Notes under the pieces: model-generated
The model's input: the letters and a program-made list of their open reading frames with translations, nothing else
Database searches by the model: none
Told to the model about the DNA's origin: nothing
Position numbers and translations under genes: made by a program
IMG/VR virus record: IMGVR_UViG_3300024319_000005
Span: 1-64,000 of that record
DNA: 64,000 nucleotides
DNA from: a virus
Reading direction: 5' to 3' (one strand)
Part shown: one piece after another, positions 1 through 64,000 of the stretch
How the letters are laid out: each line of letters begins with the position of its first letter
How positions within the stretch are numbered: position 1 is the first letter of the stretch

Positions 1-3000
1 CTTTAGCTACTTCTGGTTTAAAATCAGTATCAAAATCTAATACATTATTAGGGTTAGCTTGTTTAAAGGTTGTTTTACCTAATCCTGGATGTCCCCAAAC
101 TATCTTATCTTCAGAAGTCAATTTAACTTCACTAGTTTTTGTTGTTGTTTTAGCTTTTTGTTTTTCTGCTTCTAAAAGAATAGCTTTTCTATTTCCATTT
201 TCTTCTCCCCAATTCATTATATTGCCTGATGTTACAGACATTATTTTATTGTCTTTATTTACAAGGTATTTTTTACCTTTATGTTCAACAATTTGTGCTT
301 CGCCTCTTTGTATAGCTAAGTTTCCAAAAATTTTATTTCTATCCTTACTGTCTTTTTTAAATACCTCAACTCCTTTTGAATTATAAATCTTATTACCTTT
401 TACAGTGTAGGTTTGTCTTTTTTTACCTCCAGGAGTATATGTTATTGTTTCAACCTCACTAGTTTGTTGTGTTGGTTTAGAAACTACTCCAGTATCATTA
501 TTAAAACTAAATTCTTCTTGCAGCCTTTGTTTTAAATAAGCATAAGTTTGAGGAGCTTTTTCTTTAAGCTTAGCTAATCCAGTACCAAAACCATCTTTAG
601 GAAATACTACTGATCTACCGTCAGCTTTTATTTTAGCTATGTCAGAATCAATAACATCTTTATTAGATTGTAAATCATTATCAGACATAAATGCAGCAGC
701 ACTGTTATTAGGTTGAAGCTTAGTAGCTATTCCAAAAACATTTTCATTATTCCTAATTTGTGCTTGTCCTCCTATACCTTTTCTTTGAGTATTATCTCCA
801 AATACATATATCTTATTTGGATTAGCTTTTACATCAGCATTAGTATATCTAGATACAACTTCAACCTCATTAGTTGCTTTAGAAGCTTCTTTATTAACTC
901 TAGTACCTATTTTAAATTGTCTAGCAATCAAAGGCATGTCTTGATTAACATCGTTATAAATAAATTTACTTATTGCTAAGTCTCCATTTACTTTTTTATT
1001 ATTAATCTGTGTAAAACGCATATTAATAGTACGATTACCTAGATTTTCTAATAACTCCTCACGAGTTAAATTACTAGCTTCTTCTACTCCATTACTACTA
1101 ATAGCATATGTATTAGTGTCGTTATTTCTTAAGATTATAACATCTGGATCTATTTGTATTTCATTTAAAACTGATATTGTAGTGTCTCCATTTTTTTCTG
1201 CTTTACTAAGTTTATCTTTTAAAGTAGCCATTACACTATCAACATCTTTAGCTTTATTTTTTCTCACAGGTATAGTAGCCCACGTAGTAGCACCGTTAGG
1301 TCCTACTGTAGGTATAACTTGAAAGAATTGATTTTCACTAATTTTATGATTAGGTAAAGGTATGTCTACTGTAGATGTTTCTTTAGTAGCACTGTGCTCA
1401 TATTTATTAGTTTCTGCATTAAACTTTACATTATCTATACGGAGTACTAAGGTACTATTTTCACCTACTTTTCTAGCTCTAGCAATAAACCCTGTTCTTA
1501 CATCATTTTTAACTTTTTTATTTATGTTTAATCTACCTTTACTTACTTGAGTTTTTATAATTACAGTTTCTCCTTTGTTTACTGCAGCTCTTAGTAATGT
1601 CATACTAACTTTACTATTACTTTTTGCAAAAGTTTTTCTGTCAGCTCTACCTAAAATAATTCTATTAGGTATTCTATCGTTTACACCATCCATAGAATCT
1701 CTTGATCCTGTACCAGGTTTTCCGTATCTGTAGTGTACTAATACATACTGATTCTTTGTTGTTCTCCAATTGTTATCTGGGTCTGGTTCTTGTAGTTCTA
1801 AATGTGCTTCTGTAATAGAGTCTCCATTTACATTTCTCCAATCTCTCATAGCTATACCTTCCGCTGTAAGGTTACCATTAATATCTGTAGGTAAAGAATT
1901 ATCATGTTGTTCTACTGGACGTCCATTTTCATCATAGACAACTTTACCATCTTTAAACAGAAGATCTTTAGAAACAGTATACTCATAATAGTTTTCTTTA
2001 CGTTGTTGAGGAGTATCATCAATATCTTCTGTAAATTCTATAGCTAATTGGTTTTTGCTTATATCATTTATTATTTTCTGTCTTTCTTCTGGTGACTTAG
2101 ATTCTTTAATTTTTTCTATAGTCTCTTTATCTGCCTTTGAATCTTCTGCTAATTTTACAGTTGCAGGTATACTTAAAGCAGGATTAGCTTCTACTTTCTT
2201 TTCTGCTCTTTCAATTGCAGCTAATAACTCTTTATTATTATTAACCATAGCAGCTAAATAAGGATTTGCTGCATTCCCACTAGCAGCCTGAAGAATAGTT
2301 CTTGCTTCTTCTGCTACATTATCACTACCTTCAGCTACAGCTTCTAGTGCTGCTAAATCAAGAAGTTGGTTTGCTTCCTCTATATTCTTTCGATCAGCCT
2401 CTCTAGCTTTTTGATCATTAGAACTAAATTTTACAGGGTCATCTGAAATTCTATTTACAAGATCTTGATTTTCTATATAGTCTAGATAATCAGAATTAAT
2501 ACTCTCAGCAAGTTTATTTATCTCTTGCTTATTATCTGTGTATGCTTTATCATTTGCTAAGTCAACATTAGTAACATCTTGATTTTCTAACGCTTTACTA
2601 ATTGAGCTCTCTATTTCAGCTATTACGTTTGGAGATATACCATTTTCTTTAGCCTTTTTTAATCTAGCTTTTAGAATAAGTAAATCAAAATCTTCTTTAC
2701 TTAGTTGTGTCTTATCTAAAGTATTTCTTTTCTTATTATATTTTTCTAGAAGATTTTTTGACTCAATTTTTCTATTATCTAATCTTGCTAATGCAGTATT
2801 TGCACCAGTATGAGCTGCTTTAAATTTATTTTCAAGTGCCGTCTTAGCTTTTGCATCTTCAATTCCATCAAACTTATCACTCACTTCTTCTAAAGCAGCA
2901 TTTGCATCTTCAGCTTGATCTTTTAACTCTTTGTGCCCTTTATCTATAGCAACTATATTTGACAAATCTACGTCTGTAACTTCTTCTGTTTTTGCTTTTG

Positions 3001-4375
3001 CTTCTGCTTCTGCTCTTGCTTTTGCTTTTGCTTCTTCTTCTAGTGTTAATTTATTATTAGTATAAAGAGGATCCTCAAAAGGTTCGTTAGCCCTAAGATT
3101 TTCTTCTTCTTGTGCTCTTGCTTCTTCTTCTTCTTTTGTTAAACCCCTATCACCAGGAGTACCATCACCAGGAGTACCACCAGGAGGAGTACCATCGCCA
3201 GTATTAGATTTACCTGTTAGTTTTTGTTTTTTCTTTTCTATTTCATCTTTCTGCCCTAAGAATTTATTAGCTAAATCTCCTATACCTTGAAATACAACTC
3301 CACCTAATGCACCTTGCACTATTGATTCCCAAAATTCATTGTTATCAAAGTAATCTTCCATTAGATCAGTTGGCTCTCCTGTAGCACTTGCCATAGCTTC
3401 TTTACTAAAAGCATACTGAGTACCTTCCTCAAAACCTTCAGATAGAGCTTGTGACCCATAAGATTTTAATCCAGTAAAAGCACTAGATACTTTACCACTT
3501 TTACTAGTCTTAGCAGCATTCTTAGCTAAGGGGTTACCATATATCATATCAAACTGTGCAAGATCCATAACAGCTAATGCCCAGTTTGCTTTATATACAT
3601 CAGAGGCTCCTGAAGCCGCTAAAGCTTCTGCTTCCTCCACTGACTTACCACTTGCTATTAAAGTGTCTCTAATCTCATCATAAGCCTGTGTAGCTTCCAT
3701 TCCTGATTCAATAGATCTAGATAAAGCTGTAGCTGAACTAGTGTTAGCAATACCTTTATACTTATTAAGTTTTTCCATTGCTCTAGCTCCTGTAGCTGTT
3801 TCCGTTAGTCCTCCCTTTATAGCTCTCTCAGCAGTTAGAATATTCTTAGCCATCTTAGGACTAGCTCCTTTCATAACGTTTAACAAACCTTTACCAGCAA
3901 GACCAGCTCCTCCCATAGATACTGCCATCATAGCAATAGTAGGACCAAACTGCTCTACAGTATTAGCCCAGAACTTAGGGTTAACTGCATCAGACCATTG
4001 TAATCCTTTGTCGTCAGAGGTAGATAGAATTTCAAAGTTTTCTGCTGCTGATTCTTTTAAATCATCTCCTGCAGTTTTCATAATATCCCACACAGTATCA
4101 TTGTAGCCTCTTTCGTCTCTCCATAGAGAAGCCATATTAGCTCCTGCCCCGAGTACTTCACCTACAATATTAGCACCTAGTCTAACTACAGAGTTACCTA
4201 GTGCTGCTGCGCCTGATTGATTTAAAGCTCTTTTATCTTGTATGTCAGTAAAAGAATCAGCTTGAGTAACTACCCCAGTACCTTCAAGAGTACCTTGATA
4301 GTTAGACTTTTTAGCCCCTACTCCTAATCCTGTCTTAGGGCTTATTCCTTTTTTTAATCTATCTCCTAAACTCAT
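1..4375 (-). CDS. Giant virion cargo/polyvalent protein, N-terminal part (>1457 aa, truncated by window edge); position fits the crAss-like virion RNA polymerase/cargo locus
   Basis: ATG at 4375 (MSLGDRLKKG...). Hand-translated segments at 4375-3250 and ~870-2 share one frame, and the track reports no stop-terminated ORF here. Contains a Gly/Ala-rich N-terminus with SEGFEEGTQY, a VFGDNTQRKGIGGQA module (~490-860) and Walker A GHPGLGKTT (~65-95). No RNAP catalytic motif was seen in the window. Confidence 0.85.
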   Translation of the reverse strand, partial: MSLGDRLKKGISPKTGLGVGAKKSNYQGTLEGTGVVTQADSFTDIQDKRALNQSGAAALGNSVVRLGANIVGEVLGAGANMASLWRDERGYNDTVWDIMKTAGDDLKESAAENFEILSTSDDKGLQWSDAVNPKFWANTVEQFGPTIAMMAVSMGGAGLAGKGLLNVMKGASPKMAKNILTAERAIKGGLTETATGARAMEKLNKYKGIANTSSATALSRSIESGMEATQAYDEIRDTLIASGKSVEEAEALAASGASDVYKANWALAVMDLAQFDMIYGNPLAKNAAKTSKSGKVSSAFTGLKSYGSQALSEGFEEGTQYAFSKEAMASATGEPTDLMEDYFDNNEFWESIVQGALGGVVFQGIGDLANKFLGQKDEIEKKKQKLTGKSNTGDGTPPGGTPGDGTPGDRGLTKEEEEARAQEEENLRANEPFEDPLYTNNKLTLEEEAKAKARAEAEAKAKTEEVTDVDLSNIVAIDKGHKELKDQAEDANAALEEVSDKFDGIEDAKAKTALENKFKAAHTGANTALARLDNRKIESKNLLEKYNKKRNTLDKTQLSKEDFDLLILKARLKKAKENGISPNVIAEIESSISKALENQDVTNVDLANDKAYTDNKQEINKLAESINSDYLDYIENQDLVNRISDDPVKFSSNDQKAREADRKNIEEANQLLDLAALEAVAEGSDNVAEEARTILQAASGNAANPYLAAMVNNNKELLAAIERAEKKVEANPALSIPATVKLAEDSKADKETIEKIKESKSPEERQKIINDISKNQLAIEFTEDIDDTPQQRKENYYEYTVSKDLLFKDGKVVYDENGRPVEQHDNSLPTDINGNLTAEGIAMRDWRNVNGDSITEAHLELQEPDPDNNWRTTKNQYVLVHYRYGKPGTGSRDSMDGVNDRIPNRIILGRADRKTFAKSNSKVSMTLLRAAVNKGETVIIKTQVSKGRLNINKKVKNDVRTGFIARARKVGENSTLVLRIDNVKFNAETNKYEHSATKETSTVDIPLPNHKISENQFFQVIPTVGPNGATTWATIPVRKNKAKDVDSVMATLKDKLSKAEKNGDTTISVLNEIQIDPDVIILRNNDTNTYAISSNGVEEASNLTREELLENLGNRTINMRFTQINNKKVNGDLAISKFIYNDVNQDMPLIARQFKIGTRVNKEASKATNEVEVVSRYTNADVKANPNKIYVFGDNTQRKGIGGQAQIRNNENVFGIATKLQPNNSAAAFMSDNDLQSNKDVIDSDIAKIKADGRSVVFPKDGFGTGLAKLKEKAPQTYAYLKQRLQEEFSFNNDTGVVSKPTQQTSEVETITYTPGGKKRQTYTVKGNKIYNSKGVEVFKKDSKDRNKIFGNLAIQRGEAQIVEHKGKKYLVNKDNKIMSVTSGNIMNWGEENGNRKAILLEAEKQKAKTTTKTSEVKLTSEDKIVWGHPGLGKTTFKQANPNNVLDFDTDFKPEVAK
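3140..3205 (-). repeat. Short tandem repeat encoding a GDGTPPGGTPGDGTPGD linker
   Basis: Repeated (cca)ggagtacca units on the + strand. Confidence 0.8.
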
Positions 4376-4389
4376 ATATTTGTATATAA

Positions 4390-7300
4390 TTATTTATTAA
4401 TCTTTTTTATATCTAAATGTAATCCTTGATTTTTACTGCCATGTATAAGAATACTCATACCACCAAATTCAACTCTATCCTTTTTGTAGTTTCCTTTTTC
4501 ATCTTTAAAAGCTTTATTAAACTTTTTTACGCCTCCAAACTTTTCTACAAACTCAGAAATAAGTTCGTTTGTTGCTGATACGTCTACACCTTCCCCAAGT
4601 AAATGTCCACTAACTAATTGCTTATTAAATATCTCGTAATCTGCATTTAGTTTCTTTTGGTTGTTAAGACTCCTTAACATACTAGTAACGATAACATCAG
4701 ACTTAAAGTTCCCAAAAACCTCAATAAATTGATTTCCAAACTCTTTATCTAAAGCTTTTCTTTCAATTGACTCTGTTGGTGAGAATTTTATATTAGTTGC
4801 TCTTCCAAATCCATCTTCGTAATTAGCTAAGTTTTCAACTTTTAATTCTTTGTCATAAGTACCTGCTGGTCCTAAGCTTCTTGTAGTTCCATCTGCTACT
4901 ACTTCAGTCCTTATCATAGCTAACTTCTGTGCTAAATCAAAACTATCAGTAAATGGCTGCTTATCATACACTTGCTTTCCTACCTCGCTACCTTCTTTCT
5001 TTCCAATTTGATCGTGTATTGTAAAAGACTTTTTACCATTTGAATCTTCTTTTATTTGTATAGCATACATATCCCCTATAAACCCTGTATCTACTGCTCT
5101 TCTATTACTACTAGCTGCTAACTTGTTTAGTAAATTATCAGTATGAGGTTTGATTGCAGTTGGGTTACCACTGTGAGAAAGCTTTTGAAAGTCGTCATTG
5201 TACATTTGATTATATACTGTAACGCCTATGTCAGTAGTTATTATTCTTGCATCTTTACCTTCCCCCTCTAATTTTTGTAAAAATCCTGTCATTATATAAT
5301 TACCTTGTGGATCAATACCAGTAGCACGATAAGATACTCCTACTATATTGTCTTCTGCTATCTTTTCTTTTGATATTGCTTCTGTAGAATCATTTGTAAA
5401 TATTTTTATACTATGTAAATCTAGAGCAGGAGTAAATTTTAAGCCACTACCTGAAGCTCCTATACCTGCAGCATGGTAATGTTCTGTTTCTTGTAGGTTG
5501 TTTAATTTATCAGTTCTTCCAGGTGGGTCTTGTAAATTTGGAAGACCTTCTCCAGTTCTTAGTAAAGAAGTAAATGTTGCTATATCATAATTTTGATTAG
5601 CATACATGTTTTCTAAAATCTCTTCTTGCTTTTCTTGTTTAATATCTTCATACTGTCCGTTAATAGTTTTGTCAAGTAATTCTCTTATGTTTCTCATACC
5701 TTGAGTGTCATCAGACATACCTTTAGCTTTATCTCTTATTTCTTTAGCTTCTTTAAATCTAGGTTTTGCTATTTTCTTCCACTTATCTACACCTTTTAGT
5801 GCTCCTTCTACAGATCCTTCTAATTTTTTTACTTGTAACTCATTATAACTTTCTTTACCTTCGTTTTCTTCTATATATTTAGCTAGTTTTTCTTTCCTTT
5901 CTTCTACTTTAACTTGAGCTTTATCAATGTTATTTTGTGCTCTATCTTCTATACTTTGAGCTCTATTTAATGTTTGTGTTTTACCTTGGTCAGATTTAAA
6001 ATAAGGTTTTATATCTATACCTTTTTCTTCAGCTAACTTTAACATTTCTTCTGGAGTTATTTCTTCACCATTTAAAACTTTCTGAGATAGCAAACTAAGC
6101 TCACCCATAGTTTTTTCTTCAGTTTCTTTATCTATAGCTTTTTTTCTATTTATAAGTCCATTTCTATTTTGTACAACTGCATCTGCTTTAGCTACCAGTT
6201 TGTCATACTCTTGTGTTAGTTCAAGCTCAGGATATTTTAATCCTGCTTTAGTTATTTCATTATTTAATTCATCTGCGGTAAGACCCATTTTTGTAGCTAG
6301 ACCTTTTTTATATTCTGCTACTGAAAGTTTATCATCAAATGTTACTTTTTCTTCTCCTGTGAAGAATGGGTTATCGTCATCTGTATCTTGCATTAACTTA
6401 CCAAGAGTATAATCAACCATACCCATTTCTCTCTTACTGCCACTTACCCCATAGTCATCAGATGGTAACATTTCTGTAATAGCATAAGGTTCATTATCAT
6501 CAGGTAAATCATATGAATTTACAAAATTAGAAACTAAAGTTTGATCAGCATTACTTTTACCTCCTATATTTAAAATATCTTTCGATACGTCTTTACTTGA
6601 TTCTAAGAGATTAGAAATATTTTCATATACATCTTTATTTTCTATTACCTCCCCATCTACTATTTGTTCTTTTTTAACTACTTGAGATTGTGTAGTAACT
6701 GTAGCACCTGATTTAAACTTAAATGTAGTATCCGTTACATTTTTAGCATTTTTATTTGCAGAGTTTCCTATATTACTTATAGTAGTCTTGGTATCAAATT
6801 GGTAATATGATTTTACAGCTCCTTCAATTGCTTTCCTTTTCATTCTTACAGCTGAGTCTCCATACACTTGCTGTGAATTAAATACATCATTGTCACCATC
6901 CATTAAATTAGAGATGTTATCAACTAGTTCATCTATAGTTCGCACTGTCTGACCATTTTTTTGAATTCCAGTAATATTGCCTGCTTCATCTGTAATTACT
7001 GTGTCAAACTCTGTTATTGTAGGTAAACTTTCTTTACCATACTTAAGAGCTCTCTCTGAGTAATTAGGTACTGTAGGTAAAGAACCAGGTGCTACGTACC
7101 TTATAAAATTACCATTTTCATCGTAAGAACTACTAGGAATATTATTTTCTAAATAATCATTATACATTTCTCCAGATACTCCAGCTTCTTTAAGAGCTGC
7201 TTTAGTTTTCTCTGTTTCTTTAAAGTTATTACCCATACCATATACTTCTCCTGTGGTAGAGAAATCAGATTGTATAGTAGACTTTATATTTCTTAATAAA

Positions 7301-7560
7301 GCATTACCAGCTCCAGCTCCTTGAGTAGCATAAGCATCAGTTGCTTTCTGTATAGAAGCTCTATATTCATCTTGCTTATCTCTCATTGCCTGAGAGTCTC
7401 CTTGTAGATATTCAGGTATAGCATTACTTAATGCTTGTACTTCATCGTAACCTGTAGTTATACTATCTAAAGTTTTCTCAGCTTGATTAAGGTCAGGAGT
7501 AAATTGTTTTATTCCTGATAAGTCAAGCGGTTTATTATTTAAAAATCTTGAAAATCCCAT
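4390..7560 (-). CDS. Virion cargo/ejection protein with C-terminal M15-like Zn peptidase domain
   Basis: 1056 aa, lies between muzzle and giant cargo gene. C-terminal TSMLRS...SGHLLGEGVD...HLDI fits the M15 H-x6-D...H ligand pattern. Confidence 0.65.
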   Translation of the reverse strand: MGFSRFLNNKPLDLSGIKQFTPDLNQAEKTLDSITTGYDEVQALSNAIPEYLQGDSQAMRDKQDEYRASIQKATDAYATQGAGAGNALLRNIKSTIQSDFSTTGEVYGMGNNFKETEKTKAALKEAGVSGEMYNDYLENNIPSSSYDENGNFIRYVAPGSLPTVPNYSERALKYGKESLPTITEFDTVITDEAGNITGIQKNGQTVRTIDELVDNISNLMDGDNDVFNSQQVYGDSAVRMKRKAIEGAVKSYYQFDTKTTISNIGNSANKNAKNVTDTTFKFKSGATVTTQSQVVKKEQIVDGEVIENKDVYENISNLLESSKDVSKDILNIGGKSNADQTLVSNFVNSYDLPDDNEPYAITEMLPSDDYGVSGSKREMGMVDYTLGKLMQDTDDDNPFFTGEEKVTFDDKLSVAEYKKGLATKMGLTADELNNEITKAGLKYPELELTQEYDKLVAKADAVVQNRNGLINRKKAIDKETEEKTMGELSLLSQKVLNGEEITPEEMLKLAEEKGIDIKPYFKSDQGKTQTLNRAQSIEDRAQNNIDKAQVKVEERKEKLAKYIEENEGKESYNELQVKKLEGSVEGALKGVDKWKKIAKPRFKEAKEIRDKAKGMSDDTQGMRNIRELLDKTINGQYEDIKQEKQEEILENMYANQNYDIATFTSLLRTGEGLPNLQDPPGRTDKLNNLQETEHYHAAGIGASGSGLKFTPALDLHSIKIFTNDSTEAISKEKIAEDNIVGVSYRATGIDPQGNYIMTGFLQKLEGEGKDARIITTDIGVTVYNQMYNDDFQKLSHSGNPTAIKPHTDNLLNKLAASSNRRAVDTGFIGDMYAIQIKEDSNGKKSFTIHDQIGKKEGSEVGKQVYDKQPFTDSFDLAQKLAMIRTEVVADGTTRSLGPAGTYDKELKVENLANYEDGFGRATNIKFSPTESIERKALDKEFGNQFIEVFGNFKSDVIVTSMLRSLNNQKKLNADYEIFNKQLVSGHLLGEGVDVSATNELISEFVEKFGGVKKFNKAFKDEKGNYKKDRVEFGGMSILIHGSKNQGLHLDIKKINK

Positions 7561-7566
7561 ATTTTA

Positions 7567-9957
7567 TTATTTTTTAGATTCAGGGTTATTAGATGATTTA
7601 CCGCCCAAATTCATTGTAAGTAATATTTCTTCTTGCTCTTTAGGTGTTTTATTTTTAAAAGTATCAAAAATTTCTTTTATATTAGAGTCAGGATATCTAG
7701 CTTCCATTATTTTTAAATTAGCTTGGAACTCTCTATCTGAAACATCTCTGTTAGTTAAAAACTTTTCTAGTTCTATCTTATCATCAAATATTTGTGTACC
7801 TCTATTAATTAACGCTGCTTTATTTTGATCATCTGTTAGATCAGTTCTTCTTAGTTCTGCTGCATCTGCTGCTCCTAACTGATTCTTAACATTAGCTGCT
7901 TGTGCTTTTCTACTTGCCATTATACTATCCTTAGTAATACCTATCTGTGCTAAGTTCTTTTGTGCTTGTACATTTATATTAGCTAAGTTAGCTGCTTCTG
8001 CACTCGAACCTCTGTTTATGTTTCTTAGATTTGCCTTTTGTACTGCAGTTGATGCCGCTAGTTTATTATTTTCATTAGCATTATCAAACCTCATAGTAGA
8101 ATCAGTTAATCTTTCTACCTCAGTTGCATTAGCATTAAACCTTTTTTTAGTAGGACTGTTAGCAGCTAGACCACTAATTGCTTGGTATAACCCTCTTGCG
8201 TTAGCTAAGTTCTTAAACTTTTTTGCATCTTTATCTGCAGTACTTGTAGTACTTGTAGTACTTGTAGTAGTTTTAGGAAGAGTAACTTCTTTTTTTTCTG
8301 TATCTGAAGATAATACTGTTTTTGTTAGATCTAATTTTGGCAATGTTTCTACTGTTGTATTATTTATTATTTCTCCGCTTTTTCCTACCCCTCCTACAAC
8401 TTTTTGTGCATCTTCTTTAGCTTTACCTGTAATAATTTTATTTACGCCATCTTTTAAAAAGTCAATTGGAAAACCTCCTAATTGTAATTTACCTTCTCTT
8501 CTTTTCTTCATTGCTACATTAGCCCATAAACCTCTTTTACTTTCTTTACCATCCTTATTCACATAAGTAGTAGAATTCTTTAAATATCCTCCTTTAGCCA
8601 TTTCATCTTTTGGATTACCACCGTATCCCATTTCTTTTTTTAAATTACCTCCATACCCCATTTCTTCTTGTCCTTCCATCATTTGCTCTCCTTCCATCAT
8701 AGGTTCTGAACCCATAGCCATAGGTTCTGCAGCCATCTGTGCTTCTTGTTCTGCCATCATAGCAGCTTCTGCTTTAGCAGCTCGTATAGCTTTAGCTTTT
8801 TCATTAGACTTCATTAGTTTATCAAGTTCCATTTCTTTAGTACCTTGGTCTATAGAGTTATTATCTTTATATTTTTTATCCATAGCTTCAATAAGAGATT
8901 TCATTTTTTTAGGAAATACATATTTTTTACCAGGGTTAATTTGTTTAAAATTATATGCTTTTTCTTTGCCTTCTACTTCTGGACCATTTGGTCCTATAGT
9001 TCCGTCAGGGTTAATAGGTACTCCACCATTCTTATGTGATGGTCCTGAGTAATTTTTCATGCCCTCTCCTTCTAGTGATCCACCATTTTTCATAATTCCG
9101 TATGGGTTTGTATTCTTTTTTAATTTAATATCTCTTTGTTTTAACTCTTGTATACCGTTTTGTATACCTCCTACTAACTGACCTACTGCCTGTGTTCCTG
9201 TTGTTATAGCTCCTAATGGGTTAGCTGACATTGCTAATTTAGCTGCTGCTCCTTTGGCTCCTATGCCTTGTATAGCTTTACCTAAACCTTCAGAAATCAT
9301 ACCTCCTAAATTCATTTTAGTTTTGCCTCTAAAGTCTTGAGCTTCTGTAATACCTTTACCCATTTTAGTTGGCATTGTAGGAGCTGCTTTAGGTAGAGGG
9401 GCTCCTGTTGTAGTTGACTCTGCTTTTTTCATATTAGCAGTTACACTATTAAAGTATTCTAGCTTTTTAGGTCTTTCGTCTTTAGGTCCTGCATAATGGT
9501 GGTTAACATATACATTACCATAATCACCTTTATTAATGGCATCTATATCTCCAGTACTAGCTTCTCTCATATTAAATAAATCAACCATGTCCTGAGATCC
9601 AGGAGACATTTTAGAAAAATCACCATCACTATTTAAAATATCTTCAGGTAAAACTAAGTTATGTCTTTTAGCGTATGTTTTAGCTCTATTTAGAGCTGTT
9701 ATAGCACTTCCAGAACCACCATCAGTGTCTAGTTCATATTGGTAACCTCCACGCCCAGGAGATGATGTATACCCCTTTCTTGGTACTTGTACAGCTGTGT
9801 AATTACTATTAGACTCTGCCTTACGTACTTTACTTTGGTACTCTAGAAAATTTTCTATATTTAGCCCTCTTTCTTCTTTTAAGAAGTTTAAAGCTTCTTT
9901 AAAAGTTATTGCTTTTGCTTTAGCTAATTTAGCTGCTTTATCTTTTATATCTGCCAT
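7567..9957 (-). CDS. Virion cargo protein with putative N-terminal lysozyme-like domain
   Basis: 796 aa. Has GPSHKNGGVP...EVEGKE and SKRGLWANV motifs of the kind seen in crAss-like cargo proteins, repeated xxxGG motifs, and N-terminal AES...GGYQY. Confidence 0.6.
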   Translation of the reverse strand: MADIKDKAAKLAKAKAITFKEALNFLKEERGLNIENFLEYQSKVRKAESNSNYTAVQVPRKGYTSSPGRGGYQYELDTDGGSGSAITALNRAKTYAKRHNLVLPEDILNSDGDFSKMSPGSQDMVDLFNMREASTGDIDAINKGDYGNVYVNHHYAGPKDERPKKLEYFNSVTANMKKAESTTTGAPLPKAAPTMPTKMGKGITEAQDFRGKTKMNLGGMISEGLGKAIQGIGAKGAAAKLAMSANPLGAITTGTQAVGQLVGGIQNGIQELKQRDIKLKKNTNPYGIMKNGGSLEGEGMKNYSGPSHKNGGVPINPDGTIGPNGPEVEGKEKAYNFKQINPGKKYVFPKKMKSLIEAMDKKYKDNNSIDQGTKEMELDKLMKSNEKAKAIRAAKAEAAMMAEQEAQMAAEPMAMGSEPMMEGEQMMEGQEEMGYGGNLKKEMGYGGNPKDEMAKGGYLKNSTTYVNKDGKESKRGLWANVAMKKRREGKLQLGGFPIDFLKDGVNKIITGKAKEDAQKVVGGVGKSGEIINNTTVETLPKLDLTKTVLSSDTEKKEVTLPKTTTSTTSTTSTADKDAKKFKNLANARGLYQAISGLAANSPTKKRFNANATEVERLTDSTMRFDNANENNKLAASTAVQKANLRNINRGSSAEAANLANINVQAQKNLAQIGITKDSIMASRKAQAANVKNQLGAADAAELRRTDLTDDQNKAALINRGTQIFDDKIELEKFLTNRDVSDREFQANLKIMEARYPDSNIKEIFDTFKNKTPKEQEEILLTMNLGGKSSNNPESKK

Positions 9958-9958
9958 T

Positions 9959-12900
9959 TTATCTAATTGATTGTTTATTATTAACTGCTAAGAAATGTAC
10001 AGTAGCTTTTACATCTTGTTCAGATTCAAAGAACAATCTTACTTTAACATACTTACCTTTTACTTTAGATAGTTGGTATTGACCTTTATCTTCTATGTTG
10101 GTAGGTACTTTATCTATTGGATACTCATTTACTGTATCCACATAGGCGTTAGAATAAATATTGTTGTTACTACTAATATCCCAAAGTTGAGCTATTTTAA
10201 AATTGTTATCGGTTTTAATACAGCTAATGTCCGTATTATTATAATTTATATTTCCAAATGGGTCTGTTACTTGATTAATAGTATTGATACTTTGTTTACC
10301 AGTACTTTGAAAATCATTGTATGCCCATACGTAATTAAAGTTATCTTCTATTGGCTCCCATCTTTTACCATCTAGTATCTCAAAGTCAGCTACGTAATCT
10401 ACACTAGATAAGAACTGAGTCTGTACTAAAGGCATACTTACCTCTATAATCATTGGGTATTTCTTACCATAGAATGTATTAAAGTTTTTATCTATCTCGT
10501 GTAAATAGATACCTTCTTTAAATGAGTACATTCTATTTATATTGTTAAACCCTAACTCAGATACATAAGGTTGGAAACTATCCCAGCTTTGCTTTAGGAA
10601 AGAATAACAAATAGTAAATGAGTTGTCCTCAAAGTATTTAGAATCTCCATATTCAACTACCTCTATAGTATCTCCTACTGCATAGTAGTATACTCCTAAT
10701 ACTTTTAAGTATGCTGACTTAAGATTAGTTACATCTGGGAAAGCAGGGTATTCTACAAACTCATTAATAGCTACTACATCATTCTTAGTAAGTATTAATC
10801 TCTTAAAGTAAGGGTCAAAGTTTAAGTGTACGCTACCTTCTCCTTTTACAGGTAAGTTAGTCTTAAACCAATGTAACCAACCTTTATCACTAAGTACATC
10901 TAATCCCTGTCCGTTAAAGTTAAATATCTGACCATTAATTGTATCTACCCATTGTAGACCAAATTCGTTACTACTTTCTGCATAAGCATATTGCTTACCC
11001 CCATAAGAAGTATTAGTTTCTCTAAACTGTATTTCAGGTAGTGATAAAAATTCTCCTGTACCTACAAATACATTACTTTCATTTGTTTGTAAGGTTTGAG
11101 GATTTACAGGCTTAACAAAAGATGAGTACGTAGTGTTAATAACTAGCCTATTAGCTTTAGCATTTAGTCCTGTTATTTCTCCTGTATTAGAAGTCATGTC
11201 TCTAAAATCATTTGCTAAAGTAACTCTAAACAAGTCTTGTGACTCCTCTAAGAAAGATACAGGCGAAAACACATATCTATTAGGGAAGTTATTTAAACAG
11301 TTACTACAGAAGTCATAGTTAAACCCTAAAGAATAACTAGCACTTAAATCTGTGTAATTGTAATCTTTATTGTAGTTGTATGGTTCTCCATACGGAGTCA
11401 TGCTTACTGCAAAATCATTGTTCTCTTCATCATAAGAAGTTAACTTACTATTTAAATAAGCTTTTACTCCTTCCCAATATGCAGGAATGTCATCTCTACT
11501 ATCAGCACAAATAAATGTTTCTCCACCAATACCACCTTCGATATCATCTTCAACCATAGTATTTGGTGTAAACTCTAACTGCATAGCAGCAAAAGCATTA
11601 CTTTCTCCTGTATGGTTTAATTTAAAGTTGTAAGTACTATCTACAAACAAGTTGTATAAGTGCTCACTATGAAACTCTGAAGAGCCTCCACTTTCGTCTC
11701 CGTCAAAGTAATTAAAACCTTGTTTATAAAAGAAACTTTCATACTTTTCTAAATCTGAAAATACACTAGCAATACTAGCAAACAAACTTTGACCTATACC
11801 AAATAATGATCTAAACCAAGAGCCACTTCTTTTTGCTAACATATAATTGTTTAGCTGTAACTCAGAGTTAAATATGTTACCTTTAAAGATAGAGAAACTG
11901 CCGCTACCTTTTATTGTTTGGTTGTGTAATCTTTCATACTCTAGGTTTAAAGGATTAGAATATGCATTCTTGTTATAAGTATTTAAACTAATCTTTGCTA
12001 ACCCACTTCCTGCAGGCATTGTAAGAACTCTATCTGTTTCTATTGCATTTATACTATTAGCTACACTTACGTTAATTAAAGTATCTGTACCTACAGTATC
12101 ATAACGTAACCTATCTAGGAATCTATTAGTTATTATGTTTACATTTATCTGTGCTGATTGTTCTAGATCAGTGTACCTTGTTGCTTTACTAATATAATTC
12201 CAATCACTATCAAAGCTTCCAGCTCCAGTACCATCATTGTTAATAGATTGTAACCAAGATAAACCACTATGTAAACCTATGTTCTTTATAAAGGTTGCAT
12301 TTTGATATTCTTTCTGTAATGTCTTAGGAGTAAATACTGCATTCCATGTATCTCGGTCTTTACTTTCTCCTTGTGTTTCTAAGTAACTAAACCCATACTC
12401 TCTCTTATCTGCGTCTCCTCTACCTCTCATTCTTGATGCTACTCCTTGATCTAGTATAAAGTTTTCATCTAACTTAGCAACTACAAACTCATGGCTTATT
12501 ACATCTTCATGTGGGTACTCTACATTAAAGAACTGTATTCCTATTCTACCTTCAGGTATTAATCTTCTGTCTGGAAATCTATAGTGTCTTATTGGACTAC
12601 CTGCTACATCATTACCGCAAATGTCTTTACCCCAAAAGTCTTCAGAGCAGTCAGGTGACTCATATACATTGTCTTCATTTTGGTAATATCCAAACCTACC
12701 TTCTAGTTCATTAATTTGGTAAGCAGTATTGTATATTTGATACCTCTTAGGTAGACCTTGTATTTCTTTTAAAGCTTCTAAAGATGCTGTATCTGTTTTA
12801 CCATAAAGATCTCCTGCAAGTTCTTTATATCTTTCTTCAGTAATAAACCAAGACATATCTTCATTCCAAGTTGGGTATACTGTAGTATCCCATCCTGATA

Positions 12901-14404
12901 ATCCTAATGGTGGTAATGTTTGATTTATAGTTTTATCACTAGGTAAGAAAAATGGCAATGCAGTAATCATTGTTATGTACTCAGGGAAATCATAATCAAA
13001 TGTTACATTTGTTACAAACCCTTCGTCTAGAAATTCTGTGTAGTATTCTAGTTCATCATAGTTACCAAAGATTGCATTTATAGTTATATCTTTAGTAGTA
13101 GGTACTCCATCTAACAAGTAGTTAGCTGTTATAGTTACGACTATATCTTCCCCTAAATTGTTCTGTATGTCAAACCTTGCATTAACAATAGCTTGTACAT
13201 CAGTTACTACTTTTACTGTATCTCCATCAAAACCTTTATTAGTGCATTGACCTATGATAGGGAATACTGGAGATGTCTTACCATTTTTTAATCTGTATTT
13301 TATTCCAAAAGGAATAACTTCGTCAGGCATAAAGCCTTCTCCGTCTATATATGTAGATGGATCTTTATCTACTGCTTGTTCTCCTACTACAAACTTAGCA
13401 CCTATCTTAGATGCAAAAGGTTGAAATGTATTCCAATTGTATACACTCTCTGTTAAATTACCTCTTATTAGTCTGTTGTCTATCTGTGTTATTTGTTTAG
13501 ATGTATCATAAATAACAAAAGGTATTAATGCTTCTGCTATATCTATAAATCCATCTTTGTTAGTTATACCTTTAAATATTAGTTTATTGTTAGTAAACAG
13601 TTTAGATACTCTTATTGCATCTCTCTGTAAGCCATCTCCTGATGTCTTTCTTAATACTACTAGTCTAAGGTATTTAAATGTAGAAGGAAACTCATCTACT
13701 ATAACTTCTATTGAGCCATTTACTTTAGGTATACCGCCTATATTAACGTCAGCTGATGCTATGTTATATGCCCCTGTAGTTTCTGCATTAGTCGCCCCCT
13801 TAGTGGAGTTAAATACAGGTACTGATAGTGACTCCTTAGTTTTGTATATAATATCTAAATCACCATTTAAAGCCTCAACAATAAATGAATATGTACCTAC
13901 TTCTAAACTACCATCTAGGTTAGTTTTCTTTACTGATTTAATTTCTATAGAATCAGATGTTACTGCTAGGTTTAATCTCTCTGTAGAGAAAACACCATCT
14001 ACAATTAATTCATCTAATCTATCTAAGTTTATTCTTCTATCAGGATTAAGCCCATCTACAAAATATATAAGTCTTTCACAACCATTTTTTACTCTAAATG
14101 TAGCTCTAATAGGATCTTTAAAGTTTAAGTCTTCTACTAGATACTCTACAACTGTAGTCTTATTAACTCCTAGTATTATATCTTTTTCTCCTGTTAAAAA
14201 CAAGTATACTTCTTCCTCTCCATTGCACTCTCCTAATAAAGAATACCCAGCATACTCCTTTACCAGAGTATTGCCAGGTTCAGATGACTTAGCTAGTAAG
14301 TCTCCATTTGTTGATTGATCTAATGTACCTCTAGCATAAGATATAAAGTCTTTTACTTTAGGATCAAAATCATTAGTTATTCCCTCTATGAATTGAGTCA
14401 CCAT
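9959..14404 (-). CDS. Tail stabilisation/muzzle protein (P22 gp10-like, crAss Tstab)
   Basis: 1481 aa, beta-rich. Motifs IYFVDGLNPDRRINL, PIRHYRFP and GEITGL...WVD. Sits between ring/IHF genes and cargo genes. Confidence 0.8.
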   Translation of the reverse strand: MVTQFIEGITNDFDPKVKDFISYARGTLDQSTNGDLLAKSSEPGNTLVKEYAGYSLLGECNGEEEVYLFLTGEKDIILGVNKTTVVEYLVEDLNFKDPIRATFRVKNGCERLIYFVDGLNPDRRINLDRLDELIVDGVFSTERLNLAVTSDSIEIKSVKKTNLDGSLEVGTYSFIVEALNGDLDIIYKTKESLSVPVFNSTKGATNAETTGAYNIASADVNIGGIPKVNGSIEVIVDEFPSTFKYLRLVVLRKTSGDGLQRDAIRVSKLFTNNKLIFKGITNKDGFIDIAEALIPFVIYDTSKQITQIDNRLIRGNLTESVYNWNTFQPFASKIGAKFVVGEQAVDKDPSTYIDGEGFMPDEVIPFGIKYRLKNGKTSPVFPIIGQCTNKGFDGDTVKVVTDVQAIVNARFDIQNNLGEDIVVTITANYLLDGVPTTKDITINAIFGNYDELEYYTEFLDEGFVTNVTFDYDFPEYITMITALPFFLPSDKTINQTLPPLGLSGWDTTVYPTWNEDMSWFITEERYKELAGDLYGKTDTASLEALKEIQGLPKRYQIYNTAYQINELEGRFGYYQNEDNVYESPDCSEDFWGKDICGNDVAGSPIRHYRFPDRRLIPEGRIGIQFFNVEYPHEDVISHEFVVAKLDENFILDQGVASRMRGRGDADKREYGFSYLETQGESKDRDTWNAVFTPKTLQKEYQNATFIKNIGLHSGLSWLQSINNDGTGAGSFDSDWNYISKATRYTDLEQSAQINVNIITNRFLDRLRYDTVGTDTLINVSVANSINAIETDRVLTMPAGSGLAKISLNTYNKNAYSNPLNLEYERLHNQTIKGSGSFSIFKGNIFNSELQLNNYMLAKRSGSWFRSLFGIGQSLFASIASVFSDLEKYESFFYKQGFNYFDGDESGGSSEFHSEHLYNLFVDSTYNFKLNHTGESNAFAAMQLEFTPNTMVEDDIEGGIGGETFICADSRDDIPAYWEGVKAYLNSKLTSYDEENNDFAVSMTPYGEPYNYNKDYNYTDLSASYSLGFNYDFCSNCLNNFPNRYVFSPVSFLEESQDLFRVTLANDFRDMTSNTGEITGLNAKANRLVINTTYSSFVKPVNPQTLQTNESNVFVGTGEFLSLPEIQFRETNTSYGGKQYAYAESSNEFGLQWVDTINGQIFNFNGQGLDVLSDKGWLHWFKTNLPVKGEGSVHLNFDPYFKRLILTKNDVVAINEFVEYPAFPDVTNLKSAYLKVLGVYYYAVGDTIEVVEYGDSKYFEDNSFTICYSFLKQSWDSFQPYVSELGFNNINRMYSFKEGIYLHEIDKNFNTFYGKKYPMIIEVSMPLVQTQFLSSVDYVADFEILDGKRWEPIEDNFNYVWAYNDFQSTGKQSINTINQVTDPFGNINYNNTDISCIKTDNNFKIAQLWDISSNNNIYSNAYVDTVNEYPIDKVPTNIEDKGQYQLSKVKGKYVKVRLFFESEQDVKATVHFLAVNNKQSIR

Positions 14405-15248
14405 ATTTCATTAATCTTTGTGCGTTAGTATTTCTTCCAACTATAGAATCTATATCTGATAGTTTAATCTTAGACATTATCTTGTTTGATCTATAAGACA
14501 TAAGTAAAGTCTCTGCTCTTTGTAGGAAATTTACTGAGATAGTCATATTGTTAGGATCCATTCCTATTTTATCTTCGTAAAACATTCCTGTAGCATATGC
14601 AGCTAATCCTCTTAACAGTTTAGTGTCATCAGGCACTAGTGTGTCTGTACCATCTTTAAGAGTAGCTTTGTATACTATGCTTATCCAGCCAGACTCTAAA
14701 TCAAATAATAACTCATTACCTAATGTATTAGATGAAAATGTTTCACTACAACTATTCATACATTGCTTAGAAACTAAATCTCTTGTTGTACCTACATATT
14801 GTAAAGGCTGTAACCTCTGCTCTTCTTCTAAGTAACTTAAAAATACTTGGTAAGATAAAGTGTGTCTACATATTTTATCTTCTCTAGTAGAAAATCCTGA
14901 CCCTGTTTTTACTTCTTCTTTACAAGAACTACAACTTACAGTATTATTAGAAGATGTTACATTGTCACATAGCTCTACTCCGCATTTACATTTTACTTTA
15001 TACTTACATGGAAAGTTAGGGTCTAACTCATCTGTGTAATATATTCTTTGTACTGATACTAGGTCTTCAGGTAATCTTACTTTGTGGTCTCTTATTGGTA
15101 GAATGCAGCATACTGTCTCATAATCAGACCTTCCATCTAATGATTTAAAAGCTGTATTAGCATAGAACATTAAATCCATATCTGATACTTCTTTCCTGAC
15201 ACTAGGAGAAACATAGGCTAACACCTTTTCTATTTTTACATTTTTCAT
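14373..15248 (-). CDS. Tail ring/tubular protein
   Basis: 291 aa, directly upstream of muzzle. Pattern VRLPEDL...GWISIVYKA...LVPDD. Confidence 0.6.
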   Translation of the reverse strand: MKNVKIEKVLAYVSPSVRKEVSDMDLMFYANTAFKSLDGRSDYETVCCILPIRDHKVRLPEDLVSVQRIYYTDELDPNFPCKYKVKCKCGVELCDNVTSSNNTVSCSSCKEEVKTGSGFSTREDKICRHTLSYQVFLSYLEEEQRLQPLQYVGTTRDLVSKQCMNSCSETFSSNTLGNELLFDLESGWISIVYKATLKDGTDTLVPDDTKLLRGLAAYATGMFYEDKIGMDPNNMTISVNFLQRAETLLMSYRSNKIMSKIKLSDIDSIVGRNTNAQRLMKYGDSIHRGNN

Positions 15249-15724
15249 CTTGTACTTTCGTTAAGGTTTCTAAATTCTAAAAAGTTATCTTTATAATAAT
15301 CAAACATATACTTCCAAGAATATTTAGTTAATAATACTCGCCATTTCCATTTTTGGGTCATTACACCATTGTCTTTATGCTTCCTATGCCAGAGTAATTT
15401 AAACTTACCACCTTTAAGTCCTAAGTTCTTTTTCCTGACTGTACCTTCATTAAAATCTCTGTATGTGCCTTGGTATCTTTTAATTATTAAATAACCTAAT
15501 CTATGTGGTAAATTTAATCTAGACCCTTGTCTAAGATACAGTAAAGTAAATTTAAAAATACACTTTAATATAGTTATGTATTCCTTGTAAGTTAAACTAT
15601 ATTTATGATCACAAACCATATCTGTAGGTTTTACATAAGGTATAGTTATTGTTTTATTTACTTTAACTTCTTGGCACTTGTAAGGGTATTCTTTATAAAA
15701 ATCATGAAAACCCCTATAGCTCAT
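15245..15724 (-). CDS. IHF/HU-like DNA-binding protein (crAss-type)
   Basis: Basic 159 aa protein with GSRLNLPHRLGYLIIKR. Position between ring genes matches crAss-like phages. Confidence 0.6.
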   Translation of the reverse strand: MSYRGFHDFYKEYPYKCQEVKVNKTITIPYVKPTDMVCDHKYSLTYKEYITILKCIFKFTLLYLRQGSRLNLPHRLGYLIIKRYQGTYRDFNEGTVRKKNLGLKGGKFKLLWHRKHKDNGVMTQKWKWRVLLTKYSWKYMFDYYKDNFLEFRNLNESTR

Positions 15725-16400
15725 TGTTTCTATTATTAGTTACATCTTCTCTTACTCCTAAACTTCTTAATAAAGATTGTGAAGCTTCGTCTATTGCGTA
15801 AGCCATAAAGTCTCCTTCTAATCCTATTTCTACTTCATCAATATTAAAACAGTTTAAAGCTATATCTTCATCAGGATTTTCTATGTAATCGCAGTAAGTA
15901 ATTCCATCCCATTCAGTTTCATCTTCAAAAATTCCCTCTACTAGTATTGCAGGTATTAGCTGCTCTGTATTTGTATTCCAAAGAATTATTTTTCTATTGA
16001 GGAATGTATAAGTTACTACTCCTTTTTTTATGTCTATTAGTTGGTTTGTTTTTTGCTCTTGAGTACTTACAGGAAATATTTCTTTGTAATCTAAAGTATA
16101 AACTCTTATCTCATCTCTATATTTTCCTGAGTAAGTTTTAGGTATTTTAAATACAGTCTTCTGTACTTTACAACCTATATCTACACAGTCACAATCGTGT
16201 GAGTTATCAATCTCCAAAGGAGTACAATAGACTGCTTTTAATCTGTCAGAAGTTCTATATGCTTCTTTTATTCTTTGTGACTGATATTTGTTTATATATA
16301 TTTTTAGCTCATTCCATAAATACTCATTTGAGTATGTACTGTCATCTTGAAATTTTTTTATTCTATTTCTAAGTAAGCTAATGCCTTCAACTATTTTCAT
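15714..16400 (-). CDS. Tail ring/tubular protein (P22 gp4-like)
   Basis: 228 aa with DDS..SNE, CDC..IGC and VEGIFED. Synteny. Confidence 0.6.
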   Translation of the reverse strand: MKIVEGISLLRNRIKKFQDDSTYSNEYLWNELKIYINKYQSQRIKEAYRTSDRLKAVYCTPLEIDNSHDCDCVDIGCKVQKTVFKIPKTYSGKYRDEIRVYTLDYKEIFPVSTQEQKTNQLIDIKKGVVTYTFLNRKIILWNTNTEQLIPAILVEGIFEDETEWDGITYCDYIENPDEDIALNCFNIDEVEIGLEGDFMAYAIDEASQSLLRSLGVREDVTNNRNNEL

Positions 16401-16407
16401 AATTTAT

Positions 16408-16611
16408 TTATTTATTCCATTCATCATTGTAATAACACATGTTATCACTAGATTTATAATATTCATCTTTTTTACTGTAAGGTAACTTATTAGCTATTCT
16501 TTCTAACTCACCAACTAAATAATCAAACTTACCATCTTCATTATCAAAACTTAGGCAGTTTAAGTATATCTTCTGCCTTAGACTTAATTGTTCCGTTGTA
16601 CTCGCTCCCAT
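16408..16611 (-). CDS. Hypothetical protein
   Basis: 67 aa ORF filling the gap; overlaps the 3' end of the nuclease gene. Confidence 0.45.
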   Translation of the reverse strand: MGASTTEQLSLRQKIYLNCLSFDNEDGKFDYLVGELERIANKLPYSKKDEYYKSSDNMCYYNDEWNK

Positions 16612-17395
16612 ATAAATTTAAAATTTCTTGTGCTTCATGTGTAAGATCTAGTATAGGATATACCTTGTGTGTTCTATTTTCAGGATGAAACCATACTAAC
16701 TCTATATTCTCTACTGGTACTCTAATGTCTGTGTTCTTTTCTAATATGTTTTTATATATACATTGTTGTAAGGAATAAATAACATGCTCACATTCAATCA
16801 AATGGCTAAGTGGTCCTGTAAGGTTTTTTCTAAACTTGTGGGGATCATCTTGCATATGAAACTGCTTGTCTGTCTTATAATCTCTTATACATATTCCTCT
16901 TTCTTCATCTCCAAAGATCTTATCAAAAGTCCCTGAAATACCGTAATCTAAGTCATACATCATTACCTCTGAACCTATGTAAGTAAACTGACTAAAGTCT
17001 TTTAAATACTCGTCAGCTTGCATTATAATATAATTCATGTGGTCAAAGTATAGATATAAATCTTTAGGATGTAAATCAAATACTGCTTTGTCCCATTTAG
17101 GTAATCCTTCTCCTTCTAGTGCAAACTCAATGTATTCGTGCAAGTAAGTACCTTTAGTGTTTCCTAACCATCTTTTATAGTCCCACTCTGCTTGAATACT
17201 TTCTACTGTTCTGTTGTCTCGTTTAGCTATTGCTTTTTGTATAACATTCCAATCGGTCTTTTTCTTGAATCTTGCTTTTGCCTTTGAAACTGAATTAAGG
17301 TTTAAGTCTTTATTATTTATGTAATATTTATGAGCTATTGGCTCTAGCTCTATGCCAGGAAAGGCATTTAAGATTTGTTTTTTGATATCTTGCAT
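16544..17395 (-). CDS. PD-(D/E)XK exonuclease
   Basis: GTYLHEYIE...SE...ISGTFD...IRDYKT...YSLQ motifs. Confidence 0.85.
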   Translation of the reverse strand: MQDIKKQILNAFPGIELEPIAHKYYINNKDLNLNSVSKAKARFKKKTDWNVIQKAIAKRDNRTVESIQAEWDYKRWLGNTKGTYLHEYIEFALEGEGLPKWDKAVFDLHPKDLYLYFDHMNYIIMQADEYLKDFSQFTYIGSEVMMYDLDYGISGTFDKIFGDEERGICIRDYKTDKQFHMQDDPHKFRKNLTGPLSHLIECEHVIYSLQQCIYKNILEKNTDIRVPVENIELVWFHPENRTHKVYPILDLTHEAQEILNLYGSEYNGTIKSKAEDILKLPKF

Positions 17396-17422
17396 ATAAG
17401 TTTTATTAAATAATTAAAAAAT

Positions 17423-17459
17423 AAAAAACAAGGAAGAACCACATTTGGTCCAACCTTGT
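17423..17459 (-). terminator. Possible intrinsic terminator
   Basis: Imperfect stem caagg...ccttg followed by a T-run on the minus strand. Confidence 0.4.
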
Positions 17460-17477
17460 CTAACTAACAAACTTATG

Positions 17478-18602
17478 TTATTTGATTCGGTATTCTTGCA
17501 TACCTTTAAATCCTATTTCTTTATCGTATGAGTAACTTTGTGCTGCCCTCATAGACATATATGCGTTATCTTTATGCCATTTGTCTGTAACACCTAATGA
17601 TGTAAGGTATCTTACTACAAAACCCCTAAACTCTTTCGTTTGTTGGTGGTGTGTGTGACCAAGTATAGCTTCTCTGTATAATGTATTACCCCATAACTTT
17701 GGTTGCTCTGCTGCAAATACGTTAGGGTAATCAGCCATTTTTAATTCTCCGTGTTCAAACATAAACCCTGTAACTCCGTACTGACAATACTGTCTGCTAT
17801 CTTTGTTATTTAAAATGTTTACGTTATCGTTATTCCAAAAGTATCCTTCTACTGCTCTAATCAATGTAAAACTTTCGTATCTATCATGATTACCTGCAAT
17901 GTGATAAACTTCTATAGGTGCTATAGTAGCTAACCAAGAAAGAACATCTATACAATCTTTAAAAGCTGTATCGAAGCAAGCATAAGCGTCAGCAGAATCA
18001 TGCTGAGGAGTACCTTTAGTAGTTGCTTTGCTGTTTCCATCTGAGTTTAATATATCGTTTCCTATTGGTACAATAAACTTTTCTATTGTATTTGTATCAT
18101 ACCTGCTTACTAATTCTGCTACTGCAGTCCTAAAAGACTTACTTGTTATCTCTAAAGGACCTTTTCCATAGTGTAGATCAGGTATAGATAATAACACTGC
18201 TTGGTTAGCTTCGTCTTTAACTTCTAATTCAGGATACTTTGGTGAATGTATTTTAAGAGACTCTATAAGTTCTTCAATTTTACTATCCTCTGCTTCAGCA
18301 TCTTCTATTTTTTCTAGAGACATCTGCATGCTTCCCGAACGACCCCATGCTTTTTTTATTCTAAATCCATCAGGAATATCCATTCCTTCTACTCCTGCAT
18401 AGTAGTTGTTACTATTATCTTCTACTATTGGACCATTATAGTCAGGTGCTAAATTACCTGTCTTTTCATAATACCTCCAAAAATCATTTGCTTGTTTAGA
18501 ATCTTTTAAATCATACTTAATTGCGTAATCATTCCAAGTTCCTTGTTTGTCGTTAGAGATCAAGTCTTTTATAAACTCTACTCGTCTTTCTGTTAAATTC
18601 AT
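17478..18602 (-). CDS. Calcineurin-like metallophosphoesterase
   Basis: DLHYG, GND, GNHD, HGE and GHTHH motifs in canonical order. Confidence 0.9.
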   Translation of the reverse strand: MNLTERRVEFIKDLISNDKQGTWNDYAIKYDLKDSKQANDFWRYYEKTGNLAPDYNGPIVEDNSNNYYAGVEGMDIPDGFRIKKAWGRSGSMQMSLEKIEDAEAEDSKIEELIESLKIHSPKYPELEVKDEANQAVLLSIPDLHYGKGPLEITSKSFRTAVAELVSRYDTNTIEKFIVPIGNDILNSDGNSKATTKGTPQHDSADAYACFDTAFKDCIDVLSWLATIAPIEVYHIAGNHDRYESFTLIRAVEGYFWNNDNVNILNNKDSRQYCQYGVTGFMFEHGELKMADYPNVFAAEQPKLWGNTLYREAILGHTHHQQTKEFRGFVVRYLTSLGVTDKWHKDNAYMSMRAAQSYSYDKEIGFKGMQEYRIK

Positions 18603-18682
18603 TTTAAGTTTGTTTGTTAATTAAGTTAGTTATTTACATTTAATAATGTAAGTAGAAACTTATTTACGTTATTAATATGACC

Positions 18683-18715
18683 ACAAGATATGTAAAATAA
18701 CTGACAATACCAAAT
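18683..18715 (-). promoter_or_regulatory. Bacteroidota sigma70-like promoter (variant)
   Basis: Minus strand TTTG-gtattgtcagttattttaca-TATCTTG upstream of the phosphoesterase. Confidence 0.5.
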
Positions 18716-18736
18716 ATTTTAATAGTTATTTTTTTT

Positions 18737-18776
18737 AAAAAAAAGGAGTTAAATCAACCAACTGACCTAACTCCTT
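18737..18776 (-). terminator. Intrinsic terminator after the lysis-like cassette
   Basis: aaggagtta...taactcctt inverted repeat plus T8 on the minus strand. Confidence 0.7.
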
Positions 18777-18849
18777 AAGAATCAAAAGACTATGAAGAAA
18801 TCTTATCTAAATTTAATTATTTAAATCTATTAAATTTAAATTTTTATCT

Positions 18850-19344
18850 TTACTTTGCTATAAGTTCTTTAGTTATTATAGCTACTAACAACATACTAGT
18901 TACTCCTCCACCCCATTCTAACCATTTATTTTTTACTTTTAATTTAGAGTTTTGCCATTTAAGAGCTTTTATTTCATCTTTATATGTAGTATGTACACTA
19001 GCGCAATTATTATATAAATCTTCTATTAAAATAAGTTGTTGGTCTTTTTTATCTATTATAATGTCTTTATCTGCAATTCTACTAGAGTAATTATTTATTA
19101 GTATATCTTTACTTTCCATTAAAGTAGTCATTAAATCTATTCTAGTGTTTTGTGCAGTTACTTCTAGTATTAATAAATTAAGCTCCTCGGACTGCTTATA
19201 TAACAAGTCTATTTGCCACGGTGCCAACTCATACAAACCTGTGTTAGGATTTTTAAACGTAAAATCTTGTGCATTACTTGTTGCTGTCACTAGCATTAGG
19301 GCTGAGATAAAACTCATTATTAAGCCATATTTTCCTTTGCTCAT
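18850..19344 (-). CDS. Secreted coiled-coil protein with C-terminal TM (spanin-like?)
   Basis: Signal-peptide-like N-terminus, coiled coil, hydrophobic C-terminus. Overlaps the upstream gene. Confidence 0.45.
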   Translation of the reverse strand: MSKGKYGLIMSFISALMLVTATSNAQDFTFKNPNTGLYELAPWQIDLLYKQSEELNLLILEVTAQNTRIDLMTTLMESKDILINNYSSRIADKDIIIDKKDQQLILIEDLYNNCASVHTTYKDEIKALKWQNSKLKVKNKWLEWGGGVTSMLLVAIITKELIAK

Positions 19345-19711
19345 CTGTAAATTCTGTTTTATTATTACTTAAAGAATCTCTAAGTTTGTAAATGTTATCT
19401 AATACTTCTTTGTTTTTAGCTAATTTAGTATAAGCTAAGTTTACTTTTTGATTTAATTGTTTTAGTTTTTCTTCAGATTTTAATATAGTGCTGTTTTTAT
19501 GTTTTATTACAGTAATAAGAACATCTATCCTAGATGTAACACTATCTTTATATATTGAGTGTTCTTTCTTTTCCTTAGTTAAGTTAGAATACAAAGGCTG
19601 CATATAAATATATATATAAATACAAGTGCCTATTGCAATTAAACATATTAAATTCCATAACCATTTAGCAGCTATATAAGGGATAGGTATTTTAATGTTG
19701 ACATTCTCCAT
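19274..19711 (-). CDS. Membrane-anchored coiled-coil protein (i-spanin-like)
   Basis: N-terminal TM followed by coiled coil; follows the endolysin-like gene. Confidence 0.5.
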   Translation of the reverse strand: MENVNIKIPIPYIAAKWLWNLICLIAIGTCIYIYIYMQPLYSNLTKEKKEHSIYKDSVTSRIDVLITVIKHKNSTILKSEEKLKQLNQKVNLAYTKLAKNKEVLDNIYKLRDSLSNNKTEFTDEQRKIWLNNEFYLSPNASDSNK

Positions 19712-20792
19712 GATATTCTGTGCTTTTTAATTGGGATCTTTTATCAAATACAACTAAGTTTCCTTTTCTAGTATCTATATGTATATGTGAGTTGTACAAT
19801 CCTATACCTGTAATACCAGAACTTTTAATAATTTTTATAATATAAGCTTTGTTAACTACATCACTAACAAAGTTCTCGTGCGCTATTCTACTAATAAAAG
19901 AAATATCAATAGCTCTACCAGCTAAATGCTGGCTATACTTTGCTCCTCCTGCTTTATCATTACATTTTCTGTATCTATATGAAGAGTTAATTAGTATAGA
20001 GCTTCCATAAACAGCTCTGAGCTTTTGTGCAAAAATTATAAGTTTATTATCAAGTCTATGTTTATTTAACCCTACACATTTAGAAAAGAATTCAGATATA
20101 TGAAAGTTATTAGTTATAAAATAGTTATCAGTTTTATTTATTTCTATGAATTTATTAGGACCAAAATTAAGACCAAAAAATATTCTTTCATCAAATGTCC
20201 AACCCATGTTAGCTCTATAAAAAGGAGCCATCATACTATTAGGGTCGTCGCTATGATTTAAACCAAAAATATGACCCATTTCATGAGCAGTAATATTGCT
20301 TATGTTTTTAATGTTTTTATAATAAATCATTAAACTATCAGGAGTATTTTTTCCTGGGGGCATGTCGTAGTTATCAAAAGTAATATGTTGTATCTTACTT
20401 GTATCACAATTGGGGTATGTAGCTCTTGCTAAAGTGCCATCTATCCCATCCATGTACTCGTATTTAATTACTAAATCTAATTTTTTTGAAGTACTAGAGC
20501 TTGGTAATTCTTGAACATATTTATTAGCAAGTATAGCTGTTTTTTTTATAGCTAAATCTATATCTTTTTTCACTAAATTAAAACCATCTACTGGAGACTG
20601 ATTTGAATGTTTATAAAATATAGTGTCTATTGCTTTAAAACTACACATTGCCTGTCTGAATTGGTCTTCAGATTCTATAGGGGAGTTATGTAGTACAGTT
20701 GCTACCGCCATCATTTGCCTGTGCTTTATACTTTGACCATTGCAACAGTAGGATAAAGCTATGCAAATAAATAAAAAAATAATATTTTTCAT
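19692..20792 (-). CDS. Matrixin (M10) metalloprotease fused to peptidase M15 endolysin domain, with signal peptide
   Basis: GTLARA...HEMGHIFGLNHS...SMMAP (metzincin motif with Met-turn), then SEF...NSSYR...SQHLAGRAID...HIHIDTR (M15). Confidence 0.85.
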   Translation of the reverse strand: MKNIIFLFICIALSYCCNGQSIKHRQMMAVATVLHNSPIESEDQFRQAMCSFKAIDTIFYKHSNQSPVDGFNLVKKDIDLAIKKTAILANKYVQELPSSSTSKKLDLVIKYEYMDGIDGTLARATYPNCDTSKIQHITFDNYDMPPGKNTPDSLMIYYKNIKNISNITAHEMGHIFGLNHSDDPNSMMAPFYRANMGWTFDERIFFGLNFGPNKFIEINKTDNYFITNNFHISEFFSKCVGLNKHRLDNKLIIFAQKLRAVYGSSILINSSYRYRKCNDKAGGAKYSQHLAGRAIDISFISRIAHENFVSDVVNKAYIIKIIKSSGITGIGLYNSHIHIDTRKGNLVVFDKRSQLKSTEYHGECQH

Positions 20793-20815
20793 GTCATGTT
20801 AAATTGTTATTATTA

Positions 20816-22948
20816 TTAAAAATATTGAGTCCATACTATTTGTATTTCCTCTGTAGCAGAATCACAATTAGTTGCTGTTACTGTAAAGTCACGCATAGAA
20901 ATATTTGCACTATTACAACCCATAACAACACCAGTATTACCTATTTGTATATCAATTTCATACTCATCTTCGCTAAGTATAGTTGTTGATCCTACAGTAT
21001 CAGTTACAGTCCAAGTTACTGGAATGTCTGAGGTAATAACTGCATGCTCAATCTCAGGTGTACAATCCCCACTACCGGCTTTAAATCTGTAATCTTCACC
21101 TCTATTTCCAAAGCAAATAGGTTCGTCACATAAATCAGCAAGGTTAGTAATTGTTATAGTTGGAGTGACAGGTATACAACAATCTGCCTCTCTAAGGTAA
21201 ATGTTTCCACTATTGCTACCACTAGTTATACTATCTATAAAACCATTAAAATTATATATTTTTAAATAAATACCACTACTATCTGTTTCTATTACTTCTA
21301 TAGAAGCGGCAGCACTACATCCGTTAGCTAGTAAGTATGCTAATAATGCATCTTGATTAACTTGGTCAGTAATTGAAGATAAAGGTGCATAGTAGATTTC
21401 ATTTGTTCCTGCTATTGTTACTCCAAAGTTAGTTGCTGACTCTTCTATAAAAAACATTTGACAATCTACTGTAGCGTCAGTTATACAACATCCACAATTT
21501 TCATATTGAGTTTGAGTTATAGTTGTTACATACTGTTCTCCATTAGAATCAGTTTGTCCTGTAATAGTACAACCACTTGCTGATTCTATTGTATTAACTT
21601 GCCAGCTTAGTCCTATTAAATCTCCATCTGCAAAGTCACATATGTCTATTGGTATATCAAAATTGTTTACTGTAGTGTTACCATCAACCGTAAATGTTTG
21701 ATCAATATTTCCAGTAATATAAGATACATTATTTACATATACAGTATAATCTAAATCTATATCTACTGTAGTGTCTACACACTCACAAGAAGCATCTGTT
21801 AAACTTGTTATTCCTATATTTAAATTAGTACAAGTTAAAGTTTCAGGTACTCCTGAACCGCTAATTTGAAAGTTAATTGATGGATCACAACAGTCTTCAT
21901 TATCAAAAGTTAATATAGTAGGCTGCCCACAAGTAAATCCATTTGTTCCTGTTGGTGTCCACTCTACTTGAAACAATACTTCTGATCCATCTGTAGCATT
22001 CCAAGTAGTAGTAGTTTCTAAAGGTAAGAAAGGACCAGTAGATAGTAAATCTTTGTAAAATATTTGCAAAGTACTCCCTGGTAAATTACAATAAAAGGAA
22101 TCAGTAACCATTTCATATATTGCTGTTGTTCCTCCATTTTGTGTGTTAGTACCGTTACAAGCTGCAGATATCATATTTAGCAAACCACTAGGCATATTAT
22201 CATAAAGATTTAATGAAGTTTCACAAGCTTCTACAGTTTCACTATAATCACCTATAATAGGTGATATAATTAATTTTTGTGTTATTTCAACTCCACACCC
22301 TGGGTCATTATTAATAACCCATCTAGCTATAGTTAATTCTCCACAAGTTTGTTTATCATCTGCTATTCCATTAGTAGTAAGATTTCCTGGTATATTTAAT
22401 GTACTAAAATATAAAAAGAAAACTCGAAAAGATGATGAAGTATAAGCAAGAACTGACCCTGCAATAGGATATGATATTTCTATAGCCCCCCCTGGAGCTA
22501 TAGGTATAGTATTTCCATCGCACCCTCCAATAATAGTATCTAAATCTATATTTTGAGTTCCAAAATTACCACTGTCTACAAAACTACCATCAGAGTACAT
22601 CCAACTATAATCAGAATCTCCTTGTTCTGTTCCATCTCTACATACATATATATCTTCAGCAGGTCCAATCTCTGTAGATGTATCATATATTTCTATACTT
22701 GCTTCTACAGGAGCTGTACAATCCCCATTTTCTACTATATATTCAAAAGTATATATACCTGGAGTTAAACAACTAGAAAGAGTTGCATAAGTAAAAGTAT
22801 CCCCTGTATAGTCTACTGAGTCTAAACAACCCTGATCAGTTGAATCTATAGTAAAAGTTACACCTCCTGTAGGTTGAGATACTTGAGTCCAAGTACCTCC
22901 TGGAGTATAGCCAGGGTCTAATAAACTACTTAAACAAAATTGCGCCAT
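20816..22948 (-). CDS. Cys-rich Ig-like repeat structural protein (putative filament tip/cap)
   Basis: 710 aa with GGTW...PGIYTFEY repeats like flavobacterial surface adhesins; no signal peptide. Confidence 0.55.
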   Translation of the reverse strand: MAQFCLSSLLDPGYTPGGTWTQVSQPTGGVTFTIDSTDQGCLDSVDYTGDTFTYATLSSCLTPGIYTFEYIVENGDCTAPVEASIEIYDTSTEIGPAEDIYVCRDGTEQGDSDYSWMYSDGSFVDSGNFGTQNIDLDTIIGGCDGNTIPIAPGGAIEISYPIAGSVLAYTSSSFRVFFLYFSTLNIPGNLTTNGIADDKQTCGELTIARWVINNDPGCGVEITQKLIISPIIGDYSETVEACETSLNLYDNMPSGLLNMISAACNGTNTQNGGTTAIYEMVTDSFYCNLPGSTLQIFYKDLLSTGPFLPLETTTTWNATDGSEVLFQVEWTPTGTNGFTCGQPTILTFDNEDCCDPSINFQISGSGVPETLTCTNLNIGITSLTDASCECVDTTVDIDLDYTVYVNNVSYITGNIDQTFTVDGNTTVNNFDIPIDICDFADGDLIGLSWQVNTIESASGCTITGQTDSNGEQYVTTITQTQYENCGCCITDATVDCQMFFIEESATNFGVTIAGTNEIYYAPLSSITDQVNQDALLAYLLANGCSAAASIEVIETDSSGIYLKIYNFNGFIDSITSGSNSGNIYLREADCCIPVTPTITITNLADLCDEPICFGNRGEDYRFKAGSGDCTPEIEHAVITSDIPVTWTVTDTVGSTTILSEDEYEIDIQIGNTGVVMGCNSANISMRDFTVTATNCDSATEEIQIVWTQYF

Positions 22949-22980
22949 TGTATTTTTTTTATTATTAAATAATTAAACTG

Positions 22981-23036
22981 AAAAAAATAGTTATATCCTT
23001 AGAGTAAGTTACGTTATACTCTAAGGATATAAACTA
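22981..23036 (-). terminator. Intrinsic terminator
   Basis: Inverted repeat tatatccttagagta / tactctaaggatata plus T7 on the minus strand. Confidence 0.8.
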
Positions 23037-23047
23037 ATGTGTAACTT

Positions 23048-23770
23048 TTAGTTACAAACTGCTAATGAAGTTGCAGTACCTGCTACTAATGCTGCTGTAA
23101 TTTCAAGAATAAATGAAATTACTTGTGTACAATCAGCACAAGATTCATCTACAGTATGGTGCCCACCAGCAACTGATAATGTGTAAGTTACAGTAAAACT
23201 ACCAACTACGGCAGGAGTAGTAAAAGTAATAACACCTGTTGATTGATCTAATGTACCTGGGTTGCCTCCTATTGCCCATGTACCTCCAGATATATAATTA
23301 CCTATTTCGGCAGTAAGATCATAATCTACAGGAAGAGTTGCTTCACAAAAAGTAAGATCCGAAGTAGGTGCTGTCATATTTGGACTATCAACTACTTCTA
23401 TTTCAAAACAAGTAGTATCTCCACATTCAGTTGGAGTAATTAACTCACCATCTTCTGGATTATTATCTCCTACAATATATGCAAAACCATAAAACCCTGC
23501 TGATGCTCCTCCAAAATCAATAGTTTCTTCATCAGGTTCTAGTTTTATTTGAGGATTTACACTAAAGAGTGTACCAGGAATTTCAGTATAGGGGTTACTA
23601 GTATCTATTGGAGCTATTGCAAAGTGATCTTGAATTCCAAAACAAGTACTATCTTCACCATTTGCAGGTACTTGACTACCTGTACTAGTACTCACGTATC
23701 CTAAGTATACAAAATACCCTCCTGTAGATTGATTAGTTAATTGATCATTTAAATTTATTGAACAAGCCAT
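23048..23770 (-). CDS. Cys-rich two-domain Ig-like structural protein (putative polymerising shaft subunit)
   Basis: 240 aa; starts MACSINL, ends AGTATSLAVCN. Confidence 0.55.
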   Translation of the reverse strand: MACSINLNDQLTNQSTGGYFVYLGYVSTSTGSQVPANGEDSTCFGIQDHFAIAPIDTSNPYTEIPGTLFSVNPQIKLEPDEETIDFGGASAGFYGFAYIVGDNNPEDGELITPTECGDTTCFEIEVVDSPNMTAPTSDLTFCEATLPVDYDLTAEIGNYISGGTWAIGGNPGTLDQSTGVITFTTPAVVGSFTVTYTLSVAGGHHTVDESCADCTQVISFILEITAALVAGTATSLAVCN

Positions 23771-23803
23771 TTTAATTTATTTTATTATTAATTTTTAAAA
23801 AAG

Positions 23804-26800
23804 TTAAGAACATACCATTTGAGAACTTCCATTCCCTGCAGATACTGCTTCTGTAATTATTATTGTTATTGTTTCTGCTGCCCCTCCGCAAGATACACAA
23901 CCGTCAAAAATTGGGTATATATTATTTGGAGTAGAAACAGAATATGTAAATGTATATGTGCCAACTGGCATACTATCTGTATTAAATGTAGCTACGTCAC
24001 CTAAAATAAATAATCCTGGGTTACAGTTATTAAAAGCTATTGTGTAATCTCCACCTGCTGACCATACTCCACCTGCGTCTTCTCCTACAAGTAAATCTCT
24101 TAGTATAAGACACTCTGGCTCTATTTCACAAACAAATTGTGTACCTATATCATTACCTGCAGTTCCTGCTGATACAACTTGTACTACTGTCTGTGAAATA
24201 GAAGTACAACCGTCTACAGTAACTTTATTACTAAAAAAGTAAAATCCTACAGCTGCTCCTTCAAAGGTATAAGATGGACCAGAAATATCTCCTGGTGTTA
24301 AAGTAGGTTCTACACCTCCCCAGCCTCCTGTACCAGGAGTACCTATAGCTACTGTTGAAAATCCATCATAACAGAAAATACCTATAACGCTAGTGTTAGG
24401 TGTAAACATGTCAGGATAAACATCTACTACACAAGCTCCATCGTTACAAACAGCTCCTGGTTGAGGTACTCCTGATCCTGGTAAAGGGGTTACAGTAATT
24501 GTTATTGTAGCATCTGTATTACATGCTGAACAAGTACCATCTGTTCCTGTTACAGTAGAAGTAAATGTAAATACCCATTGTCCTGGTACTGTAGGATTAA
24601 AGTCTCCTGTAGTTAAATTATAATCAGGAATTCCTTCTCCCGCAAGATTTTCACTTATTAATACTAAAGATGTAAAATTATTGTCTAAACAATTAGAACC
24701 TCCGTTTATTTCATTAAAAATATTAAACTCAGGATCTGTATTACACTTTACTATTGTAGTATCTGTTATTACACAAGAAGCTTGATATATGTTTACTTCA
24801 AAGTCTACTTCTTTAGGACAAGCATCTCCGTAGAAAGCTCTAAATAAGTAAGTACCTAATGGTGCTTTACCGTTATCCCAAAGTGCAATACCTTCTGGTA
24901 AAAATGACCCTGCATTAAGCAGCATCTCAGATCCATTTATGTTTAAAAATATTGGAGTATAAGGTGCAGTTAATAGCTGTATTTTACTACCTGCAGGCAA
25001 TCCCATTTCAGTATATAAATCATACTCACACCCTGTAGTTGCAGTATTATTAACAATAACAGGATTTGTAGTACAGCTTGCATCTAATGCAGGATCTGGA
25101 CCATATGAGCAGTATACTAAGCATTGTGTAGGTACATCAACAGGTTCTTCTTGTATGTCTACTGTAAGTATAAAAGTATTACTACATCCTGTTTCATTGT
25201 ATATACCTGGGTTAGTTATGTTATATCTAAAGCTATAAGCTCCTGGAGTAACATCTGCAATTATAGTTACACCGTCAGGATTTAGTACATTAGTTTGATT
25301 TAAATCTGTCCAAGTACCTCCAGTTACATTAGCTAATGTATTTAGATTAATAGTATTAGCATCTGTAACACATATACTAGTGTCTAAATCTACAGATTGC
25401 TCTGAAGCAATAACTTCTATATTAACTGTAGTAAATGCATTACAAGGTCCTGACTCTCCAAATTGAAAAGTATAAATACCTGCATTATTAAATACAACAT
25501 TAGGATTACCTATAATATCTCCTACAATAAACTCTGGTGAATTTAAAGTTCCTGGTATATCTGTAACTTCAGTAGTAAATCCTATAAATGACCAAGGTAA
25601 TAGTTCTTCTGATGTTACTAAACTGTTAAGATCTACTACATCATTTAAACAAATAGATATATTAGAAGTTGGTAAGTTAGCATCTGCTACTGTTATAATT
25701 ACATCTGCTTGGTTAGACTCTACTCCTGCTTCATTTCTTAATTTGTATTTAAGTACAGTTGTACCTACAAATCCTCCTGCTATAAAGTTAATTGAATTTC
25801 CGTTAAGTAATGTTTGTACATTAGGATATTGAGTTATTATTAACTCTGTAAATTGACCTGAATCATTTGCTGTTATATCAATGTATCCAGAACTACCATC
25901 AGAAAGCATACATACTTCATTGTCTACTGCTACTGGAGTACTGCCACATTGTGTACCTTGAAATTCAAGTCTACCTGTAGCTAATACACCATCTATTATA
26001 AGAGAGTAGTTAACAAACTCTACGTTTACTAAACCTCCACTATAAGTGTATAGTACTTCTCTATTAATAGTTAAATTAAGCTCTCCGTGTGGAGTTAACA
26101 TATTTGTGCTAGTAACTAAAGTTTGACCTAAGCTTGGTATAAAAGTAAATGAAGTCCAATCTACATTTCCTTCTACTAAATCTTCTAAGTTAATACTTAA
26201 ATTAGATAAACAAGCATCTTCACCGTCTCCTCTGTTAGAAGCTACAGATCTAAAGTTATCTCTATCTATACAATCTTGACATCCAAACGTGTGGTTGTAA
26301 GGTATTATATTAGGTATAACAGTACACTGTATAGGTTGTAGACAAAGTGTAAAGTATGTAGTATACCCTGCACAATCTTTAGCTTTCATTGGTACAACTA
26401 TAATGTTGTTACTTAAAGATATCTGGTATGTAGATATTTTAAATGAGTCTTCTGTAGTAGTTATAACTAAACCATTTTGGACTTGTAAAAACTCTACTGT
26501 AGAATAATCTATAGGCTTACTACAAGGTGTACCTAAGCTTATCGGTGAAGTAGTATAACTTGTATTTATAGCTCTTGGTTGGCATACTATGTCAAAGTTA
26601 TATTTAACTTCGTTATTAATACATATTTCAACATCTATAGTATCTTCTACTGAACATCCGTATTTATTAGTAGCTATTACTTTTAAAGGAGTAGATGTAG
26701 TAGTAATAAATGCACCATCTACATATTCAAGTTCTACTCTATCGTTTATTGATGTAGTAGTAAATATTTGAGAATCTACTATCCATTCGTAAGTAATACC

Positions 26801-27127
26801 AGCTTCATTAGTAGGAGCTTTATATGCTATAGTACATCCATTACAGTCTTCTAAAGGAGATATTCCTCCTTGAGTAAACTGTAGTTCTGCACATACATCT
26901 TCAAACACACTGTCAATTGTAGTAATACAACCGTCAGCATCTACTATCTTTAAACCTATTTCGTTAAAGTTAAGTAAGCATTCGTTGTCACAAAAATCAA
27001 AAGTTGCAGTAATAGTATTATCTAATACTACACTAGAGATAAGTGTAACACAATCAGGTAAAATCCACTCGTGAGTGAATGCTCCTGTTAAATTTTCTAA
27101 TTCATAAACTTTTGTGATATTAATCAT
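23804..27127 (-). CDS. Cys-rich multi-Ig-repeat structural protein (putative filament base)
   Basis: 1107 aa with tandem xC...L..L...GG.W...G.YTF.Y...C repeats and a cadherin-like PVAVDN...LKYKL segment. Confidence 0.6.
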   Translation of the reverse strand: MINITKVYELENLTGAFTHEWILPDCVTLISSVVLDNTITATFDFCDNECLLNFNEIGLKIVDADGCITTIDSVFEDVCAELQFTQGGISPLEDCNGCTIAYKAPTNEAGITYEWIVDSQIFTTTSINDRVELEYVDGAFITTTSTPLKVIATNKYGCSVEDTIDVEICINNEVKYNFDIVCQPRAINTSYTTSPISLGTPCSKPIDYSTVEFLQVQNGLVITTTEDSFKISTYQISLSNNIIVVPMKAKDCAGYTTYFTLCLQPIQCTVIPNIIPYNHTFGCQDCIDRDNFRSVASNRGDGEDACLSNLSINLEDLVEGNVDWTSFTFIPSLGQTLVTSTNMLTPHGELNLTINREVLYTYSGGLVNVEFVNYSLIIDGVLATGRLEFQGTQCGSTPVAVDNEVCMLSDGSSGYIDITANDSGQFTELIITQYPNVQTLLNGNSINFIAGGFVGTTVLKYKLRNEAGVESNQADVIITVADANLPTSNISICLNDVVDLNSLVTSEELLPWSFIGFTTEVTDIPGTLNSPEFIVGDIIGNPNVVFNNAGIYTFQFGESGPCNAFTTVNIEVIASEQSVDLDTSICVTDANTINLNTLANVTGGTWTDLNQTNVLNPDGVTIIADVTPGAYSFRYNITNPGIYNETGCSNTFILTVDIQEEPVDVPTQCLVYCSYGPDPALDASCTTNPVIVNNTATTGCEYDLYTEMGLPAGSKIQLLTAPYTPIFLNINGSEMLLNAGSFLPEGIALWDNGKAPLGTYLFRAFYGDACPKEVDFEVNIYQASCVITDTTIVKCNTDPEFNIFNEINGGSNCLDNNFTSLVLISENLAGEGIPDYNLTTGDFNPTVPGQWVFTFTSTVTGTDGTCSACNTDATITITVTPLPGSGVPQPGAVCNDGACVVDVYPDMFTPNTSVIGIFCYDGFSTVAIGTPGTGGWGGVEPTLTPGDISGPSYTFEGAAVGFYFFSNKVTVDGCTSISQTVVQVVSAGTAGNDIGTQFVCEIEPECLILRDLLVGEDAGGVWSAGGDYTIAFNNCNPGLFILGDVATFNTDSMPVGTYTFTYSVSTPNNIYPIFDGCVSCGGAAETITIIITEAVSAGNGSSQMVCS

Positions 27128-27362
27128 TGCACTTATTTGAAATTTCTTTGATTGTAATTTTATTCTTTATAGTTCTTTTTGTCTTTACTTCTACAGGACA
27201 TAAACTATCAACTTCTATTTTTTTACATTCTATGCCTGCACAGTTACTATTTTCTAACCAATGCTTAATGTACTTTGAGTTGTTGTTAGTACACTCCATA
27301 AGGAATTTTTTCTTCTTTATGTTGTCTACCCTATCTTTTATTATACTAGCAGTTACAGTCAT
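27120..27362 (-). CDS. Small Cys-containing hypothetical protein
   Basis: 80 aa; overlaps both neighbours. Confidence 0.55.
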   Translation of the reverse strand: MTVTASIIKDRVDNIKKKKFLMECTNNNSKYIKHWLENSNCAGIECKKIEVDSLCPVEVKTKRTIKNKITIKEISNKCND

Positions 27363-28842
27363 CGTTTACAAGATTATAGGATTTTAAAATATTATTAAGC
27401 TCTTGATATAATACACATGCAGACTCACACTCGCAGTCTATACACTCGTGTATTGACTTTAGAGCTTCATATAACAATATAGCTTCTTCTAGTTTATCTA
27501 AATCTGTTAACTTAGCTATTTTACATTGTAAGTCTAAATCTACAAATACGCAGTAAGAATCTGTTATAACTTGAGTTTGGGTTTCTGTAGTTAATGTAAA
27601 GTTATATACTCCATTTGTAATAATACCCAAGTACTCTGGCTTTAATCTTAATCCATTACCTACAAACTCTATTAAATCTGCGTTGTACTCTCCTTCAAAG
27701 TAATTTAACTGATCACATTGGAAATAATAATTTTCATTATCTACTTCTAGTTTAAAAGGTACAAAGTCAATGTCTTTAAACGTAAGAGCTATTAGATTGT
27801 CTTCTAGTATAGCTTCTACAGACCCTGTAGTTAATAGTGCAGTTATAGAACTAGCTATTGTTAGTGCATCTATTTTTAAAGAAGATGTAAGTATAGGGCT
27901 TGTAAAACTATTTGTATTATTATACCCAGTAAGAGAGTTTATAAACCCTGTTGTAGGTATTTTTACAGTATAATTACATGATGTAATATCTTCTGCATAT
28001 CCTATGCAATTAGGAAAAGACCCTGTAGTAGTAGTGTTAATACTATACTTAACATATAAGATAGGGTTATCTGTTCCATTAATAATTAAATCATTTCCTT
28101 CATATTCAAATGAATATCTAGTATCATTTAAAAACTCTATTAACCCTACTTGTGCAGTTTCAATAGAAGCTGTATTAAATATAGTAGGAGGAGTATATGT
28201 ACCATTAGCTGTAACAAAAGAAGATATTGCTACATTAGCAGGAAGTATAAACTTATTTTTATTACATTTAATTCCTAAAAAACACTCAGCAGTTACATCT
28301 ACATAACATGTTTCATTATTAGCTAAAATAAAACTTTCAAATACTACGTTAGTAGGTAAGTTACTAATTTTAATTTCTACTTTTAAAAACCCACTTGTAC
28401 TTAACTCAGCATTTATTACTGTATTAGCTATAATACCTTTATTAGTAAAGTAAGAGTCAATATCTGTTTTTAATAAAGCTACATCACTTTCATTTGTCAT
28501 AAGGTATGACTTTGAAAGAATGTTTGTAGATTCACCATCTATAAATAGTTTAACTTCTACTACATTACTATAGTAAACTGATAAAGGAGTAGATTCACAG
28601 TTATCTGTAACTTTACCGCCTGACCCTGGAGTAGGTGAACAACTAGATTGTTCATCATAGTTTTGGTAACTTGCAACGTATATACAAGTTGGGTCAAACT
28701 CAAGGTTAAACTTCTGTGAAGCAATAGGAGTACAACAGTTTTTCTGTCCTTCTATACTCATAGACAATAACTCTTTAGAGTTAAATATCTTAGAGACGTA
28801 CTCATTTTCAATTTCAATATAATTTGATGTGTAATTTAACAT
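27346..28842 (-). CDS. Structural protein (possible tail hub/fibre adaptor)
   Basis: 498 aa with GVYNFTLT, a helical Cys-rich C-terminus and a terminal CNC. Confidence 0.4.
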   Translation of the reverse strand: MLNYTSNYIEIENEYVSKIFNSKELLSMSIEGQKNCCTPIASQKFNLEFDPTCIYVASYQNYDEQSSCSPTPGSGGKVTDNCESTPLSVYYSNVVEVKLFIDGESTNILSKSYLMTNESDVALLKTDIDSYFTNKGIIANTVINAELSTSGFLKVEIKISNLPTNVVFESFILANNETCYVDVTAECFLGIKCNKNKFILPANVAISSFVTANGTYTPPTIFNTASIETAQVGLIEFLNDTRYSFEYEGNDLIINGTDNPILYVKYSINTTTTGSFPNCIGYAEDITSCNYTVKIPTTGFINSLTGYNNTNSFTSPILTSSLKIDALTIASSITALLTTGSVEAILEDNLIALTFKDIDFVPFKLEVDNENYYFQCDQLNYFEGEYNADLIEFVGNGLRLKPEYLGIITNGVYNFTLTTETQTQVITDSYCVFVDLDLQCKIAKLTDLDKLEEAILLYEALKSIHECIDCECESACVLYQELNNILKSYNLVNDDCNC

Positions 28843-28888
28843 ACTACTTTTTTAATAGTTTATACTATAACTTGTTTTAATCAAAAGG

Positions 28889-31159
28889 CTATATACAGCC
28901 TTCTGATTTTATTTCTAAATTCCAAACATTTGTTGCACACGGATTACCTTTTATAGTAGCTGTTGCTGTATCTACTCCATTTATATAAGAAATTGGTATA
29001 TTTGCTACAACAGCGTCTGGTAATATTAATGAAGTGTATATAATTCCGTTACATTCAAAAGAATCTTCACTAGTACTTATATAAGGCATAACTGCAGACT
29101 CTCCAGTATGGTAAATAACATTACCATTGTACTCTATTACTAACCCATCAGGGACAGAAGCTGCAAAAAATGTTAATTTAATATTAGAAGATTCTCCTAC
29201 TTCTATATTAAACTGTGACGATGATCTTATTCCTCCAGGTCCTATTTGATAATATAATGTACTTGAACCTGTTTCTCCTATATTACAAGGTATCGGAGTA
29301 GTAGTAAATGTTAAGCTATTACAACTAATGTTACTACCTAAATCTGAATCTATTATTTCTATTGTATAAGTTCCTGCTATAAATGGTATAGTTTCATCTG
29401 ATGCATATGTAGTTGCTGCATCATAAAAAGTACCCATTGCTACTTTTATAGTTTGACCTTCTGCATTTTCTGCTGGGTTTAAATCTTCATCTAAAAATTG
29501 TAAAACGTAGTTATCTACGTCTACATTATTTTCTTGTAAAGTTTCCCAAGTTAATTTTCCAGGTACTGTAGCATCTGTATTAAAAGTTATATTGTTGTCT
29601 ATACAGAGATCACAAGAAGATACATTAAAGTTTACTTCTCCATTTACTGTAATATTTCCTGAAACATTAGTAGCTGTATATGCTATAGTACCACTAAATT
29701 CGTAATTATTACTTACTTCTATTTTAAATCCAACAGTAGGAATAATATCTACTACAGTTAATCCAGGGTATAATTCTATATCACTTACTGGATTTTCTAT
29801 AGGTATATTATCAATGTGTGTTATTGATAGCCCATTGTAAGCAGGAAAATCAGTAGCTAATACTGCTAAAATTCCTGAAGTAGTGTTACATACTAACTCA
29901 TAGGTAGTTGGATTTGATACTGGAGTTCCTGTTATACAAAACTGCAAAGTTGCAGTATTTACTTGATTATCATTATTTGTTATACTGTAAGATACTTGTT
30001 CATTTAAATCACTTACATAACCATTAAATGATTGTATTTCAATAACCCCATTTGTTACATATTTAATAGTTAAATTATTATTTATTGCTATTGAAAGGTT
30101 ATCTATTACTGATACACCATTAATGTGAGAAATTGCTTCTCCATTACCTAAAGAATCATTACCTAATAAATTAAGTATAAATGTTTCTCCTGATGTAATG
30201 CAATCTTCTACAATATCATTAATTGCTACAGGTATAGTAAATACTTCTGTAGGTAGGTCAGATAAATCAGTTCCTATAGGGCTATTAACTGTAAATGTAT
30301 AACTAGAACCATTGCTAGAAAACGAAGTGTTTATTCCGTATAATTCTAAGTTATTAACTATTTCAGTAGGAGTTGTCATATTAATTGACCCACCATACTC
30401 TATAGGAAATATTACTCTATCAAATACTAATTCATTTACATCAAAGAAATCAATAGTGCCTAATTCTACATCATAAGTAGTTTCTACAAATTCTACTAAA
30501 GATATATCAGATGCAGTTACTTCTGCTACTATACCTAGTAATCCAAATTGAGTAACTATATTAGCTAATGAATTAACTTGTACTACAGCTCCTCCGTAAG
30601 ATGTTAAATCTATAGAGTTATAAACAGCACTATCAAATGGCGTGTCAACTAAATTGTAAGAAAATTGTACTATAGGATCTGATGATATTTCTATATTAGC
30701 AACTGGACCAGTGTACTGTACAAAAGAAATACCACTAGCAGTTACATTTGTTGTTGCGCCTGTTAGTTCTTCTATTCTTGTTTTTAAAGCATCTAAAGAA
30801 TATATAAACTCTATTGGTTCTCCTCCGTAAAATGCTAAATTAAACCTAGTTTGAGTTGTAATACTAGTACTTGCATTAGCAGCATTAACAAAAATAATAG
30901 CAGGATCTAACGTAGAAATTATGTCAGTTGCTACTGTAGTTGTGTTTAGTATTGTTATTTGATTATTTATCATTTTAACTGCTATTCCTAAAATAGATAA
31001 AGCAGCTATTACTTCTGCATCAGAATTTACAGTAGTAAAAGTACTACCCCCATAAGGGGATAGATCAATATAGTCAAAAGAACTATATACTCCACCAAAA
31101 TCAACACCATTAGGGTTTAAGATAGAGATTGAATTAAAACATTTAAATTCTGTTTGCAT
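28889..31159 (-). CDS. Beta-rich structural protein with cadherin/Ig-like domains
   Basis: 756 aa. PVAIND...NLLGND...SYSIT cadherin-like pattern; N-terminal IDL.xYGG repeats. Confidence 0.55.
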   Translation of the reverse strand: MQTEFKCFNSISILNPNGVDFGGVYSSFDYIDLSPYGGSTFTTVNSDAEVIAALSILGIAVKMINNQITILNTTTVATDIISTLDPAIIFVNAANASTSITTQTRFNLAFYGGEPIEFIYSLDALKTRIEELTGATTNVTASGISFVQYTGPVANIEISSDPIVQFSYNLVDTPFDSAVYNSIDLTSYGGAVVQVNSLANIVTQFGLLGIVAEVTASDISLVEFVETTYDVELGTIDFFDVNELVFDRVIFPIEYGGSINMTTPTEIVNNLELYGINTSFSSNGSSYTFTVNSPIGTDLSDLPTEVFTIPVAINDIVEDCITSGETFILNLLGNDSLGNGEAISHINGVSVIDNLSIAINNNLTIKYVTNGVIEIQSFNGYVSDLNEQVSYSITNNDNQVNTATLQFCITGTPVSNPTTYELVCNTTSGILAVLATDFPAYNGLSITHIDNIPIENPVSDIELYPGLTVVDIIPTVGFKIEVSNNYEFSGTIAYTATNVSGNITVNGEVNFNVSSCDLCIDNNITFNTDATVPGKLTWETLQENNVDVDNYVLQFLDEDLNPAENAEGQTIKVAMGTFYDAATTYASDETIPFIAGTYTIEIIDSDLGSNISCNSLTFTTTPIPCNIGETGSSTLYYQIGPGGIRSSSQFNIEVGESSNIKLTFFAASVPDGLVIEYNGNVIYHTGESAVMPYISTSEDSFECNGIIYTSLILPDAVVANIPISYINGVDTATATIKGNPCATNVWNLEIKSEGCI

Positions 31160-31531
31160 TTAAAATATATTAGAAATTATTAATAAAGCAATAAGTAAAG
31201 AAAGTATTTTACTACCCCAGTATAAAGTTGGAGTTTTAGATAAATACCTGCTTATTAAACTAGAGTCTCCTATTGTATTCCATGCTACGCTTGTATTACC
31301 TAAAAATGTTTTTAGTACATTTATAATAGTGTCATACATAGCCCAGCTTAATAAAGCTACAGCAATAGATAATACAGGATTTACAAGTCCTATTATTAGT
31401 ATTACTACTAACCTATTAAAAGCTCTTGAGTTGCTGTTTAGTGTTTCTCCTTCTAGTAAATGCTCTGCATCTATTAAGGCTATAGAAACTACCCAAGAAA
31501 AAATTAAAATTGTAATTAAAATTGCTGTCAT
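31160..31531 (-). CDS. Multi-pass membrane protein (holin candidate)
   Basis: 123 aa with 3-4 hydrophobic segments. Confidence 0.4.
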   Translation of the reverse strand: MTAILITILIFSWVVSIALIDAEHLLEGETLNSNSRAFNRLVVILIIGLVNPVLSIAVALLSWAMYDTIINVLKTFLGNTSVAWNTIGDSSLISRYLSKTPTLYWGSKILSLLIALLIISNIF

Positions 31532-31570
31532 GTTTATTTATTAATTTGTTTATAAATTTTTTTATTTTTA

Positions 31571-33325
31571 CTATACTCCACCGTCATCAGTAAAACTCCA
31601 ACCATTAGCTAATAGCGCAGTTCTTGCTGTACCACTTGTTGCTGTAGTATATGTAGATGGAATAGTGTAAATGTTTCTTCCAGTTAGTGAATAAGTAATT
31701 CTTTGTGCATTTAACCTATTTAAAAATCCATCATAGTTTGTTGTTCCTATATTAGTATCAGTAAACATTTGATAATAATCTGTAACTAAACTAAAATTCC
31801 AATTACTTAGATCTGGATTACATTGAGCACCTTTATAAAACATTTGTCTCATAGAAGTCACTTTGCTCGTATCCCAACCGCTTACATCTGGATTAGCTAG
31901 GGAGTTACTATTATTACTATAAAACATATATGCCATTTTAGTTACATTACTAGTATCCCATCCACTTGTATCGGGGTTTGCATCATAAGCATATTGAAAC
32001 ATTGCCTGCATATCAGTAACTAAACTGGTATTCCATCCACTTGTATCTGGATTTGCATCATAGGCACCATAAAACATATATTTCATTGATGTAACTAGAC
32101 TAGTATCCCACCCACTTGTATCTGGAGTTGCAATATAAGCACTACGAAACATATATCTCATTTTTGTTACTTTGCTTGTATCAAACCCACTTACGTCTGG
32201 GTTAGCTGCTCTACAATTAGAAAACATAAACTCCATATTATTAACATTACTTGTATCAAAACCACTAACGTCTGGATTTGCAACGTAACAAGCATCAAAC
32301 ATCCTACTTAAATTAGTAGCAATGCTAGTATCAAAATTACTTACATTTGGTGTAGCTACCCTACAATTACTAAACATACTTTGCATAGTAGTAACGTTAC
32401 TTGTATCAAACCCACTTACATCTGGATTTGCTACATAACAATTTTGAAACATAGAACTTAAATCAGTACAACCACTTGTATCAAAGCCGCTTACATCTGG
32501 AGTTGCTGCTCTAGCACCAAAAAGAAATGAAGAAAGACCATTTCCAGTAATACTACTTGTATCAAACCCACTTACGTCTGGATTTGCAAGAACACATTGA
32601 TAAAACATATATCTCATACTAGTTACTAAACTAGTGTCAAAACTACTTACATCTGGAGTAGCTACTGAGCAATAAAAAAACATACCATACATATTAGTAA
32701 CATTACTAGTATCAAAGTTACTAACATCTGGTGTAGCTAATCTACAAAACCAAAACATACTATCCATTCTTGTAACACTACTAGTATCCCAATTACTTAC
32801 ATCTGGGTTAGCTGCTGAACAATTAGAAAAAATACTACGCATATTAGTAACATTACTAGTGTCTAGTAAACTTACATCTGGATTACCTGTTGAATTAGCA
32901 AAACATAAATACAAATTTGTTGTAGTACTTTCTAAATTTGCAGCAACGGATAGCAAAGAGCTACAATATCTAAAACTTGCAGATGTTGCTCCAGTTATTC
33001 CCCAATCTAAAATCTTAGTTAAGAATTGTTTATTTGCAGTAGATGCACTGCCCCAAGCTAAACTTGTAGCAGTTCCATAATATCTAATAACATAAGTCCC
33101 AGCACTTGCAAACGTATGTGTTGCTTGATCTGGACTTCCAATTACATCTGATGTGCCATCATCAAATACTAGTCTACCACTACTGTCACTTGACCTAATT
33201 GGAAGATAGACAGTTGTATTTGCTGCTGTAGTAGTAAACTCCATAGCAAATGAACCATCTGCCACAAATGAACCACCTACTCCTGCTTGTTGTGGTACGT
33301 GTCTATGTGGGTTAATTATATTCAT
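31571..33325 (-). CDS. DUF285/BspA-type leucine-rich-repeat-like adhesin (receptor-binding candidate)
   Basis: About 15 tandem ~25-aa repeats PDVSxxDTSxVTxMxxMF. Confidence 0.85.
   Translation of the reverse strand: MNIINPHRHVPQQAGVGGSFVADGSFAMEFTTTAANTTVYLPIRSSDSSGRLVFDDGTSDVIGSPDQATHTFASAGTYVIRYYGTATSLAWGSASTANKQFLTKILDWGITGATSASFRYCSSLLSVAANLESTTTNLYLCFANSTGNPDVSLLDTSNVTNMRSIFSNCSAANPDVSNWDTSSVTRMDSMFWFCRLATPDVSNFDTSNVTNMYGMFFYCSVATPDVSSFDTSLVTSMRYMFYQCVLANPDVSGFDTSSITGNGLSSFLFGARAATPDVSGFDTSGCTDLSSMFQNCYVANPDVSGFDTSNVTTMQSMFSNCRVATPNVSNFDTSIATNLSRMFDACYVANPDVSGFDTSNVNNMEFMFSNCRAANPDVSGFDTSKVTKMRYMFRSAYIATPDTSGWDTSLVTSMKYMFYGAYDANPDTSGWNTSLVTDMQAMFQYAYDANPDTSGWDTSNVTKMAYMFYSNNSNSLANPDVSGWDTSKVTSMRQMFYKGAQCNPDLSNWNFSLVTDYYQMFTDTNIGTTNYDGFLNRLNAQRITYSLTGRNIYTIPSTYTTATSGTARTALLANGWSFTDDGGV
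31800..32890 (-). repeat. ~75-bp coding tandem repeat array (DUF285 units)
   Basis: Recurring cttgtatcaaa(a/c)ccactta(c)gtctgg on the + strand. Confidence 0.85.
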
Positions 33326-33898
33326 TTAATAATTAATATTTATGTAATTAGATACGCTATCTTTTATCCAATTAAATAAAATTAATAAATTTTGATTAGT
33401 AGGTTCTTCTAATTTATTTAATTTGCTGCTAACAATTCTCCATACGCCTCTATAAAGCGGTTCTATGCTAGAATACAGTAATTCTGTTAACTCATCAATT
33501 TCATCTTCTGAAATATTATTGTTTGCACGTTCCGTTTCTAGTTTAACAAAAAACTCATCAAATAATTTTATGCCTTCTTCTTTATGAATTTCCTGCAGTG
33601 TAACATACTGATTAGGATTTTCATAATTTTCTATTTCTTCTTGAGTCATTTCTACTGCTACTGATTCTATAACATATTGATTTAAATATGAATACTCTTC
33701 GTGAGGTGTATTTGTTATCTGCTCTGGTAACTTAACTAATTTATGTGTAGTAGAGTCGTAAGTAGGAATTGGTTTATTTACAATTAATAACCACTCTAAA
33801 TCTTCATCTAAGCCTACAACTGGATCCATTTGTAAATTAGGATACTGATCTTTTTTTATTAGTTCCTGTGTTGATTTTTGTATTAATGCCGCTTTCAT
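33326..33898 (-). CDS. Tail fibre-associated (assembly/chaperone-like) protein
   Basis: 190 aa with PTYDSTTHKL...MTQEEI; directly after a fibre gene. Confidence 0.5.
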   Translation of the reverse strand: MKAALIQKSTQELIKKDQYPNLQMDPVVGLDEDLEWLLIVNKPIPTYDSTTHKLVKLPEQITNTPHEEYSYLNQYVIESVAVEMTQEEIENYENPNQYVTLQEIHKEEGIKLFDEFFVKLETERANNNISEDEIDELTELLYSSIEPLYRGVWRIVSSKLNKLEEPTNQNLLILFNWIKDSVSNYININY

Positions 33899-33901
33899 AT
33901 T

Positions 33902-36900
33902 TTATGCTTTTGTTCCAATTAAGGTTATTTTCAAACCTGCTCCTGCCGTAGTAGACCCTACTTGTCCTATACCTACAGTTATTTCTCCATCATCCCCTAA
34001 TGCTGTTGTAGTTATATTAGCTGCTGTGGCTGCTGTTGTACTTGTTCTTTCTGTAGAGTCTATAGATAGTACATTAGTAGTAAATATAGATGATGCGTTT
34101 TGTTTCACATCTACCAAAATAGTACTGCCTACTGGAGCAGTTGTAACACTTGCTCTTACATCAGTTAAAGTCATTGCGTAAGGCATTCTAAATGTAACTA
34201 CATTTTGTCCTGTTGTTAAGTCTGAAGTTTCGTCACTTGCAGCAATTGTAATTGCAAATTTATTATCATCTACATAATTTTTTGTAGCTACATCTTGAGA
34301 AGCAAGAGGATCACCAACACCTACTATTCTATCATCTCTAAATGTAGCTCCTAGTGTTCCATCAGTATATATTTCAACTCTACCAGAATTATTTTTTATA
34401 TATTCACCTCCTGCTCCTGAATCAAAATCTCCGATACCCCAATTGTAATCGCTAGATCCATCACCAGCATAAAACATTACATCACCTTCTTGATTAAATT
34501 CTACAGATCCATTTACTTCTAATTTAGAACCAGGACTTGTAGTCCCTATACCTACATTACCAGCTGCGGTAATACGCATTTTTTCTGCATTAGTAGTTTG
34601 AAACACAATAGGCGCAGCCTCTCTTGTCTTTATGTTTAAATTACCTGTACCTCTATGGTGAATATCGCTACCTGTATTTGCTCCTGTGTTATTTCTAATA
34701 ATCCTAAGTCCATAATCTGAATAAGTAGCATCTCCGATTAGGTCTATATAAGAATAACCATTTCCTGTTCTGCCTGATCCTAATTCTAGTATAGATGTTT
34801 GTGTAGTGGCAGCTCTTGCAGTAATATTATTACCTGTGAATAAGTTGTATGTTACATCTACATTTCCAACTACTTCTAGTTTTTCTGATGGGCTTGTAGT
34901 ACCTATACCTACGTCACCATTCCCATCAATACGCATATGCTCAGTAGCATTCTTACCAAACGTAATTAAACCACCACTATTATCATGTGATCCAAACTGC
35001 ATATACCCCATTAAGGTACTATCTACTTTTCTCTGTATTTTTTGTCCTAAGGTTTCCCAATTTGTTCCTGTACTTAATCTCTCCGATGTAAATTGTAAAG
35101 TATCAGTGTTGCCAGTTGCAGTTTTTAAACTAAGCAAAGCAACATCATCTCCTGCAGTACCTCCTAATGTTCCACCATCTACATATAATTTAGCTATGGG
35201 ATTAGTATTCCCTATACCTACATTTCCATTAGAGTCTATCCGTACTTGTTCAGCTCCTGCTGTATATAAACGCATAGCATCAACACTATGTGTATATCTA
35301 ATCTGTCCTGCAGTACTTGATGCGGAATCCCCAAAGGCAACAATGCTAGATGCAGTAGCTCCCCCAATTCTTATTCTAACTAAAGCATCATCTGAAGTTC
35401 CTGTGCCTGAAGACCGAACTCTAATAGAAGGATCAGTAACAGCTTGTACATCAAGAAGATGACCAGGGTTAGTAGTTCCTATACCTAAATAACCTGATGA
35501 ATCAATACGCATCTTTTCAGATGTGCCTGAGTCAAATATTAGCTCACCTGCATCTGTATAAATACTTGCGCTAGTTGCTCCACTTTCTCTAAATCTTAGT
35601 CTTGGATTATCTGTTGAGTCTGTATCATTAATAACTATTTCAGCACCATCTCCTGACACTACCAATAGTTTATCTGGATTTGTAATCCCTATACCTACGT
35701 TGCCTGTAGTGTATACTGCATCGTTAGTGTCTGTACCATCTACGAACTTACCTCCACCTCCGCTACCATTAGCAGCAGCAGTTATTCTACCCTGTGCATC
35801 TACAGTAATATCAGCAGCAGTGTAAGAACCTGCAGTTACCGCAGTATCATCAAGGTTTACTGTCAAAGTGGTAGATCCCCCAGCAGTAGATATTCCTGTA
35901 CCCCCAGCTATGTCTACAGTAGCATTATTTGTTATAAAAGTAGGAAGTCCAGTATCTCCTTGTAATCGCCAACTATAAGAACCAGCAGCATCTATCCAAT
36001 CTGTACCAGTTGCGGTAGAAGATAATACTTGACCGCTTGTTCCTGGTGAATTGCTTGAGTCATAGTAACTACCTGTTATTCTAGCGTTACCTTGTACGTC
36101 TAATTTATGTATAGGGCTTGTAGTTCCTATACCTAACTTTTCATCCTTCCAAGTAGATCTTTGGGTAAATTCTCGTTGTGTATACCCAGTGTCTATAGTT
36201 AATTGATCACTAGCTGTAACTGTATTGATTGAAACGTTGGCTTTGTCAGCAGAACTCCTGGAGTTGATCATTAAATCTGCAGTTACACTTCCATATATAG
36301 TTATACCTGCTAATACTTCAAAACCAAATATAAAACCTGCGGTAGTTGTTTCCTTTGTCCATAAGAAAGGTTTAATAAACCTATTCCCATTATTGTCCTC
36401 TTTGTAATATATTTCCCATGCTAAATCTGGCAAAGTCCCAGATCTAAGAACAACGTCAACATCAATTACTTGAACCTGCTGTGCACTCTGAGCATAAAGT
36501 TTCCCAACAATTTGATAGTTCTTAGAAGCACCACTTGGGATAATAGTAACAACTTTTTGGTAATCTCCAGCTACAAAGTAAGAGCCTACTAAATTCCCAC
36601 TATATGCTTGGTTAGCACTAATAAAATTAGATCCAACATACTCTTGTCTTGGACCATTAAATAAAGTGCCACTATATTGAATGTCTCCAGTTACATCTAA
36701 TTCGTAATCAGGACTTGTATTGTTTATTCCTACATGACCATCGTTTTGAATCCTCATCTTCTCATTACCACCAACGCCAATTCTAATAGGGTTTCCTTCC
36801 CCTTCATATAAAAGAACATCACCAGACCTAGCGGATATATCAAAGTCAGAACCAGTAGTATCAGTAAGGCGTAATCCAGCAGTATCTGTATTCTGAATCT

Positions 36901-38584
36901 GTAACCCTTTACCACTATAGGATAATGAAGGACTCATTGTCCCTATACCTACGTTGCCACCATTAAAATAAGAATTTCCAGTTGATGAGTCTAGATGTAT
37001 AGTAGTTGTATTACTACTATTCCTAATATCCACATATCCATTATTTGAACCATCTTCGATAACCTTAAAAATTTCAGATGTATTTCCAGCGTTTTTTACA
37101 GAAATGCCCTCAACTTCTGTAGCACTTGTTTGGATGGTAAGTTTTGCGGTTGGAATAGTAGTTCCTACTCCGACATTTCCTGTAGTATATACTGCATCTG
37201 TAGTAGTTGTTCCATCTACAAATTTATTATTTGGAATAGCATCTACTAAGTCTTTTAAAACTTTGCCTTGTGCTGCTGTTAATCCTTCTGTTGTAGATGT
37301 ACTTGTTAAAGTATTGTTTAATGTAATTGCATCTAAAAATGCAGACATATCAATAGTAAATGTACTTGCATCATCTCTTGTAAACGTAGCTACACCTGTT
37401 GAACTATTTAATGAACCACTAGTTAGTCTAGCTAGGTTTGTATCATCTAAATACAAAGATAAATCTATATCAGTATCAGTACCATTTTCATCTGTATATG
37501 TAAGGATGTTTGATGCAATAGCAATACTTGTTACAGTTTCTGGTATGTTTACTTGCGCTCCAGCTTGTATACTATTTAATTTAGATTTTTCTGTTGGTAA
37601 AAATACTCCAGCAGTACTTGTAGTAGCGGCTGGAATAATACCATTATTTCCATCGCTTGATAATACTGTCACGCTAGTTGTTCCAGTAGAAACTGCTATG
37701 TTTGTAGATACGTTTGATACTTTTGCAGTATTAGCAACGACATCAGTATTAGCTGATACCCTAGCTTCTGTATAATATAAATTAGTAGTACCTTCTAATA
37801 AATCATCTGTATCAGTTGGTGTATTTAATATGTCTGTATACGTTAATTGCCTTCTGTCTGGAGCAGTAGTATTACCAATAAATACATGAAGTGAATCTAA
37901 GTTTGGAATATCATTTGCACGACCAGCACCTTGAATAATTATTGTTCCATTATTATCGCTTCTAACTACTCTACCAATATTTTGAACAAACTGCGTTTCT
38001 GCACTTGGTCTAACATTAGTTAGTTGTCCTGCCGTATTACTAAGATACAATGTATCGTTTTCTGAATACGCACTTGTGTTAAAACTGCCAATTTCACCAC
38101 CAATAATCATTACACCATTTGAGTTATGATTAATGCTAGAGGTTGTTACACCCATTGCAGGGTTTGTTCCAGTATTAACTGCTAATGCTATTAAGTCATT
38201 GTTTCCACTAACTCCACTAATGTATACTGCACTATTAGCTGGAATAGTTGAACCAGTTGTATTACGTACTTCAATTTCTATATGACTTGCTGCTACTGGT
38301 GATCCAGTTGGATCTGTGTATGTAAAAACACCAGTTGCATTATTATAATTTAATGATGAAGAATCAGATGTTAAACTGATTGCATTGCGTGATTTAGTGT
38401 CTGTATAATACTCATTAGTAGTTCCTTCTGCAATGTCATCTGTATCTAAAACAACAACTCCTGTTTGACCATTAACTGAATCAACATCTCCAACATTAGT
38501 TGTTACTGTACCATCTGCAAGTAAAAACTCTGAAGATGTACCGCCTATTACTTGAAATTTATCTGCTATATACTTCTTGCTCAT
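33902..38584 (-). CDS. Long tail fibre protein
   Basis: 1560 aa. Many MRI..GNVGIGT..P..KL.V repeats, VDSVNGQTGVVVL and AGSYT...ITVDAQGRIT fibre motifs. Confidence 0.85.
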   Translation of the reverse strand: MSKKYIADKFQVIGGTSSEFLLADGTVTTNVGDVDSVNGQTGVVVLDTDDIAEGTTNEYYTDTKSRNAISLTSDSSSLNYNNATGVFTYTDPTGSPVAASHIEIEVRNTTGSTIPANSAVYISGVSGNNDLIALAVNTGTNPAMGVTTSSINHNSNGVMIIGGEIGSFNTSAYSENDTLYLSNTAGQLTNVRPSAETQFVQNIGRVVRSDNNGTIIIQGAGRANDIPNLDSLHVFIGNTTAPDRRQLTYTDILNTPTDTDDLLEGTTNLYYTEARVSANTDVVANTAKVSNVSTNIAVSTGTTSVTVLSSDGNNGIIPAATTSTAGVFLPTEKSKLNSIQAGAQVNIPETVTSIAIASNILTYTDENGTDTDIDLSLYLDDTNLARLTSGSLNSSTGVATFTRDDASTFTIDMSAFLDAITLNNTLTSTSTTEGLTAAQGKVLKDLVDAIPNNKFVDGTTTTDAVYTTGNVGVGTTIPTAKLTIQTSATEVEGISVKNAGNTSEIFKVIEDGSNNGYVDIRNSSNTTTIHLDSSTGNSYFNGGNVGIGTMSPSLSYSGKGLQIQNTDTAGLRLTDTTGSDFDISARSGDVLLYEGEGNPIRIGVGGNEKMRIQNDGHVGINNTSPDYELDVTGDIQYSGTLFNGPRQEYVGSNFISANQAYSGNLVGSYFVAGDYQKVVTIIPSGASKNYQIVGKLYAQSAQQVQVIDVDVVLRSGTLPDLAWEIYYKEDNNGNRFIKPFLWTKETTTAGFIFGFEVLAGITIYGSVTADLMINSRSSADKANVSINTVTASDQLTIDTGYTQREFTQRSTWKDEKLGIGTTSPIHKLDVQGNARITGSYYDSSNSPGTSGQVLSSTATGTDWIDAAGSYSWRLQGDTGLPTFITNNATVDIAGGTGISTAGGSTTLTVNLDDTAVTAGSYTAADITVDAQGRITAAANGSGGGGKFVDGTDTNDAVYTTGNVGIGITNPDKLLVVSGDGAEIVINDTDSTDNPRLRFRESGATSASIYTDAGELIFDSGTSEKMRIDSSGYLGIGTTNPGHLLDVQAVTDPSIRVRSSGTGTSDDALVRIRIGGATASSIVAFGDSASSTAGQIRYTHSVDAMRLYTAGAEQVRIDSNGNVGIGNTNPIAKLYVDGGTLGGTAGDDVALLSLKTATGNTDTLQFTSERLSTGTNWETLGQKIQRKVDSTLMGYMQFGSHDNSGGLITFGKNATEHMRIDGNGDVGIGTTSPSEKLEVVGNVDVTYNLFTGNNITARAATTQTSILELGSGRTGNGYSYIDLIGDATYSDYGLRIIRNNTGANTGSDIHHRGTGNLNIKTREAAPIVFQTTNAEKMRITAAGNVGIGTTSPGSKLEVNGSVEFNQEGDVMFYAGDGSSDYNWGIGDFDSGAGGEYIKNNSGRVEIYTDGTLGATFRDDRIVGVGDPLASQDVATKNYVDDNKFAITIAASDETSDLTTGQNVVTFRMPYAMTLTDVRASVTTAPVGSTILVDVKQNASSIFTTNVLSIDSTERTSTTAATAANITTTALGDDGEITVGIGQVGSTTAGAGLKITLIGTKA

Positions 38585-41500
38585 TTAATAGTTGTTTTGT
38601 ACTAAATTAATCCATGCATAGGTAGTGGCTCCTGTTTGCATACACATGTCTGCATAACTATTGTTTCCACTTGTTCTATATCTTATTGTTCCTACTTTAC
38701 TTGCTGATGCTGTATCTGTGTCATTGGCAATTTGAACTCCCCCATCTACTTGTAATTTAGAAGAAGGATTTGCAGTTCCTATTCCTACGCTACTAGTTGT
38801 ACCGTCTATTCTTAACATTTCAGTACTGCCAATATTAAAAGTAATATCAGGCTCTACAAAACCATTAGCTTCAGTAGTAAAAACTGTTCCTCCAACGTTT
38901 GAAGATATTTCAACATAGTTATTATCATCTGTTCCTATAGTAGCTGAACCACCTGAAACTTGTAACTTTGAATCAGGACTCTCAGTCCCTATACCTAAAT
39001 TACCATTTGAATCAAATACTGCTATAGCAGTACCATTTTTGTGGTATCTTAAATCTCCTGCATTATTTGCATCTAATGTCCACTTACTAGTACCGTCTGC
39101 GCTCTCTATAGCTAACCCTTCTGCTATACCATCTACACTAGCTTTTACATGTAACTTAGAAGATGGGTTAGTAATACCAGATCCTATTTTTCCAGCAGCA
39201 GTAAAATTAGTAGATACAGCTCCTGACCCAGTAACATCTAAAGTTACAAGAGGATTAGTATTATTAATACCTACTTGACTACCTTTTATAGTCATTGTAG
39301 TATTTATAACTCCAGACTGTGCGGTATTAAAGTTTAATTGACCTCTTTCATTACCATCTGTGTATACACTTGTTACACTATTTATAGAAGAAAAAACTTC
39401 ACTGCTTGCTGCAGAATTTAAAGCTTTAAACTCTATTAAACCGCTTGTAGTATTATTGCCAGTTACTCCACTGTCTGCTATTGTTATTTTAGGGTCAGCG
39501 TTAGTTGTAACTAATAAATCTCCTGTAGTTGTTTCTCCTGTAATTTCAAAATCCCCATCTACTCCTAAATTGTTTATTACAGTTACATCACCATTAGTAT
39601 CTATTCTTAACAACTCATTACCGTGAGCATCAAGATTACCATCTTTTATAGATAGCCCACTAGCATCAGTTAATATTGTCCCTTGACCTCCTGATGTTGT
39701 ATCAAAAGAAAGTATAGGACTTTGCCCATTAAGTGTTAATGAAGCTCCATCTGCAATATTAGAAATAGCTACTGTAGGCTTTATAGTAGTAGATGCATTA
39801 TCTCCTACTGTTATTTCAGAGTTAGGGCTTGAAACTCCTACTCCTAAGTTTCCATCTGATGTTATACGTACACGCTCTGTAGGCGTGTCTGAGTCAGTTC
39901 CATTACCAAATACAAGGCTACCTGCTCCATCATTATATATTCTTGAATCTAAGCCACCTGCAGGTACAGATAAAATTAGTTCAGGAGTAGCTGATGTTAT
40001 TTTAACAGAACCCTGTACTAAAGCATCTCCTACTACTTCTAATTTTTCACTAGGTGTAGTTGTTCCTATACCTACATTAGAAGTAGAATCATCTACTACT
40101 AAACCTGAGCCATTAGATCCTCCTACAGTATAAAAATTAACTGCCCCATCAGCATCTCCATCAGCATATAAACCACCATAAAAAGTACCATTAGAAGATT
40201 TAAAACTATAAACTTTATTCCAATCTGCATTTGGACTTCCTGTAATAGTTACACGCCCTCCTCCAGTTACTGAAAATGATCCATTTTCATTATTTTCACC
40301 TATTTGTAAAGGGTATATTGGAATACTAGTACCTATTCCTAGATTACCTTCGTTATTTATTCTTACAACTTCTCTATTCTGTGGAGAAACATTTCCTGTA
40401 GTATAAAATGCTAGTGCGCCTTTTGAGCCAAAAGCATTGTCTGATACTGAAGCAATTCTTGCCATAATATCATTAGTACTTCCTGGTGCAGTAGAGTTAG
40501 CTTTAAAATCAAGTGAGCCTGTAATATCTCCTTCAGACATAGCAAATAATCCTCCAGTAGCTCCTCCTGTTATTGTTACAGTTGAAGTTGTACTGTCGTT
40601 TACTATTTCTAATTCTGTTAGTGGGGTAATAGTTCCTATGCCAACATACCCTTGACCATTAATAGACATTTTCTCAGTTCTATCTGCAGGTAAAAAAGTA
40701 TTATTATCTTGAGTAAAGAATCCTAGTCTAGGGTTTAAAGTAGCAGGGTCACTGTCAGTATTAATGTTTCTTATTTCTGAACCATACCACTCAACACCTG
40801 CACTATTTTTACTATTTAAAGTAATACCTACATACTCACCGTCAGCATCTGCTCCACTAGTAAAAGTTGCTATATTACCATTAGTTCCTGCGTTATCTAC
40901 AGATAACTTTGATGTAGGAGAAGAAGTACCTACTCCTAAGTCTCCTTCTATAATAGCTCCATTTGTAGGAGCTGCAATATTATTATATCCAGTACCTACT
41001 CTTAAGTTACCTTCTATGTCTAGTTTAGAAGTAGGACTTGAATCTCCTATTCCTATATTATTGTTATTTTCAGTTACAACGCTGTCTTCAATTGTGTTTG
41101 AATCAGCCCATTTAGTTAATTTACCTGCAGTACCAGTACCGTCTATTTTTTCATCTATTAAAATCTGTTGAGCATCTTGCTCATCCTTTAGTACTTTACC
41201 TTGACTAGCAGCTAAACTAATAGTGTTATCAGTTGAATCTAAACCATCATAAACATCTCTTTGTGCTATAGTAGTATCAACTGCATTACCATTATAAGTA
41301 GGTAAGCCATTTACATCTTCACCAAAGTTATCTAAAACTGATTTATTAGCATGGGTGTGTGTACCTAATCCTATATAAGAAGTTACAGTACCATCAGCTA
41401 ATAGTATTTCATCTACAGTTCCTCCATCTTTAATAAAGGCATTACTTTTTATATTGCCATCTACTTCTAAAGCTTCAGATGGACTTTGAGTTCCTACTCC

Positions 41501-42946
41501 TACATTACCTCCTAAAGGGTTTAATAGTAGTTCGTGGGAATTTGCATTAGTTACACTTTGAGATTGTAGCCAAGCTTTGTTAGAATTAAGTACTCCTACT
41601 TGTAATCCATAATAAGCAGGATCAGTATCTGAATTACTTATAAATACACTACCTGTAGCAGCACCTAATGTAGGTATATCAGATGCATTACTTGATTCAA
41701 CGTGTAGTTTTGTTTTTGGGTCTGTTAGTCCAACTCCTACTTTACCATCAAATGTAAGAGCTAAAGTATCATTAGTAGCTCCTGTTCTAAATTCTAATCC
41801 ACCTATTGTGGAGTTATTAGCAATAGTACTTACTCCTGGTCTACTAAAATACATATTAGCACCAGTGTTTTCTATACTTACATTACCTAAAGAGCCATTA
41901 ACCTGAAAATCCCCAGCTACATTTAAAGTTGTAGAAGGGGTAGTTGTATTAATACCAACATTACCAGTATTTGCTTGTACAGTAATCTTAGCATCTGTTA
42001 AATCAGCGTCTGTGTTATCTAAGTCAGAGTTATTGAGTATGTGTACATCACCAGTACCAAAGTTTCCTTTTGTGTCTAGTACTATACCTCCTTTTACTGC
42101 TCCATTTTGATCAATAAATCCAGTTAATCCTACTCCTGTAAACTCATTAGTGTCATTGTTTTGCCCTGCCACTATAGCAAAAGAATCTGTAGTAGTGTTA
42201 TTATAAACTGTAGCTCTGTATCCAGGAGTGTCAGTACCAACTCCTAAGTAACCTGCTACATATGCATCCCCATCTAACTCAGTGTCTCCGCTAACTACTG
42301 CATCTCCTGATACTAGTAAGTCGTTAGTTACATCTAAACTATCTATATTTGCATGTCCAGTTACAGTTAACTCTTGAGAAATTACTTCTCCAGTTACATT
42401 TACATTTCCACCAACAAATAAGTCATTAGAGATTTTAGCATCGCCACCTACATCTAATTTTTTTGTAGGAGTTGTTACGTTTATACCTACGTTTCCGTTA
42501 GCGTAGTTTACAGCTATACTTGAAGGGGTAGCAGTAGATCCATCAGGGTTTTGCCATATACTACTATCAGAACTTTTTCTAATTAATGTAATATCATTGT
42601 TTGTTAACTCCCAGACAAAATCAGGAGTATTGCTATCTCCTAAAAATAAAAGGGCATTTACTTTTTGAGGCTCAGTTAAGTTAGCGTTAATCCAAGTTTC
42701 TACTTCTAGAATTTGTGGATCATTTGTTACAGCAAAGGCTGATAAAGGTATTTCAATTTTTTCTACAGCATAGTCATTAGCAGTACCATAACCTAAAAAC
42801 TCCATTGCTTTATCTACTAAACCAATGAAACTTTGATTATAATTTGCTAAACCTCCTGTTGTTTCCTTAGACCCTCTAATATCTTTTCTTCCAAAGATTG
42901 TATTTTGAGACTTAAAGACTTTTATGAAAACCTTTTTAATATCCAT
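38585..42946 (-). CDS. Long tail fibre protein
   Basis: 1453 aa with GNVGIGT repeats and a C-terminal GTIRY module. Confidence 0.85.
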   Translation of the reverse strand: MDIKKVFIKVFKSQNTIFGRKDIRGSKETTGGLANYNQSFIGLVDKAMEFLGYGTANDYAVEKIEIPLSAFAVTNDPQILEVETWINANLTEPQKVNALLFLGDSNTPDFVWELTNNDITLIRKSSDSSIWQNPDGSTATPSSIAVNYANGNVGINVTTPTKKLDVGGDAKISNDLFVGGNVNVTGEVISQELTVTGHANIDSLDVTNDLLVSGDAVVSGDTELDGDAYVAGYLGVGTDTPGYRATVYNNTTTDSFAIVAGQNNDTNEFTGVGLTGFIDQNGAVKGGIVLDTKGNFGTGDVHILNNSDLDNTDADLTDAKITVQANTGNVGINTTTPSTTLNVAGDFQVNGSLGNVSIENTGANMYFSRPGVSTIANNSTIGGLEFRTGATNDTLALTFDGKVGVGLTDPKTKLHVESSNASDIPTLGAATGSVFISNSDTDPAYYGLQVGVLNSNKAWLQSQSVTNANSHELLLNPLGGNVGVGTQSPSEALEVDGNIKSNAFIKDGGTVDEILLADGTVTSYIGLGTHTHANKSVLDNFGEDVNGLPTYNGNAVDTTIAQRDVYDGLDSTDNTISLAASQGKVLKDEQDAQQILIDEKIDGTGTAGKLTKWADSNTIEDSVVTENNNNIGIGDSSPTSKLDIEGNLRVGTGYNNIAAPTNGAIIEGDLGVGTSSPTSKLSVDNAGTNGNIATFTSGADADGEYVGITLNSKNSAGVEWYGSEIRNINTDSDPATLNPRLGFFTQDNNTFLPADRTEKMSINGQGYVGIGTITPLTELEIVNDSTTSTVTITGGATGGLFAMSEGDITGSLDFKANSTAPGSTNDIMARIASVSDNAFGSKGALAFYTTGNVSPQNREVVRINNEGNLGIGTSIPIYPLQIGENNENGSFSVTGGGRVTITGSPNADWNKVYSFKSSNGTFYGGLYADGDADGAVNFYTVGGSNGSGLVVDDSTSNVGIGTTTPSEKLEVVGDALVQGSVKITSATPELILSVPAGGLDSRIYNDGAGSLVFGNGTDSDTPTERVRITSDGNLGVGVSSPNSEITVGDNASTTIKPTVAISNIADGASLTLNGQSPILSFDTTSGGQGTILTDASGLSIKDGNLDAHGNELLRIDTNGDVTVINNLGVDGDFEITGETTTGDLLVTTNADPKITIADSGVTGNNTTSGLIEFKALNSAASSEVFSSINSVTSVYTDGNERGQLNFNTAQSGVINTTMTIKGSQVGINNTNPLVTLDVTGSGAVSTNFTAAGKIGSGITNPSSKLHVKASVDGIAEGLAIESADGTSKWTLDANNAGDLRYHKNGTAIAVFDSNGNLGIGTESPDSKLQVSGGSATIGTDDNNYVEISSNVGGTVFTTEANGFVEPDITFNIGSTEMLRIDGTTSSVGIGTANPSSKLQVDGGVQIANDTDTASASKVGTIRYRTSGNNSYADMCMQTGATTYAWINLVQNNY

Positions 42947-42994
42947 TCAGATAAACGTTTAAATCTAAGAAAAAATATATTGTAACTTTACATT

Positions 42995-43035
42995 AAAAAA
43001 ATGCAAGCATATCCGATTAAAGATACACTTGCATT
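42995..43035 (-). terminator. Intrinsic terminator after the auxiliary capsid gene
   Basis: aatgcaag...cttgcatt stem plus T-run on the minus strand. Confidence 0.7.
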
Positions 43036-43051
43036 AATTATTTTATAAAGT

Positions 43052-44500
43052 CTAGAGTGCTCCTGTTACGACAGCATCTGTACTTGCAACCCAAACTCCA
43101 AGAACTGCATCAAAGTCAGTTTTGAAAGGTGTGTTTAAAGTAGCTCCATCTGCACTTACAGATATAACTGGGAAAAGATCAGCATTATCAGCAGTATATG
43201 CTGTTAGTACTGCGTCTACATCAGCAGTTGCATCCATAGCTGCAGGCATTAACATAACTAGTTGCTTAGGAGAAACTTCTTTTCTAGTAAGAGTTTCTTC
43301 AAAATCAACATAATCAAGAATAGCTGAAGTATATGGTGTGTTTTCAGCTACATAGTTGTAACCTTCAACAACATTAAATGAAGGATAATCTGTTGCTACA
43401 AAAAGATTGTGTACATTTCTTTGTGCACTTCTTCTGTTAGCCATATCCCAATTCATGTTTACAGCTTCTTCGTTACCAGCTTTAGTTGAACTAAATCCTT
43501 CTGATACTCTGAAACCGTCAGTTAAGTTTACAGTAATGTCAACTGTAGTCTTAGGGTTAGTATTTACTCCTAAAGGAATAGAATCTCTTTCTCCTAATAC
43601 AATAAAAGCATCAACCTTAGCTGCAGCACCTGCAGTAGTAAGATCAATTACTTCAACAGTAGTAGCAATATCAATTGCTTCTGTAGCCTTACCTGCTGCT
43701 ACGTCTTCAGCTTGAAGCTTAAGAAGTTTAGCAAGACCTGCAACCATTTCTGGTGTTATTGTTACTGAAGATGTAATACCTTTATAATCCATAAATGGAA
43801 CAGAATCTCCTGCTGCAATACTACCAATTGCTACTCCACCTGAAACTGTACCTGCAATATTTACTGCTAAAGCTACAAAAGGCTTCTTTCCTTTCATGTC
43901 TCCGTTCTCTCCTGAAAAAGTAAAAGAGCTACGGTTTAATTTATAAAGCATGTTTTGGATAACGTAATCCTTAGCATTAACTGTACCTAAAGCTGTAAAG
44001 TCAGGAGCAAGAATTTTACTTGTTACTGAGTTAGAGTTAAATCCGTGAGTCTTCTCTATCTGAGCAGAATCCATCTCAACTATAATACCGTATTCAGTAC
44101 TATCAACAGGAGCTGGAAAATCAGAACAAGAAACTGCAGAATAAACTGCTGTTCTAGGTTTAGTAATAGTTAATGATCGTACATTATCTTTCTGAATATC
44201 ATCAGAAGATACATATACTGGATCTGCTACTTTCCAAGGATCTGCAAGAGCTAAGTTTGAGCTTGCAGGAGTTCCTTGCATTACTCTAATTGCTCTTACG
44301 TTACTTGCTACCTCACCACCAGCTAGAAAATTGTTAGCTGCTACTGTCCCATAAAAATCTGCGGAAGCAACTCCGAACTGACCGTCAGCCAAGTTTACAT
44401 TGCTTGCACCTAGTACTGCTTGATTTTTAGAAAAAGCTTGAGGTTTAGATACTAGAATTTCTTCTATATCACGCTTGTTACTTCTTTTAAATTGTGTCAT
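43052..44500 (-). CDS. Probable auxiliary capsid protein
   Basis: 482 aa, Ala/Val-rich. crAss-like position after MCP and ring genes; followed by a terminator. Confidence 0.5.
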   Translation of the reverse strand: MTQFKRSNKRDIEEILVSKPQAFSKNQAVLGASNVNLADGQFGVASADFYGTVAANNFLAGGEVASNVRAIRVMQGTPASSNLALADPWKVADPVYVSSDDIQKDNVRSLTITKPRTAVYSAVSCSDFPAPVDSTEYGIIVEMDSAQIEKTHGFNSNSVTSKILAPDFTALGTVNAKDYVIQNMLYKLNRSSFTFSGENGDMKGKKPFVALAVNIAGTVSGGVAIGSIAAGDSVPFMDYKGITSSVTITPEMVAGLAKLLKLQAEDVAAGKATEAIDIATTVEVIDLTTAGAAAKVDAFIVLGERDSIPLGVNTNPKTTVDITVNLTDGFRVSEGFSSTKAGNEEAVNMNWDMANRRSAQRNVHNLFVATDYPSFNVVEGYNYVAENTPYTSAILDYVDFEETLTRKEVSPKQLVMLMPAAMDATADVDAVLTAYTADNADLFPVISVSADGATLNTPFKTDFDAVLGVWVASTDAVVTGAL

Positions 44501-44521
44501 TTTAAAAATATTAATTTGAAA

Positions 44522-45268
44522 TTATAAATTAGAAACTATTTGATTTTGAGCTACTTGATAATCTGTAGTCTGCATAGCTTCCCATTCTCGAACAACAAAG
44601 TTAACTAGAACATCAATGAATGTTTCATCTATTTCTGGGTTAACAGCGTTGTCTGTTAAAGAATAACCATCTAAGCCTTTACTAGATTCTATACTATTAT
44701 AGCCTCCTATAAATGCTCTTCTTGGTTGTTTAATATACTCAACATCAACTGTTGAGATTGTAAATTTGTTATTTGTATATAAATATATAGAAGAGCCTAA
44801 GCCTGTACTAGCCCTTGCAATAGTAAATGGAATTCTTTTCCACTTTCTAGAAGGCTTAGAAAATGCGTCTCCTAAAATAGTATTTAGTTGTGTGTGCTTA
44901 TCTAAATTTAAGTTAATAGGTCCACAGTCAGTATTAATACTAACTCTAACTAAATGCCTGTACTTGTGCTCTAAAAAAGTAAATGGTATTTCAAATACAC
45001 CATCTTTGTGAGCTAATGGAGTCAAAGGTGCTTGCTCTGGTTGCTTTACTAAAAGATTAGATATCATATCTATTCTCATTTGTGTAGCTTCAAAGCCCAT
45101 ACCTTGAGTAAGTGCAGTACCTGCAAAAGCAGCATCTACGTAGTTGTCTTGACTAATGTTAATCAATTCATCTATTATAGCAGGAGGTAAATCATATCTA
45201 GAATTAGAATCTAATTTTTCTACCTTTGCTTTTACTAATACGTGTACTCTTTCAATTAATGCATCCAT
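44522..45268 (-). CDS. Tail/neck ring protein
   Basis: 248 aa with KLDSNS...GFEATQMRIDMISNL...YIKQP...PEI; synteny. Confidence 0.65.
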   Translation of the reverse strand: MDALIERVHVLVKAKVEKLDSNSRYDLPPAIIDELINISQDNYVDAAFAGTALTQGMGFEATQMRIDMISNLLVKQPEQAPLTPLAHKDGVFEIPFTFLEHKYRHLVRVSINTDCGPINLNLDKHTQLNTILGDAFSKPSRKWKRIPFTIARASTGLGSSIYLYTNNKFTISTVDVEYIKQPRRAFIGGYNSIESSKGLDGYSLTDNAVNPEIDETFIDVLVNFVVREWEAMQTTDYQVAQNQIVSNL

Positions 45269-45269
45269 A

Positions 45270-46400
45270 TTATTCTACCCAAATGTTTTTAGATTTCACT
45301 TCGTCAAATAAAATTTTATACCAGTTTTGTGATTCACTCTTTTCTGAGTAGTTTTCATATTCTGATAACATAAAGTTTTTAAATGTTAAAGATGAAGTAA
45401 ATTCTCCAACATTAGGATCTTGTATTTGTGAATGCCAAGTATATCTACCGTCTCTTGCAGTAATAACATTACCGTTAAGAGCTTGCTGTATCAAGTACTC
45501 AATATCTATTTTATAAGATTCTTCAGCAACTGACATTCTTTCTACTAAACTAGTCAACCTTTCGCTGTTAGCAAGTTGATGTCTGTTAGAGCTAGAAATA
45601 TACTCAAGTAAAACTTCTTTTACTTTATCATCTGTAGCTTTACCTTTTAGTATATTGTTTCCAACATTATCTTTAAGAATAATAGCTGCTTTGTATCTAT
45701 CATAAGCTTCAAACTTACGCTTTAGAGTTTCATAGTTATATGCTGCTTCAGTTATAACTTCTCTCCTCTTAATCTTTCTTTCTTGTGCCTCATTTTCTTC
45801 TGAGATAAAAAATCTGTGACTAACAGGATTAATGTCATCTATTGACTCTGCAATTCTATTGTGATTTTTTATAAGTTGCATTGACAACCTCCCTCGTGGG
45901 GTATCACTAGAAAATCTATTTGTTCTAGGATATAATACTAACTTAAAGTTCTGTAAGTATGTTGGAACTTCTGCATCTAAATGCGTTCCTTTTCCAGCAC
46001 TTAATAAGGTAGAACCTTTCATTTCTGAAGTATAAAAATCTGGATCTACTCCATCTCTTACTTCGTATTCTCTTTGTTTAGAAATTTTATCTTCTCCTAC
46101 TAATGAGTCTAATAAAGAATCCCATAGTTTAGATAGACCAAATTCTACTTGCAACTCTGTTGCTTTTTTACCTTTAAAAGGATTTTCAACTAATTCATCT
46201 AGCCCAGTGATTAATCTACGTTTAGCGTAATCTGCTTTGAACTTATAAATATCGTGAACTTTTGAACCTCTTGATTGATTTAGTGGAGAACTATTTACTT
46301 CTTCACCTGTAACAGGATCAAATGTTTTATACTGTCTTGTGTGTCTTCCTTGTACACTTGTTCCTTGTACAGGGTTAACGAATAATACATGATTTTTCAT
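45270..46400 (-). CDS. Conserved crAss-like protein downstream of MCP
   Basis: 376 aa with LITGLD...NPF; synteny. Confidence 0.55.
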   Translation of the reverse strand: MKNHVLFVNPVQGTSVQGRHTRQYKTFDPVTGEEVNSSPLNQSRGSKVHDIYKFKADYAKRRLITGLDELVENPFKGKKATELQVEFGLSKLWDSLLDSLVGEDKISKQREYEVRDGVDPDFYTSEMKGSTLLSAGKGTHLDAEVPTYLQNFKLVLYPRTNRFSSDTPRGRLSMQLIKNHNRIAESIDDINPVSHRFFISEENEAQERKIKRREVITEAAYNYETLKRKFEAYDRYKAAIILKDNVGNNILKGKATDDKVKEVLLEYISSSNRHQLANSERLTSLVERMSVAEESYKIDIEYLIQQALNGNVITARDGRYTWHSQIQDPNVGEFTSSLTFKNFMLSEYENYSEKSESQNWYKILFDEVKSKNIWVE

Positions 46401-46516
46401 ATCATTTTAACTTTTTCGTGGTTAAATTAAAAAAAATAGGTTCCTTTTTAATGTTGTCACCTACAACCAATCTCCAGTTTGATCATCTATATATAATCAA
46501 AAACAGATAGCGAATT

Positions 46517-48145
46517 TTAATATGCTAGTGTAGGATCGAATTCTACTCTACCAATTCTTTCTGTATCCCATACACAAAGTCCACCAGACATTTCTCTGTA
46601 CATACCCATTTTTTTGTTGTTTGAGTAAGCATTTGAACCGTCAGTAATAGCACCTGTTACAGGGTCATATATGTTAGAAACAGTGTAGTATGATTCTACT
46701 CCACCTTCTTGAACACATGTAATGTTTGCATTGTTTGCTGCTGCAGCTTTTTGATCAGTTGCACCAAAATCAAAGATATCATAAGCGTATGACTCTAAAG
46801 TTCTATCAACTCCTGGAGCCATTTCTGGGAATAAGTTTCTGTCATCTTTGATTGGGTCATGTTGTACTTGAATTACTAGACCATTTGTTAGTCTAATAGA
46901 AGTAAACTGTGATCCGTACTCTAATGCGTTCTGGTGAAATCTTGAATCAACATTACGGATAAATTTATCATCAACAGTAACGTATTGGAATTGAGAAGCT
47001 TCCTTAGCAATTAGTCTGTGGAAGAAATCAACACCTGCTTCACCTGTAGAAAGAATAATCAATCTATCAGAGAAATCACGTCTTGTGATAAATACAGACA
47101 TTAAGTATTCAGAAAGATCTGAAAGAGTTAATGAACCGTTGTGTGAGTAGAAGTTACCATCTTTCACTAACTGTCTCCATCCTGGAGGAGTTTTGATTGG
47201 TCTTCCTGAATCATGATCTTGAGAAAACTGTAAACGACCCCATTCCATGCTGAATTCTAAATCTCTGTGGATTCTTTCTTCAAGGATTCCTTCCATCTTA
47301 GTAATATATGTTCCAGCCATTACTTTCGTAGACTGTCCACCTTTACCTGTGTTTCCTAGATTCTTTAGTTCAGAGTAATACATGTACCCAACTCCTAGAG
47401 CTTCTCCAGTGTGAGTACCTGTTCCGTCTGAATAAGACATACCTGCAGAAGAACCTCCATCTCTACATCCCATTTCTAGTCTGATAAATTTGTCAGTTAC
47501 CTCTACCTTTCTTGCAAATGCTCCTGTCACAGATGACAATTCAAACATTTGGTTAAAGATAGGTGCAGAATATTTTGTGTTAAGCTCTGTTGCTACTTGT
47601 GTAGTTGCATCAATAACTTTTCTACCTGGCATAATGTACTTAATGTCTACCCAAGAATTTGGATCTCCATCTTGTAACTCAACTACGTAGTGGTAGTTAT
47701 TATCAGATACTCTTTTACCGTGTCCTACTATCTTTAGCATAGGAGCATCAGCACTTTCTGTTTTAAGAACAGTTGGCTCATGTACGTTCGGTGTATCAAG
47801 ACCGATCATAAATGACATTCCTCCTCTTCCTGGCTTACTATCAAGAGGTACTAATACGTCTGTGATAGTAAATGAAGTCTCAGTTTCACTAATTAAAGCC
47901 CACTTATAATCATCAACCCCTGGTCGGAGTGTATGAACATTATTATTTCCTTTAGTCATATAAAGGAATTTTTTGTTTAATAGGTGTGTTCCTGGCTTAG
48001 ATGAAAAAAGTTGCGCTCCTCTAACACCGAAGTTATGAGGTCCGTACTTTTTAAACATCTGCGCGTGTGAAAACGAGTCTTGAAATGAACCTCCTAGAGT
48101 TTCTCTTCTTGTAAACTCTAATGCAGTTTTTCTAAATGTACTCAT
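46517..48145 (-). CDS. Major capsid protein
   Basis: 542 aa with TPPGWRQLV, LSTGEAG..FF and HDPIKDD. Order is portal, scaffold-like, MCP. Confidence 0.85.
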   Translation of the reverse strand: MSTFRKTALEFTRRETLGGSFQDSFSHAQMFKKYGPHNFGVRGAQLFSSKPGTHLLNKKFLYMTKGNNNVHTLRPGVDDYKWALISETETSFTITDVLVPLDSKPGRGGMSFMIGLDTPNVHEPTVLKTESADAPMLKIVGHGKRVSDNNYHYVVELQDGDPNSWVDIKYIMPGRKVIDATTQVATELNTKYSAPIFNQMFELSSVTGAFARKVEVTDKFIRLEMGCRDGGSSAGMSYSDGTGTHTGEALGVGYMYYSELKNLGNTGKGGQSTKVMAGTYITKMEGILEERIHRDLEFSMEWGRLQFSQDHDSGRPIKTPPGWRQLVKDGNFYSHNGSLTLSDLSEYLMSVFITRRDFSDRLIILSTGEAGVDFFHRLIAKEASQFQYVTVDDKFIRNVDSRFHQNALEYGSQFTSIRLTNGLVIQVQHDPIKDDRNLFPEMAPGVDRTLESYAYDIFDFGATDQKAAAANNANITCVQEGGVESYYTVSNIYDPVTGAITDGSNAYSNNKKMGMYREMSGGLCVWDTERIGRVEFDPTLAY

Positions 48146-48158
48146 TATAATTATTTAT

Positions 48159-49190
48159 TTAAGGATTAACAAATTGAACATCATCCATTAGGTTTTTGTT
48201 ACGCTTAGTTCCAGAGCTTTTTCGTGACGAGGAGCTGTAATTCTGTCTAATAGAATTGTCTTTTAATTTTTCTACCTGTTTAGAGGCTGCAACTTTTGCA
48301 AACTCTGTAAGGTCAAATGTTTTAGTTTTAGCATCATAGTACTGACTTAATGTAATTAACTGTACTAATGATTCAGGATTAGTAAATGCTTCTGTAAATC
48401 TTTCTACATATGCATTACTTCTATAGTTAGCTTTAATAGCCTCCTTTGTTCTTTTAGGAAATTTATTATTATCTATAGTATCATATAGACTAGTAGTAAA
48501 TTCTCGTTGAGCTTCCTGTTGCTCCATCTCTTGTAACCTTTGTTGTTCCAAGATTTCATCAGGTGTAGTCTGAGATGCTTTTTGGTATTTAGAAGCTAGT
48601 TCTTTTAATGCCTTACCTTCTTCATCTCTTGATTCTAATAGGTCAATGTTAGACTCTATTAGATCATCATCAAGCCCTTGAGCTTTTAGATGGTTACTTA
48701 CTATTTCTCTTGCACCTTCTAAAGAGTCAACTGATACTGGTTGGTTATATAAGTTTAAAAATCCAACTACATCTTGATCAGTAAGTTCGTGACCTTTATT
48801 CATAATATACTCCATTATCTGTTTACCTTTTTCATTGGTATTAGATAGTAAGTTATCTTTTACACTTTCAGGAATCTCTTCAAAAATTTCATCAAGTTTT
48901 TCAAATGTACCATCAAAGTCATCTCTGTCTGTAATATAACCTTTGTCAAGTAAAGTTTTATAAGTACCTACTGCGGTAGGATCTTCTTCTACTTGTTCAG
49001 GAGCATCGTTAACATCAACTTCTTCTTCTTCTTGTACATTTTCTCCAGCAGGATCATACGTTGATTCTTGTACTGGGGTGGAATCCTCTCCTTCTGTTTC
49101 TACTTTATAGAAATCTGGATCAGATATAATTTCGACATTTTCATTGTCAAGTAGGTCATCCATAGCAGGGACCTCAAACGTTTTAGCCAT
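48159..49190 (-). CDS. Acidic scaffold-like protein
   Basis: 343 aa with an acidic disordered N-terminus; lies between portal and MCP. Confidence 0.6.
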   Translation of the reverse strand: MAKTFEVPAMDDLLDNENVEIISDPDFYKVETEGEDSTPVQESTYDPAGENVQEEEEVDVNDAPEQVEEDPTAVGTYKTLLDKGYITDRDDFDGTFEKLDEIFEEIPESVKDNLLSNTNEKGKQIMEYIMNKGHELTDQDVVGFLNLYNQPVSVDSLEGAREIVSNHLKAQGLDDDLIESNIDLLESRDEEGKALKELASKYQKASQTTPDEILEQQRLQEMEQQEAQREFTTSLYDTIDNNKFPKRTKEAIKANYRSNAYVERFTEAFTNPESLVQLITLSQYYDAKTKTFDLTEFAKVAASKQVEKLKDNSIRQNYSSSSRKSSGTKRNKNLMDDVQFVNP

Positions 49191-49211
49191 AATTTTTCTT
49201 TTTATGTTCTA

Positions 49212-49242
49212 CAAATATACTAACATATGTTGAAACTTCAAA
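49212..49242 (-). promoter_or_regulatory. Bacteroidota sigma70 promoter
   Basis: Minus strand TTTG-N19-TATATTTG, a perfect -33/-7 consensus. Confidence 0.75.
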
Positions 49243-49305
49243 ATGTAAATTAGATACTTTCTGAAGTTTCATACATAGTTATATTTAATTAAAAAATATT
49301 TAAAA

Positions 49306-51894
49306 TTAATTAGTTTCCGATTTAGATTTGGAAGTTGCAATCCTTTCTTTAGACTCAATGTCCTTTTCTTTTAGAACTTTTTCATTCTGAAGTTTAGATT
49401 CTTTAATATCCATATCTCTTTCTTTAATGTTTAATTCTCTAGTTTTAATGTCAGCGTCTTGCCCTAATTTAAGCACTTCCATATAATCAGGTACTCCATC
49501 ATTATCAGCATCTTTATCTTCAGCTCTAGCTGTGTTATTCATGGCAGCTATCTTTTCACTAGATGCATTACGCATTCCCATTAACTGTACTTCATGAGCT
49601 TGTGAATCTTCAACTTGCTCTTTTTGCATTTGTGCCATTTTTTCTTGTGACTCCATACTAGCTTGTTGCTGTGCTTGCGCTCTTTCTTGTTGCTTTTGTA
49701 CTTCTACTTGAATTAACTTATGAGTTTCTTCAGCTGATTGACCTGACGTAATTGATTTTAATAACGTAGATACTGCAGCCATTCCTTGTGGATTCTGCGA
49801 AAACGCTTGAGAGTTTTGCTTCATATAGTTTTGATACTCAATATTGTTTCCAGTATTAGTAACAAATACCATTGTGTTTAGCATTTCTACAGATTTATGG
49901 CTTATCTTAAATAATTCTCTAGTTCCATCTTCAAGTAGATACTCTAATGAGTGTTCTTCTTCATCTTCAAGTAATACTCTTTCTGCAAAAGTTCTAAAGT
50001 TAATTAAATAATCATTAAATACATCTGCCCATATTTGAGAGTGTGCAAAAAACAAAGGCTCTGTAATATGGTGAGACTGTGCAATTGCTTGTCTATTATC
50101 AGCCACATTACTTCCTGAACTAAATGCTGCTTGTCTTTGTGGGCTAATACCCATCGCCATAGACATTTCTCTTTCTAGCAACTCTAGTAATTGTTGTAGT
50201 AGATATATTTCGTTAGCTGTTGATAACATCATCCCATGCCCTCCAGGTGTTCTTTGGGGATTTGGTAAGCCAGACACTCCAACTTGCGACCCTGAGTAAA
50301 AGTTTTTACCTAAGTACCTTTGGTATACTAATGCAACCTTTAGTGGGTCATTTATTGTTTCTCCATCTACATCTTTACCTAGTGATTCTGGTATTTGGTC
50401 TATGTCTATGTTTTGTACATACCCTTCGTATTTTGATAACTCTCTATTTTGTATATTTTTAATAAATAAATATTGCAAGTATAACGGCAATGCTCTTTCA
50501 AACATAGACACAGAAGCTGCGTTTCTAGCAGTTAATACTATACCTTTGGTAGACAATGAAAAATTAGAAAATGGATTTTCTAAATTAGTTACTTGATAAG
50601 GTACTTCTCTATACTTTACAAATTTGTTAGAGTCTAATCTAGTTACTTCATACTTACGTGGAACCCATAACGGCTCTACTGAGTATTCTGAATCTTCATC
50701 CATCCACACAAACTTATGTGTCTTATGTCCAAATTTGTTTGTAAACTTAACTTTTTCTGCAGTTTTAGGTATATCAAAATCGTTTCTAACTAGTAATGTT
50801 ACTTTTTCTCCTAATTCATTAATATAAGACATAAAGTATACAGGCTTAAACGCTTTAAACTCAAATCGAGTTCTAGTTACTAACTGATCATCTCTATGTC
50901 CTGTTGTTTGATAAAGCCCATCAGTCTTTTCTCTTTTACCTCTAGCATCGTCATAAAAATCTTCTAGTATAGAATAGTCTTTTTCTGTGTTCTGTATATT
51001 CCTAGATCCTACCCCTAAACTATTACGTTTATCTCTAATTGATGCATTGATAAAAGAATAATCTGCTATTTCTTCATCACTAAGTACGTCTATATATTCT
51101 TCTATAGCTTGTGCTGGTGTAATAGTATCTATATGTGCAATCCAATCTCCTTTGTGTATTCTAGGTTCATTAGGTGATTTATGAAACTTAGTATTCATTG
51201 GGTTCCACACTTCTACCATAGGTGCTCCATGTTTCCAGCCAGAGTGAATAAAGCATCTATCATTTATAATAAGATCTGCTATTGTATCTAGCTCTTTGGC
51301 TTTAGTGTCTTGAGTAGCTTTACAGAACTTAAGTGCATGTGAGTAAAATATTTCCCACTCAGAGCTAAAGTTTTTTGCATTAATATCTTCAGGCTGCTCT
51401 TGTGTAGTAAGCTCTTGGATCATTTGATCTATCTCTGTAGGCTTCATTCCAGCCATCTTACCTTGCATTTCCTGTATCTTTATAGCTACCTTTTCCTCAA
51501 CCGAGGCTGTAAGTGCAGCTAAAAGCTTTTCATTCTTATCTTTTATTGCTTTAGCAGATAAGATCATTACTTTAAAGTCTTCTACCCTCTTAAGCTTCTC
51601 TCCTTTTAATATGTTAACTAGGTTATGTAGTTTTGGATAAGATATTAAATCTTCTTCTACATTAAAGTCGGTATATACACCTAGTGGGTTACATATTTTC
51701 TTAGTTTCTTCTTTTATACTACTAAGGTCACCGTTATATATTTGGTAATTTTTATGTAATCTATCATAGTCATCTACATAACTATCTTTATAGGGAACAC
51801 AATATTCCATATAGTCTACATACCAGTCTTTAGTTTTCTTAGAGTCTGGTACTTTTAAGTTTAACGGTATTTCCGTATTTTTAAATGCCTTCAT
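49306..51894 (-). CDS. Portal protein
   Basis: 862 aa with YPKL..LVN.L.GE, MGISPQRQ, Gln-rich crown and DADNDGVPD; synteny. Confidence 0.88.
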   Translation of the reverse strand: MKAFKNTEIPLNLKVPDSKKTKDWYVDYMEYCVPYKDSYVDDYDRLHKNYQIYNGDLSSIKEETKKICNPLGVYTDFNVEEDLISYPKLHNLVNILKGEKLKRVEDFKVMILSAKAIKDKNEKLLAALTASVEEKVAIKIQEMQGKMAGMKPTEIDQMIQELTTQEQPEDINAKNFSSEWEIFYSHALKFCKATQDTKAKELDTIADLIINDRCFIHSGWKHGAPMVEVWNPMNTKFHKSPNEPRIHKGDWIAHIDTITPAQAIEEYIDVLSDEEIADYSFINASIRDKRNSLGVGSRNIQNTEKDYSILEDFYDDARGKREKTDGLYQTTGHRDDQLVTRTRFEFKAFKPVYFMSYINELGEKVTLLVRNDFDIPKTAEKVKFTNKFGHKTHKFVWMDEDSEYSVEPLWVPRKYEVTRLDSNKFVKYREVPYQVTNLENPFSNFSLSTKGIVLTARNAASVSMFERALPLYLQYLFIKNIQNRELSKYEGYVQNIDIDQIPESLGKDVDGETINDPLKVALVYQRYLGKNFYSGSQVGVSGLPNPQRTPGGHGMMLSTANEIYLLQQLLELLEREMSMAMGISPQRQAAFSSGSNVADNRQAIAQSHHITEPLFFAHSQIWADVFNDYLINFRTFAERVLLEDEEEHSLEYLLEDGTRELFKISHKSVEMLNTMVFVTNTGNNIEYQNYMKQNSQAFSQNPQGMAAVSTLLKSITSGQSAEETHKLIQVEVQKQQERAQAQQQASMESQEKMAQMQKEQVEDSQAHEVQLMGMRNASSEKIAAMNNTARAEDKDADNDGVPDYMEVLKLGQDADIKTRELNIKERDMDIKESKLQNEKVLKEKDIESKERIATSKSKSETN

Positions 51895-53290
51895 TATTTA
51901 TTATATAATTTGTGTTTAGGAGTAGCTCATATGATGCAAATGCATTTTTTAAAGATTGTACTATTACTCGTGTTGGATCTATAATACCTTCTTCTAATAA
52001 GTTACATGCCTTTTTGGTTAAAACGTTAATTTCTTCTACAGTCTGTTCTAATTCAGCATTACTTTTAATTTGATATGCAGGTGCAAAGCCTATATCTTCG
52101 ATTAGAGAGCCTTTTGCAGCCTCTGCTAGGGCTATACCTCCCCCCTTAACATATCCTCCCTCTATGGCAGCCTGTACGGCTCCTAGGGCATCTTCTATCC
52201 TATCGTATTCTTCCTGTCTGTTCTTTTCGGTTGCACCTCCTACATAAATAATAGCAGTAGAGCCTCTTAACTTATTTATTCTAATCTCAGCAAATCTTTT
52301 TTCGTGGTCTTCTATATACCCATCAAACGTTGCTTCTACTTCCGCTATTCTTTTTTCTATACCTTCTTTACTTTCTGTAAAAATAGTAAATGCTACTGGA
52401 GTTATAATAATCTTATCAACCAACCCTTGCTCATTACGTAGTGCTTCTATATCTCTATAATTCTCTACCATATTTCTACCCCAACCTGGAGCTTTAACTA
52501 AACAAGCTTTTAGTCCTTTAGTCATGTTACCGTAAACAGTAGATATAACTGCAGGAGAAAATCCTGGAGAAATAATTACTAATGGTGCATTTAATTTATT
52601 AGCGTGCTCTATAGCTTGTATGTATAAGGATGGATCAGACGATTTGTTTTCATCGATAACAACTAAAGCGTTTTCTAGGTTACAGTACCCATTACGTTGA
52701 TTCTTAAACTTTTCAGAGATATACCCTGTGTTACCAATAAATTCTACACCACTTGCTACTTCGTAGTAAGTCTCAATAGACTCTTCATCTTCTTCTAGTG
52801 TTACTCTAGACTCTAGACCTACTTGCTCGTATACTGTCTTTAGTATTTTTCCTACTTCTTTAGAGTTACCTGACGTAGATGCAATTGCCTCTAGTTCATC
52901 TAGTGTAGTAAGTTCTTTTGAGCTTTCTAGAACTTTATCTATTACTGTTGCTATTTCTGTTTGCAATGTAGTTACATACTCTCTTGTATTACTAGGGATT
53001 TCCCTATTAGCCATTGCTTTTAATAATACTGACGTTGATGTAGTACCATCACCACATTCTTCTACTGTTTTCTGAGCTGAGTTAATTACTAACTGAGCAC
53101 CTATATCTTCTATAGGGTTTCTTAACTTTATTTCTCTTGCTACTGATACTCCATCTTTAGTAAATCTAGAATATCCATTTCTGTTAATTAAAACGTATTT
53201 ACCGTGAGCACCCATTGTTGAGGATACTACATCGGCAGCCTTAGACAAGCCTACTAATACTTCTTTTTTTGTGTCTATGATTCTGGTCAT
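51881..53290 (-). CDS. groEL: Phage GroEL-like chaperonin
   Basis: STMGAHG, TKDGVSVA, GDGTTS, KAPGWG, EDAL.A..AA..GG...GGG and GIIDP motifs. Confidence 0.95.
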   Translation of the reverse strand: MTRIIDTKKEVLVGLSKAADVVSSTMGAHGKYVLINRNGYSRFTKDGVSVAREIKLRNPIEDIGAQLVINSAQKTVEECGDGTTSTSVLLKAMANREIPSNTREYVTTLQTEIATVIDKVLESSKELTTLDELEAIASTSGNSKEVGKILKTVYEQVGLESRVTLEEDEESIETYYEVASGVEFIGNTGYISEKFKNQRNGYCNLENALVVIDENKSSDPSLYIQAIEHANKLNAPLVIISPGFSPAVISTVYGNMTKGLKACLVKAPGWGRNMVENYRDIEALRNEQGLVDKIIITPVAFTIFTESKEGIEKRIAEVEATFDGYIEDHEKRFAEIRINKLRGSTAIIYVGGATEKNRQEEYDRIEDALGAVQAAIEGGYVKGGGIALAEAAKGSLIEDIGFAPAYQIKSNAELEQTVEEINVLTKKACNLLEEGIIDPTRVIVQSLKNAFASYELLLNTNYIINNEGI

Positions 53291-55622
53291 GTATTGCGCT
53301 ATTTGTTGATAAAAACTGTAATCTGTTTGATTCTTTTTTTCTTCTGACTTGTGTCATAAAAGATTCTTGTTCTGATAAAAATGTAGGAACTAGTATTAAC
53401 GATGATACTGCATCAAAGTTACCATCTAGTGTAAACTGAGCAATTTGCCGTACTAAAAATATACAAGGTAGTGTTTCTATTAATTTAACTTCTCCGTTAC
53501 CTCGTGTTACGTCAGTAAGTAATAAGTCATTTGTATCATCTACCATTGTCATTTTACCTATAGCTCCTCTAGCACCTACCATATACCCAAACTGGGTTAC
53601 TTTCTTTTCGTAGATACTGTCTCCTTTTGCATGCTGGGGTCTTAATGCTAGTAAATGTAACTTACTCTTTTTCTCAAAGTAAGACCTACAAAATTCCCCT
53701 CTGTTTGCTTCATATACTAACCCTCTAAATGGGTTACCATAGAATGCTAACAACTTTTCTAAATTCTGATAGTATTGTTTCTTACCTCCTTTAGGTTTAC
53801 CTATGTAAGAACAAACTAGTTGGTTACCATCATGTGTAACACTGTACTTAGGATTTAAAAATCCATAGGTTACTCCTAACGATGCTCCGTCTTCTTGGTT
53901 ATCTGATACATAAGGATCATGTACAAAAAAATACATATCGTTAGGTACTGAACCTCTAACTTCTTGCGGTGGCTGGTACATCATTACTTCACCATCCATT
54001 CTTTCCATGTCTTTTCTAATTGGAAAATCATAAAAAGGATTAGGATTATGCACTATATCATAAGTTACTCCGTTAGGTTTAGCACTATCCCACCTTAACT
54101 CTATAGCTGTACCAATAGTTTGATAGAGCTTTCTGTCCATTAATTGTCTCTCCCTTTCTACTGCTTCTTCATATGGTAGTAAATACTGTGCATCTGTAAC
54201 CCACATGTGTGATGGTATATCAGGGTAGTTCATACAGTGCATTCTAAGTGTTTTGGGATTTGCAGACTGTGCTGCTTCCATATACTCACTTAACCAATGT
54301 TCTCGTGCTGCTTTTACATCTGTATTACCATTTCTATCCTTAAACTGTCTATAAGTCATGTATGCAGGAATAAAAAACCCTATATTACCAGTGTTCTCCC
54401 AAACGTCTTCATATTCTACTATATTAAATTGTGCAGGGTTAGTAAACATTTCTTTTGACTGCAATACTAACTCTACGTTTCCTGATGTACCTAGTAGATA
54501 CTGTATCCCAAACTGTACACCATTTCTTGTTACTGTTGCTTTATTAGAGTTCCATACTTCTATAACGTTATCACTTAATCCAACCTCCTCAAAGGTACTT
54601 ACGTTATAACGACCTCCTGCTGCTGCTTCTGCTCCGTCTTTCTTGTTAGATGAATAAGATACATGAAACATTCTTGTACCTGTACCAAAACCACCTACCC
54701 AACTACCATTAATCTTTTGCTCATATAAGTGTGCCCAACCACCAACTTGTTTGTTACCTGGCTTGATAGGACCATTCATATCTCTGTAGAATGGGTTAGG
54801 AGTCCAATCCGAACCACCTTGTTGCCCCCATACTCCTAGCCTTGGGTTAGTTGCAAACTCATTCATTGCATCTACAAGCTTCTGTATAAGTTCACCAGAT
54901 TTATCTGTCTGCCCAGATCCTATAGCTATTTCTATTTTTTGTACAACTTCTTTGTCATACTTTACTGCTCCATCAAAGCATATCTGATAAAGGTTAACTG
55001 CTATTGCAGAAAAAAAACTTTTACCTGAACCCCTTGATCCAAATACAAACTGGTTACTAGCTGGGTTTTGAAACAAAGGTATTCCTAACGGTTCGTCAGT
55101 TACTCTTCTAAGGTTTTGTCTTGGGGGTAAGTATTTCTTTAACTTTCCTTTTTTGTTTATTACATTTAGTAATGCTTCTTTTAAGTCTGGATCCATGTCT
55201 TCAAACTCTGCAGTGTTAGGAACTCCTTTTTCTACATAATCAAAATACAAACTATCAGAAGTATACTCATCATCATTCTTATATCCTGAAAACCCCCTTG
55301 CTTCCCAATGATGAAAAGCTTGTTCCCACTCTAAGTCTTGTATCTTTGGTGCAGTCTTCTTAGTTACTTTAGTAAACTTGTTAGTATCTACAATAATACC
55401 AAATTTACCATAAAAGTACAAACAACCTGGCATATGCATCCATTTACCAAACTGCTGTGTCCATTTACCTTCTATACAGTATTTTTTTTCTTGTTGCCAA
55501 TATTCTATGTATCTTGGGTCACTAGGGTGAAATATTTTTATTTCATCTAAGTTAAATGCTTTTATATTATCTATTTTTACCCAATTAGGCTGACCACAAG
55601 TCCAATGTTTATATTCTGTCAT
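53241..55622 (-). CDS. terL: Terminase large subunit
   Basis: Walker A GSRGSGKS, Walker B TFEEVG, GTSG, HDPY, YEANRG and GNFDAVS. Confidence 0.92.
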   Translation of the reverse strand: MTEYKHWTCGQPNWVKIDNIKAFNLDEIKIFHPSDPRYIEYWQQEKKYCIEGKWTQQFGKWMHMPGCLYFYGKFGIIVDTNKFTKVTKKTAPKIQDLEWEQAFHHWEARGFSGYKNDDEYTSDSLYFDYVEKGVPNTAEFEDMDPDLKEALLNVINKKGKLKKYLPPRQNLRRVTDEPLGIPLFQNPASNQFVFGSRGSGKSFFSAIAVNLYQICFDGAVKYDKEVVQKIEIAIGSGQTDKSGELIQKLVDAMNEFATNPRLGVWGQQGGSDWTPNPFYRDMNGPIKPGNKQVGGWAHLYEQKINGSWVGGFGTGTRMFHVSYSSNKKDGAEAAAGGRYNVSTFEEVGLSDNVIEVWNSNKATVTRNGVQFGIQYLLGTSGNVELVLQSKEMFTNPAQFNIVEYEDVWENTGNIGFFIPAYMTYRQFKDRNGNTDVKAAREHWLSEYMEAAQSANPKTLRMHCMNYPDIPSHMWVTDAQYLLPYEEAVERERQLMDRKLYQTIGTAIELRWDSAKPNGVTYDIVHNPNPFYDFPIRKDMERMDGEVMMYQPPQEVRGSVPNDMYFFVHDPYVSDNQEDGASLGVTYGFLNPKYSVTHDGNQLVCSYIGKPKGGKKQYYQNLEKLLAFYGNPFRGLVYEANRGEFCRSYFEKKSKLHLLALRPQHAKGDSIYEKKVTQFGYMVGARGAIGKMTMVDDTNDLLLTDVTRGNGEVKLIETLPCIFLVRQIAQFTLDGNFDAVSSLILVPTFLSEQESFMTQVRRKKESNRLQFLSTNSAIHDQNHRHKKRSISRLV

Positions 55623-55637
55623 ACGCTATTCTAGTTT

Positions 55638-55666
55638 AAAAAGAAGAGAGAGCTTCGGGCTCCCTC
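55638..55666 (-). terminator. Terminator-like hairpin immediately upstream of terL
   Basis: Minus strand gagggagc-ccgaa-gctctctc-ttcttttt. Confidence 0.6.
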
Positions 55667-55738
55667 CCCAATTCACCTATTGGATTGTCTTTATTTACAA
55701 GGGTACAATCTTAAACCCTCTCTGCACAAAGTGTAATC

Positions 55739-56011
55739 TTAAGAGTACTTTCTTAACCACTCTTCTATATGCTCATGCCTAAGTGTTATAGGAGGATCTA
55801 TTTGCTTTTTATTTTTAAAAAACGCAGGTATGCCCTTACGTGTAAATACGTAACCTTGGTCTTCTAATCTACCTTTGTTCTCATTAAAGTTTTCTCTCTT
55901 GCCCATATCTTCTACTCCTAGTTGTATTCCTAGTATGTAAGCTATTTTTCCTATTTGTTCTTTAGCTGTTCTACATGGGCTACACCATTCCGCGCCTGCT
56001 ATTACTATCAT
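55739..56011 (-). CDS. Thioredoxin-like protein
   Basis: WCSPC active site and GIPAF cis-Pro motif. Confidence 0.8.
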   Translation of the reverse strand: MIVIAGAEWCSPCRTAKEQIGKIAYILGIQLGVEDMGKRENFNENKGRLEDQGYVFTRKGIPAFFKNKKQIDPPITLRHEHIEEWLRKYS

Positions 56012-56388
56012 GAGTCTATTTCTTCTTTTAGTAAATCCATAAGTTGTTCCATTCTTTTTGCATAGTATGTTTCAAAAGATTCATCTATGTTATTGTTTTT
56101 GTATACTACGTATAAGGTATTTCTCATTCTTTTAGATAAAGTCTTACCAAACGTTGTATCTGATTTCATTTCATCTAACTCACTAAGCTCCTTTGCTGTA
56201 AAAACTTCTGGTTTCATTGTTATATAACAGAAGTCACTCATTCCTAGTATTTCTCCTGCTACATTAGGCTCTAGTTCATCTGTATTAAACGATATATTTA
56301 CTGTTCTATTTTTTAATCTTTGTACTTTTGTTATTTCTGCTGGTATAGTTACCATAAATTTATATTTATTAGATAAGCCCTCTTTCAC
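56008..56388 (-). CDS. Hypothetical phage protein
   Basis: 126 aa coupled ORF. Confidence 0.7.
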   Translation of the reverse strand: MKEGLSNKYKFMVTIPAEITKVQRLKNRTVNISFNTDELEPNVAGEILGMSDFCYITMKPEVFTAKELSELDEMKSDTTFGKTLSKRMRNTLYVVYKNNNIDESFETYYAKRMEQLMDLLKEEIDS

Positions 56389-56938
56389 TAGCTGTAAGCT
56401 TTCTACCGCCCTTTAGTTGAGCTTCTGCTTTTTCTAACTGCCACATTTCTTCTAAGTCTTTTAATTCTTTAAACAAACTTGCTATGGTCTTAGATAAAGT
56501 TGCTACCTGCTTTATAGTTCCTGGTATAACTCTTACTTTATTAGTTTCATCTACAGTATCTAGAGTTAGAGTAGTACCATCTATAAACTTTTGGTATCTT
56601 TTAATCTGATCTTGGTGTTTCTTTACAGCTCTTTGTGCAAAGGTCATTGTTAGATCTGTATACTCGCCTCTTCCTACTATATATAAAGGAAAATCTATAT
56701 TAAAATTAGGAAAGAACTTATCTTTTGCATTGTCTATCCTTACTTCCTCTGGTAATGAGTACTGAGGATTTATTTCCTCGTCATTCTCTTCCATTAGAAT
56801 AATCATCCACATATATTTACTTGAAAGCTCTCCACCTTCGTCAGTAGCATGTAACTCTGAATAAGGCTTTATCATAACAAATTGAGGGTTAACTTCCCAA
56901 CAATTTGTGTCAGGAGACCACGGTCTAATAGCTTGCAT
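56369..56938 (-). CDS. Hypothetical protein (terminase small subunit candidate)
   Basis: 189 aa, helical, C-terminal KGGRKL; upstream of terL. Confidence 0.4.
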   Translation of the reverse strand: MQAIRPWSPDTNCWEVNPQFVMIKPYSELHATDEGGELSSKYMWMIILMEENDEEINPQYSLPEEVRIDNAKDKFFPNFNIDFPLYIVGRGEYTDLTMTFAQRAVKKHQDQIKRYQKFIDGTTLTLDTVDETNKVRVIPGTIKQVATLSKTIASLFKELKDLEEMWQLEKAEAQLKGGRKLTASERGLI

Positions 56939-57128
56939 TAGTAAACCCTTTTATTTCTCCTGTATTCTTTTTATCTTTATCTGATAGTACTTCCCAGTTT
57001 TTATTTTTAGTAGAATTTACTACACTTTTATAATTCCATCCCAAAAAAAAAGATTTAATTGTCTGTTTTGTATTTGCAATACTGTCTGTCTTCCACTCTA
57101 TCTGATTAATTATCTCCTGTCTGTACAT
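56925..57128 (-). CDS. Hypothetical protein
   Basis: 67 aa coupled ORF. Confidence 0.5.
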   Translation of the reverse strand: MYRQEIINQIEWKTDSIANTKQTIKSFFLGWNYKSVVNSTKNKNWEVLSDKDKKNTGEIKGFTNASY

Positions 57129-57393
57129 TTGATTGAAATTTTAAATGTTGAATTGTATTATCAGAAAAAGTCACTGTTATAGTACCATTTTTCTTATATA
57201 CTCTACTGTTGCTTCTTGGTGTAAAACTAGCTGTTATTACATACCCTGTTTCTGTTTTAGGATACTCAGCTACCGTACACCCACATGAAGTCTTTACTGA
57301 TTTTATTGTTAGAGGTCCTGTATAGGTAAATACAACTGGTATTGGACTGCCTGATTGTACATCCCCTAAGTCTTGTATTGTTTTGTCCCACAT
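57106..57393 (-). CDS. DUF1573-like Ig-fold protein
   Basis: DLGDV...F...PLTIKSVKTSCGCT signature. Confidence 0.75.
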   Translation of the reverse strand: MWDKTIQDLGDVQSGSPIPVVFTYTGPLTIKSVKTSCGCTVAEYPKTETGYVITASFTPRSNSRVYKKNGTITVTFSDNTIQHLKFQSNVQTGDN

Positions 57394-57394
57394 A

Positions 57395-57655
57395 TTAATA
57401 ACATGATTTTTCGTAGGGGTAGTACTTTCTTTTAGGACATGGTTTAGATGAGAGTAACATCAAGTCTGTGTCGCATCCACATTCTAAACATGGTCCATTT
57501 TCAAAGCATTCCTTAGCCCCTGTCTTTTTTCTTAAATATTCTTTTCTGTTTATTGTCTTACCTGTTATATACCTAAAAGCGTAATGCAAACATCCTTGGA
57601 TAAAATACAATACGTCTTTAGGGTTATACCAAGCGTGTTTTAGCTTGTCGTACAT
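57395..57655 (-). CDS. Small Cys-rich (Zn-binding) protein
   Basis: C...CLECGC...PCP. Confidence 0.6.
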   Translation of the reverse strand: MYDKLKHAWYNPKDVLYFIQGCLHYAFRYITGKTINRKEYLRKKTGAKECFENGPCLECGCDTDLMLLSSKPCPKRKYYPYEKSCY

Positions 57656-58203
57656 GTAAATAGTAGTTGTGATAAAGGAACTAAAAAATAACCGTGATGA
57701 GGGTTAGTTGAATCTGTCGGCATACCTTCAAGCCCTGACTCTGGGTGAATAAAGCTGTTAGTTAGATTTAATGTAGCTTCGTCTGCGTTACCTGAAGGCG
57801 TAATCTGTATCATTGCTTTGCCAATTATAATTTCATCTCCTGCTTTAATATCAATAGCATCTGTTTTTAAGTTAGATACTGCTACTGCTTTTTGACTAAA
57901 CAACCAAGGATCAGATACTGTAGTCCATTTGCCATGCCCTGCATGTGTTGGAATCTCTATTAGCCTTAGTGGTGGTACAAAAACTCCATCTCTTTCTTCT
58001 GGCTCAGTCTTATAAGCTCTTACTAGCAAAGAGTAGTTTACGCTATTTAATCCCTTATACATAGGGTCAATGTTTTTGATGTTGGCATTATATTCCTTAA
58101 CATCTTGTATATCTTGGGTAGTAAATACTTGATCATCTACATAATCTCTTTGATCAGCTACTTCCCCTAGATGAAGACCATCTAGCATGTTGTTCTTTTT
58201 CAT
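57640..58203 (-). CDS. GroES-like co-chaperonin
   Basis: LLVR...GVFVP (mobile loop)...AVAVS...IKAGDEI pattern; groEL nearby. Confidence 0.5.
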   Translation of the reverse strand: MKKNNMLDGLHLGEVADQRDYVDDQVFTTQDIQDVKEYNANIKNIDPMYKGLNSVNYSLLVRAYKTEPEERDGVFVPPLRLIEIPTHAGHGKWTTVSDPWLFSQKAVAVSNLKTDAIDIKAGDEIIIGKAMIQITPSGNADEATLNLTNSFIHPESGLEGMPTDSTNPHHGYFLVPLSQLLFTCTTS

Positions 58204-58375
58204 TGTCTTTAAATTTTAAAAATTTTTCTAATTTAATTACGTCAGCTACCCTGTTGGTTAGGTAATATCTGAGCGTTTTGTAAAAGTTACTATATACAAC
58301 TTCTACTAATTCTTTAGAATAACCAGTTTCCTTAGTCACCAAAGTAATAATTGTCTGTTGGTTGGTAAGTTTCAT
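58154..58375 (-). CDS. HU/IHF-like small DNA-binding protein
   Basis: II..VTKETGYSKELVE.V...F...IKLEKFLKFK. Confidence 0.6.
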   Translation of the reverse strand: MKLTNQQTIITLVTKETGYSKELVEVVYSNFYKTLRYYLTNRVADVIKLEKFLKFKDNEKEQHARWSSSRGSS

Positions 58376-58583
58376 AATTTTCTAATCTTGTATCTCCGTT
58401 CTCTACTATATTTATTACCATACCATGGTAAAATTGTATATCCTGAAGAAAGTTTAAACCTAACTCTGTTTTTAAAGCTAAATAGTCATAATGATCCATA
58501 ACTAATATTGTAGGTATTGCTTGATGGTCTAATTGATACTCTCTATATAAGTCATCAATTTCATCTCTTATACTTGTATTCAT
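58332..58583 (-). CDS. Hypothetical protein
   Basis: 83 aa coupled ORF. Confidence 0.6.
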   Translation of the reverse strand: MNTSIRDEIDDLYREYQLDHQAIPTILVMDHYDYLALKTELGLNFLQDIQFYHGMVINIVENGDTRLENYETYQPTDNYYFGD

Positions 58584-58954
58584 TGTTTAATCTTTATTGG
58601 TAATGTTAATTTAATTTCTTTTTTTTGCGCTATTAAATGTACTAAAGGAGAAAATATTCTAGATAAAGTACCATCTTCACCTATGATTTGCTTTTTAATA
58701 AGTTGCTTTCTAACATTAGCTATATGCTGCTTACTCATATACATTTCTTTACTTATCTCATCTAAAACACCTACTCCCTTACATTTAAACTCCGTACCTT
58801 TAGACATTAAATATGCTGTCATGTCAAGTTGCTTGTCTGTTAGTATGTTTTGCGTTTCATTTAAAATAAGTAAGTAATACCTGTAAAATTGTAGCTCAGT
58901 AGTTTCTTTACTAGCTGTACTACTAAGCGTTGGTTGTAATAAGTTTAATTCCAT
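58580..58954 (-). CDS. Winged-HTH DNA-binding protein
   Basis: LTDKQ...EISKEMYMSKQHIANVRKQLIKKQII. Confidence 0.6.
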   Translation of the reverse strand: MELNLLQPTLSSTASKETTELQFYRYYLLILNETQNILTDKQLDMTAYLMSKGTEFKCKGVGVLDEISKEMYMSKQHIANVRKQLIKKQIIGEDGTLSRIFSPLVHLIAQKKEIKLTLPIKIKQ

Positions 58955-58968
58955 AATCTTTTGTTTTG

Positions 58969-59290
58969 TTAGTTCCTAGGTATACCTATCCCCCTGGAAA
59001 TTTTGTCTTTCTTGAGAGATACTCTCGTAACTCCGTTATTAACCTGTAACTTCTACTCACTGTACGTCACCACTTACGTGGTTACACCCTTGAAGGTACG
59101 TCTATATCAACCCTTAGTATTATTCCTTCCTAAGTTTTATATACAGGCAATTTTTGTTATTATCGGGGACATTTCAACCATTATGTTTCTCTGTTATCTC
59201 AAGAGCATAGTCTATAACCCAACGTCTGAACTTGTGCTTTCTATAAGGATAGATGCTATTAACCAAGTTGTAATTAGTAGTTGAACTAAT
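58969..59290 (-). ncRNA. Putative large structured RNA / 5' leader of the late operon
   Basis: Starts just after a TATATTTG promoter. Has nested long-range complementarities, a GNRA-capped hairpin and no minus-strand ORF. Confidence 0.55.
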
Positions 59291-59299
59291 ATAACAATG

Positions 59300-59335
59300 C
59301 AAATATAAAACGAATATCTGGATTATCCTAATTTT
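59300..59335 (-). promoter_or_regulatory. Bacteroidota sigma70 promoter for the late block
   Basis: Minus strand -7 box TATATTTG at 59307-59300; degenerate -33. Confidence 0.65.
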
Positions 59336-59638
59336 TTAGCACTTATTTTTAAAAAACTTTTAATCGAAGGAGAGTACTTATAAATAAGGGGTTGGGTTCA
59401 TTTGAGGGTAGTGCATTAGAGCTTAAATATAAATTACATTATTTAAAAAATGGAAATATGGCGTAAAAAGTTGCCTAAAATAAAAAATTTTTTTTTTTAA
59501 AAAAATGGATTTGCGTATAGATAACCTCCGTCGATGTATACAAACAATTACCCCAAACTAATTATTGACAGAATTGTACCCCCAGGGTACGATTCATAAT
59601 TTTTATCGAAAGCTTTCTGCTTTCAAAAATTTCGTACT

Positions 59639-59962
59639 ATGACTTTTAATGATTTGTTAGACACTCTTAACGTTAACTCTCTTTCTTTAACAATGCAGAA
59701 AGATTTAGACGGTATTGAGACTGGGTATGCTACTCAGTGGGATGCTTCTACTCGTACGAGAGTAGTTATGTCTCCTGAAGCCCTTGCAGGTGCTTCAGAC
59801 CCTTCTGTTAACAACTTCGTTGTTATTCCTTCTTCATTAGTTTCTAAGGACAAGACTGTCCTTAACAAAGAGACTGGTGCTGAAGAAACTATTAAGGGAC
59901 AACCTTATGTGAATAACTTCGTTATTCTCGGTGAGCCAACTATTACGTTTGGCAGACACTAG
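59639..59962 (+). CDS. First early-strand hypothetical protein
   Basis: 107 aa followed by a hairpin. Confidence 0.75.
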   Translation: MTFNDLLDTLNVNSLSLTMQKDLDGIETGYATQWDASTRTRVVMSPEALAGASDPSVNNFVVIPSSLVSKDKTVLNKETGAEETIKGQPYVNNFVILGEPTITFGRH

Positions 59963-59976
59963 ACTTTGATACACTT

Positions 59977-59998
59977 CCTCTGAGCTTCGGCTCAGGGG
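59977..59998 (+). other. Stable cUUCGg-capped hairpin
   Basis: cctctgagc-ttcg-gctcagggg. Confidence 0.75.
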
Positions 59999-60002
59999 AT
60001 TA

Positions 60003-60042
60003 AAGCTTGACCTGAACATGTCGCAAACTGTTCTATTTTTTT
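60003..60042 (+). repeat. Repeated pseudoknot/U-tract element, copy 1
   Basis: aagcttgacctgaacatgtcgcaaactgttctattttttt. Confidence 0.7.
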
Positions 60043-60241
60043 GTAGTACATTGGAGATAATACATACGACGGTATGAATCCATAGCATAACTGGGGTCGA
60101 AAATGATAAGTCAACGATGTACTTATTGATGCGCCAATGTACTATTTTTACCTAACGGTAAAAACTTGTCACTTTTAAAAAGTGTTATGACATCGTAGTT
60201 ATAATTACGTTACGGTACATTTACTAATCTTTAAATAATTC

Positions 60242-60412
60242 ATGATTATGATGCATTTGGATACTGTTATTAAACTAGACAGTTTACAAGACCTTTGGAC
60301 TATTGACACTAATGCTCAGTTTGAGACTATGAGTGGTATAGATACTGAGGGTACTTACATAGTCTTTTATAAGATAGGTAAGCAATACTACAGTGTAAGA
60401 CTAAACTCTTAA
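60242..60412 (+). CDS. Small hypothetical protein (56 aa, not in track)
   Basis: MIMMHLDTVIKLDSL...YYSVRLNS, hand-translated. Confidence 0.6.
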   Translation: MIMMHLDTVIKLDSLQDLWTIDTNAQFETMSGIDTEGTYIVFYKIGKQYYSVRLNS

Positions 60413-60413
60413 T

Positions 60414-60453
60414 AAGCTTGACCTGAGTATGTCGCAAAAGACTCAATTTTTTT
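60414..60453 (+). repeat. Repeated pseudoknot/U-tract element, copy 2
   Basis: aagcttgacctgagtatgtcgcaaaagactcaattttttt. Confidence 0.7.
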
Positions 60454-60476
60454 CTTAACCTTTAGAACATTACGTT

Positions 60477-60548
60477 ATGGAATACACAATAGAAGAACTC
60501 ATTGCAGAGGTACAAGCTTTAACTGATTACTTAACTTGGCTAGATTAG
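60477..60548 (+). CDS. Possible 23-aa acidic micropeptide
   Basis: MEYTIEELIAEVQALTDYLTWLD; amphipathic helix pattern. Confidence 0.35.
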   Translation: MEYTIEELIAEVQALTDYLTWLD

Positions 60549-60677
60549 CCAGGTTAAACAGTTGGTTAAATACCTTTAGAAAGAGTCATGATATCGTAGT
60601 TTTTGGTTAACATCTTAACCAGGAATCATGACATCGAAGTTTCCTGACTCCTGACTCCTGACTCCTTATTCTTTTAC

Positions 60678-60875
60678 TTGCTAAATTATATAATTATGTT
60701 ACACCTAAAAATTGTATTCTTTTTCTATCTTATACTATCTATATGCTGCTTTACTACAATATTCGTAGGAGATTTACCTTATATAAGCCTTACCGCTACA
60801 ATAGGACTAACCGTAGTCACTGTTACCGTAGGTCAATGCATCCAACGATGCAAACAACCTCCCCAATCTAATTAA
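60678..60875 (+). CDS. Small two-TM membrane protein
   Basis: Two hydrophobic segments. Confidence 0.45.
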   Translation: MLNYIIMLHLKIVFFFYLILSICCFTTIFVGDLPYISLTATIGLTVVTVTVGQCIQRCKQPPQSN

Positions 60876-61033
60876 TGGGGTTCGTCCTTGAATAATTCTA
60901 CTGGATTTACGTAGAATTTTTAATTTTTGTTGGTAAATAGGTTACGTTGGGATTAGTACCAACCATACCTTTTACCCTCTTTTTGACACTTACTTATAAT
61001 CACATTCCTAATGAATAATTAAATTCTTTTAAA

Positions 61034-61192
61034 ATGAAAGACTTTCTATCAATCCTATATTTAGTTATAGCTCTATCAATACTTCTTATTGGTTCTTTAA
61101 CTATTATACTTATACTTTCAGATTATCCAGAGATGATATTTGCTAGTATAGCTGTATATTTTACTTTCAACTATTTAGTAGACAAGGTCTAA
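61034..61192 (+). CDS. Small two-TM membrane protein (52 aa, not in track)
   Basis: MKDFLSILYLVIALSILLIG...YLVDKV. Confidence 0.5.
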   Translation: MKDFLSILYLVIALSILLIGSLTIILILSDYPEMIFASIAVYFTFNYLVDKV

Positions 61193-61242
61193 GTTCTAAC
61201 CTAGTAATAGAACGTAATTATAATATCAAAATATATTTTCAA

Positions 61243-61743
61243 ATGAAATACTTTATAACAATACTTACATTATTATCTATTACTAATTTCACTTATTCTC
61301 AAGACTATAGTTATGTAGATAAACTATCTAACACTAACTATACTGAGTGGAATGGTCAAGTAGGACATACTAGTATAGAAAAACCTGTACGAGCTGTAAT
61401 AGAATACCAAGGCAATTACAATTTTATATTTAACTTAGTATTAAGTTTAGAAACTAAAGACAAAGGGTTTTTTACTTTACCTTTTAAAGCTACACATAGC
61501 ACTGCTTTTGATGGCGAAAGTGGAACAGTTATCCTTAAATTAAAGGATTTTGGTAGTCCAGCTTTGTTTATAAAAATACAAATACCAAACAAGCATGGCT
61601 TTCAATGTATAGTACATTACTTATACATTAAATCTTTTATAAATGATGTACCTCTTAGAATAGTAATAAAAGATCAAAAGATTATAGACATAATAGATAC
61701 TCTTACTTCTTCAATAAATAAACAAGAGTATTATGGTATATAA
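61243..61743 (+). CDS. Secreted hypothetical protein
   Basis: Bacteroidota-type signal peptide MKYFITILTLLSITNFTYSQ. Confidence 0.7.
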   Translation: MKYFITILTLLSITNFTYSQDYSYVDKLSNTNYTEWNGQVGHTSIEKPVRAVIEYQGNYNFIFNLVLSLETKDKGFFTLPFKATHSTAFDGESGTVILKLKDFGSPALFIKIQIPNKHGFQCIVHYLYIKSFINDVPLRIVIKDQKIIDIIDTLTSSINKQEYYGI

Positions 61744-61891
61744 AGGATGGCAGATAGAAGAAGATGATTGGTTCAAAGACAATTATGTTGCTTGGGATTT
61801 AAATGATTGTGATAATCACAATATACTGCACAGTATTTCTCTAGAATCTATTAAAATAGAAATAGATGAGTACATTGACGATTATAATTAA
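61733..61891 (+). CDS. Small acidic hypothetical protein (52 aa, not in track)
   Basis: MVYKGWQIEEDD...SIKIEIDEYIDDYN. Confidence 0.6.
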   Translation: MVYKGWQIEEDDWFKDNYVAWDLNDCDNHNILHSISLESIKIEIDEYIDDYN

Positions 61892-62009
61892 TGCCTTGAA
61901 ATAACAGGCGAGTTTGGCAACTACTCTAAATAAGTTGCATTTACCTCAGTACAACATAGCTTAAGTAATCGTTAAGTAATATTGTTGTACTGGGTATTTT
62001 AAACAACAG

Positions 62010-62148
62010 TATAGCGTCTCTTTTATGAGTGAGGTTAGATAGATAGGTAAGGTAACTATGTTACGTGAGCATGGAGTAGGATTGCAATTAAGCAATAAAC
62101 TGAAATACGCTTTACTTACTAATGAGAGTTCGAGTCTCTTGCGCTATA
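62010..62148 (+). ncRNA. tRNA-like element (acceptor stem + T-arm, non-canonical centre)
   Basis: tatagcgt/gcgctata stem with adjacent gagag-TTCGAGT-ctctt arm. Confidence 0.45.
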
Positions 62149-62189
62149 TTTTTTTATTTCCTAACATCATTATTAAATTTATATAAAAA

Positions 62190-62564
62190 ATGAAACTTAT
62201 TGACTATATCGTAATACTTTACATTATAATTTTTCTAACTTATGTACCATACAAATCTTACTGTATGTATTTAGATAATTTACCAACTAAGAGTTCTGTA
62301 GAATATTCATATACAGAACAAGCAAAAGTGTACATAGGAAAAGATAAATTAGAGCTTGAAGTTACATATTGTAACGACAATACTGAAATAAACTCTATGA
62401 AATCTGAAATAATAGGTGACTACGTATTTGTAGGGTCATATGAAGATATGGAATCTATTATTAATTTATGTTTAGAGAACCAACCTATCGATAATACTGT
62501 TACATATCTTAGAGATTACTATAAAAATATAGTAATAACATCATTAAATAACATTAAAATATAA
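62190..62564 (+). CDS. Hypothetical membrane-anchored protein
   Basis: N-terminal TM. Confidence 0.65.
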   Translation: MKLIDYIVILYIIIFLTYVPYKSYCMYLDNLPTKSSVEYSYTEQAKVYIGKDKLELEVTYCNDNTEINSMKSEIIGDYVFVGSYEDMESIINLCLENQPIDNTVTYLRDYYKNIVITSLNNIKI

Positions 62565-62569
62565 CAAAA

Positions 62570-63118
62570 ATGAGTAAACTATTTAATTTTAAAGCAACAG
62601 TATGGGAAACAGTAGTTGTACCTGAACATTTAGAAGATAAAATTGCAACTTTAATTTCTAATGGTATTATACAATCTAGAGAAGAGCTAGAAAACTATCT
62701 AAAATCAGTAGGTGAAACTGCTGAGGTTTACTTTGAATCTTCATTTAATGATAGTCCGTTACCACCTTCATTTACACAAATGAGTGTAGCGCAAAATAGT
62801 GGTGACCCTACAATAGAAGTTCTTCACGATAATAAAATCATCTGGGATAATACTTTACCACTTACTACAGATAGTTATAAAATATGTATACTTACAAAAA
62901 CAATTAAAGGATTGTCAGAAGAAAGTATATATGGTACTGAAGAGCAAGCACTAGAGTCAGCATACAAAGATGTAATGAATCCAGTGTATTTTAGAGCTCC
63001 TAATAGCAATGATACTCTATCAAATTACATAGATGAATACTACGAGTATGTATCTACAACGTTAGACAATCTAACTGATTACAATATATCTGTTAGATAC
63101 TTAAACATTAACCTTTAA
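62570..63118 (+). CDS. Hypothetical protein
   Basis: 182 aa ORF. Confidence 0.7.
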   Translation: MSKLFNFKATVWETVVVPEHLEDKIATLISNGIIQSREELENYLKSVGETAEVYFESSFNDSPLPPSFTQMSVAQNSGDPTIEVLHDNKIIWDNTLPLTTDSYKICILTKTIKGLSEESIYGTEEQALESAYKDVMNPVYFRAPNSNDTLSNYIDEYYEYVSTTLDNLTDYNISVRYLNINL

Positions 63119-63131
63119 AATTTATATACAA

Positions 63132-63392
63132 ATGGATAGAAATAATTTTCATACTAAGACTGACTTAACTTATGATTGGATAATAAAGTCAAAGATAGCT
63201 ACTGAGCAAGAAATTAGATTAGTTACTTCTATAATAGGTTATAATTTAGATTCTTTAAATGATATTATATTTGCTAGAACAGCTTATAAAGATATGACAC
63301 AACATCCAGCAGGAGAAATACAGTCTGTAACAGAAGATCAAATATCTTCTCTATCTGAACCTATTAATAACATAGAATTTATAGCATGGTAA
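63132..63392 (+). CDS. Hypothetical protein
   Basis: 86 aa ORF. Confidence 0.65.
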   Translation: MDRNNFHTKTDLTYDWIIKSKIATEQEIRLVTSIIGYNLDSLNDIIFARTAYKDMTQHPAGEIQSVTEDQISSLSEPINNIEFIAW

Positions 63393-63991
63393 ATATAAAA
63401 CACAATCTTATCGGAATCTCTGGCAAAATCAGCTCAGGAAAAGATTTAGCAGGTAAGATATTAAACGATCTTTCAGGAAATATTTTTGAAAACAAAAAAT
63501 TTGCAGATAAACTTAAAGATATAGTTTGCTTACTTATTGGATGTACTAGAGAGCAATTAGAAGATAGAGAGTTTAAAGAAAAAGAACTCGGTGAAGAGTG
63601 GAGGCAATATTTTAATGACGATTATGATTTAGTTTATGAAAAAGAAAGCACATTTTCTTCATTATTAACACCTCGTAAACTTCTACAACTTTTAGGTACT
63701 GAATGTGGTAGACAAATTATCCATCCTAACATTTGGGTAAATGCTTTGTTTGCTGATTATACTCCTTTAACATCTTGGCTAGTAACAGATGTTAGATTCC
63801 CTAACGAATGCCAAGCTATTAAAAATAGAGGTGGTATTGTTATAAAAATAAATAGAGACTTTGATGTAGTAGACAACCATTCATCGGAAACAGCTCTAGA
63901 CAATTACAATGGATTTGATTTTGTTGTAGATAACAATGGAAGTATAGATGACCTTACTAATAACTTAATAAAAATAATTAACAATGATTAA
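63386..63991 (+). CDS. Deoxynucleoside monophosphate kinase (T4 gp1-like)
   Basis: GISGKISSGKD, FADKLK, TPRKLLQLLGTECGR, DVRFPNE and HSSE. Confidence 0.92.
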   Translation: MVNIKHNLIGISGKISSGKDLAGKILNDLSGNIFENKKFADKLKDIVCLLIGCTREQLEDREFKEKELGEEWRQYFNDDYDLVYEKESTFSSLLTPRKLLQLLGTECGRQIIHPNIWVNALFADYTPLTSWLVTDVRFPNECQAIKNRGGIVIKINRDFDVVDNHSSETALDNYNGFDFVVDNNGSIDDLTNNLIKIINND

Positions 63992-64000
63992 TTTCAAAAA

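Follow-up and report, generated by a model that had tools for sequence, protein, structure and literature searches.

Here we show that four small accessory modules in a giant phage protein are set apart by a short in-frame stretch of DNA, hereafter the joint, at which homology to other phages has sharp edges, whose synonymous sites are frozen, and which occurs in many combinations of flanking sequence. We regard it as probable that this stretch serves as a phase-preserving (phase-0) recombination joint that also encodes a flexible tether. In the mechanism that we propose, a 21-27-nt in-frame joint would separate autonomous accessory modules inside a giant virion polyprotein; homologous or short-homology exchange between joints, whether those of two co-infecting phages or paralogous ones within a single gene, would add, delete or swap whole modules, with the downstream essential polymerase staying in frame and each fold staying intact. 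At the protein level, the 5' half would provide a flexible Q/T/P-rich tether and the 3' half (EVE) the predicted first beta-strand of both modelled modules. A length of 21-27 nt lies near the lower limit for efficient homologous recombination. We infer both that exchange proceeds by recombination and that the modules are delivered into the host.

The window (the whole stretch of viral DNA analysed here, 64,000 nucleotides) starts at base 1 of a 99,222-bp linear IMG/VR contig. A minus-strand ORF at window 4375..2 stays open for 1458 codons and is cut off at contig base 1. At the opposite contig end, outside the window, the same strand has a frame of 2096 codons that is already open at the last base (G000, contig 99221..92934). 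Judged from complete copies of a P-loop module in related sequences (P0007, L018), only ~78 aa (~0.2 kb) are absent between the two ends; the contig therefore represents a permuted genome that is almost closed, with a gene product of ~3,630 aa. The features discussed below are as follows, in window coordinates unless the contig is named.

2..4375, minus strand: N-terminal part of the polyprotein, 1458 aa, with a cargo/ejection part followed by the cassette array.
860..874, minus strand: core of joint 1, ACTAATGAGGTTGAA, encoding TNEVE; a K/A/S-rich tether lies upstream at 875-892, and homology to locus L022 starts at the core.
476..859, minus strand: module 1, DUF7831, predicted macrodomain-like alpha/beta fold, 128 aa (Pfam E 1.6e-35; AF2 pLDDT 95).
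449..475, minus strand: joint 2, the canonical 27-nt joint, CCA ACA CAA CAA ACT AGT GAG GTT GAA, encoding PTQQTSEVE; homology to L022 ends at its nt 26.
137..448, minus strand: module 2 (modB), 104 aa, two predicted beta-beta-beta-alpha repeats; 49 homologues align from module residue 1 (AF2 pLDDT 88.6).
122..136, minus strand: core of joint 3, ACTAGTGAAGTTAAA, encoding TSEVK; a T/K-rich tether precedes the core at 137-151.
2..121, minus strand: start of module 3, the first 40 aa of a P-loop domain, with Walker A at 94-68; cut by the contig end, it resumes at contig 99221.
Contig 99101-99075, minus strand: joint 4, variant PTKQASEVV, which closes the P-loop module and opens the fourth; over its 27 nt it matches joint 2 at 93% DNA identity.

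The C-terminal piece (P0002, contig 99221..92934) holds an HExxH region and a crAss-type virion RNA polymerase (vRNAP). It carries the motif HEAMH and, farther on, DYDID (P0002 residues 1421-1425); relatives have DFDID or DFDVD at the aligned place, and a DFDxD-type catalytic motif is thus present in the giant virion protein. Homology to a known polymerase is transitive: P0002 893-1444 aligns to P0007 2646-3235 (E 4e-21), and P0007 2804-3232 in turn matches PDB 6VR4 (phi14:2 gp66) at E 2e-29, as does P0010 at 2.5e-36, with no direct phmmer match of the C-terminal piece to 6VR4 found. Searches of P0001, P0002 and an HExxH-region profile against PDB sequences gave no match, and searches of the C-terminal part against PHROGs and Pfam gave nothing useful. 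The region had no match among GenBank phages by megablast, and the conserved upstream part, used as a single query in a related-locus search of IMG/VR, retrieved no relatives. Upstream on the same strand as the polyprotein lie genes for the portal, the major head protein and a virion protein. On sequence grounds, the gene most probably encodes the cargo/vRNAP polyprotein of a marine crAss-like phage; in some crAss-like phages these functions are likewise carried by one fused protein (preprint 10.1101/2020.03.07.982082; PMC10172136). By analogy with published proteomics of phi14:2 and crAss001, the polyprotein is probably present in virions and ejected into the host. With four small modules lying between the conserved N-terminal part and the HExxH/RNAP part, the polypeptide falls within the range of 2-15 unrelated domains given for polyvalent proteins (Iyer et al. 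2017).

A first-pass annotation of this DNA had described three consecutive modules, each preceded by a T(S/N)EV(E/K) linker of near-identical DNA. All three linkers are present in the translation of window 2-4375 (minus strand) where it had placed them: KATNEVE at 880-860, PTQQTSEVE at 475-449 and TTKTSEVK at 145-122. Their likeness as DNA is equally clear, as the pattern ACTARTGARGTTRAA, allowing at most one mismatch, has exactly three matches in the window (122, 449 and 860, all minus strand), compared with a mean of 0.17 in shuffled windows, and 0 of 100 shuffles reached three. T(S/N)EV(E/K) is the 3' core of the 27-nt joint encoding PTQQTSEVE, and it precedes each of four modules, the fourth as a variant. 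This fourth joint lies inside the part of the ORF that resumes at the other contig end. The fourth module is followed by no more than the 5' half-joint QPTTQ, which abuts the conserved KRKGRR of the HExxH part. None of the joints lies between the conserved parts (N-terminal, HExxH and RNAP).

The joint is conserved as DNA as well as peptide. A codon-degenerate scan for PTQQTSEVE across the 2.9 million viral contigs of IMG/VR returned 15 sites with serine encoded by AGY and 0 with TCN. All 15 read CCA ACA CAA CAA ACT AGT GAR GTN GAR, with GTT in 14, and no other codon set for this peptide was found among these contigs. Given the codon usage of the host ORFs themselves, in which AGY makes up 35% of serine codons, the chance of these codons is 0.007 per independent site. 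As plain DNA, the 21-nt core has 31 copies in IMG/VR, 95 matching stretches in metagenomes (many from Tara Oceans) and 2 in prokaryote genomes. Pooling the loci fetched from viral, metagenome and genome contigs gave 129 copies of the 21-mer, and in 124 of these the QQTSEVE frame lies inside an open frame of at least 150 aa. Their contexts, taken as 10 residues on each side, comprise 77 distinct upstream sequences, 68 distinct downstream sequences and 80 distinct pairs. Use of AGTGAGGTTGA as an internal translation start or Shine-Dalgarno element was considered and rejected, no in-frame start following AGTGAGGTTGA; three copies do lie upstream of an ATG (L067, L110, L119), on unrelated contigs and outside any long ORF.

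Among variant joints, synonymous change within the six core codons is confined to 8 cases in the two GAR codons and one case in GTT. Although the GAR positions vary, the fourfold-degenerate third positions of ACT and GTT hardly ever do. Upstream of the core the codon differences are non-synonymous, which is the pattern to be expected of codons that form the ends of different preceding modules. Since these fourfold sites are frozen beside modules that are only ~50% identical at their centres, selection at the protein level alone is insufficient; repeated crossover in the joint, or gene conversion from it, explains the pattern. The identical joints could in part reflect recent spread, and the GAR and GTA polymorphisms indicate that the joint sequence can still vary. 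Of 13 DUF7831 loci sampled without bias, only 2 (L021, L022) had the joint, from which it follows that modules also move by other routes or through other joints; the PTQQTSEVE joint is one exchange standard among several.

Comparison with related phages places many homology edges at the joints. Against L011 and L022 (blastn), 85% nucleotide identity begins with the first base of the joint-1 core and stops at nt 26 of joint 2; the sequence on either side is unrelated. The 30-nt windows beside the joints are 93-100% identical (28-30 of 30), compared with ~50% mid-module, and in the L022 comparison the joint itself is identical at 26 of 27 positions. Identity declines with distance from the joint, although the comparison was ungapped and is suggestive only. 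The P-loop module is 85% identical at the amino acid level to its copy in P0007, the rest of which is only 24-33% identical, and the P0007 copy has joints at both ends (KPTQTSEV and QPTQQDSEV). A search of 1.84 billion representative proteins yielded 2049 homologues; their alignments have starts at query 262-272 or 399-410 and ends at 399-417 or 507-526, and these are the joint positions. The modules occur at any position in homologous proteins of 2,000-6,500 aa. Among pairs of loci, 37 share only the downstream side of a joint and 13 only the upstream side.

The closest comparison is with P0003, a 3946-aa protein that is 80% identical in amino acid sequence to polyprotein residues 1-1169 and 87-89% identical from KRKGRR onward. 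Between these conserved flanks, three other modules replace the four found here, and two of them are preceded by QQTSEVE and QQTSKVK. The corresponding DNA (L065) is 88-96% identical in both flanks; homology is lost 8 codons upstream of TNEVE and picks up again at KRKGRR. The expectation that breakpoints among relatives would fall at linkers is thus borne out against L011/L022 and P0007, but not for the outer edges of the array against L065, which lie in the tether and at the half-joint and not at full joints. Taken as a whole, the proposal in the first-pass annotation that the linker is a recombination handle is well supported by the joint-edged homology, the swapped module set in a close relative and the frozen synonymous sites in ~80 flank combinations. 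A separate two-helix bracket (KADIERRR...AELAALE type) was observed in P0003, P0006, L033/L043 and L086, sometimes with QQTSEVE directly after it.

The three modules that had been described are found as described, namely DUF7831, a ~104-aa domain after joint 2, and a domain with Walker-A GHPGLGKTT after joint 3. Module 1 matches Pfam DUF7831 (PF25176) over polyprotein residues 1174-1283 and profile positions 4-117 of 118, with 122 bits against a gathering cut-off of 27. The domain begins two residues past TNEVE, and it occurs as a stand-alone gene in many phages; a literature search on DUF7831 found no paper. The guess that this module is macrodomain-like has support at the level of fold, nearly all of the top ten VIA-align matches to the model being macrodomains (Z 5.1-5.5 over ~100-112 aligned residues), among them DarG, Poa1p, TARG1 and viral nsP3/X domains. 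Foldseek, in contrast, gave no significant match (best E 0.046, macrodomain rows at TM ~0.5), and module 1 has no match to Pfam Macro. In the alignment of module 1 (A1) the Gly-rich loops are conserved, with invariant G33, G36, G95, G97 and G99. The predicted structure thus supports a macrodomain-like assignment at fold level only.

The modB domain is widespread in giant phage proteins. Fold searches with its model turned up no convincing relative: WWE domains reached prob 0.72 at a TM of 0.24, and the highest Z, 4.8, covered half the model. A search against Atlas gave no usable match. Module 3, seen whole in the complete copy in L018, is a Walker-A/Walker-B domain of ~160 aa with a weak AAA_18 match and deoxynucleoside-kinase-like neighbours in Atlas; it weakly resembles small nucleoside/nucleotide kinases. 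Module 4 is a conserved domain of ~90 aa after joint 4, 72-74% identical to segments of P0006 and P0008. Searches of modB, the fourth module, P0003 and P0007 against Pfam gave sub-threshold matches only. The modules may serve a counter-defence role in the host.

The models and alignments also show how the encoded peptide divides. Across 107 DUF7831 homologues, the fold is almost always immediately preceded by x-[VIL]-E, and this includes stand-alone proteins whose sequence starts M-N-V-E (M-x-V-E). In the AlphaFold models, V-E opens strand 1 in both module 1 (pLDDT 95) and modB (pLDDT 88.6), and the final VE of the motif is predicted to belong to the first beta-strand of these domains. It follows that the 5' half is a Q/T/P-rich tether and that the 3' half runs into the domain that follows. 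Within the motif, Val is the residue that changes least; related linkers have E, K, D, V or G in the position before it.

Zincins as a rule favour a hydrophobic residue at P1', and the constancy of Val would suit processing as the main role of the motif: the embedded HExxH metallopeptidase, or a different protease, would cut ...TSE|VE..., freeing modules in the capsid or after ejection. Such a function could coexist with the recombination joint. The polyprotein does contain HEAMH, whose His-Glu pair is invariant in relatives, fused crAss polyproteins have been viewed as "likely cleaved" (preprint 10.1101/2020.03.07.982082), and zincin domains may process polyvalent proteins (PMC5512222). The second His, however, is replaced by Glu (HExxE) in some relatives, the HExxH region matches neither Pfam MPTase-PolyVal (PF18818) nor other Pfam families nor any PDB chain, and N4 vRNAP, a protein with a domain of this kind, is packaged without being processed (PMC5512222). 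The variable residue before Val also fits a cleavage site poorly, the boundaries between the N-terminal, HExxH and RNAP parts, at which one would expect cleavage, have no joint, and the frozen synonymous sites are not accounted for by selection on protein. We consider it unlikely that processing is the main role of the motif. We hold equally unlikely an extended reading in which the 21-27-nt joint is a selected standard connector of a pan-oceanic crAss-like phage pool, allowing recombinase-free in-frame exchange that plugs any of at least 68 small domains into an ejected polymerase polyprotein, with the same peptide serving as a cut site for the embedded metallopeptidase and so freeing effectors in the host.

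Somewhat less probable still is that the joint is a passive interdomain Q-linker, its similarity inherited with the modules through duplication and recent horizontal spread and its sharp breakpoints produced by selection for intact domains. Q/T/P/S-rich tethers of many sequences do flank these modules in other phages, VE is part of the DUF7831 fold even in the stand-alone M-x-V-E proteins, and identity continues from the joints into the modules. The same 21 nt nevertheless joins 77 upstream and 68 downstream partners, so inheritance with one module is insufficient unless crossovers fall inside the joint; nor would passive inheritance lead one to expect mid-module DNA at ~50% identity beside a joint identical at 26 of 27 positions, or the absence of any alternative codon set among 2.9 million viral contigs. 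The near-invariance of the ACT and GTT third positions beside variable GAR positions, the palindrome ACTAGT in the core and the peak of identity beside the joints could instead suggest the target of a sequence-specific DNA enzyme (a homing-type nuclease or site-specific recombinase) that starts gene conversion of adjacent cassettes. We think this very improbable. No match to an integrase or resolvase (PF00589 or PF00239) was found in the 99-kb contig, from which ~0.2 kb of the genome is absent, and this argues against a site-specific system. No phage recombinase of the AAA_24/Sak4 type was found in the contig, a result that counts against the preferred recombination reading. ACTAGT was rejected as a special site, since the genome has 45 copies where 33.5 would be expected; extended dyad symmetry is lacking in the joint, and the 124 of 129 copies that share one reading frame inside ORFs are what a coding joint would predict.

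The preferred reading, a recombination joint that doubles as a tether, has parallels in other systems. In work attributed to Tetart et al. in 1998, short conserved in-frame motifs in T-even tail-fibre genes are said to be crossover points at which domains are swapped between phages. Both cases involve in-frame motifs within a phage structural gene as points of domain exchange, but the T-even segments are receptor-binding parts of one homologous protein, whereas here unrelated folds are exchanged in an ejected polymerase polyprotein through one 21-27-nt joint. The junction motif of Rhs proteins is a cleavage site as well as a border, a double role that mirrors the two readings of the linker in the first-pass annotation, as a handle for recombination or a site for proteolytic release. 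In polymorphic toxins (CdiA VENN, Rhs PxxxxDPxGL), a short in-frame motif borders variable modules that recombine as cassettes (for cassette recombination, Zhang et al. 2012, PMC3482391). They share no sequence or family relation with the protein described here, which is a phage virion protein with an internal multi-cassette array in place of a single C-terminal toxin, and which has no immunity genes.

The polyvalent proteins (Iyer, Burroughs, Anand, de Souza, Aravind 2017, PMC5512222) resemble the present protein more closely, as giant phage polypeptides that combine unrelated small enzymatic domains with an HExxH region and a virion RNA polymerase, that are presumed to be delivered with the DNA, and whose domain content varies strongly between relatives. 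That study treats architectures and a possible processing role of zincins; it describes no conserved DNA-level in-frame joint, and the word "linker" is absent from it. The HExxH region here also differs in having no match to Pfam MPTase-PolyVal. The crAss-like vRNAP block (phi14:2 gp65-gp66-gp67, PDB 6VR4; crAss001 gp47/49/50, PMC10172136) shares the DxDxD motif (DYDID here), is homologous via P0007 in the 6VR4 catalytic region, and is alike in that the polyprotein gene here adjoins the portal and capsid structural arm. It differs from our protein, which has an array of four exchangeable modules with a standard joint upstream of the HExxH part and no direct match to 6VR4. For module 1, the three-layer alpha/beta fold and two Gly-rich loops of the model recall macrodomains (DarG 5M3I, Poa1p 6LFQ, TARG1 2LGR, alphavirus nsP3), with the differences that its Z-scores are middling, Foldseek is not significant and Pfam Macro is not matched. 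Polyvalent proteins, fused crAss polyproteins, and recombination at conserved in-frame motifs in polymorphic toxins and T-even tail fibres are already known; a literature search found no published account of an in-frame joint of identical DNA in the vRNAP or cargo proteins of crAss-like phages.

With a 21-nt probe, over 100 giant ORFs can be drawn from ocean metagenomes, along with 68 different downstream sequences. If the joint does serve for exchange, any domain adjacent to it would, by inference, be carried into Bacteroidota cells with the early polymerase, and the retrieved set would be a catalogue of candidate injected counter-defence or takeover factors, including a macrodomain-like family without literature. 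The joints would also offer natural sites at which foreign domains could be inserted in frame and so loaded onto a phage protein that is ejected. Modular evolution via conserved linker DNA, long proposed for the boundaries between phage genes, would then also act inside a single essential gene, with the reading frame kept.

The P-loop module, the kinase-like third module of the polyprotein, is interrupted by the contig ends (window position 1 and position 99,222 of the whole contig, G000), and comparison with complete copies of the module in locus L018 and in the related giant protein P0007 reveals that about 78 codons are absent between them. That so little of the module is absent indicates that the record, labelled 'linear, 89% complete', is a genome that is permuted and almost closed, and that the two open reading frame pieces constitute a single gene of about 3,630 aa. 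Across the whole of G000, the hexamer GCTAGC was not observed (about 7 occurrences expected from base composition) and no depletion of other CTAG-containing hexamers was found; its absence may reflect restriction-site avoidance.

Cassette arrangements differ among relatives. At least four joint variants lie within 1.4 kb of a single giant ORF in locus L014 (3478-4845), an array denser than that of G000. In other relatives, two short helices (KADIERRR... and ...AKYDAELAALE) bracket cassettes, and these are sometimes directly followed by the QQTSEVE joint, such that two bracket systems are combined. The locations of these cassettes and of a second variable spot are as follows:

P0003 residues about 1175-1285; P0006; L033/L043; L086: helix-bracketed cassettes in related proteins and loci
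G000 about 98,400-98,465, outside the window (residues 253-273 of P0002, the C-terminal piece): second variable spot, within the HExxH part

The 21-mer encoding the joint core was also encountered elsewhere. It occurs in frame (NQQTSEVE) in the flavobacterial chromosome of Chryseobacterium sp. 8AT (L047, 2502-2522), towards the C-terminal end of an open frame of 343 aa. This gene may belong to a mobile element, and the match may give a clue to the host group. In the unrelated contigs L067, L110, and L119 it lies shortly upstream of an ATG start and not within any long ORF; these copies probably arose by chance or have no connection with the joint.

The second variable spot lies in the HExxH part, downstream of the cassette array. 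There, 59 nt in G000 are opposed by a 1,388-nt insertion (about 460 aa), bounded by NKITQE and KQSQD, in the closest relative (L065/P0003), and related insertions occupy the same spot in P0004 and P0005. While the His-Glu pair is invariant across the 15 aligned loci (alignment A3), HExxE replaces HExxH in five relatives, so some members of the family may carry an inactive or atypical form of the putative metallopeptidase.

Follow-up and report, generated by a model that had tools for sequence, protein, structure and literature searches.

The boundaries between three adjacent minus-strand genes of an uncultured seawater virus leave a short strand motif at the end of one protein and a domain apparently lacking that strand at the start of the next, and we propose that these ends joint the proteins into a virion appendage. 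The analyzed stretch of DNA (here called the window) is 64,000 nt of a record that is 99,222 bp in full, and the three open reading frames (ORFs) of 1107, 240, and 710 aa lie in it exactly where an earlier note on this DNA had placed them (Table 1). Our preferred reading, which we hold on computational evidence as plausible and somewhat short of probable, is a beads-on-a-string appendage whose pieces are joined by donor-strand complementation and in which the 240-aa unit adds to itself. Donor-strand complementation is a textbook route to pilus building in bacteria and archaea. In the literature we found no report of a virus building a virion appendage by this route, and the earlier note's statement that it knew of no description in crAss-like phages stands as far as the phage literature we covered is concerned.

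In the proposed mechanism, each gene boundary would cut an Ig/PKD-like domain at the turn of its first beta-hairpin (A-B), a position that would leave the upstream protein with an orphan A strand (AG..S..VC-x) at its end, and the downstream protein would open with a domain lacking strand A. The orphan strand would slot between the first and last strands of domain 1 of the next protein, rebuilding the hairpin in trans, and the junction cysteines would probably staple the joint once the particle meets oxidizing seawater. Because it has a tail and no socket, the 1107-aa protein would start the chain, and because it has a socket and no tail, the 710-aa protein would end it. The 240-aa protein has both and is judged to be self-adding, which would give a chain of the form 1107-(240)n-710, with n at least 1.

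Table 1. Coordinates of the three genes, their parts, and the intervening features in the window
Feature	Position	Strand	Description
1107-aa multi-Ig-like protein	23804..27127	-	ORF; without free acceptor head; proposed proximal (base) piece
Internal (cis) junction, residues 883-903	24419..24481	-	A strand ...PGAVCN, turn DGA, then C and B strand, GFY-type domain
Internal (cis) junction, residues 990-1013	24089..24160	-	AGNDIGTQFVC, turn EIEPE, then CLILRDLL, GG-W-type domain
Tail of 1107-aa protein (AGNGSSQMVCS)	23807..23839	-	C-terminal; proposed donor
Spacer 1107/240, 33 nt	23771..23803	-	In-frame TAA stops; readthrough residues identical in relatives L004 and L005
240-aa protein	23770..23048	-	ORF
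240-aa domain 1 (residues 1-128)	23387..23770	-	Ig-like body from the B-strand position, without strand A; proposed socket
240-aa domain 2 (residues 129-225)	23096..23386	-	Complete Ig/cadherin/PKD-like; own A strand E139-142 ending at C142
240-aa tail (residues 226-240, ...AGTATSLAVCN)	23051..23095	-	Proposed donor strand; coil in monomer model
15-bp hairpin and U run	22981..23036	-	Terminator-like, after 240-aa gene; -23.9 kcal/mol, z -5.9
710-aa protein	20816..22948	-	ORF; starts at B-strand position (MAQFCLSSLLDPGY..GGTW); no tail; proposed distal (cap/tip) piece

The three genes lie within a late structural block, with tail-fiber-like genes on one side and lysis genes on the other, and their neighbors are phage structural and lysis genes. 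This gene position is the one indication that the three proteins may be located on the virion. The crAss-like context recognized earlier was correct: the major capsid protein matches FpV4 and crAss001-like phages of the Crassvirales (23% identity over 84% of its length), and a PHROG search found portal and terminase families in the genome. The affiliation with the crassviruses is distant. Pfam and PHROGs offered no family for the 1107-, 240-, or 710-aa protein, and the deposited-phage collection yielded neither a nucleotide nor a protein match.

The quoted ends of the proteins were verified. The 1107- and 240-aa proteins terminate in AG..S..VC-x (AGNGSSQMVCS and AGTATSLAVCN), and the 240- and 710-aa proteins open at the next strand (MACSINLNDQL and MAQFCLSSLL); the 710-aa protein ends in IVWTQYF and is free of a tail. 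Apart from the 1107- and 240-aa ORFs, none in the 99-kb genome terminates in the tail motif, and tails equal sockets in number. The earlier note had every repeat of the 1107-aa protein begin with such a strand; the sharp AG...VC form was found at the last two internal junctions, and the preceding repeats are looser. The first of these two junctions, whose earlier coordinates (24422-24460) fall inside ours, is kept in the relatives L001, L002, and L005. Domain 2 and the tail of the 240-aa protein resemble the last domain and tail of the 1107-aa protein (32% over 91 aa; E = 1e-6), and MAFFT placed the C termini of the 1107 family across the entire 240 family. The tail of the 240-aa protein (AVCN) is also similar to the cis strand that precedes the GFY-type domain, as had been claimed, but we dropped this likeness as an argument for specificity because tails of the 1107 family also read ..QAVCA or ..LAVCE and subfamilies with the other type of head often carry Asn.

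Structure prediction agrees with the reading of the 240-aa protein as one incomplete and one complete domain. In the AF2 monomer (pLDDT 92.7, pTM 0.83), the secondary structure elements E4-6/H7-10 of domain 1 parallel E149-151/H152-155 of domain 2, and nothing precedes them, so that the first strand is absent from the N-terminal domain as the earlier note had proposed. The tail in this model does not fold back as a strand. Domain 2 aligns with cadherin EC, PKD, and phage Ig-like domains at VIA-align Z scores of 7-8.3. Fold searches of the PDB and viral libraries returned only generic tandem Ig/cadherin/PKD structures (best Foldseek E, 1e-3; best VIA Z, 8.3). On the question of a FimA/Mfa fold, the matches listed were generic Ig, cadherin, and PKD domains, with domain 1 barely covered.

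The cut points recur in every relative found and are kept in 11 close homologs. Four further loci have the identical gene order, some of them with the ORFs in different frames, and all five contexts seen hold one small gene per locus; homologous loci retain the split points, a check that the earlier note had proposed. About 45 clusters of proteins of 196-273 aa, at 23-83% identity, all have the form M-x-C...VC-x. The 1107 family comprises 7 proteins of 1090-1163 aa, all with the same terminal tail, and AG.GSSQ[MA]VC-x is held in 7 lineages. Six proteins of the 710 family share the cut point, and 5 homologs, as well as L001 and L005, retain the N terminus; the C-terminal part varies, giving totals of 535-710 aa (535, 561, 605, and 700-710). 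A pattern search of viral contigs for the junction in the absence of a 240-aa gene found none, and scans for the sister subfamily found nothing. One candidate locus, L010, was rejected as spurious, being a single match in a genome collection that lies in a glycosyltransferase region. The shared cut points are not a matter of chance.

Conservation and covariation within the 240 family both center on the tail and the socket. The tail is near-invariant (consensus share of 0.88 versus 0.61 overall), and the three most conserved windows of the protein are the tail and the F and G strands of the socket; the corresponding cis strands in domain 2 show only average conservation. Among the top 30 covarying pairs that involve the tail, 14 fall in the domain-1 socket of the same protein, where 5.9 are expected, and the socket ranks first of 100 sliding windows. 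With about 41 effective sequences, the observed tail-socket covariation was reached in 2 of 200 permutations, a control that ignores phylogeny. The tail covaries with its own protein's domain-1 socket and not with the adjacent domain 2, a pattern that favors a putative homotypic contact. Six cysteines are conserved (C3, C116, C142, C211, C214, and C239), and all of them gather at the modeled junction, in keeping with the earlier suggestion of a disulfide lock; P0017 lacks both C3 and C211.

A two-copy model of the 240-aa protein, built on a custom 45-row alignment and accompanied by three controls, reached an ipSAE of 0.66, and the best control scored 0.00. Of proteins solved as one-chain pairs, 20 of 30 attain the mark passed here, as does 1 of 23 solved as single chains; with a custom alignment, these rates hold only roughly. 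The runs share at least 97% of their contacts, with partner pLDDT of at least 86. As the earlier note had predicted, the tail of one copy enters domain 1 of its partner. On the donor side, the contacts involve residues 142-145 and 225-240, and on the acceptor side, residues 3, 5, 10-15, 34-39, 86-91, 98-101, 112-130, and 200-214. Flanked by the first and the last strand of the acceptor, the tail is oriented antiparallel to acceptor residues 3-15 and parallel to acceptor residues 122-129. The modeled interface is asymmetric, nonreciprocal, and head-to-tail, and it could therefore be propagated. Because structure models tend to complete domains known from continuous repeats, the pass is a sign of predicted complementarity, not of assembly. 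An AF2 run on an in-frame readthrough of 1107-aa residues 880-1107, the spacer, and the 240-aa protein was uninformative (pLDDT below 50 in the 1107 part; shallow alignment), and for a longer construct that included the head of the 710-aa protein MAFFT set paralogous fragments on the wrong domains.

The terminator-like hairpin that follows the 240-aa gene is conserved. The same hairpin is present in L005, and the spacer is 95% identical in L004 and L005, in which the 240-aa protein is only 62-65% identical; L001, whose spacer ahead of the cap gene is 11 nt, has no such terminator. In a fuller form of our proposal, which we consider possible but put forward more tentatively than the strand-jointed appendage itself, the 240-aa protein would be the self-polymerizing shaft of a pilus-like filament on the virion, variable in length, stapled by disulfides, and built without a chaperone. 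The 1107-aa protein would nucleate this filament and the 710-aa protein would cap it, and its length would be set by the ratio of shaft to cap expression, governed through the terminator.

The strand joint could instead serve a split fiber of fixed 1:1:1 composition, as a universal joint for the recombinational exchange of distal modules and not for polymerization. We regard this as less likely, yet several observations suit it: the genes follow the order of a continuous repeat array, cap lengths vary behind a conserved head, the small gene is single in all five contexts, the 1107 and 240 families share one type of tail (..QAVCA, ..LAVCE, and ..LAVCN), and L001 manages without the terminator. 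A fixed fiber leaves unexplained, however, why the tail covaries with the socket of its own protein and why the homotypic interface is modeled confidently, and it gives no reason to maintain a separate two-domain adaptor gene in about 45 diverged clusters. Gene order is also colinear with a single ancestral fiber, an order that a 1:1:1 chain fits equally well.

It is more doubtful still that strands are not exchanged at all, and that the genes simply end near domain borders with the tail acting as a flexible linker or as a docking peptide for a tail hub, chaperone, or host receptor. The coil state of the tail in the monomer model would fit such a role, and structure models are biased toward completing known folds. 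Against this, a strand present in domain 2 and in the continuous repeats is missing from domain 1, the cut is inside a hairpin and not between domains, and the tail, socket, and junction cysteines are conserved together and covary. The control models, moreover, scored 0.00, and such ends are confined to these ORFs genome-wide, in equal numbers of tails and sockets. That the three ORFs, which share one frame in the window, yield a single polypeptide by readthrough, frameshifting, stop-codon reassignment, or splicing is scarcely credible, and recoding was rejected in agreement with the earlier note, given 3 and 6 in-frame stops, mostly TAA, in the 33-nt (1107/240) and 99-nt (240/710) spacers, ORFs in different frames in L001 (spacers of 13 and 11 nt), a second junction out of frame in L005, no fused homolog among proteins of 608-1938 aa, and small homologs that all start at Met and end at the tail.

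The strand-jointed appendage that we prefer resembles several known systems in part. Type V pili of Bacteroidota (FimA/Mfa1; PMC4789730), like the joint proposed here, have a groove left by a missing N-terminal strand and filled by the C-terminal strand of a neighbor, grow as head-to-tail chains with dedicated tip and base subunits, and probably share a host phylum with this phage. In those pili, a protease outside the cell cleaves the already synthesized N-terminal strand off a lipoprotein precursor (PMC4789730), whereas the phage genes begin directly after the strand position, and their products have no signal peptide or lipobox and are not lipoprotein precursors trimmed by proteolysis. The phage proteins are also virus encoded and generic Ig/PKD-like, with no Pfam match, and their assembly would be cytoplasmic; the filling of the N-terminal groove by a C-terminal strand is, for them, a feature of the model (0.66 versus 0.00) joined by covariation. 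Self-polymerization would have to be kept under control while the proteins are still in the cytoplasm, and we identified no such control.

Chaperone-usher pili (Fim/Pap) likewise complete an incomplete Ig-like subunit with a strand from its neighbor and distinguish initiator, shaft, and terminator subunits by the ends that they carry. Their polarity is opposite, in that they lack the C-terminal G strand and donate an N-terminal extension, whereas the phage proteins lack the N-terminal A strand and would donate from the C terminus. They also require a periplasmic chaperone and an usher, neither of which was recognized among the genes of the window, and the phage N termini (MAC.., MAQFC.., and MINITK..) are not signal peptides. 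TasA (PMC9674648) and archaeal cannulae (bioRxiv 10.1101/2024.12.30.630787) assemble on their own through strand donation, with no assembly machine, but they are cellular, secreted matrix or surface filaments of unrelated folds and not parts of a virus particle; the donor strand of TasA is at its N terminus (PMC9674648).

The repeat itself is shared with T9SS adhesins of Bacteroidota (Ig_7/K319L-PKD repeats, CHU_C), which have the same AG..d..vC junction motif. The 240-family profile matches them at E values down to 2e-18, in 5-16 stretches per protein, and the matched adhesins carry CHU_C, Ig_7, and K319L-like PKD domains. These adhesins differ in being continuous chains of 900-3750 aa with a signal peptide and a C-terminal sorting domain, neither of which occurs in the three phage proteins, and their A-B hairpin is never cut. 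The long tail fiber of T4 is built from several gene products, gp34-37, joined serially. Serial gene products forming one appendage would be a likeness to T4 and to gp22 and the further fiber proteins of crAss001 (PMC10172136), but those fibers are trimeric, their joints are dedicated terminal domains, and no split-Ig joint is described there. Disulfide-stabilized virion parts are known in crassviruses, and the crAss001 fibers are unresolved (PMC10172136). Classical cadherins exchange the A strand of an Ig-like (cadherin) domain, and domain 2 of the 240-aa protein resembles the EC domains of cadherins (Z 8.3; 85 residues, rmsd 2.9 A). The cadherin swap differs in that each of two complete domains gives its strand to the other, with no strand missing and no growing chain.

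If the strand-jointed appendage is real, it would represent a new type of phage fiber joint, encoded merely by where a gene is cut. A 0.7-kb gene would provide a cheap route to long or length-adjustable adhesive filaments, and a universal plug and socket would allow receptor-binding tips to be swapped. Such a joint would account for the unresolved, flexible fibers of crass-like phages. The combination of an M-x-C start with an AG.....VC-N end offers a searchable marker for a family of unannotated metagenomic proteins, and the key predictions can be tested on recombinant protein with no need for a host. Should the shaft reading also prove true, the family of roughly 45 small proteins of the M-x-C...VC-N form would represent viral pilins that are widespread among marine phages.

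The 1107-, 240- and 710-aa proteins are likely joined by strand complementation in one form or another, a C-terminal strand (the tail, AG..S..VC-x) entering a neighbouring domain 1 that lacks strand A (the socket). Twice within the 1107-aa protein, at residues 883-903 (..PGAVCN-DGA-CVVDV) and 990-1013 (..TQFVC-EIEPE-CLILRDLL), tail and head elements run on uninterrupted, and across the whole 99,222-bp genome no ORF apart from those of 1107 and 240 aa has the tail.

Coordinates in the window of the three genes and of features near them
Feature	Position	Strand	Details
1107-aa ORF (proposed base)	27127..23804	minus	C-terminal end AGNGSSQMVCS
240-aa ORF (proposed shaft unit)	23770..23048	minus	start MACSINLNDQL, end AGTATSLAVCN
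710-aa ORF (proposed cap)	22948..20816	minus	start MAQFCLSSLL, no tail of AG..VC type
1107/240 spacer	23771-23806		33 nt; 5965-6000 in L004/L005
RNA-library contigs confined to 240-aa gene	23041-23776
Junction in RNA-library contig X16	23796 to 22954		three other letters between
756- and 498-aa proteins	27346-31159		cysteine-rich; C-terminal ends C-x-C or ..GCI
366-aa protein	19692-20792		matrixin-like M10 metalloprotease and M15 peptidase (endolysin-type) domains, hydrophobic N-terminus
GroEL-like chaperonin gene	51881-53290		469 aa; PHROG 5725, E 7e-78

In the AF2 monomer of the 240-aa protein (45-row alignment; pLDDT 92.7, pTM 0.83), domain 2 has an A strand at 139-142, ending at C142, a B strand at 149-151 and a short helix at 152-155. 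Domain 1 begins at the B and helix equivalents (4-6 and 7-10) with nothing before them, and residues 226-240 are coil. A fold search aligned domain 2 with cadherin-23 (Z 8.3, rmsd 2.9 A, 85 residues), and as modelled it is a generic Ig/cadherin/PKD-like sandwich. The earlier note had proposed modelling two copies together; in that complex the terminal strand does enter the partner's domain 1, with a score of 0.66 against 0.00 for the best control and a verdict of 'supports binding'. Of 30 proteins with solved structures as pairs of one chain, 20 attained the score mark, as did 1 of 23 with single-chain structures, a rough calibration because the 240-aa model used a custom alignment. At least 97% of contacts were common between runs, and partner pLDDT was at least 86. 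The donor contributes tail residues 225-240 and the domain 2 A-B turn (142-145), and the acceptor contributes domain 1 residues 3, 5, 10-15, 34-39, 86-91, 98-101 and 112-130 together with the near face of domain 2 (200-214). Tail residues 231-235 pair with acceptor 15-10 and residues 235-240 with acceptor 122-129, so that the tail runs antiparallel to the first acceptor strand and parallel to the last; the model points to an inner strand that restores the cut hairpin. Being one-sided and non-reciprocal, the contact can in principle propagate.

Among 11-residue windows, the three best conserved are the tail and the domain 1 strands F and G, which lie within the modelled socket; in domain 2, conservation of the cis strands A and G is only average. 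All six conserved cysteines (C3, C116, C142, C211, C214 and C239) fall in the modelled interface, C43 and C121 are present or absent together, and one homolog, P0017, has neither C3 nor C211. Judged from geometry, C142-C116' and C239-C214' (or C211') would be inter-subunit links and C3-C211 an inter-domain link. By APC-corrected mutual information, the tail co-varies with its own protein's domain 1 socket and not with the adjoining domain 2. The socket holds 14 of the top 30 tail pairs (expected 5.9; domain 2 windows, 1-9), the tail ranks first of 100 sliding windows, and 2 of 200 row permutations reached the observed value, all on ~41 effective sequences. This pattern is suggestive of homotypic tail-socket contact. 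Complementation with a 240-aa unit that adds to itself is a reading we place slightly short of an even chance, and a fixed 1:1:1 chain, built from the 1107->240 and 240->710 junctions, seems somewhat unlikely.

Eleven proteins of 235-262 aa are close homologs of the 240-aa protein, at 34-83% identity; every one finishes with AG...S[LI]AVCN, and 9 start M-[AP]-C. A family profile searched against 1.8 billion representatives gave 68 matches, of which ~45 are small proteins (196-273 aa), nearly all starting M-x-C-x-[IV]-x-L and ending AG.....VC-x; the large matches are Bacteroidota T9SS adhesins with a signal peptide, a CHU_C sorting domain and many uninterrupted repeat copies. The expectation that homologous loci keep the split point is borne out: the order giant, small, cap recurs with the same ends in the related loci L001/L008, L004, L005/L006 and L002, and in L001 the three ORFs lie in differing frames, with spacers of 13 and 11 nt. 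The tail is the C-terminal end in seven proteins of the 1107 family, no fused form was found among proteins of 608-1938 aa, and the 710 family has a conserved N-terminus and variable length. That the three proteins do without complementation altogether is improbable. A divergent 3.7-kb contig (L009, 1596-3710) encodes a small tail-and-socket protein preceded by small membrane and coiled-coil genes, with no tail-bearing giant directly upstream and, 6 nt after it, a head-first protein (MCIVNLNDTLSG..); its socket donor is either encoded elsewhere or its own tail.

Recoding can be set aside as a negligible prospect, since readthrough, as the earlier note held, is excluded by in-frame stops in both spacers (3 in the 33 nt of 1107/240, 6 in the 99 nt of 240/710). 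Alternative starts are impossible: only two and nine sense codons separate the last stop from the ATG of the 240- and 710-aa genes. On readthrough the 33-nt spacer gives residues identical to those of L004/L005, though the 240-aa protein is only 62-65% identical; a promoter of the small gene, or a signal for its translation, may lie in this spacer. The 240/710 spacer is 95% identical in L004/L005, against the same 62-65% for the protein. A 15-bp hairpin (-23.9 kcal/mol, z -5.9) with a U run lies 3' of the 240-aa gene, is shared with L005 and is absent after the small gene in L001; it fits, without proving, expression of the cap below the shaft. Three studies each contributed a metatranscriptome library in which contigs restricted to the 240-aa gene had a higher mean word depth (33, 22.6 and 20.9) than adjacent contigs of this phage (~0.5-11), although contig depth cannot rank genes. 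Contig X16 (depth 4.9) represents a form without the entire 240-aa gene, the 1107 stop lying ~20 nt ahead of the 710 start. This form could be natural variation or an artefact of the library, and a pattern search of viral contigs found no junction lacking the gene.

In mechanism the nearest known system is the Bacteroidota type V pilus, in which a donated C-terminal strand takes the place of a missing N-terminal one (PMC4789730), but the phage proteins fall outside that group in precursor processing and signal peptide, and probably in family. In chaperone-usher pili the polarity is reversed, and these pili depend on machinery that was not recognised in the window. Chaperone-free strand donation builds the filaments of TasA (PMC9674648) and archaeal cannulae (bioRxiv 10.1101/2024.12.30.630787). 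Our literature search found no report of a donor-strand joint in a phage particle; in the crAss001 atlas (PMC10172136), flexible fibres are unresolved and tail parts are disulfide-stabilised.

The 99,222-bp virus record that contains the window was detected in seawater metagenomes. At 23% identity, its major capsid protein resembles those of crAss-like phages such as FpV4 and relatives of crAss001. Upstream of the three-gene block lie the terminase, GroEL-like, portal and major capsid protein genes and tail-fibre-like giants; downstream is the peptidase/endolysin gene. Its 366-aa product, an unusual lysis enzyme fusion, is followed by two small membrane or coiled-coil ORFs. The chaperonin gene, between terminase and portal, might have a bearing on how large proteins with Ig repeats fold. 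Pfam and PHROG gave no family for the 1107-, 240- or 710-aa protein, nor for the 756- and 498-aa proteins encoded upstream. The latter two are syntenic with the block in L001, L002 and L005 and may be additional components of the same appendage.

Follow-up and report, generated by a model that had tools for sequence, protein, structure and literature searches.

The put RNA of HK022, known from enterobacterial phages, is an element of about 70 nt with two well-defined stem-loops, which lies close to the promoter, where a long phage operon read by the host RNA polymerase begins, and carries the polymerase through downstream terminators. In lambda, the nut site, about 30 nt long and clearly structured, stands in the order pL-nutL-N-tL1, followed by later genes. 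Long 5′ leaders are also found in the capsule operons of Bacteroides, where they are needed for full-length transcription and are acted on by the UpxY (NusG-like) antiterminators. GOLLD, ROOL, HEARO, OLE, raiA and the riboswitches of Rfam 15 fall into a size range comparable to that of the leader described here, and some of them occur in phages; strong covariation and stability are typical of these large RNAs.

In crAss-like phages, the timing of middle and late gene expression is poorly understood. In Cellulophaga phage phi14:2, the virion polymerase transcribes the rightward early genes and the host RNA polymerase transcribes the leftward middle and late genes, and abundant long non-coding RNAs are produced in the rightward early region, at the g004-g006 junctions (bioRxiv 10.1101/2020.03.07.982082); with respect to middle and late timing, this work shows only transcription by the host polymerase.

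The DNA analyzed here, referred to as the window, comprises bases 1-64000 of a 99,222-bp IMG/VR virus record. Its source is an uncultured marine crAss-like phage: the large terminase matches a crAss-type PHROG, and the nearest named relative is phi14:2, with a TerL that is 28.7% identical. All large genes are carried by the minus strand, from 58954 down to base 2, and small rightward genes begin at 59639. The leader considered below sits between the first leftward gene and the divergence of the two arms. The 124-aa product of this first gene has four database relatives, gave no match in Pfam or PHROG and nothing meaningful in a PDB profile search; its AlphaFold model is too poor for a fold search (pLDDT 47.7), and hence only a helix-helix-hairpin at residues 63-97 can be read from it. 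Just upstream of the first rightward gene, an 11-bp G+C-rich hairpin is followed by a T-rich tail (59571-59605, plus strand), which could be a terminator or an N4-style hairpin early promoter for the virion polymerase.

The leader was compared in five sequences of two lineages, namely, the window, its close relatives L012, L013 and L014, whose first-gene proteins are 91-95% identical to that of the window, and the divergent phage G001 (82% identity in TerL, 70% in the first gene). Contigs L012-L015 were recovered from JGI metagenomes. IMG/VR was queried with the first-gene protein, with alignments of the first gene and TerL, and with four exact DNA words from the conserved core, and these scans yielded only G001 and two chance matches inside coding regions (L017 and L024); two further lineages (P0003 and P0004, 69% identity) are known as proteins only. 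No leader homologue was found in GTDB genomes, and blastn against GenBank phages gave no match to the leader, nor any similarity to phi14:2 and its non-coding RNAs. When the leader was compared with the rest of the phage genome for similarity or complementarity, the best match was 15 nt, within the range of shuffled sequences. The claim of the earlier note that the stretch belongs to no known RNA family was borne out by cmscan: the whole window had no match at gathering score among the 4227 models of Rfam 15, the region 58500-59700 at E up to 10 gave two chance matches only, both outside the leader, and the relatives L010, L013 and L014 at E up to 1 gave nothing relevant. By these searches, the leader is a new sequence family with a very narrow known distribution. 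Between 57627 and 60040, blocks of 100% identity between L013 and the window alternate with blocks of 88-93%, a mosaic that suggests frequent recombination among close relatives.

Whole-genome blastn of the window phage against G001 aligned 38.9 kb with a mean identity of 74.6%. The top-ranked 200-nt window of this alignment is 59101-59300, 93.0% identical, and the runners-up belong to the capsid region (87-91.5%). Variable sites among the four close relatives (window included) and differences between the window and G001 are distributed over the region as follows.

59420-59308: upstream of the -7 box; close relatives 20.4%, G001 40.2%
59307-59300, minus strand: TATATTTG, putative Bacteroidota-type -7 promoter box; close relatives 0/8, G001 1/8
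59299-59093, minus strand: ultra-conserved 207-nt core at the 5′ end of the leader; close relatives 1/207 (0.5%), G001 7.2%
59092-58955, minus strand: faster-evolving 3′ part of the leader, 138 nt, containing small hairpins and, ahead of the ATG, a run rich in A; close relatives 8.0%, G001 24.6%
58954-58580, minus strand: first gene of the leftward array, an open reading frame of 124 aa for a possible winged helix-turn-helix protein; close relatives 14.4%, G001 28.8%

Purifying selection in the core is stronger than in the flanking coding sequence, a general mark of functional non-coding elements, and judged from these alignments the leader is under strong purifying selection. Variability drops sharply at the -7 box, so that constraint sets in at the putative promoter, the pattern expected of a transcript, and weakens beyond about 207 nt, a profile that suits a transcribed element with its important portion near the promoter. 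The divergence of the 3′ 138 nt almost equals that of the flanks; thus, of the element of about 320 nt that had been proposed, the 5′ part of about 207 nt is constrained and the remainder evolves fast. The proposed enrichment in G over the flanks applies to the 3′ part (G 0.25, C 0.145) and not to the conserved core (G 0.18, C 0.15). On the other side of the promoter, no nucleotide homology to G001 was detectable from 59357 to the end of the window and on to 65535 of the record, that is, over the first ~6 kb of the rightward arm, which makes the conserved leader the last alignable block before a hypervariable region. As had been claimed, the sense strand carries no coding frame: whether read with table 11, TAG=Q or TGA=W, no frame is longer than 53 codons, and in the longest one all seven G001 substitutions are non-synonymous. 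The sense-strand stops are a mixture of TAA, TAG and TGA, and recoding of TAG as Q or of TGA as W opens no sense frame.

The -7 box is present where the earlier note placed it. In G001 it reads TATATTTA, ending in A; the canonical -33 TTTG is absent in the window, and G001 has TTG 21 nt upstream of the box. From the position of the box, transcription would start about 4-10 nt downstream of it. Further along the leftward arm, the feature that bears on the leader is a predicted terminator.

55638..55669, minus strand: strong intrinsic terminator, 11-bp stem with 6 G-C pairs (55669-55643), then TTTTT

This terminator ends 14 nt before the terL ATG at 55622, which leaves no room for a promoter between them, and G001 keeps a terminator hairpin before terL with a changed sequence. 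The only full match to a Bacteroidota promoter found in leftward-strand non-coding sequence is a textbook one at 49212-49242 (minus strand; TTTG, 19 nt, TATATTTG), 21 nt upstream of the 343-aa gene 49190-48159. With a terminator abutting terL and the only canonical promoter further down, terL seems to need read-through from upstream starts, the nearest candidate being the box at 59307-59300, although terL may have a promoter that was not recognized. In phi14:2, the first leftward gene, g110, lacks a long leader, and terL is preceded by neither a gap nor a terminator.

The four long-range complementarities quoted in the earlier note do pair exactly (7 bp; 9 bp including 3 G-U; 8 bp; 6 bp), with the outer helix closing 14 nt ahead of the ATG at 58954. 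Across the five sequences, 97.5% of the cells in these helices still pair. Thermodynamically, the leader is unremarkable: the minimum free energy of the sense strand is -69.6 kcal/mol, compared with -68.8 +/- 4.7 for dinucleotide shuffles (z = -0.16), the antisense strand has z = -1.44, and subdomains of the leader have z between 0 and -1.8. The proposed fold, when enforced, reaches -64.7 kcal/mol, worse than a typical shuffle, and enforcing it costs 5-27 kcal/mol. Helices 2 and 3 have mean pairing probabilities of 0.01-0.04. Helix 4 (CCUGUA/UACAGG) is predicted with a probability of 0.74-0.94 in L012 and G001, and helix 1 with 0.94 in the window lineage and 0.008 in G001. Among the five sequences, no pair of the four helices has changed on both sides, and three of the four pairs touched by a change in G001 are broken. 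In the whole leader, 11 helices carry a compensatory change versus 9.7 +/- 3.3 after column shuffling, and G001 substitutions break 14 pairs of the window's minimum free energy fold versus 15.8 with random placement (P = 0.30); in the core only, 2 pairs are broken versus 4.5 expected (P = 0.08). As only two lineages are available and power is low, covariation is not significant overall. The quoted pairings do not exceed what chance produces in an AT-rich 350-mer; nested helices are easily drawn by hand in AT-rich DNA and need controls.

The local stems reported earlier (AACTTG/CAAGTT, GTTGGG/CCCGAT and ACCAC-GTAA-GTGGT) are present in the window and are listed here with one further hairpin.

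59229..59269, minus strand: stem AACUUG/CAAGUU around the hairpin UCUAU-CCUU-AUAGA; compensatory A-U to U-A in G001; stability z -0.4 to -0.9
59162..59223, minus strand: local domain GUUGGG...CCCGAU; z = 0
59066..59085, minus strand: hairpin GUAACCAC-GUAA-GUGGUGAC; in L012, A-U to G-U and loop AUAA
59014..59026, minus strand: hairpin GAGAG-UAU-CUCUC

In the domain 59223-59162, five of the eight G001 substitutions fall in predicted pairs and all five keep pairing, with one A-U to G-C double change. Two 6-bp helices of the core carry compensatory changes (AACUUG/CAAGUU to AUCUUG/CAAGAU, and GACUAU/AUGGUU to GGCUAU/AUGGCU), with P about 0.04, calculated post hoc. The two 3′ hairpins absorb C-to-U and A-to-G changes as G-U pairs: at 59014..59026, two independent C-to-U changes, one in L012 and one in L013/L014, give G-U pairs, while in G001 one pair has gone from G-C to U-A by a double change and another has become an A.C mismatch. 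The GNRA hairpin at 59066..59085 exists in the window as described, but its loop is not kept, since L012 has ATAA and G001 has a different sequence that, by inspection of the alignment, can still form a hairpin of ~6 bp. Consensus-fold z-scores favor the sense strand in the 3′ half (-2.4 versus -1.1 for the antisense strand) and in the core (-1.8 versus -0.6), these values being derived from mononucleotide column shuffles, which flatter the score. Altogether, some of the small hairpins are plausible, and the evidence for structure is weak and local.

These observations suggest that the stretch is probably a functional transcribed leader. It would form a ~345-nt 5′ untranslated region of the leftward (middle and late) transcription unit, and its functional part would be the promoter-proximal ~207 nt (59299-59093), constrained by primary sequence and not by a large closed fold. 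For its mode of action, we tentatively favor antitermination, with some hesitation: the nascent leader RNA might act in cis on the elongating host RNA polymerase, either alone, as HK022 put does, or with Nus-type factors of the host, or else with the product of the downstream small gene, as in the lambda nut/N system. The modified polymerase would then pass the conserved intrinsic terminator 14 nt ahead of the promoterless terL, and read-through would switch on the packaging and structural genes. The start, the action at the RNA level and antitermination are all inferred. A role as a late-gene switch or antiterminator had been raised in the earlier note among other options and stays the favored one, held at the same tentative strength. 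It draws on the rank of 59101-59300 above the capsid genes in the genome alignment; on the constraint that begins at the putative promoter of a sense strand that is non-coding under three codes; on local helices containing G-U pairs that tolerate the G001 changes, two of them with compensatory changes; and on the preference of the consensus fold for the sense strand. It also draws on the terminator before terL, kept in G001 with a changed sequence; on phi14:2, which lacks both the long leader and the terL terminator and in which the host polymerase transcribes the leftward middle and late genes; and on an invariant boxA-like motif. Against it stand the non-significant covariation and ordinary folding stability, the much smaller size and clear structure of the known antitermination RNAs, the imperfect boxA match and a promoter without a canonical -33 element whose -7 box ends in A in G001. 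A bolder version, in which the ~207-nt core represents a new class of cis-acting leader RNA that works mainly through its primary sequence, by reprogramming the Bacteroidota polymerase or by recruiting Nus-type factors for processive read-through, seems rather unlikely; if true, it would be the first RNA-based late-gene switch described for Crassvirales.

The boxA-like motif is located in the core.

59199..59207, minus strand: UGCUCUUGA, boxA-like motif, a lead only; invariant in all five sequences

The boxA consensus is UGCUCUUUAACA in E. coli and AUGAUCUUUGAAA in B. subtilis (PMC13753749; consensus sequences are also quoted in PMC5725501). The invariant UGCUCUU of the leader is identical to positions 1-7 of the E. 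coli consensus, and GCUCUUGAGAU matches 7 of the 10 specified positions of GYUCUUUAANA, the gamma-proteobacterial consensus. The motif is thus off at 3 of 10 positions, it occurs at chance frequency in the window overall, and no conserved boxB-like hairpin is apparent; the resemblance of UGCUCUUGA to boxA, imperfect and noticed post hoc, is treated as a lead only.

Compared with the described systems, the locus shares with HK022 put the promoter-proximal position in front of a long phage operon that the host polymerase transcribes and, in the proposed reading, the role of carrying the polymerase through downstream terminators, but its constrained part is ~207 nt long without a demonstrable fold, and a put architecture does not follow from two small local stems that each carry a single compensatory change. 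With lambda it shares the order of promoter, conserved leader element, first small gene, terminator and later genes; in contrast to lambda, the first gene has no recognized family and the length of the conserved block far exceeds that of a nut site. The likely host phylum and the length of the leader recall the UpxY-dependent operons, whose leaders have no known sequence relation to this one, and, unlike in those systems, no NusG/KOW-like gene was found among nine nearby proteins scanned with Pfam and PHROG. The non-coding transcripts of phi14:2 come from the closest cultured relative but belong to the rightward early region, whereas the present leader heads the leftward arm. The covariation and stability typical of GOLLD, ROOL, HEARO, OLE and raiA are absent here.

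Several other explanations of the conserved block have to be weighed against antitermination. Coding could account for it if the selected feature were a 14-codon sense sORF inside the core (MVEMSPIITKIACI, 59137-59181, minus strand) or a long antisense frame, which was judged not to be a gene.

58973..59284, plus strand: antisense open frame, 103 codons, no ATG

In each of the five sequences, no stop interrupts the antisense frame within the core, and the sORF is kept in G001 (MAKMSPIITKIACI, with two amino-acid changes and one synonymous change). On the other hand, about 8 of the 13 core substitutions are non-synonymous in the antisense frame, with synonymous sites equally frozen, frameshifts or stops break its 5′ half in G001, and it had no match in Pfam, PHROGs or a set of 5.8 billion proteins, while the sORF spans only 45 of the 207 conserved nt. 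By this reading of the substitutions, coding does not explain the conservation of the leader, and we regard it as extremely improbable that either frame is the selected feature. That the block has no special function and was conserved through a recent recombination or sweep among these phages is improbable, too. The mosaic of 100% and 88% blocks in L013 speaks for such an event, but the block is extreme in three independent comparisons, namely, L012 (100/99% versus 83-98%), G001 (93% versus 74.6%) and the near-invariance within the group of four close relatives, and the block has its boundary at the promoter box. The ornate RNA of ~320 nt closed by four nested helices, the original proposal, is not supported and has become a slim prospect. 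Its helices do exist in the window, still pair in nearly all cells, include one with high pairing probability in L012 and G001, and match no known family; but a check of the homologues showed no double-sided change in any of them, breakage in G001, negligible probabilities for helices 2 and 3 (<0.05) and ordinary stability, and the 3′ strands of the helices fall within the rapidly changing segment, which does not fit a closed 320-nt object.

Two further possibilities deserve more weight, though both are doubtful. The leader may be riboswitch-like, with a 5′ sensor that binds a metabolite, a protein or a tRNA and a variable 3′ platform that controls the first gene or genes by acting on translation or stability. 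The succession of a conserved 5′ part and a variable 3′ part is usual for an aptamer with its platform, changes are tolerated in the 3′ hairpins, and in the window lineage the 5′ end of the leader has the A-rich region before the ATG as its best partner (-10.4 kcal/mol, probability 0.94). This pairing is lost in G001 (probability 0.008), however, no riboswitch family matched even at E = 10, the core lacks a stable or covarying fold, and no terminator-like hairpin was found inside the leader. Selection might equally act on the DNA at the divergence of the arms, on a replication origin (possibly primed by a transcript R-loop, in the manner of T4 ori or ColE1 RNA II), on a packaging site, or on an array of sites recognized by a DNA-binding protein of the phage, for example the product of the adjacent gene; this, too, we consider unlikely. 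Conservation of primary sequence without demonstrable structure would suit such an element, as would the location at the strand switch beside a 24%-GC stretch with poly-A/T runs (59330-59520), the turn of the cumulative GC skew 2 kb away, at 61343, the five GGTT-containing words in the leader versus about 1.2 expected (our own count), and the short terminal repeats or pac sites of crAss-like phages (PMC8042965). Yet a transcript accounts better than a DNA site for invariance that starts sharply at the -7 box, G001 has lost two of the five GGTT words, only on the sense strand are the tolerated changes compatible with G-U pairing, the block is internal in contigs of 99, 79 and 69 kb with no assembly break, and the skew signal is confounded by gene orientation.

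With antitermination as the preferred reading, the locus presents a non-coding element that outranks the capsid genes in conservation and is flanked by the putative first leftward promoter on one side and, further down, by a terL guarded by a terminator, which makes it a concrete, testable candidate for the middle/late switch. The phages concerned form a small clade without cultured members, and the mechanism is deduced from context only; if it holds, the leader would be a new variation on phage leader-RNA control.

The comparison with G001 revealed some further differences and similarities between the two phages. In G001, a tRNA-Lys (anticodon UUU; L002:5904-5976) is inserted between the conserved terminator and terL, whereas ARAGORN found no tRNA at all in the window. 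The G001 terL (L002:6001-9396) encodes 1131 aa, compared with 793 aa in the window; the ~340 extra residues have Hint-like ends and a LAGLIDADG-type motif, which identifies them as an intein with a homing endonuclease, which the TerL of the window phage lacks. Finally, dozens of overlapping blastn alignments between 31538-33260 of the window and 75.4-78.8 kb of G001 indicate a highly repetitive coding region common to both phages, the 584-aa gene at 31571-33325.
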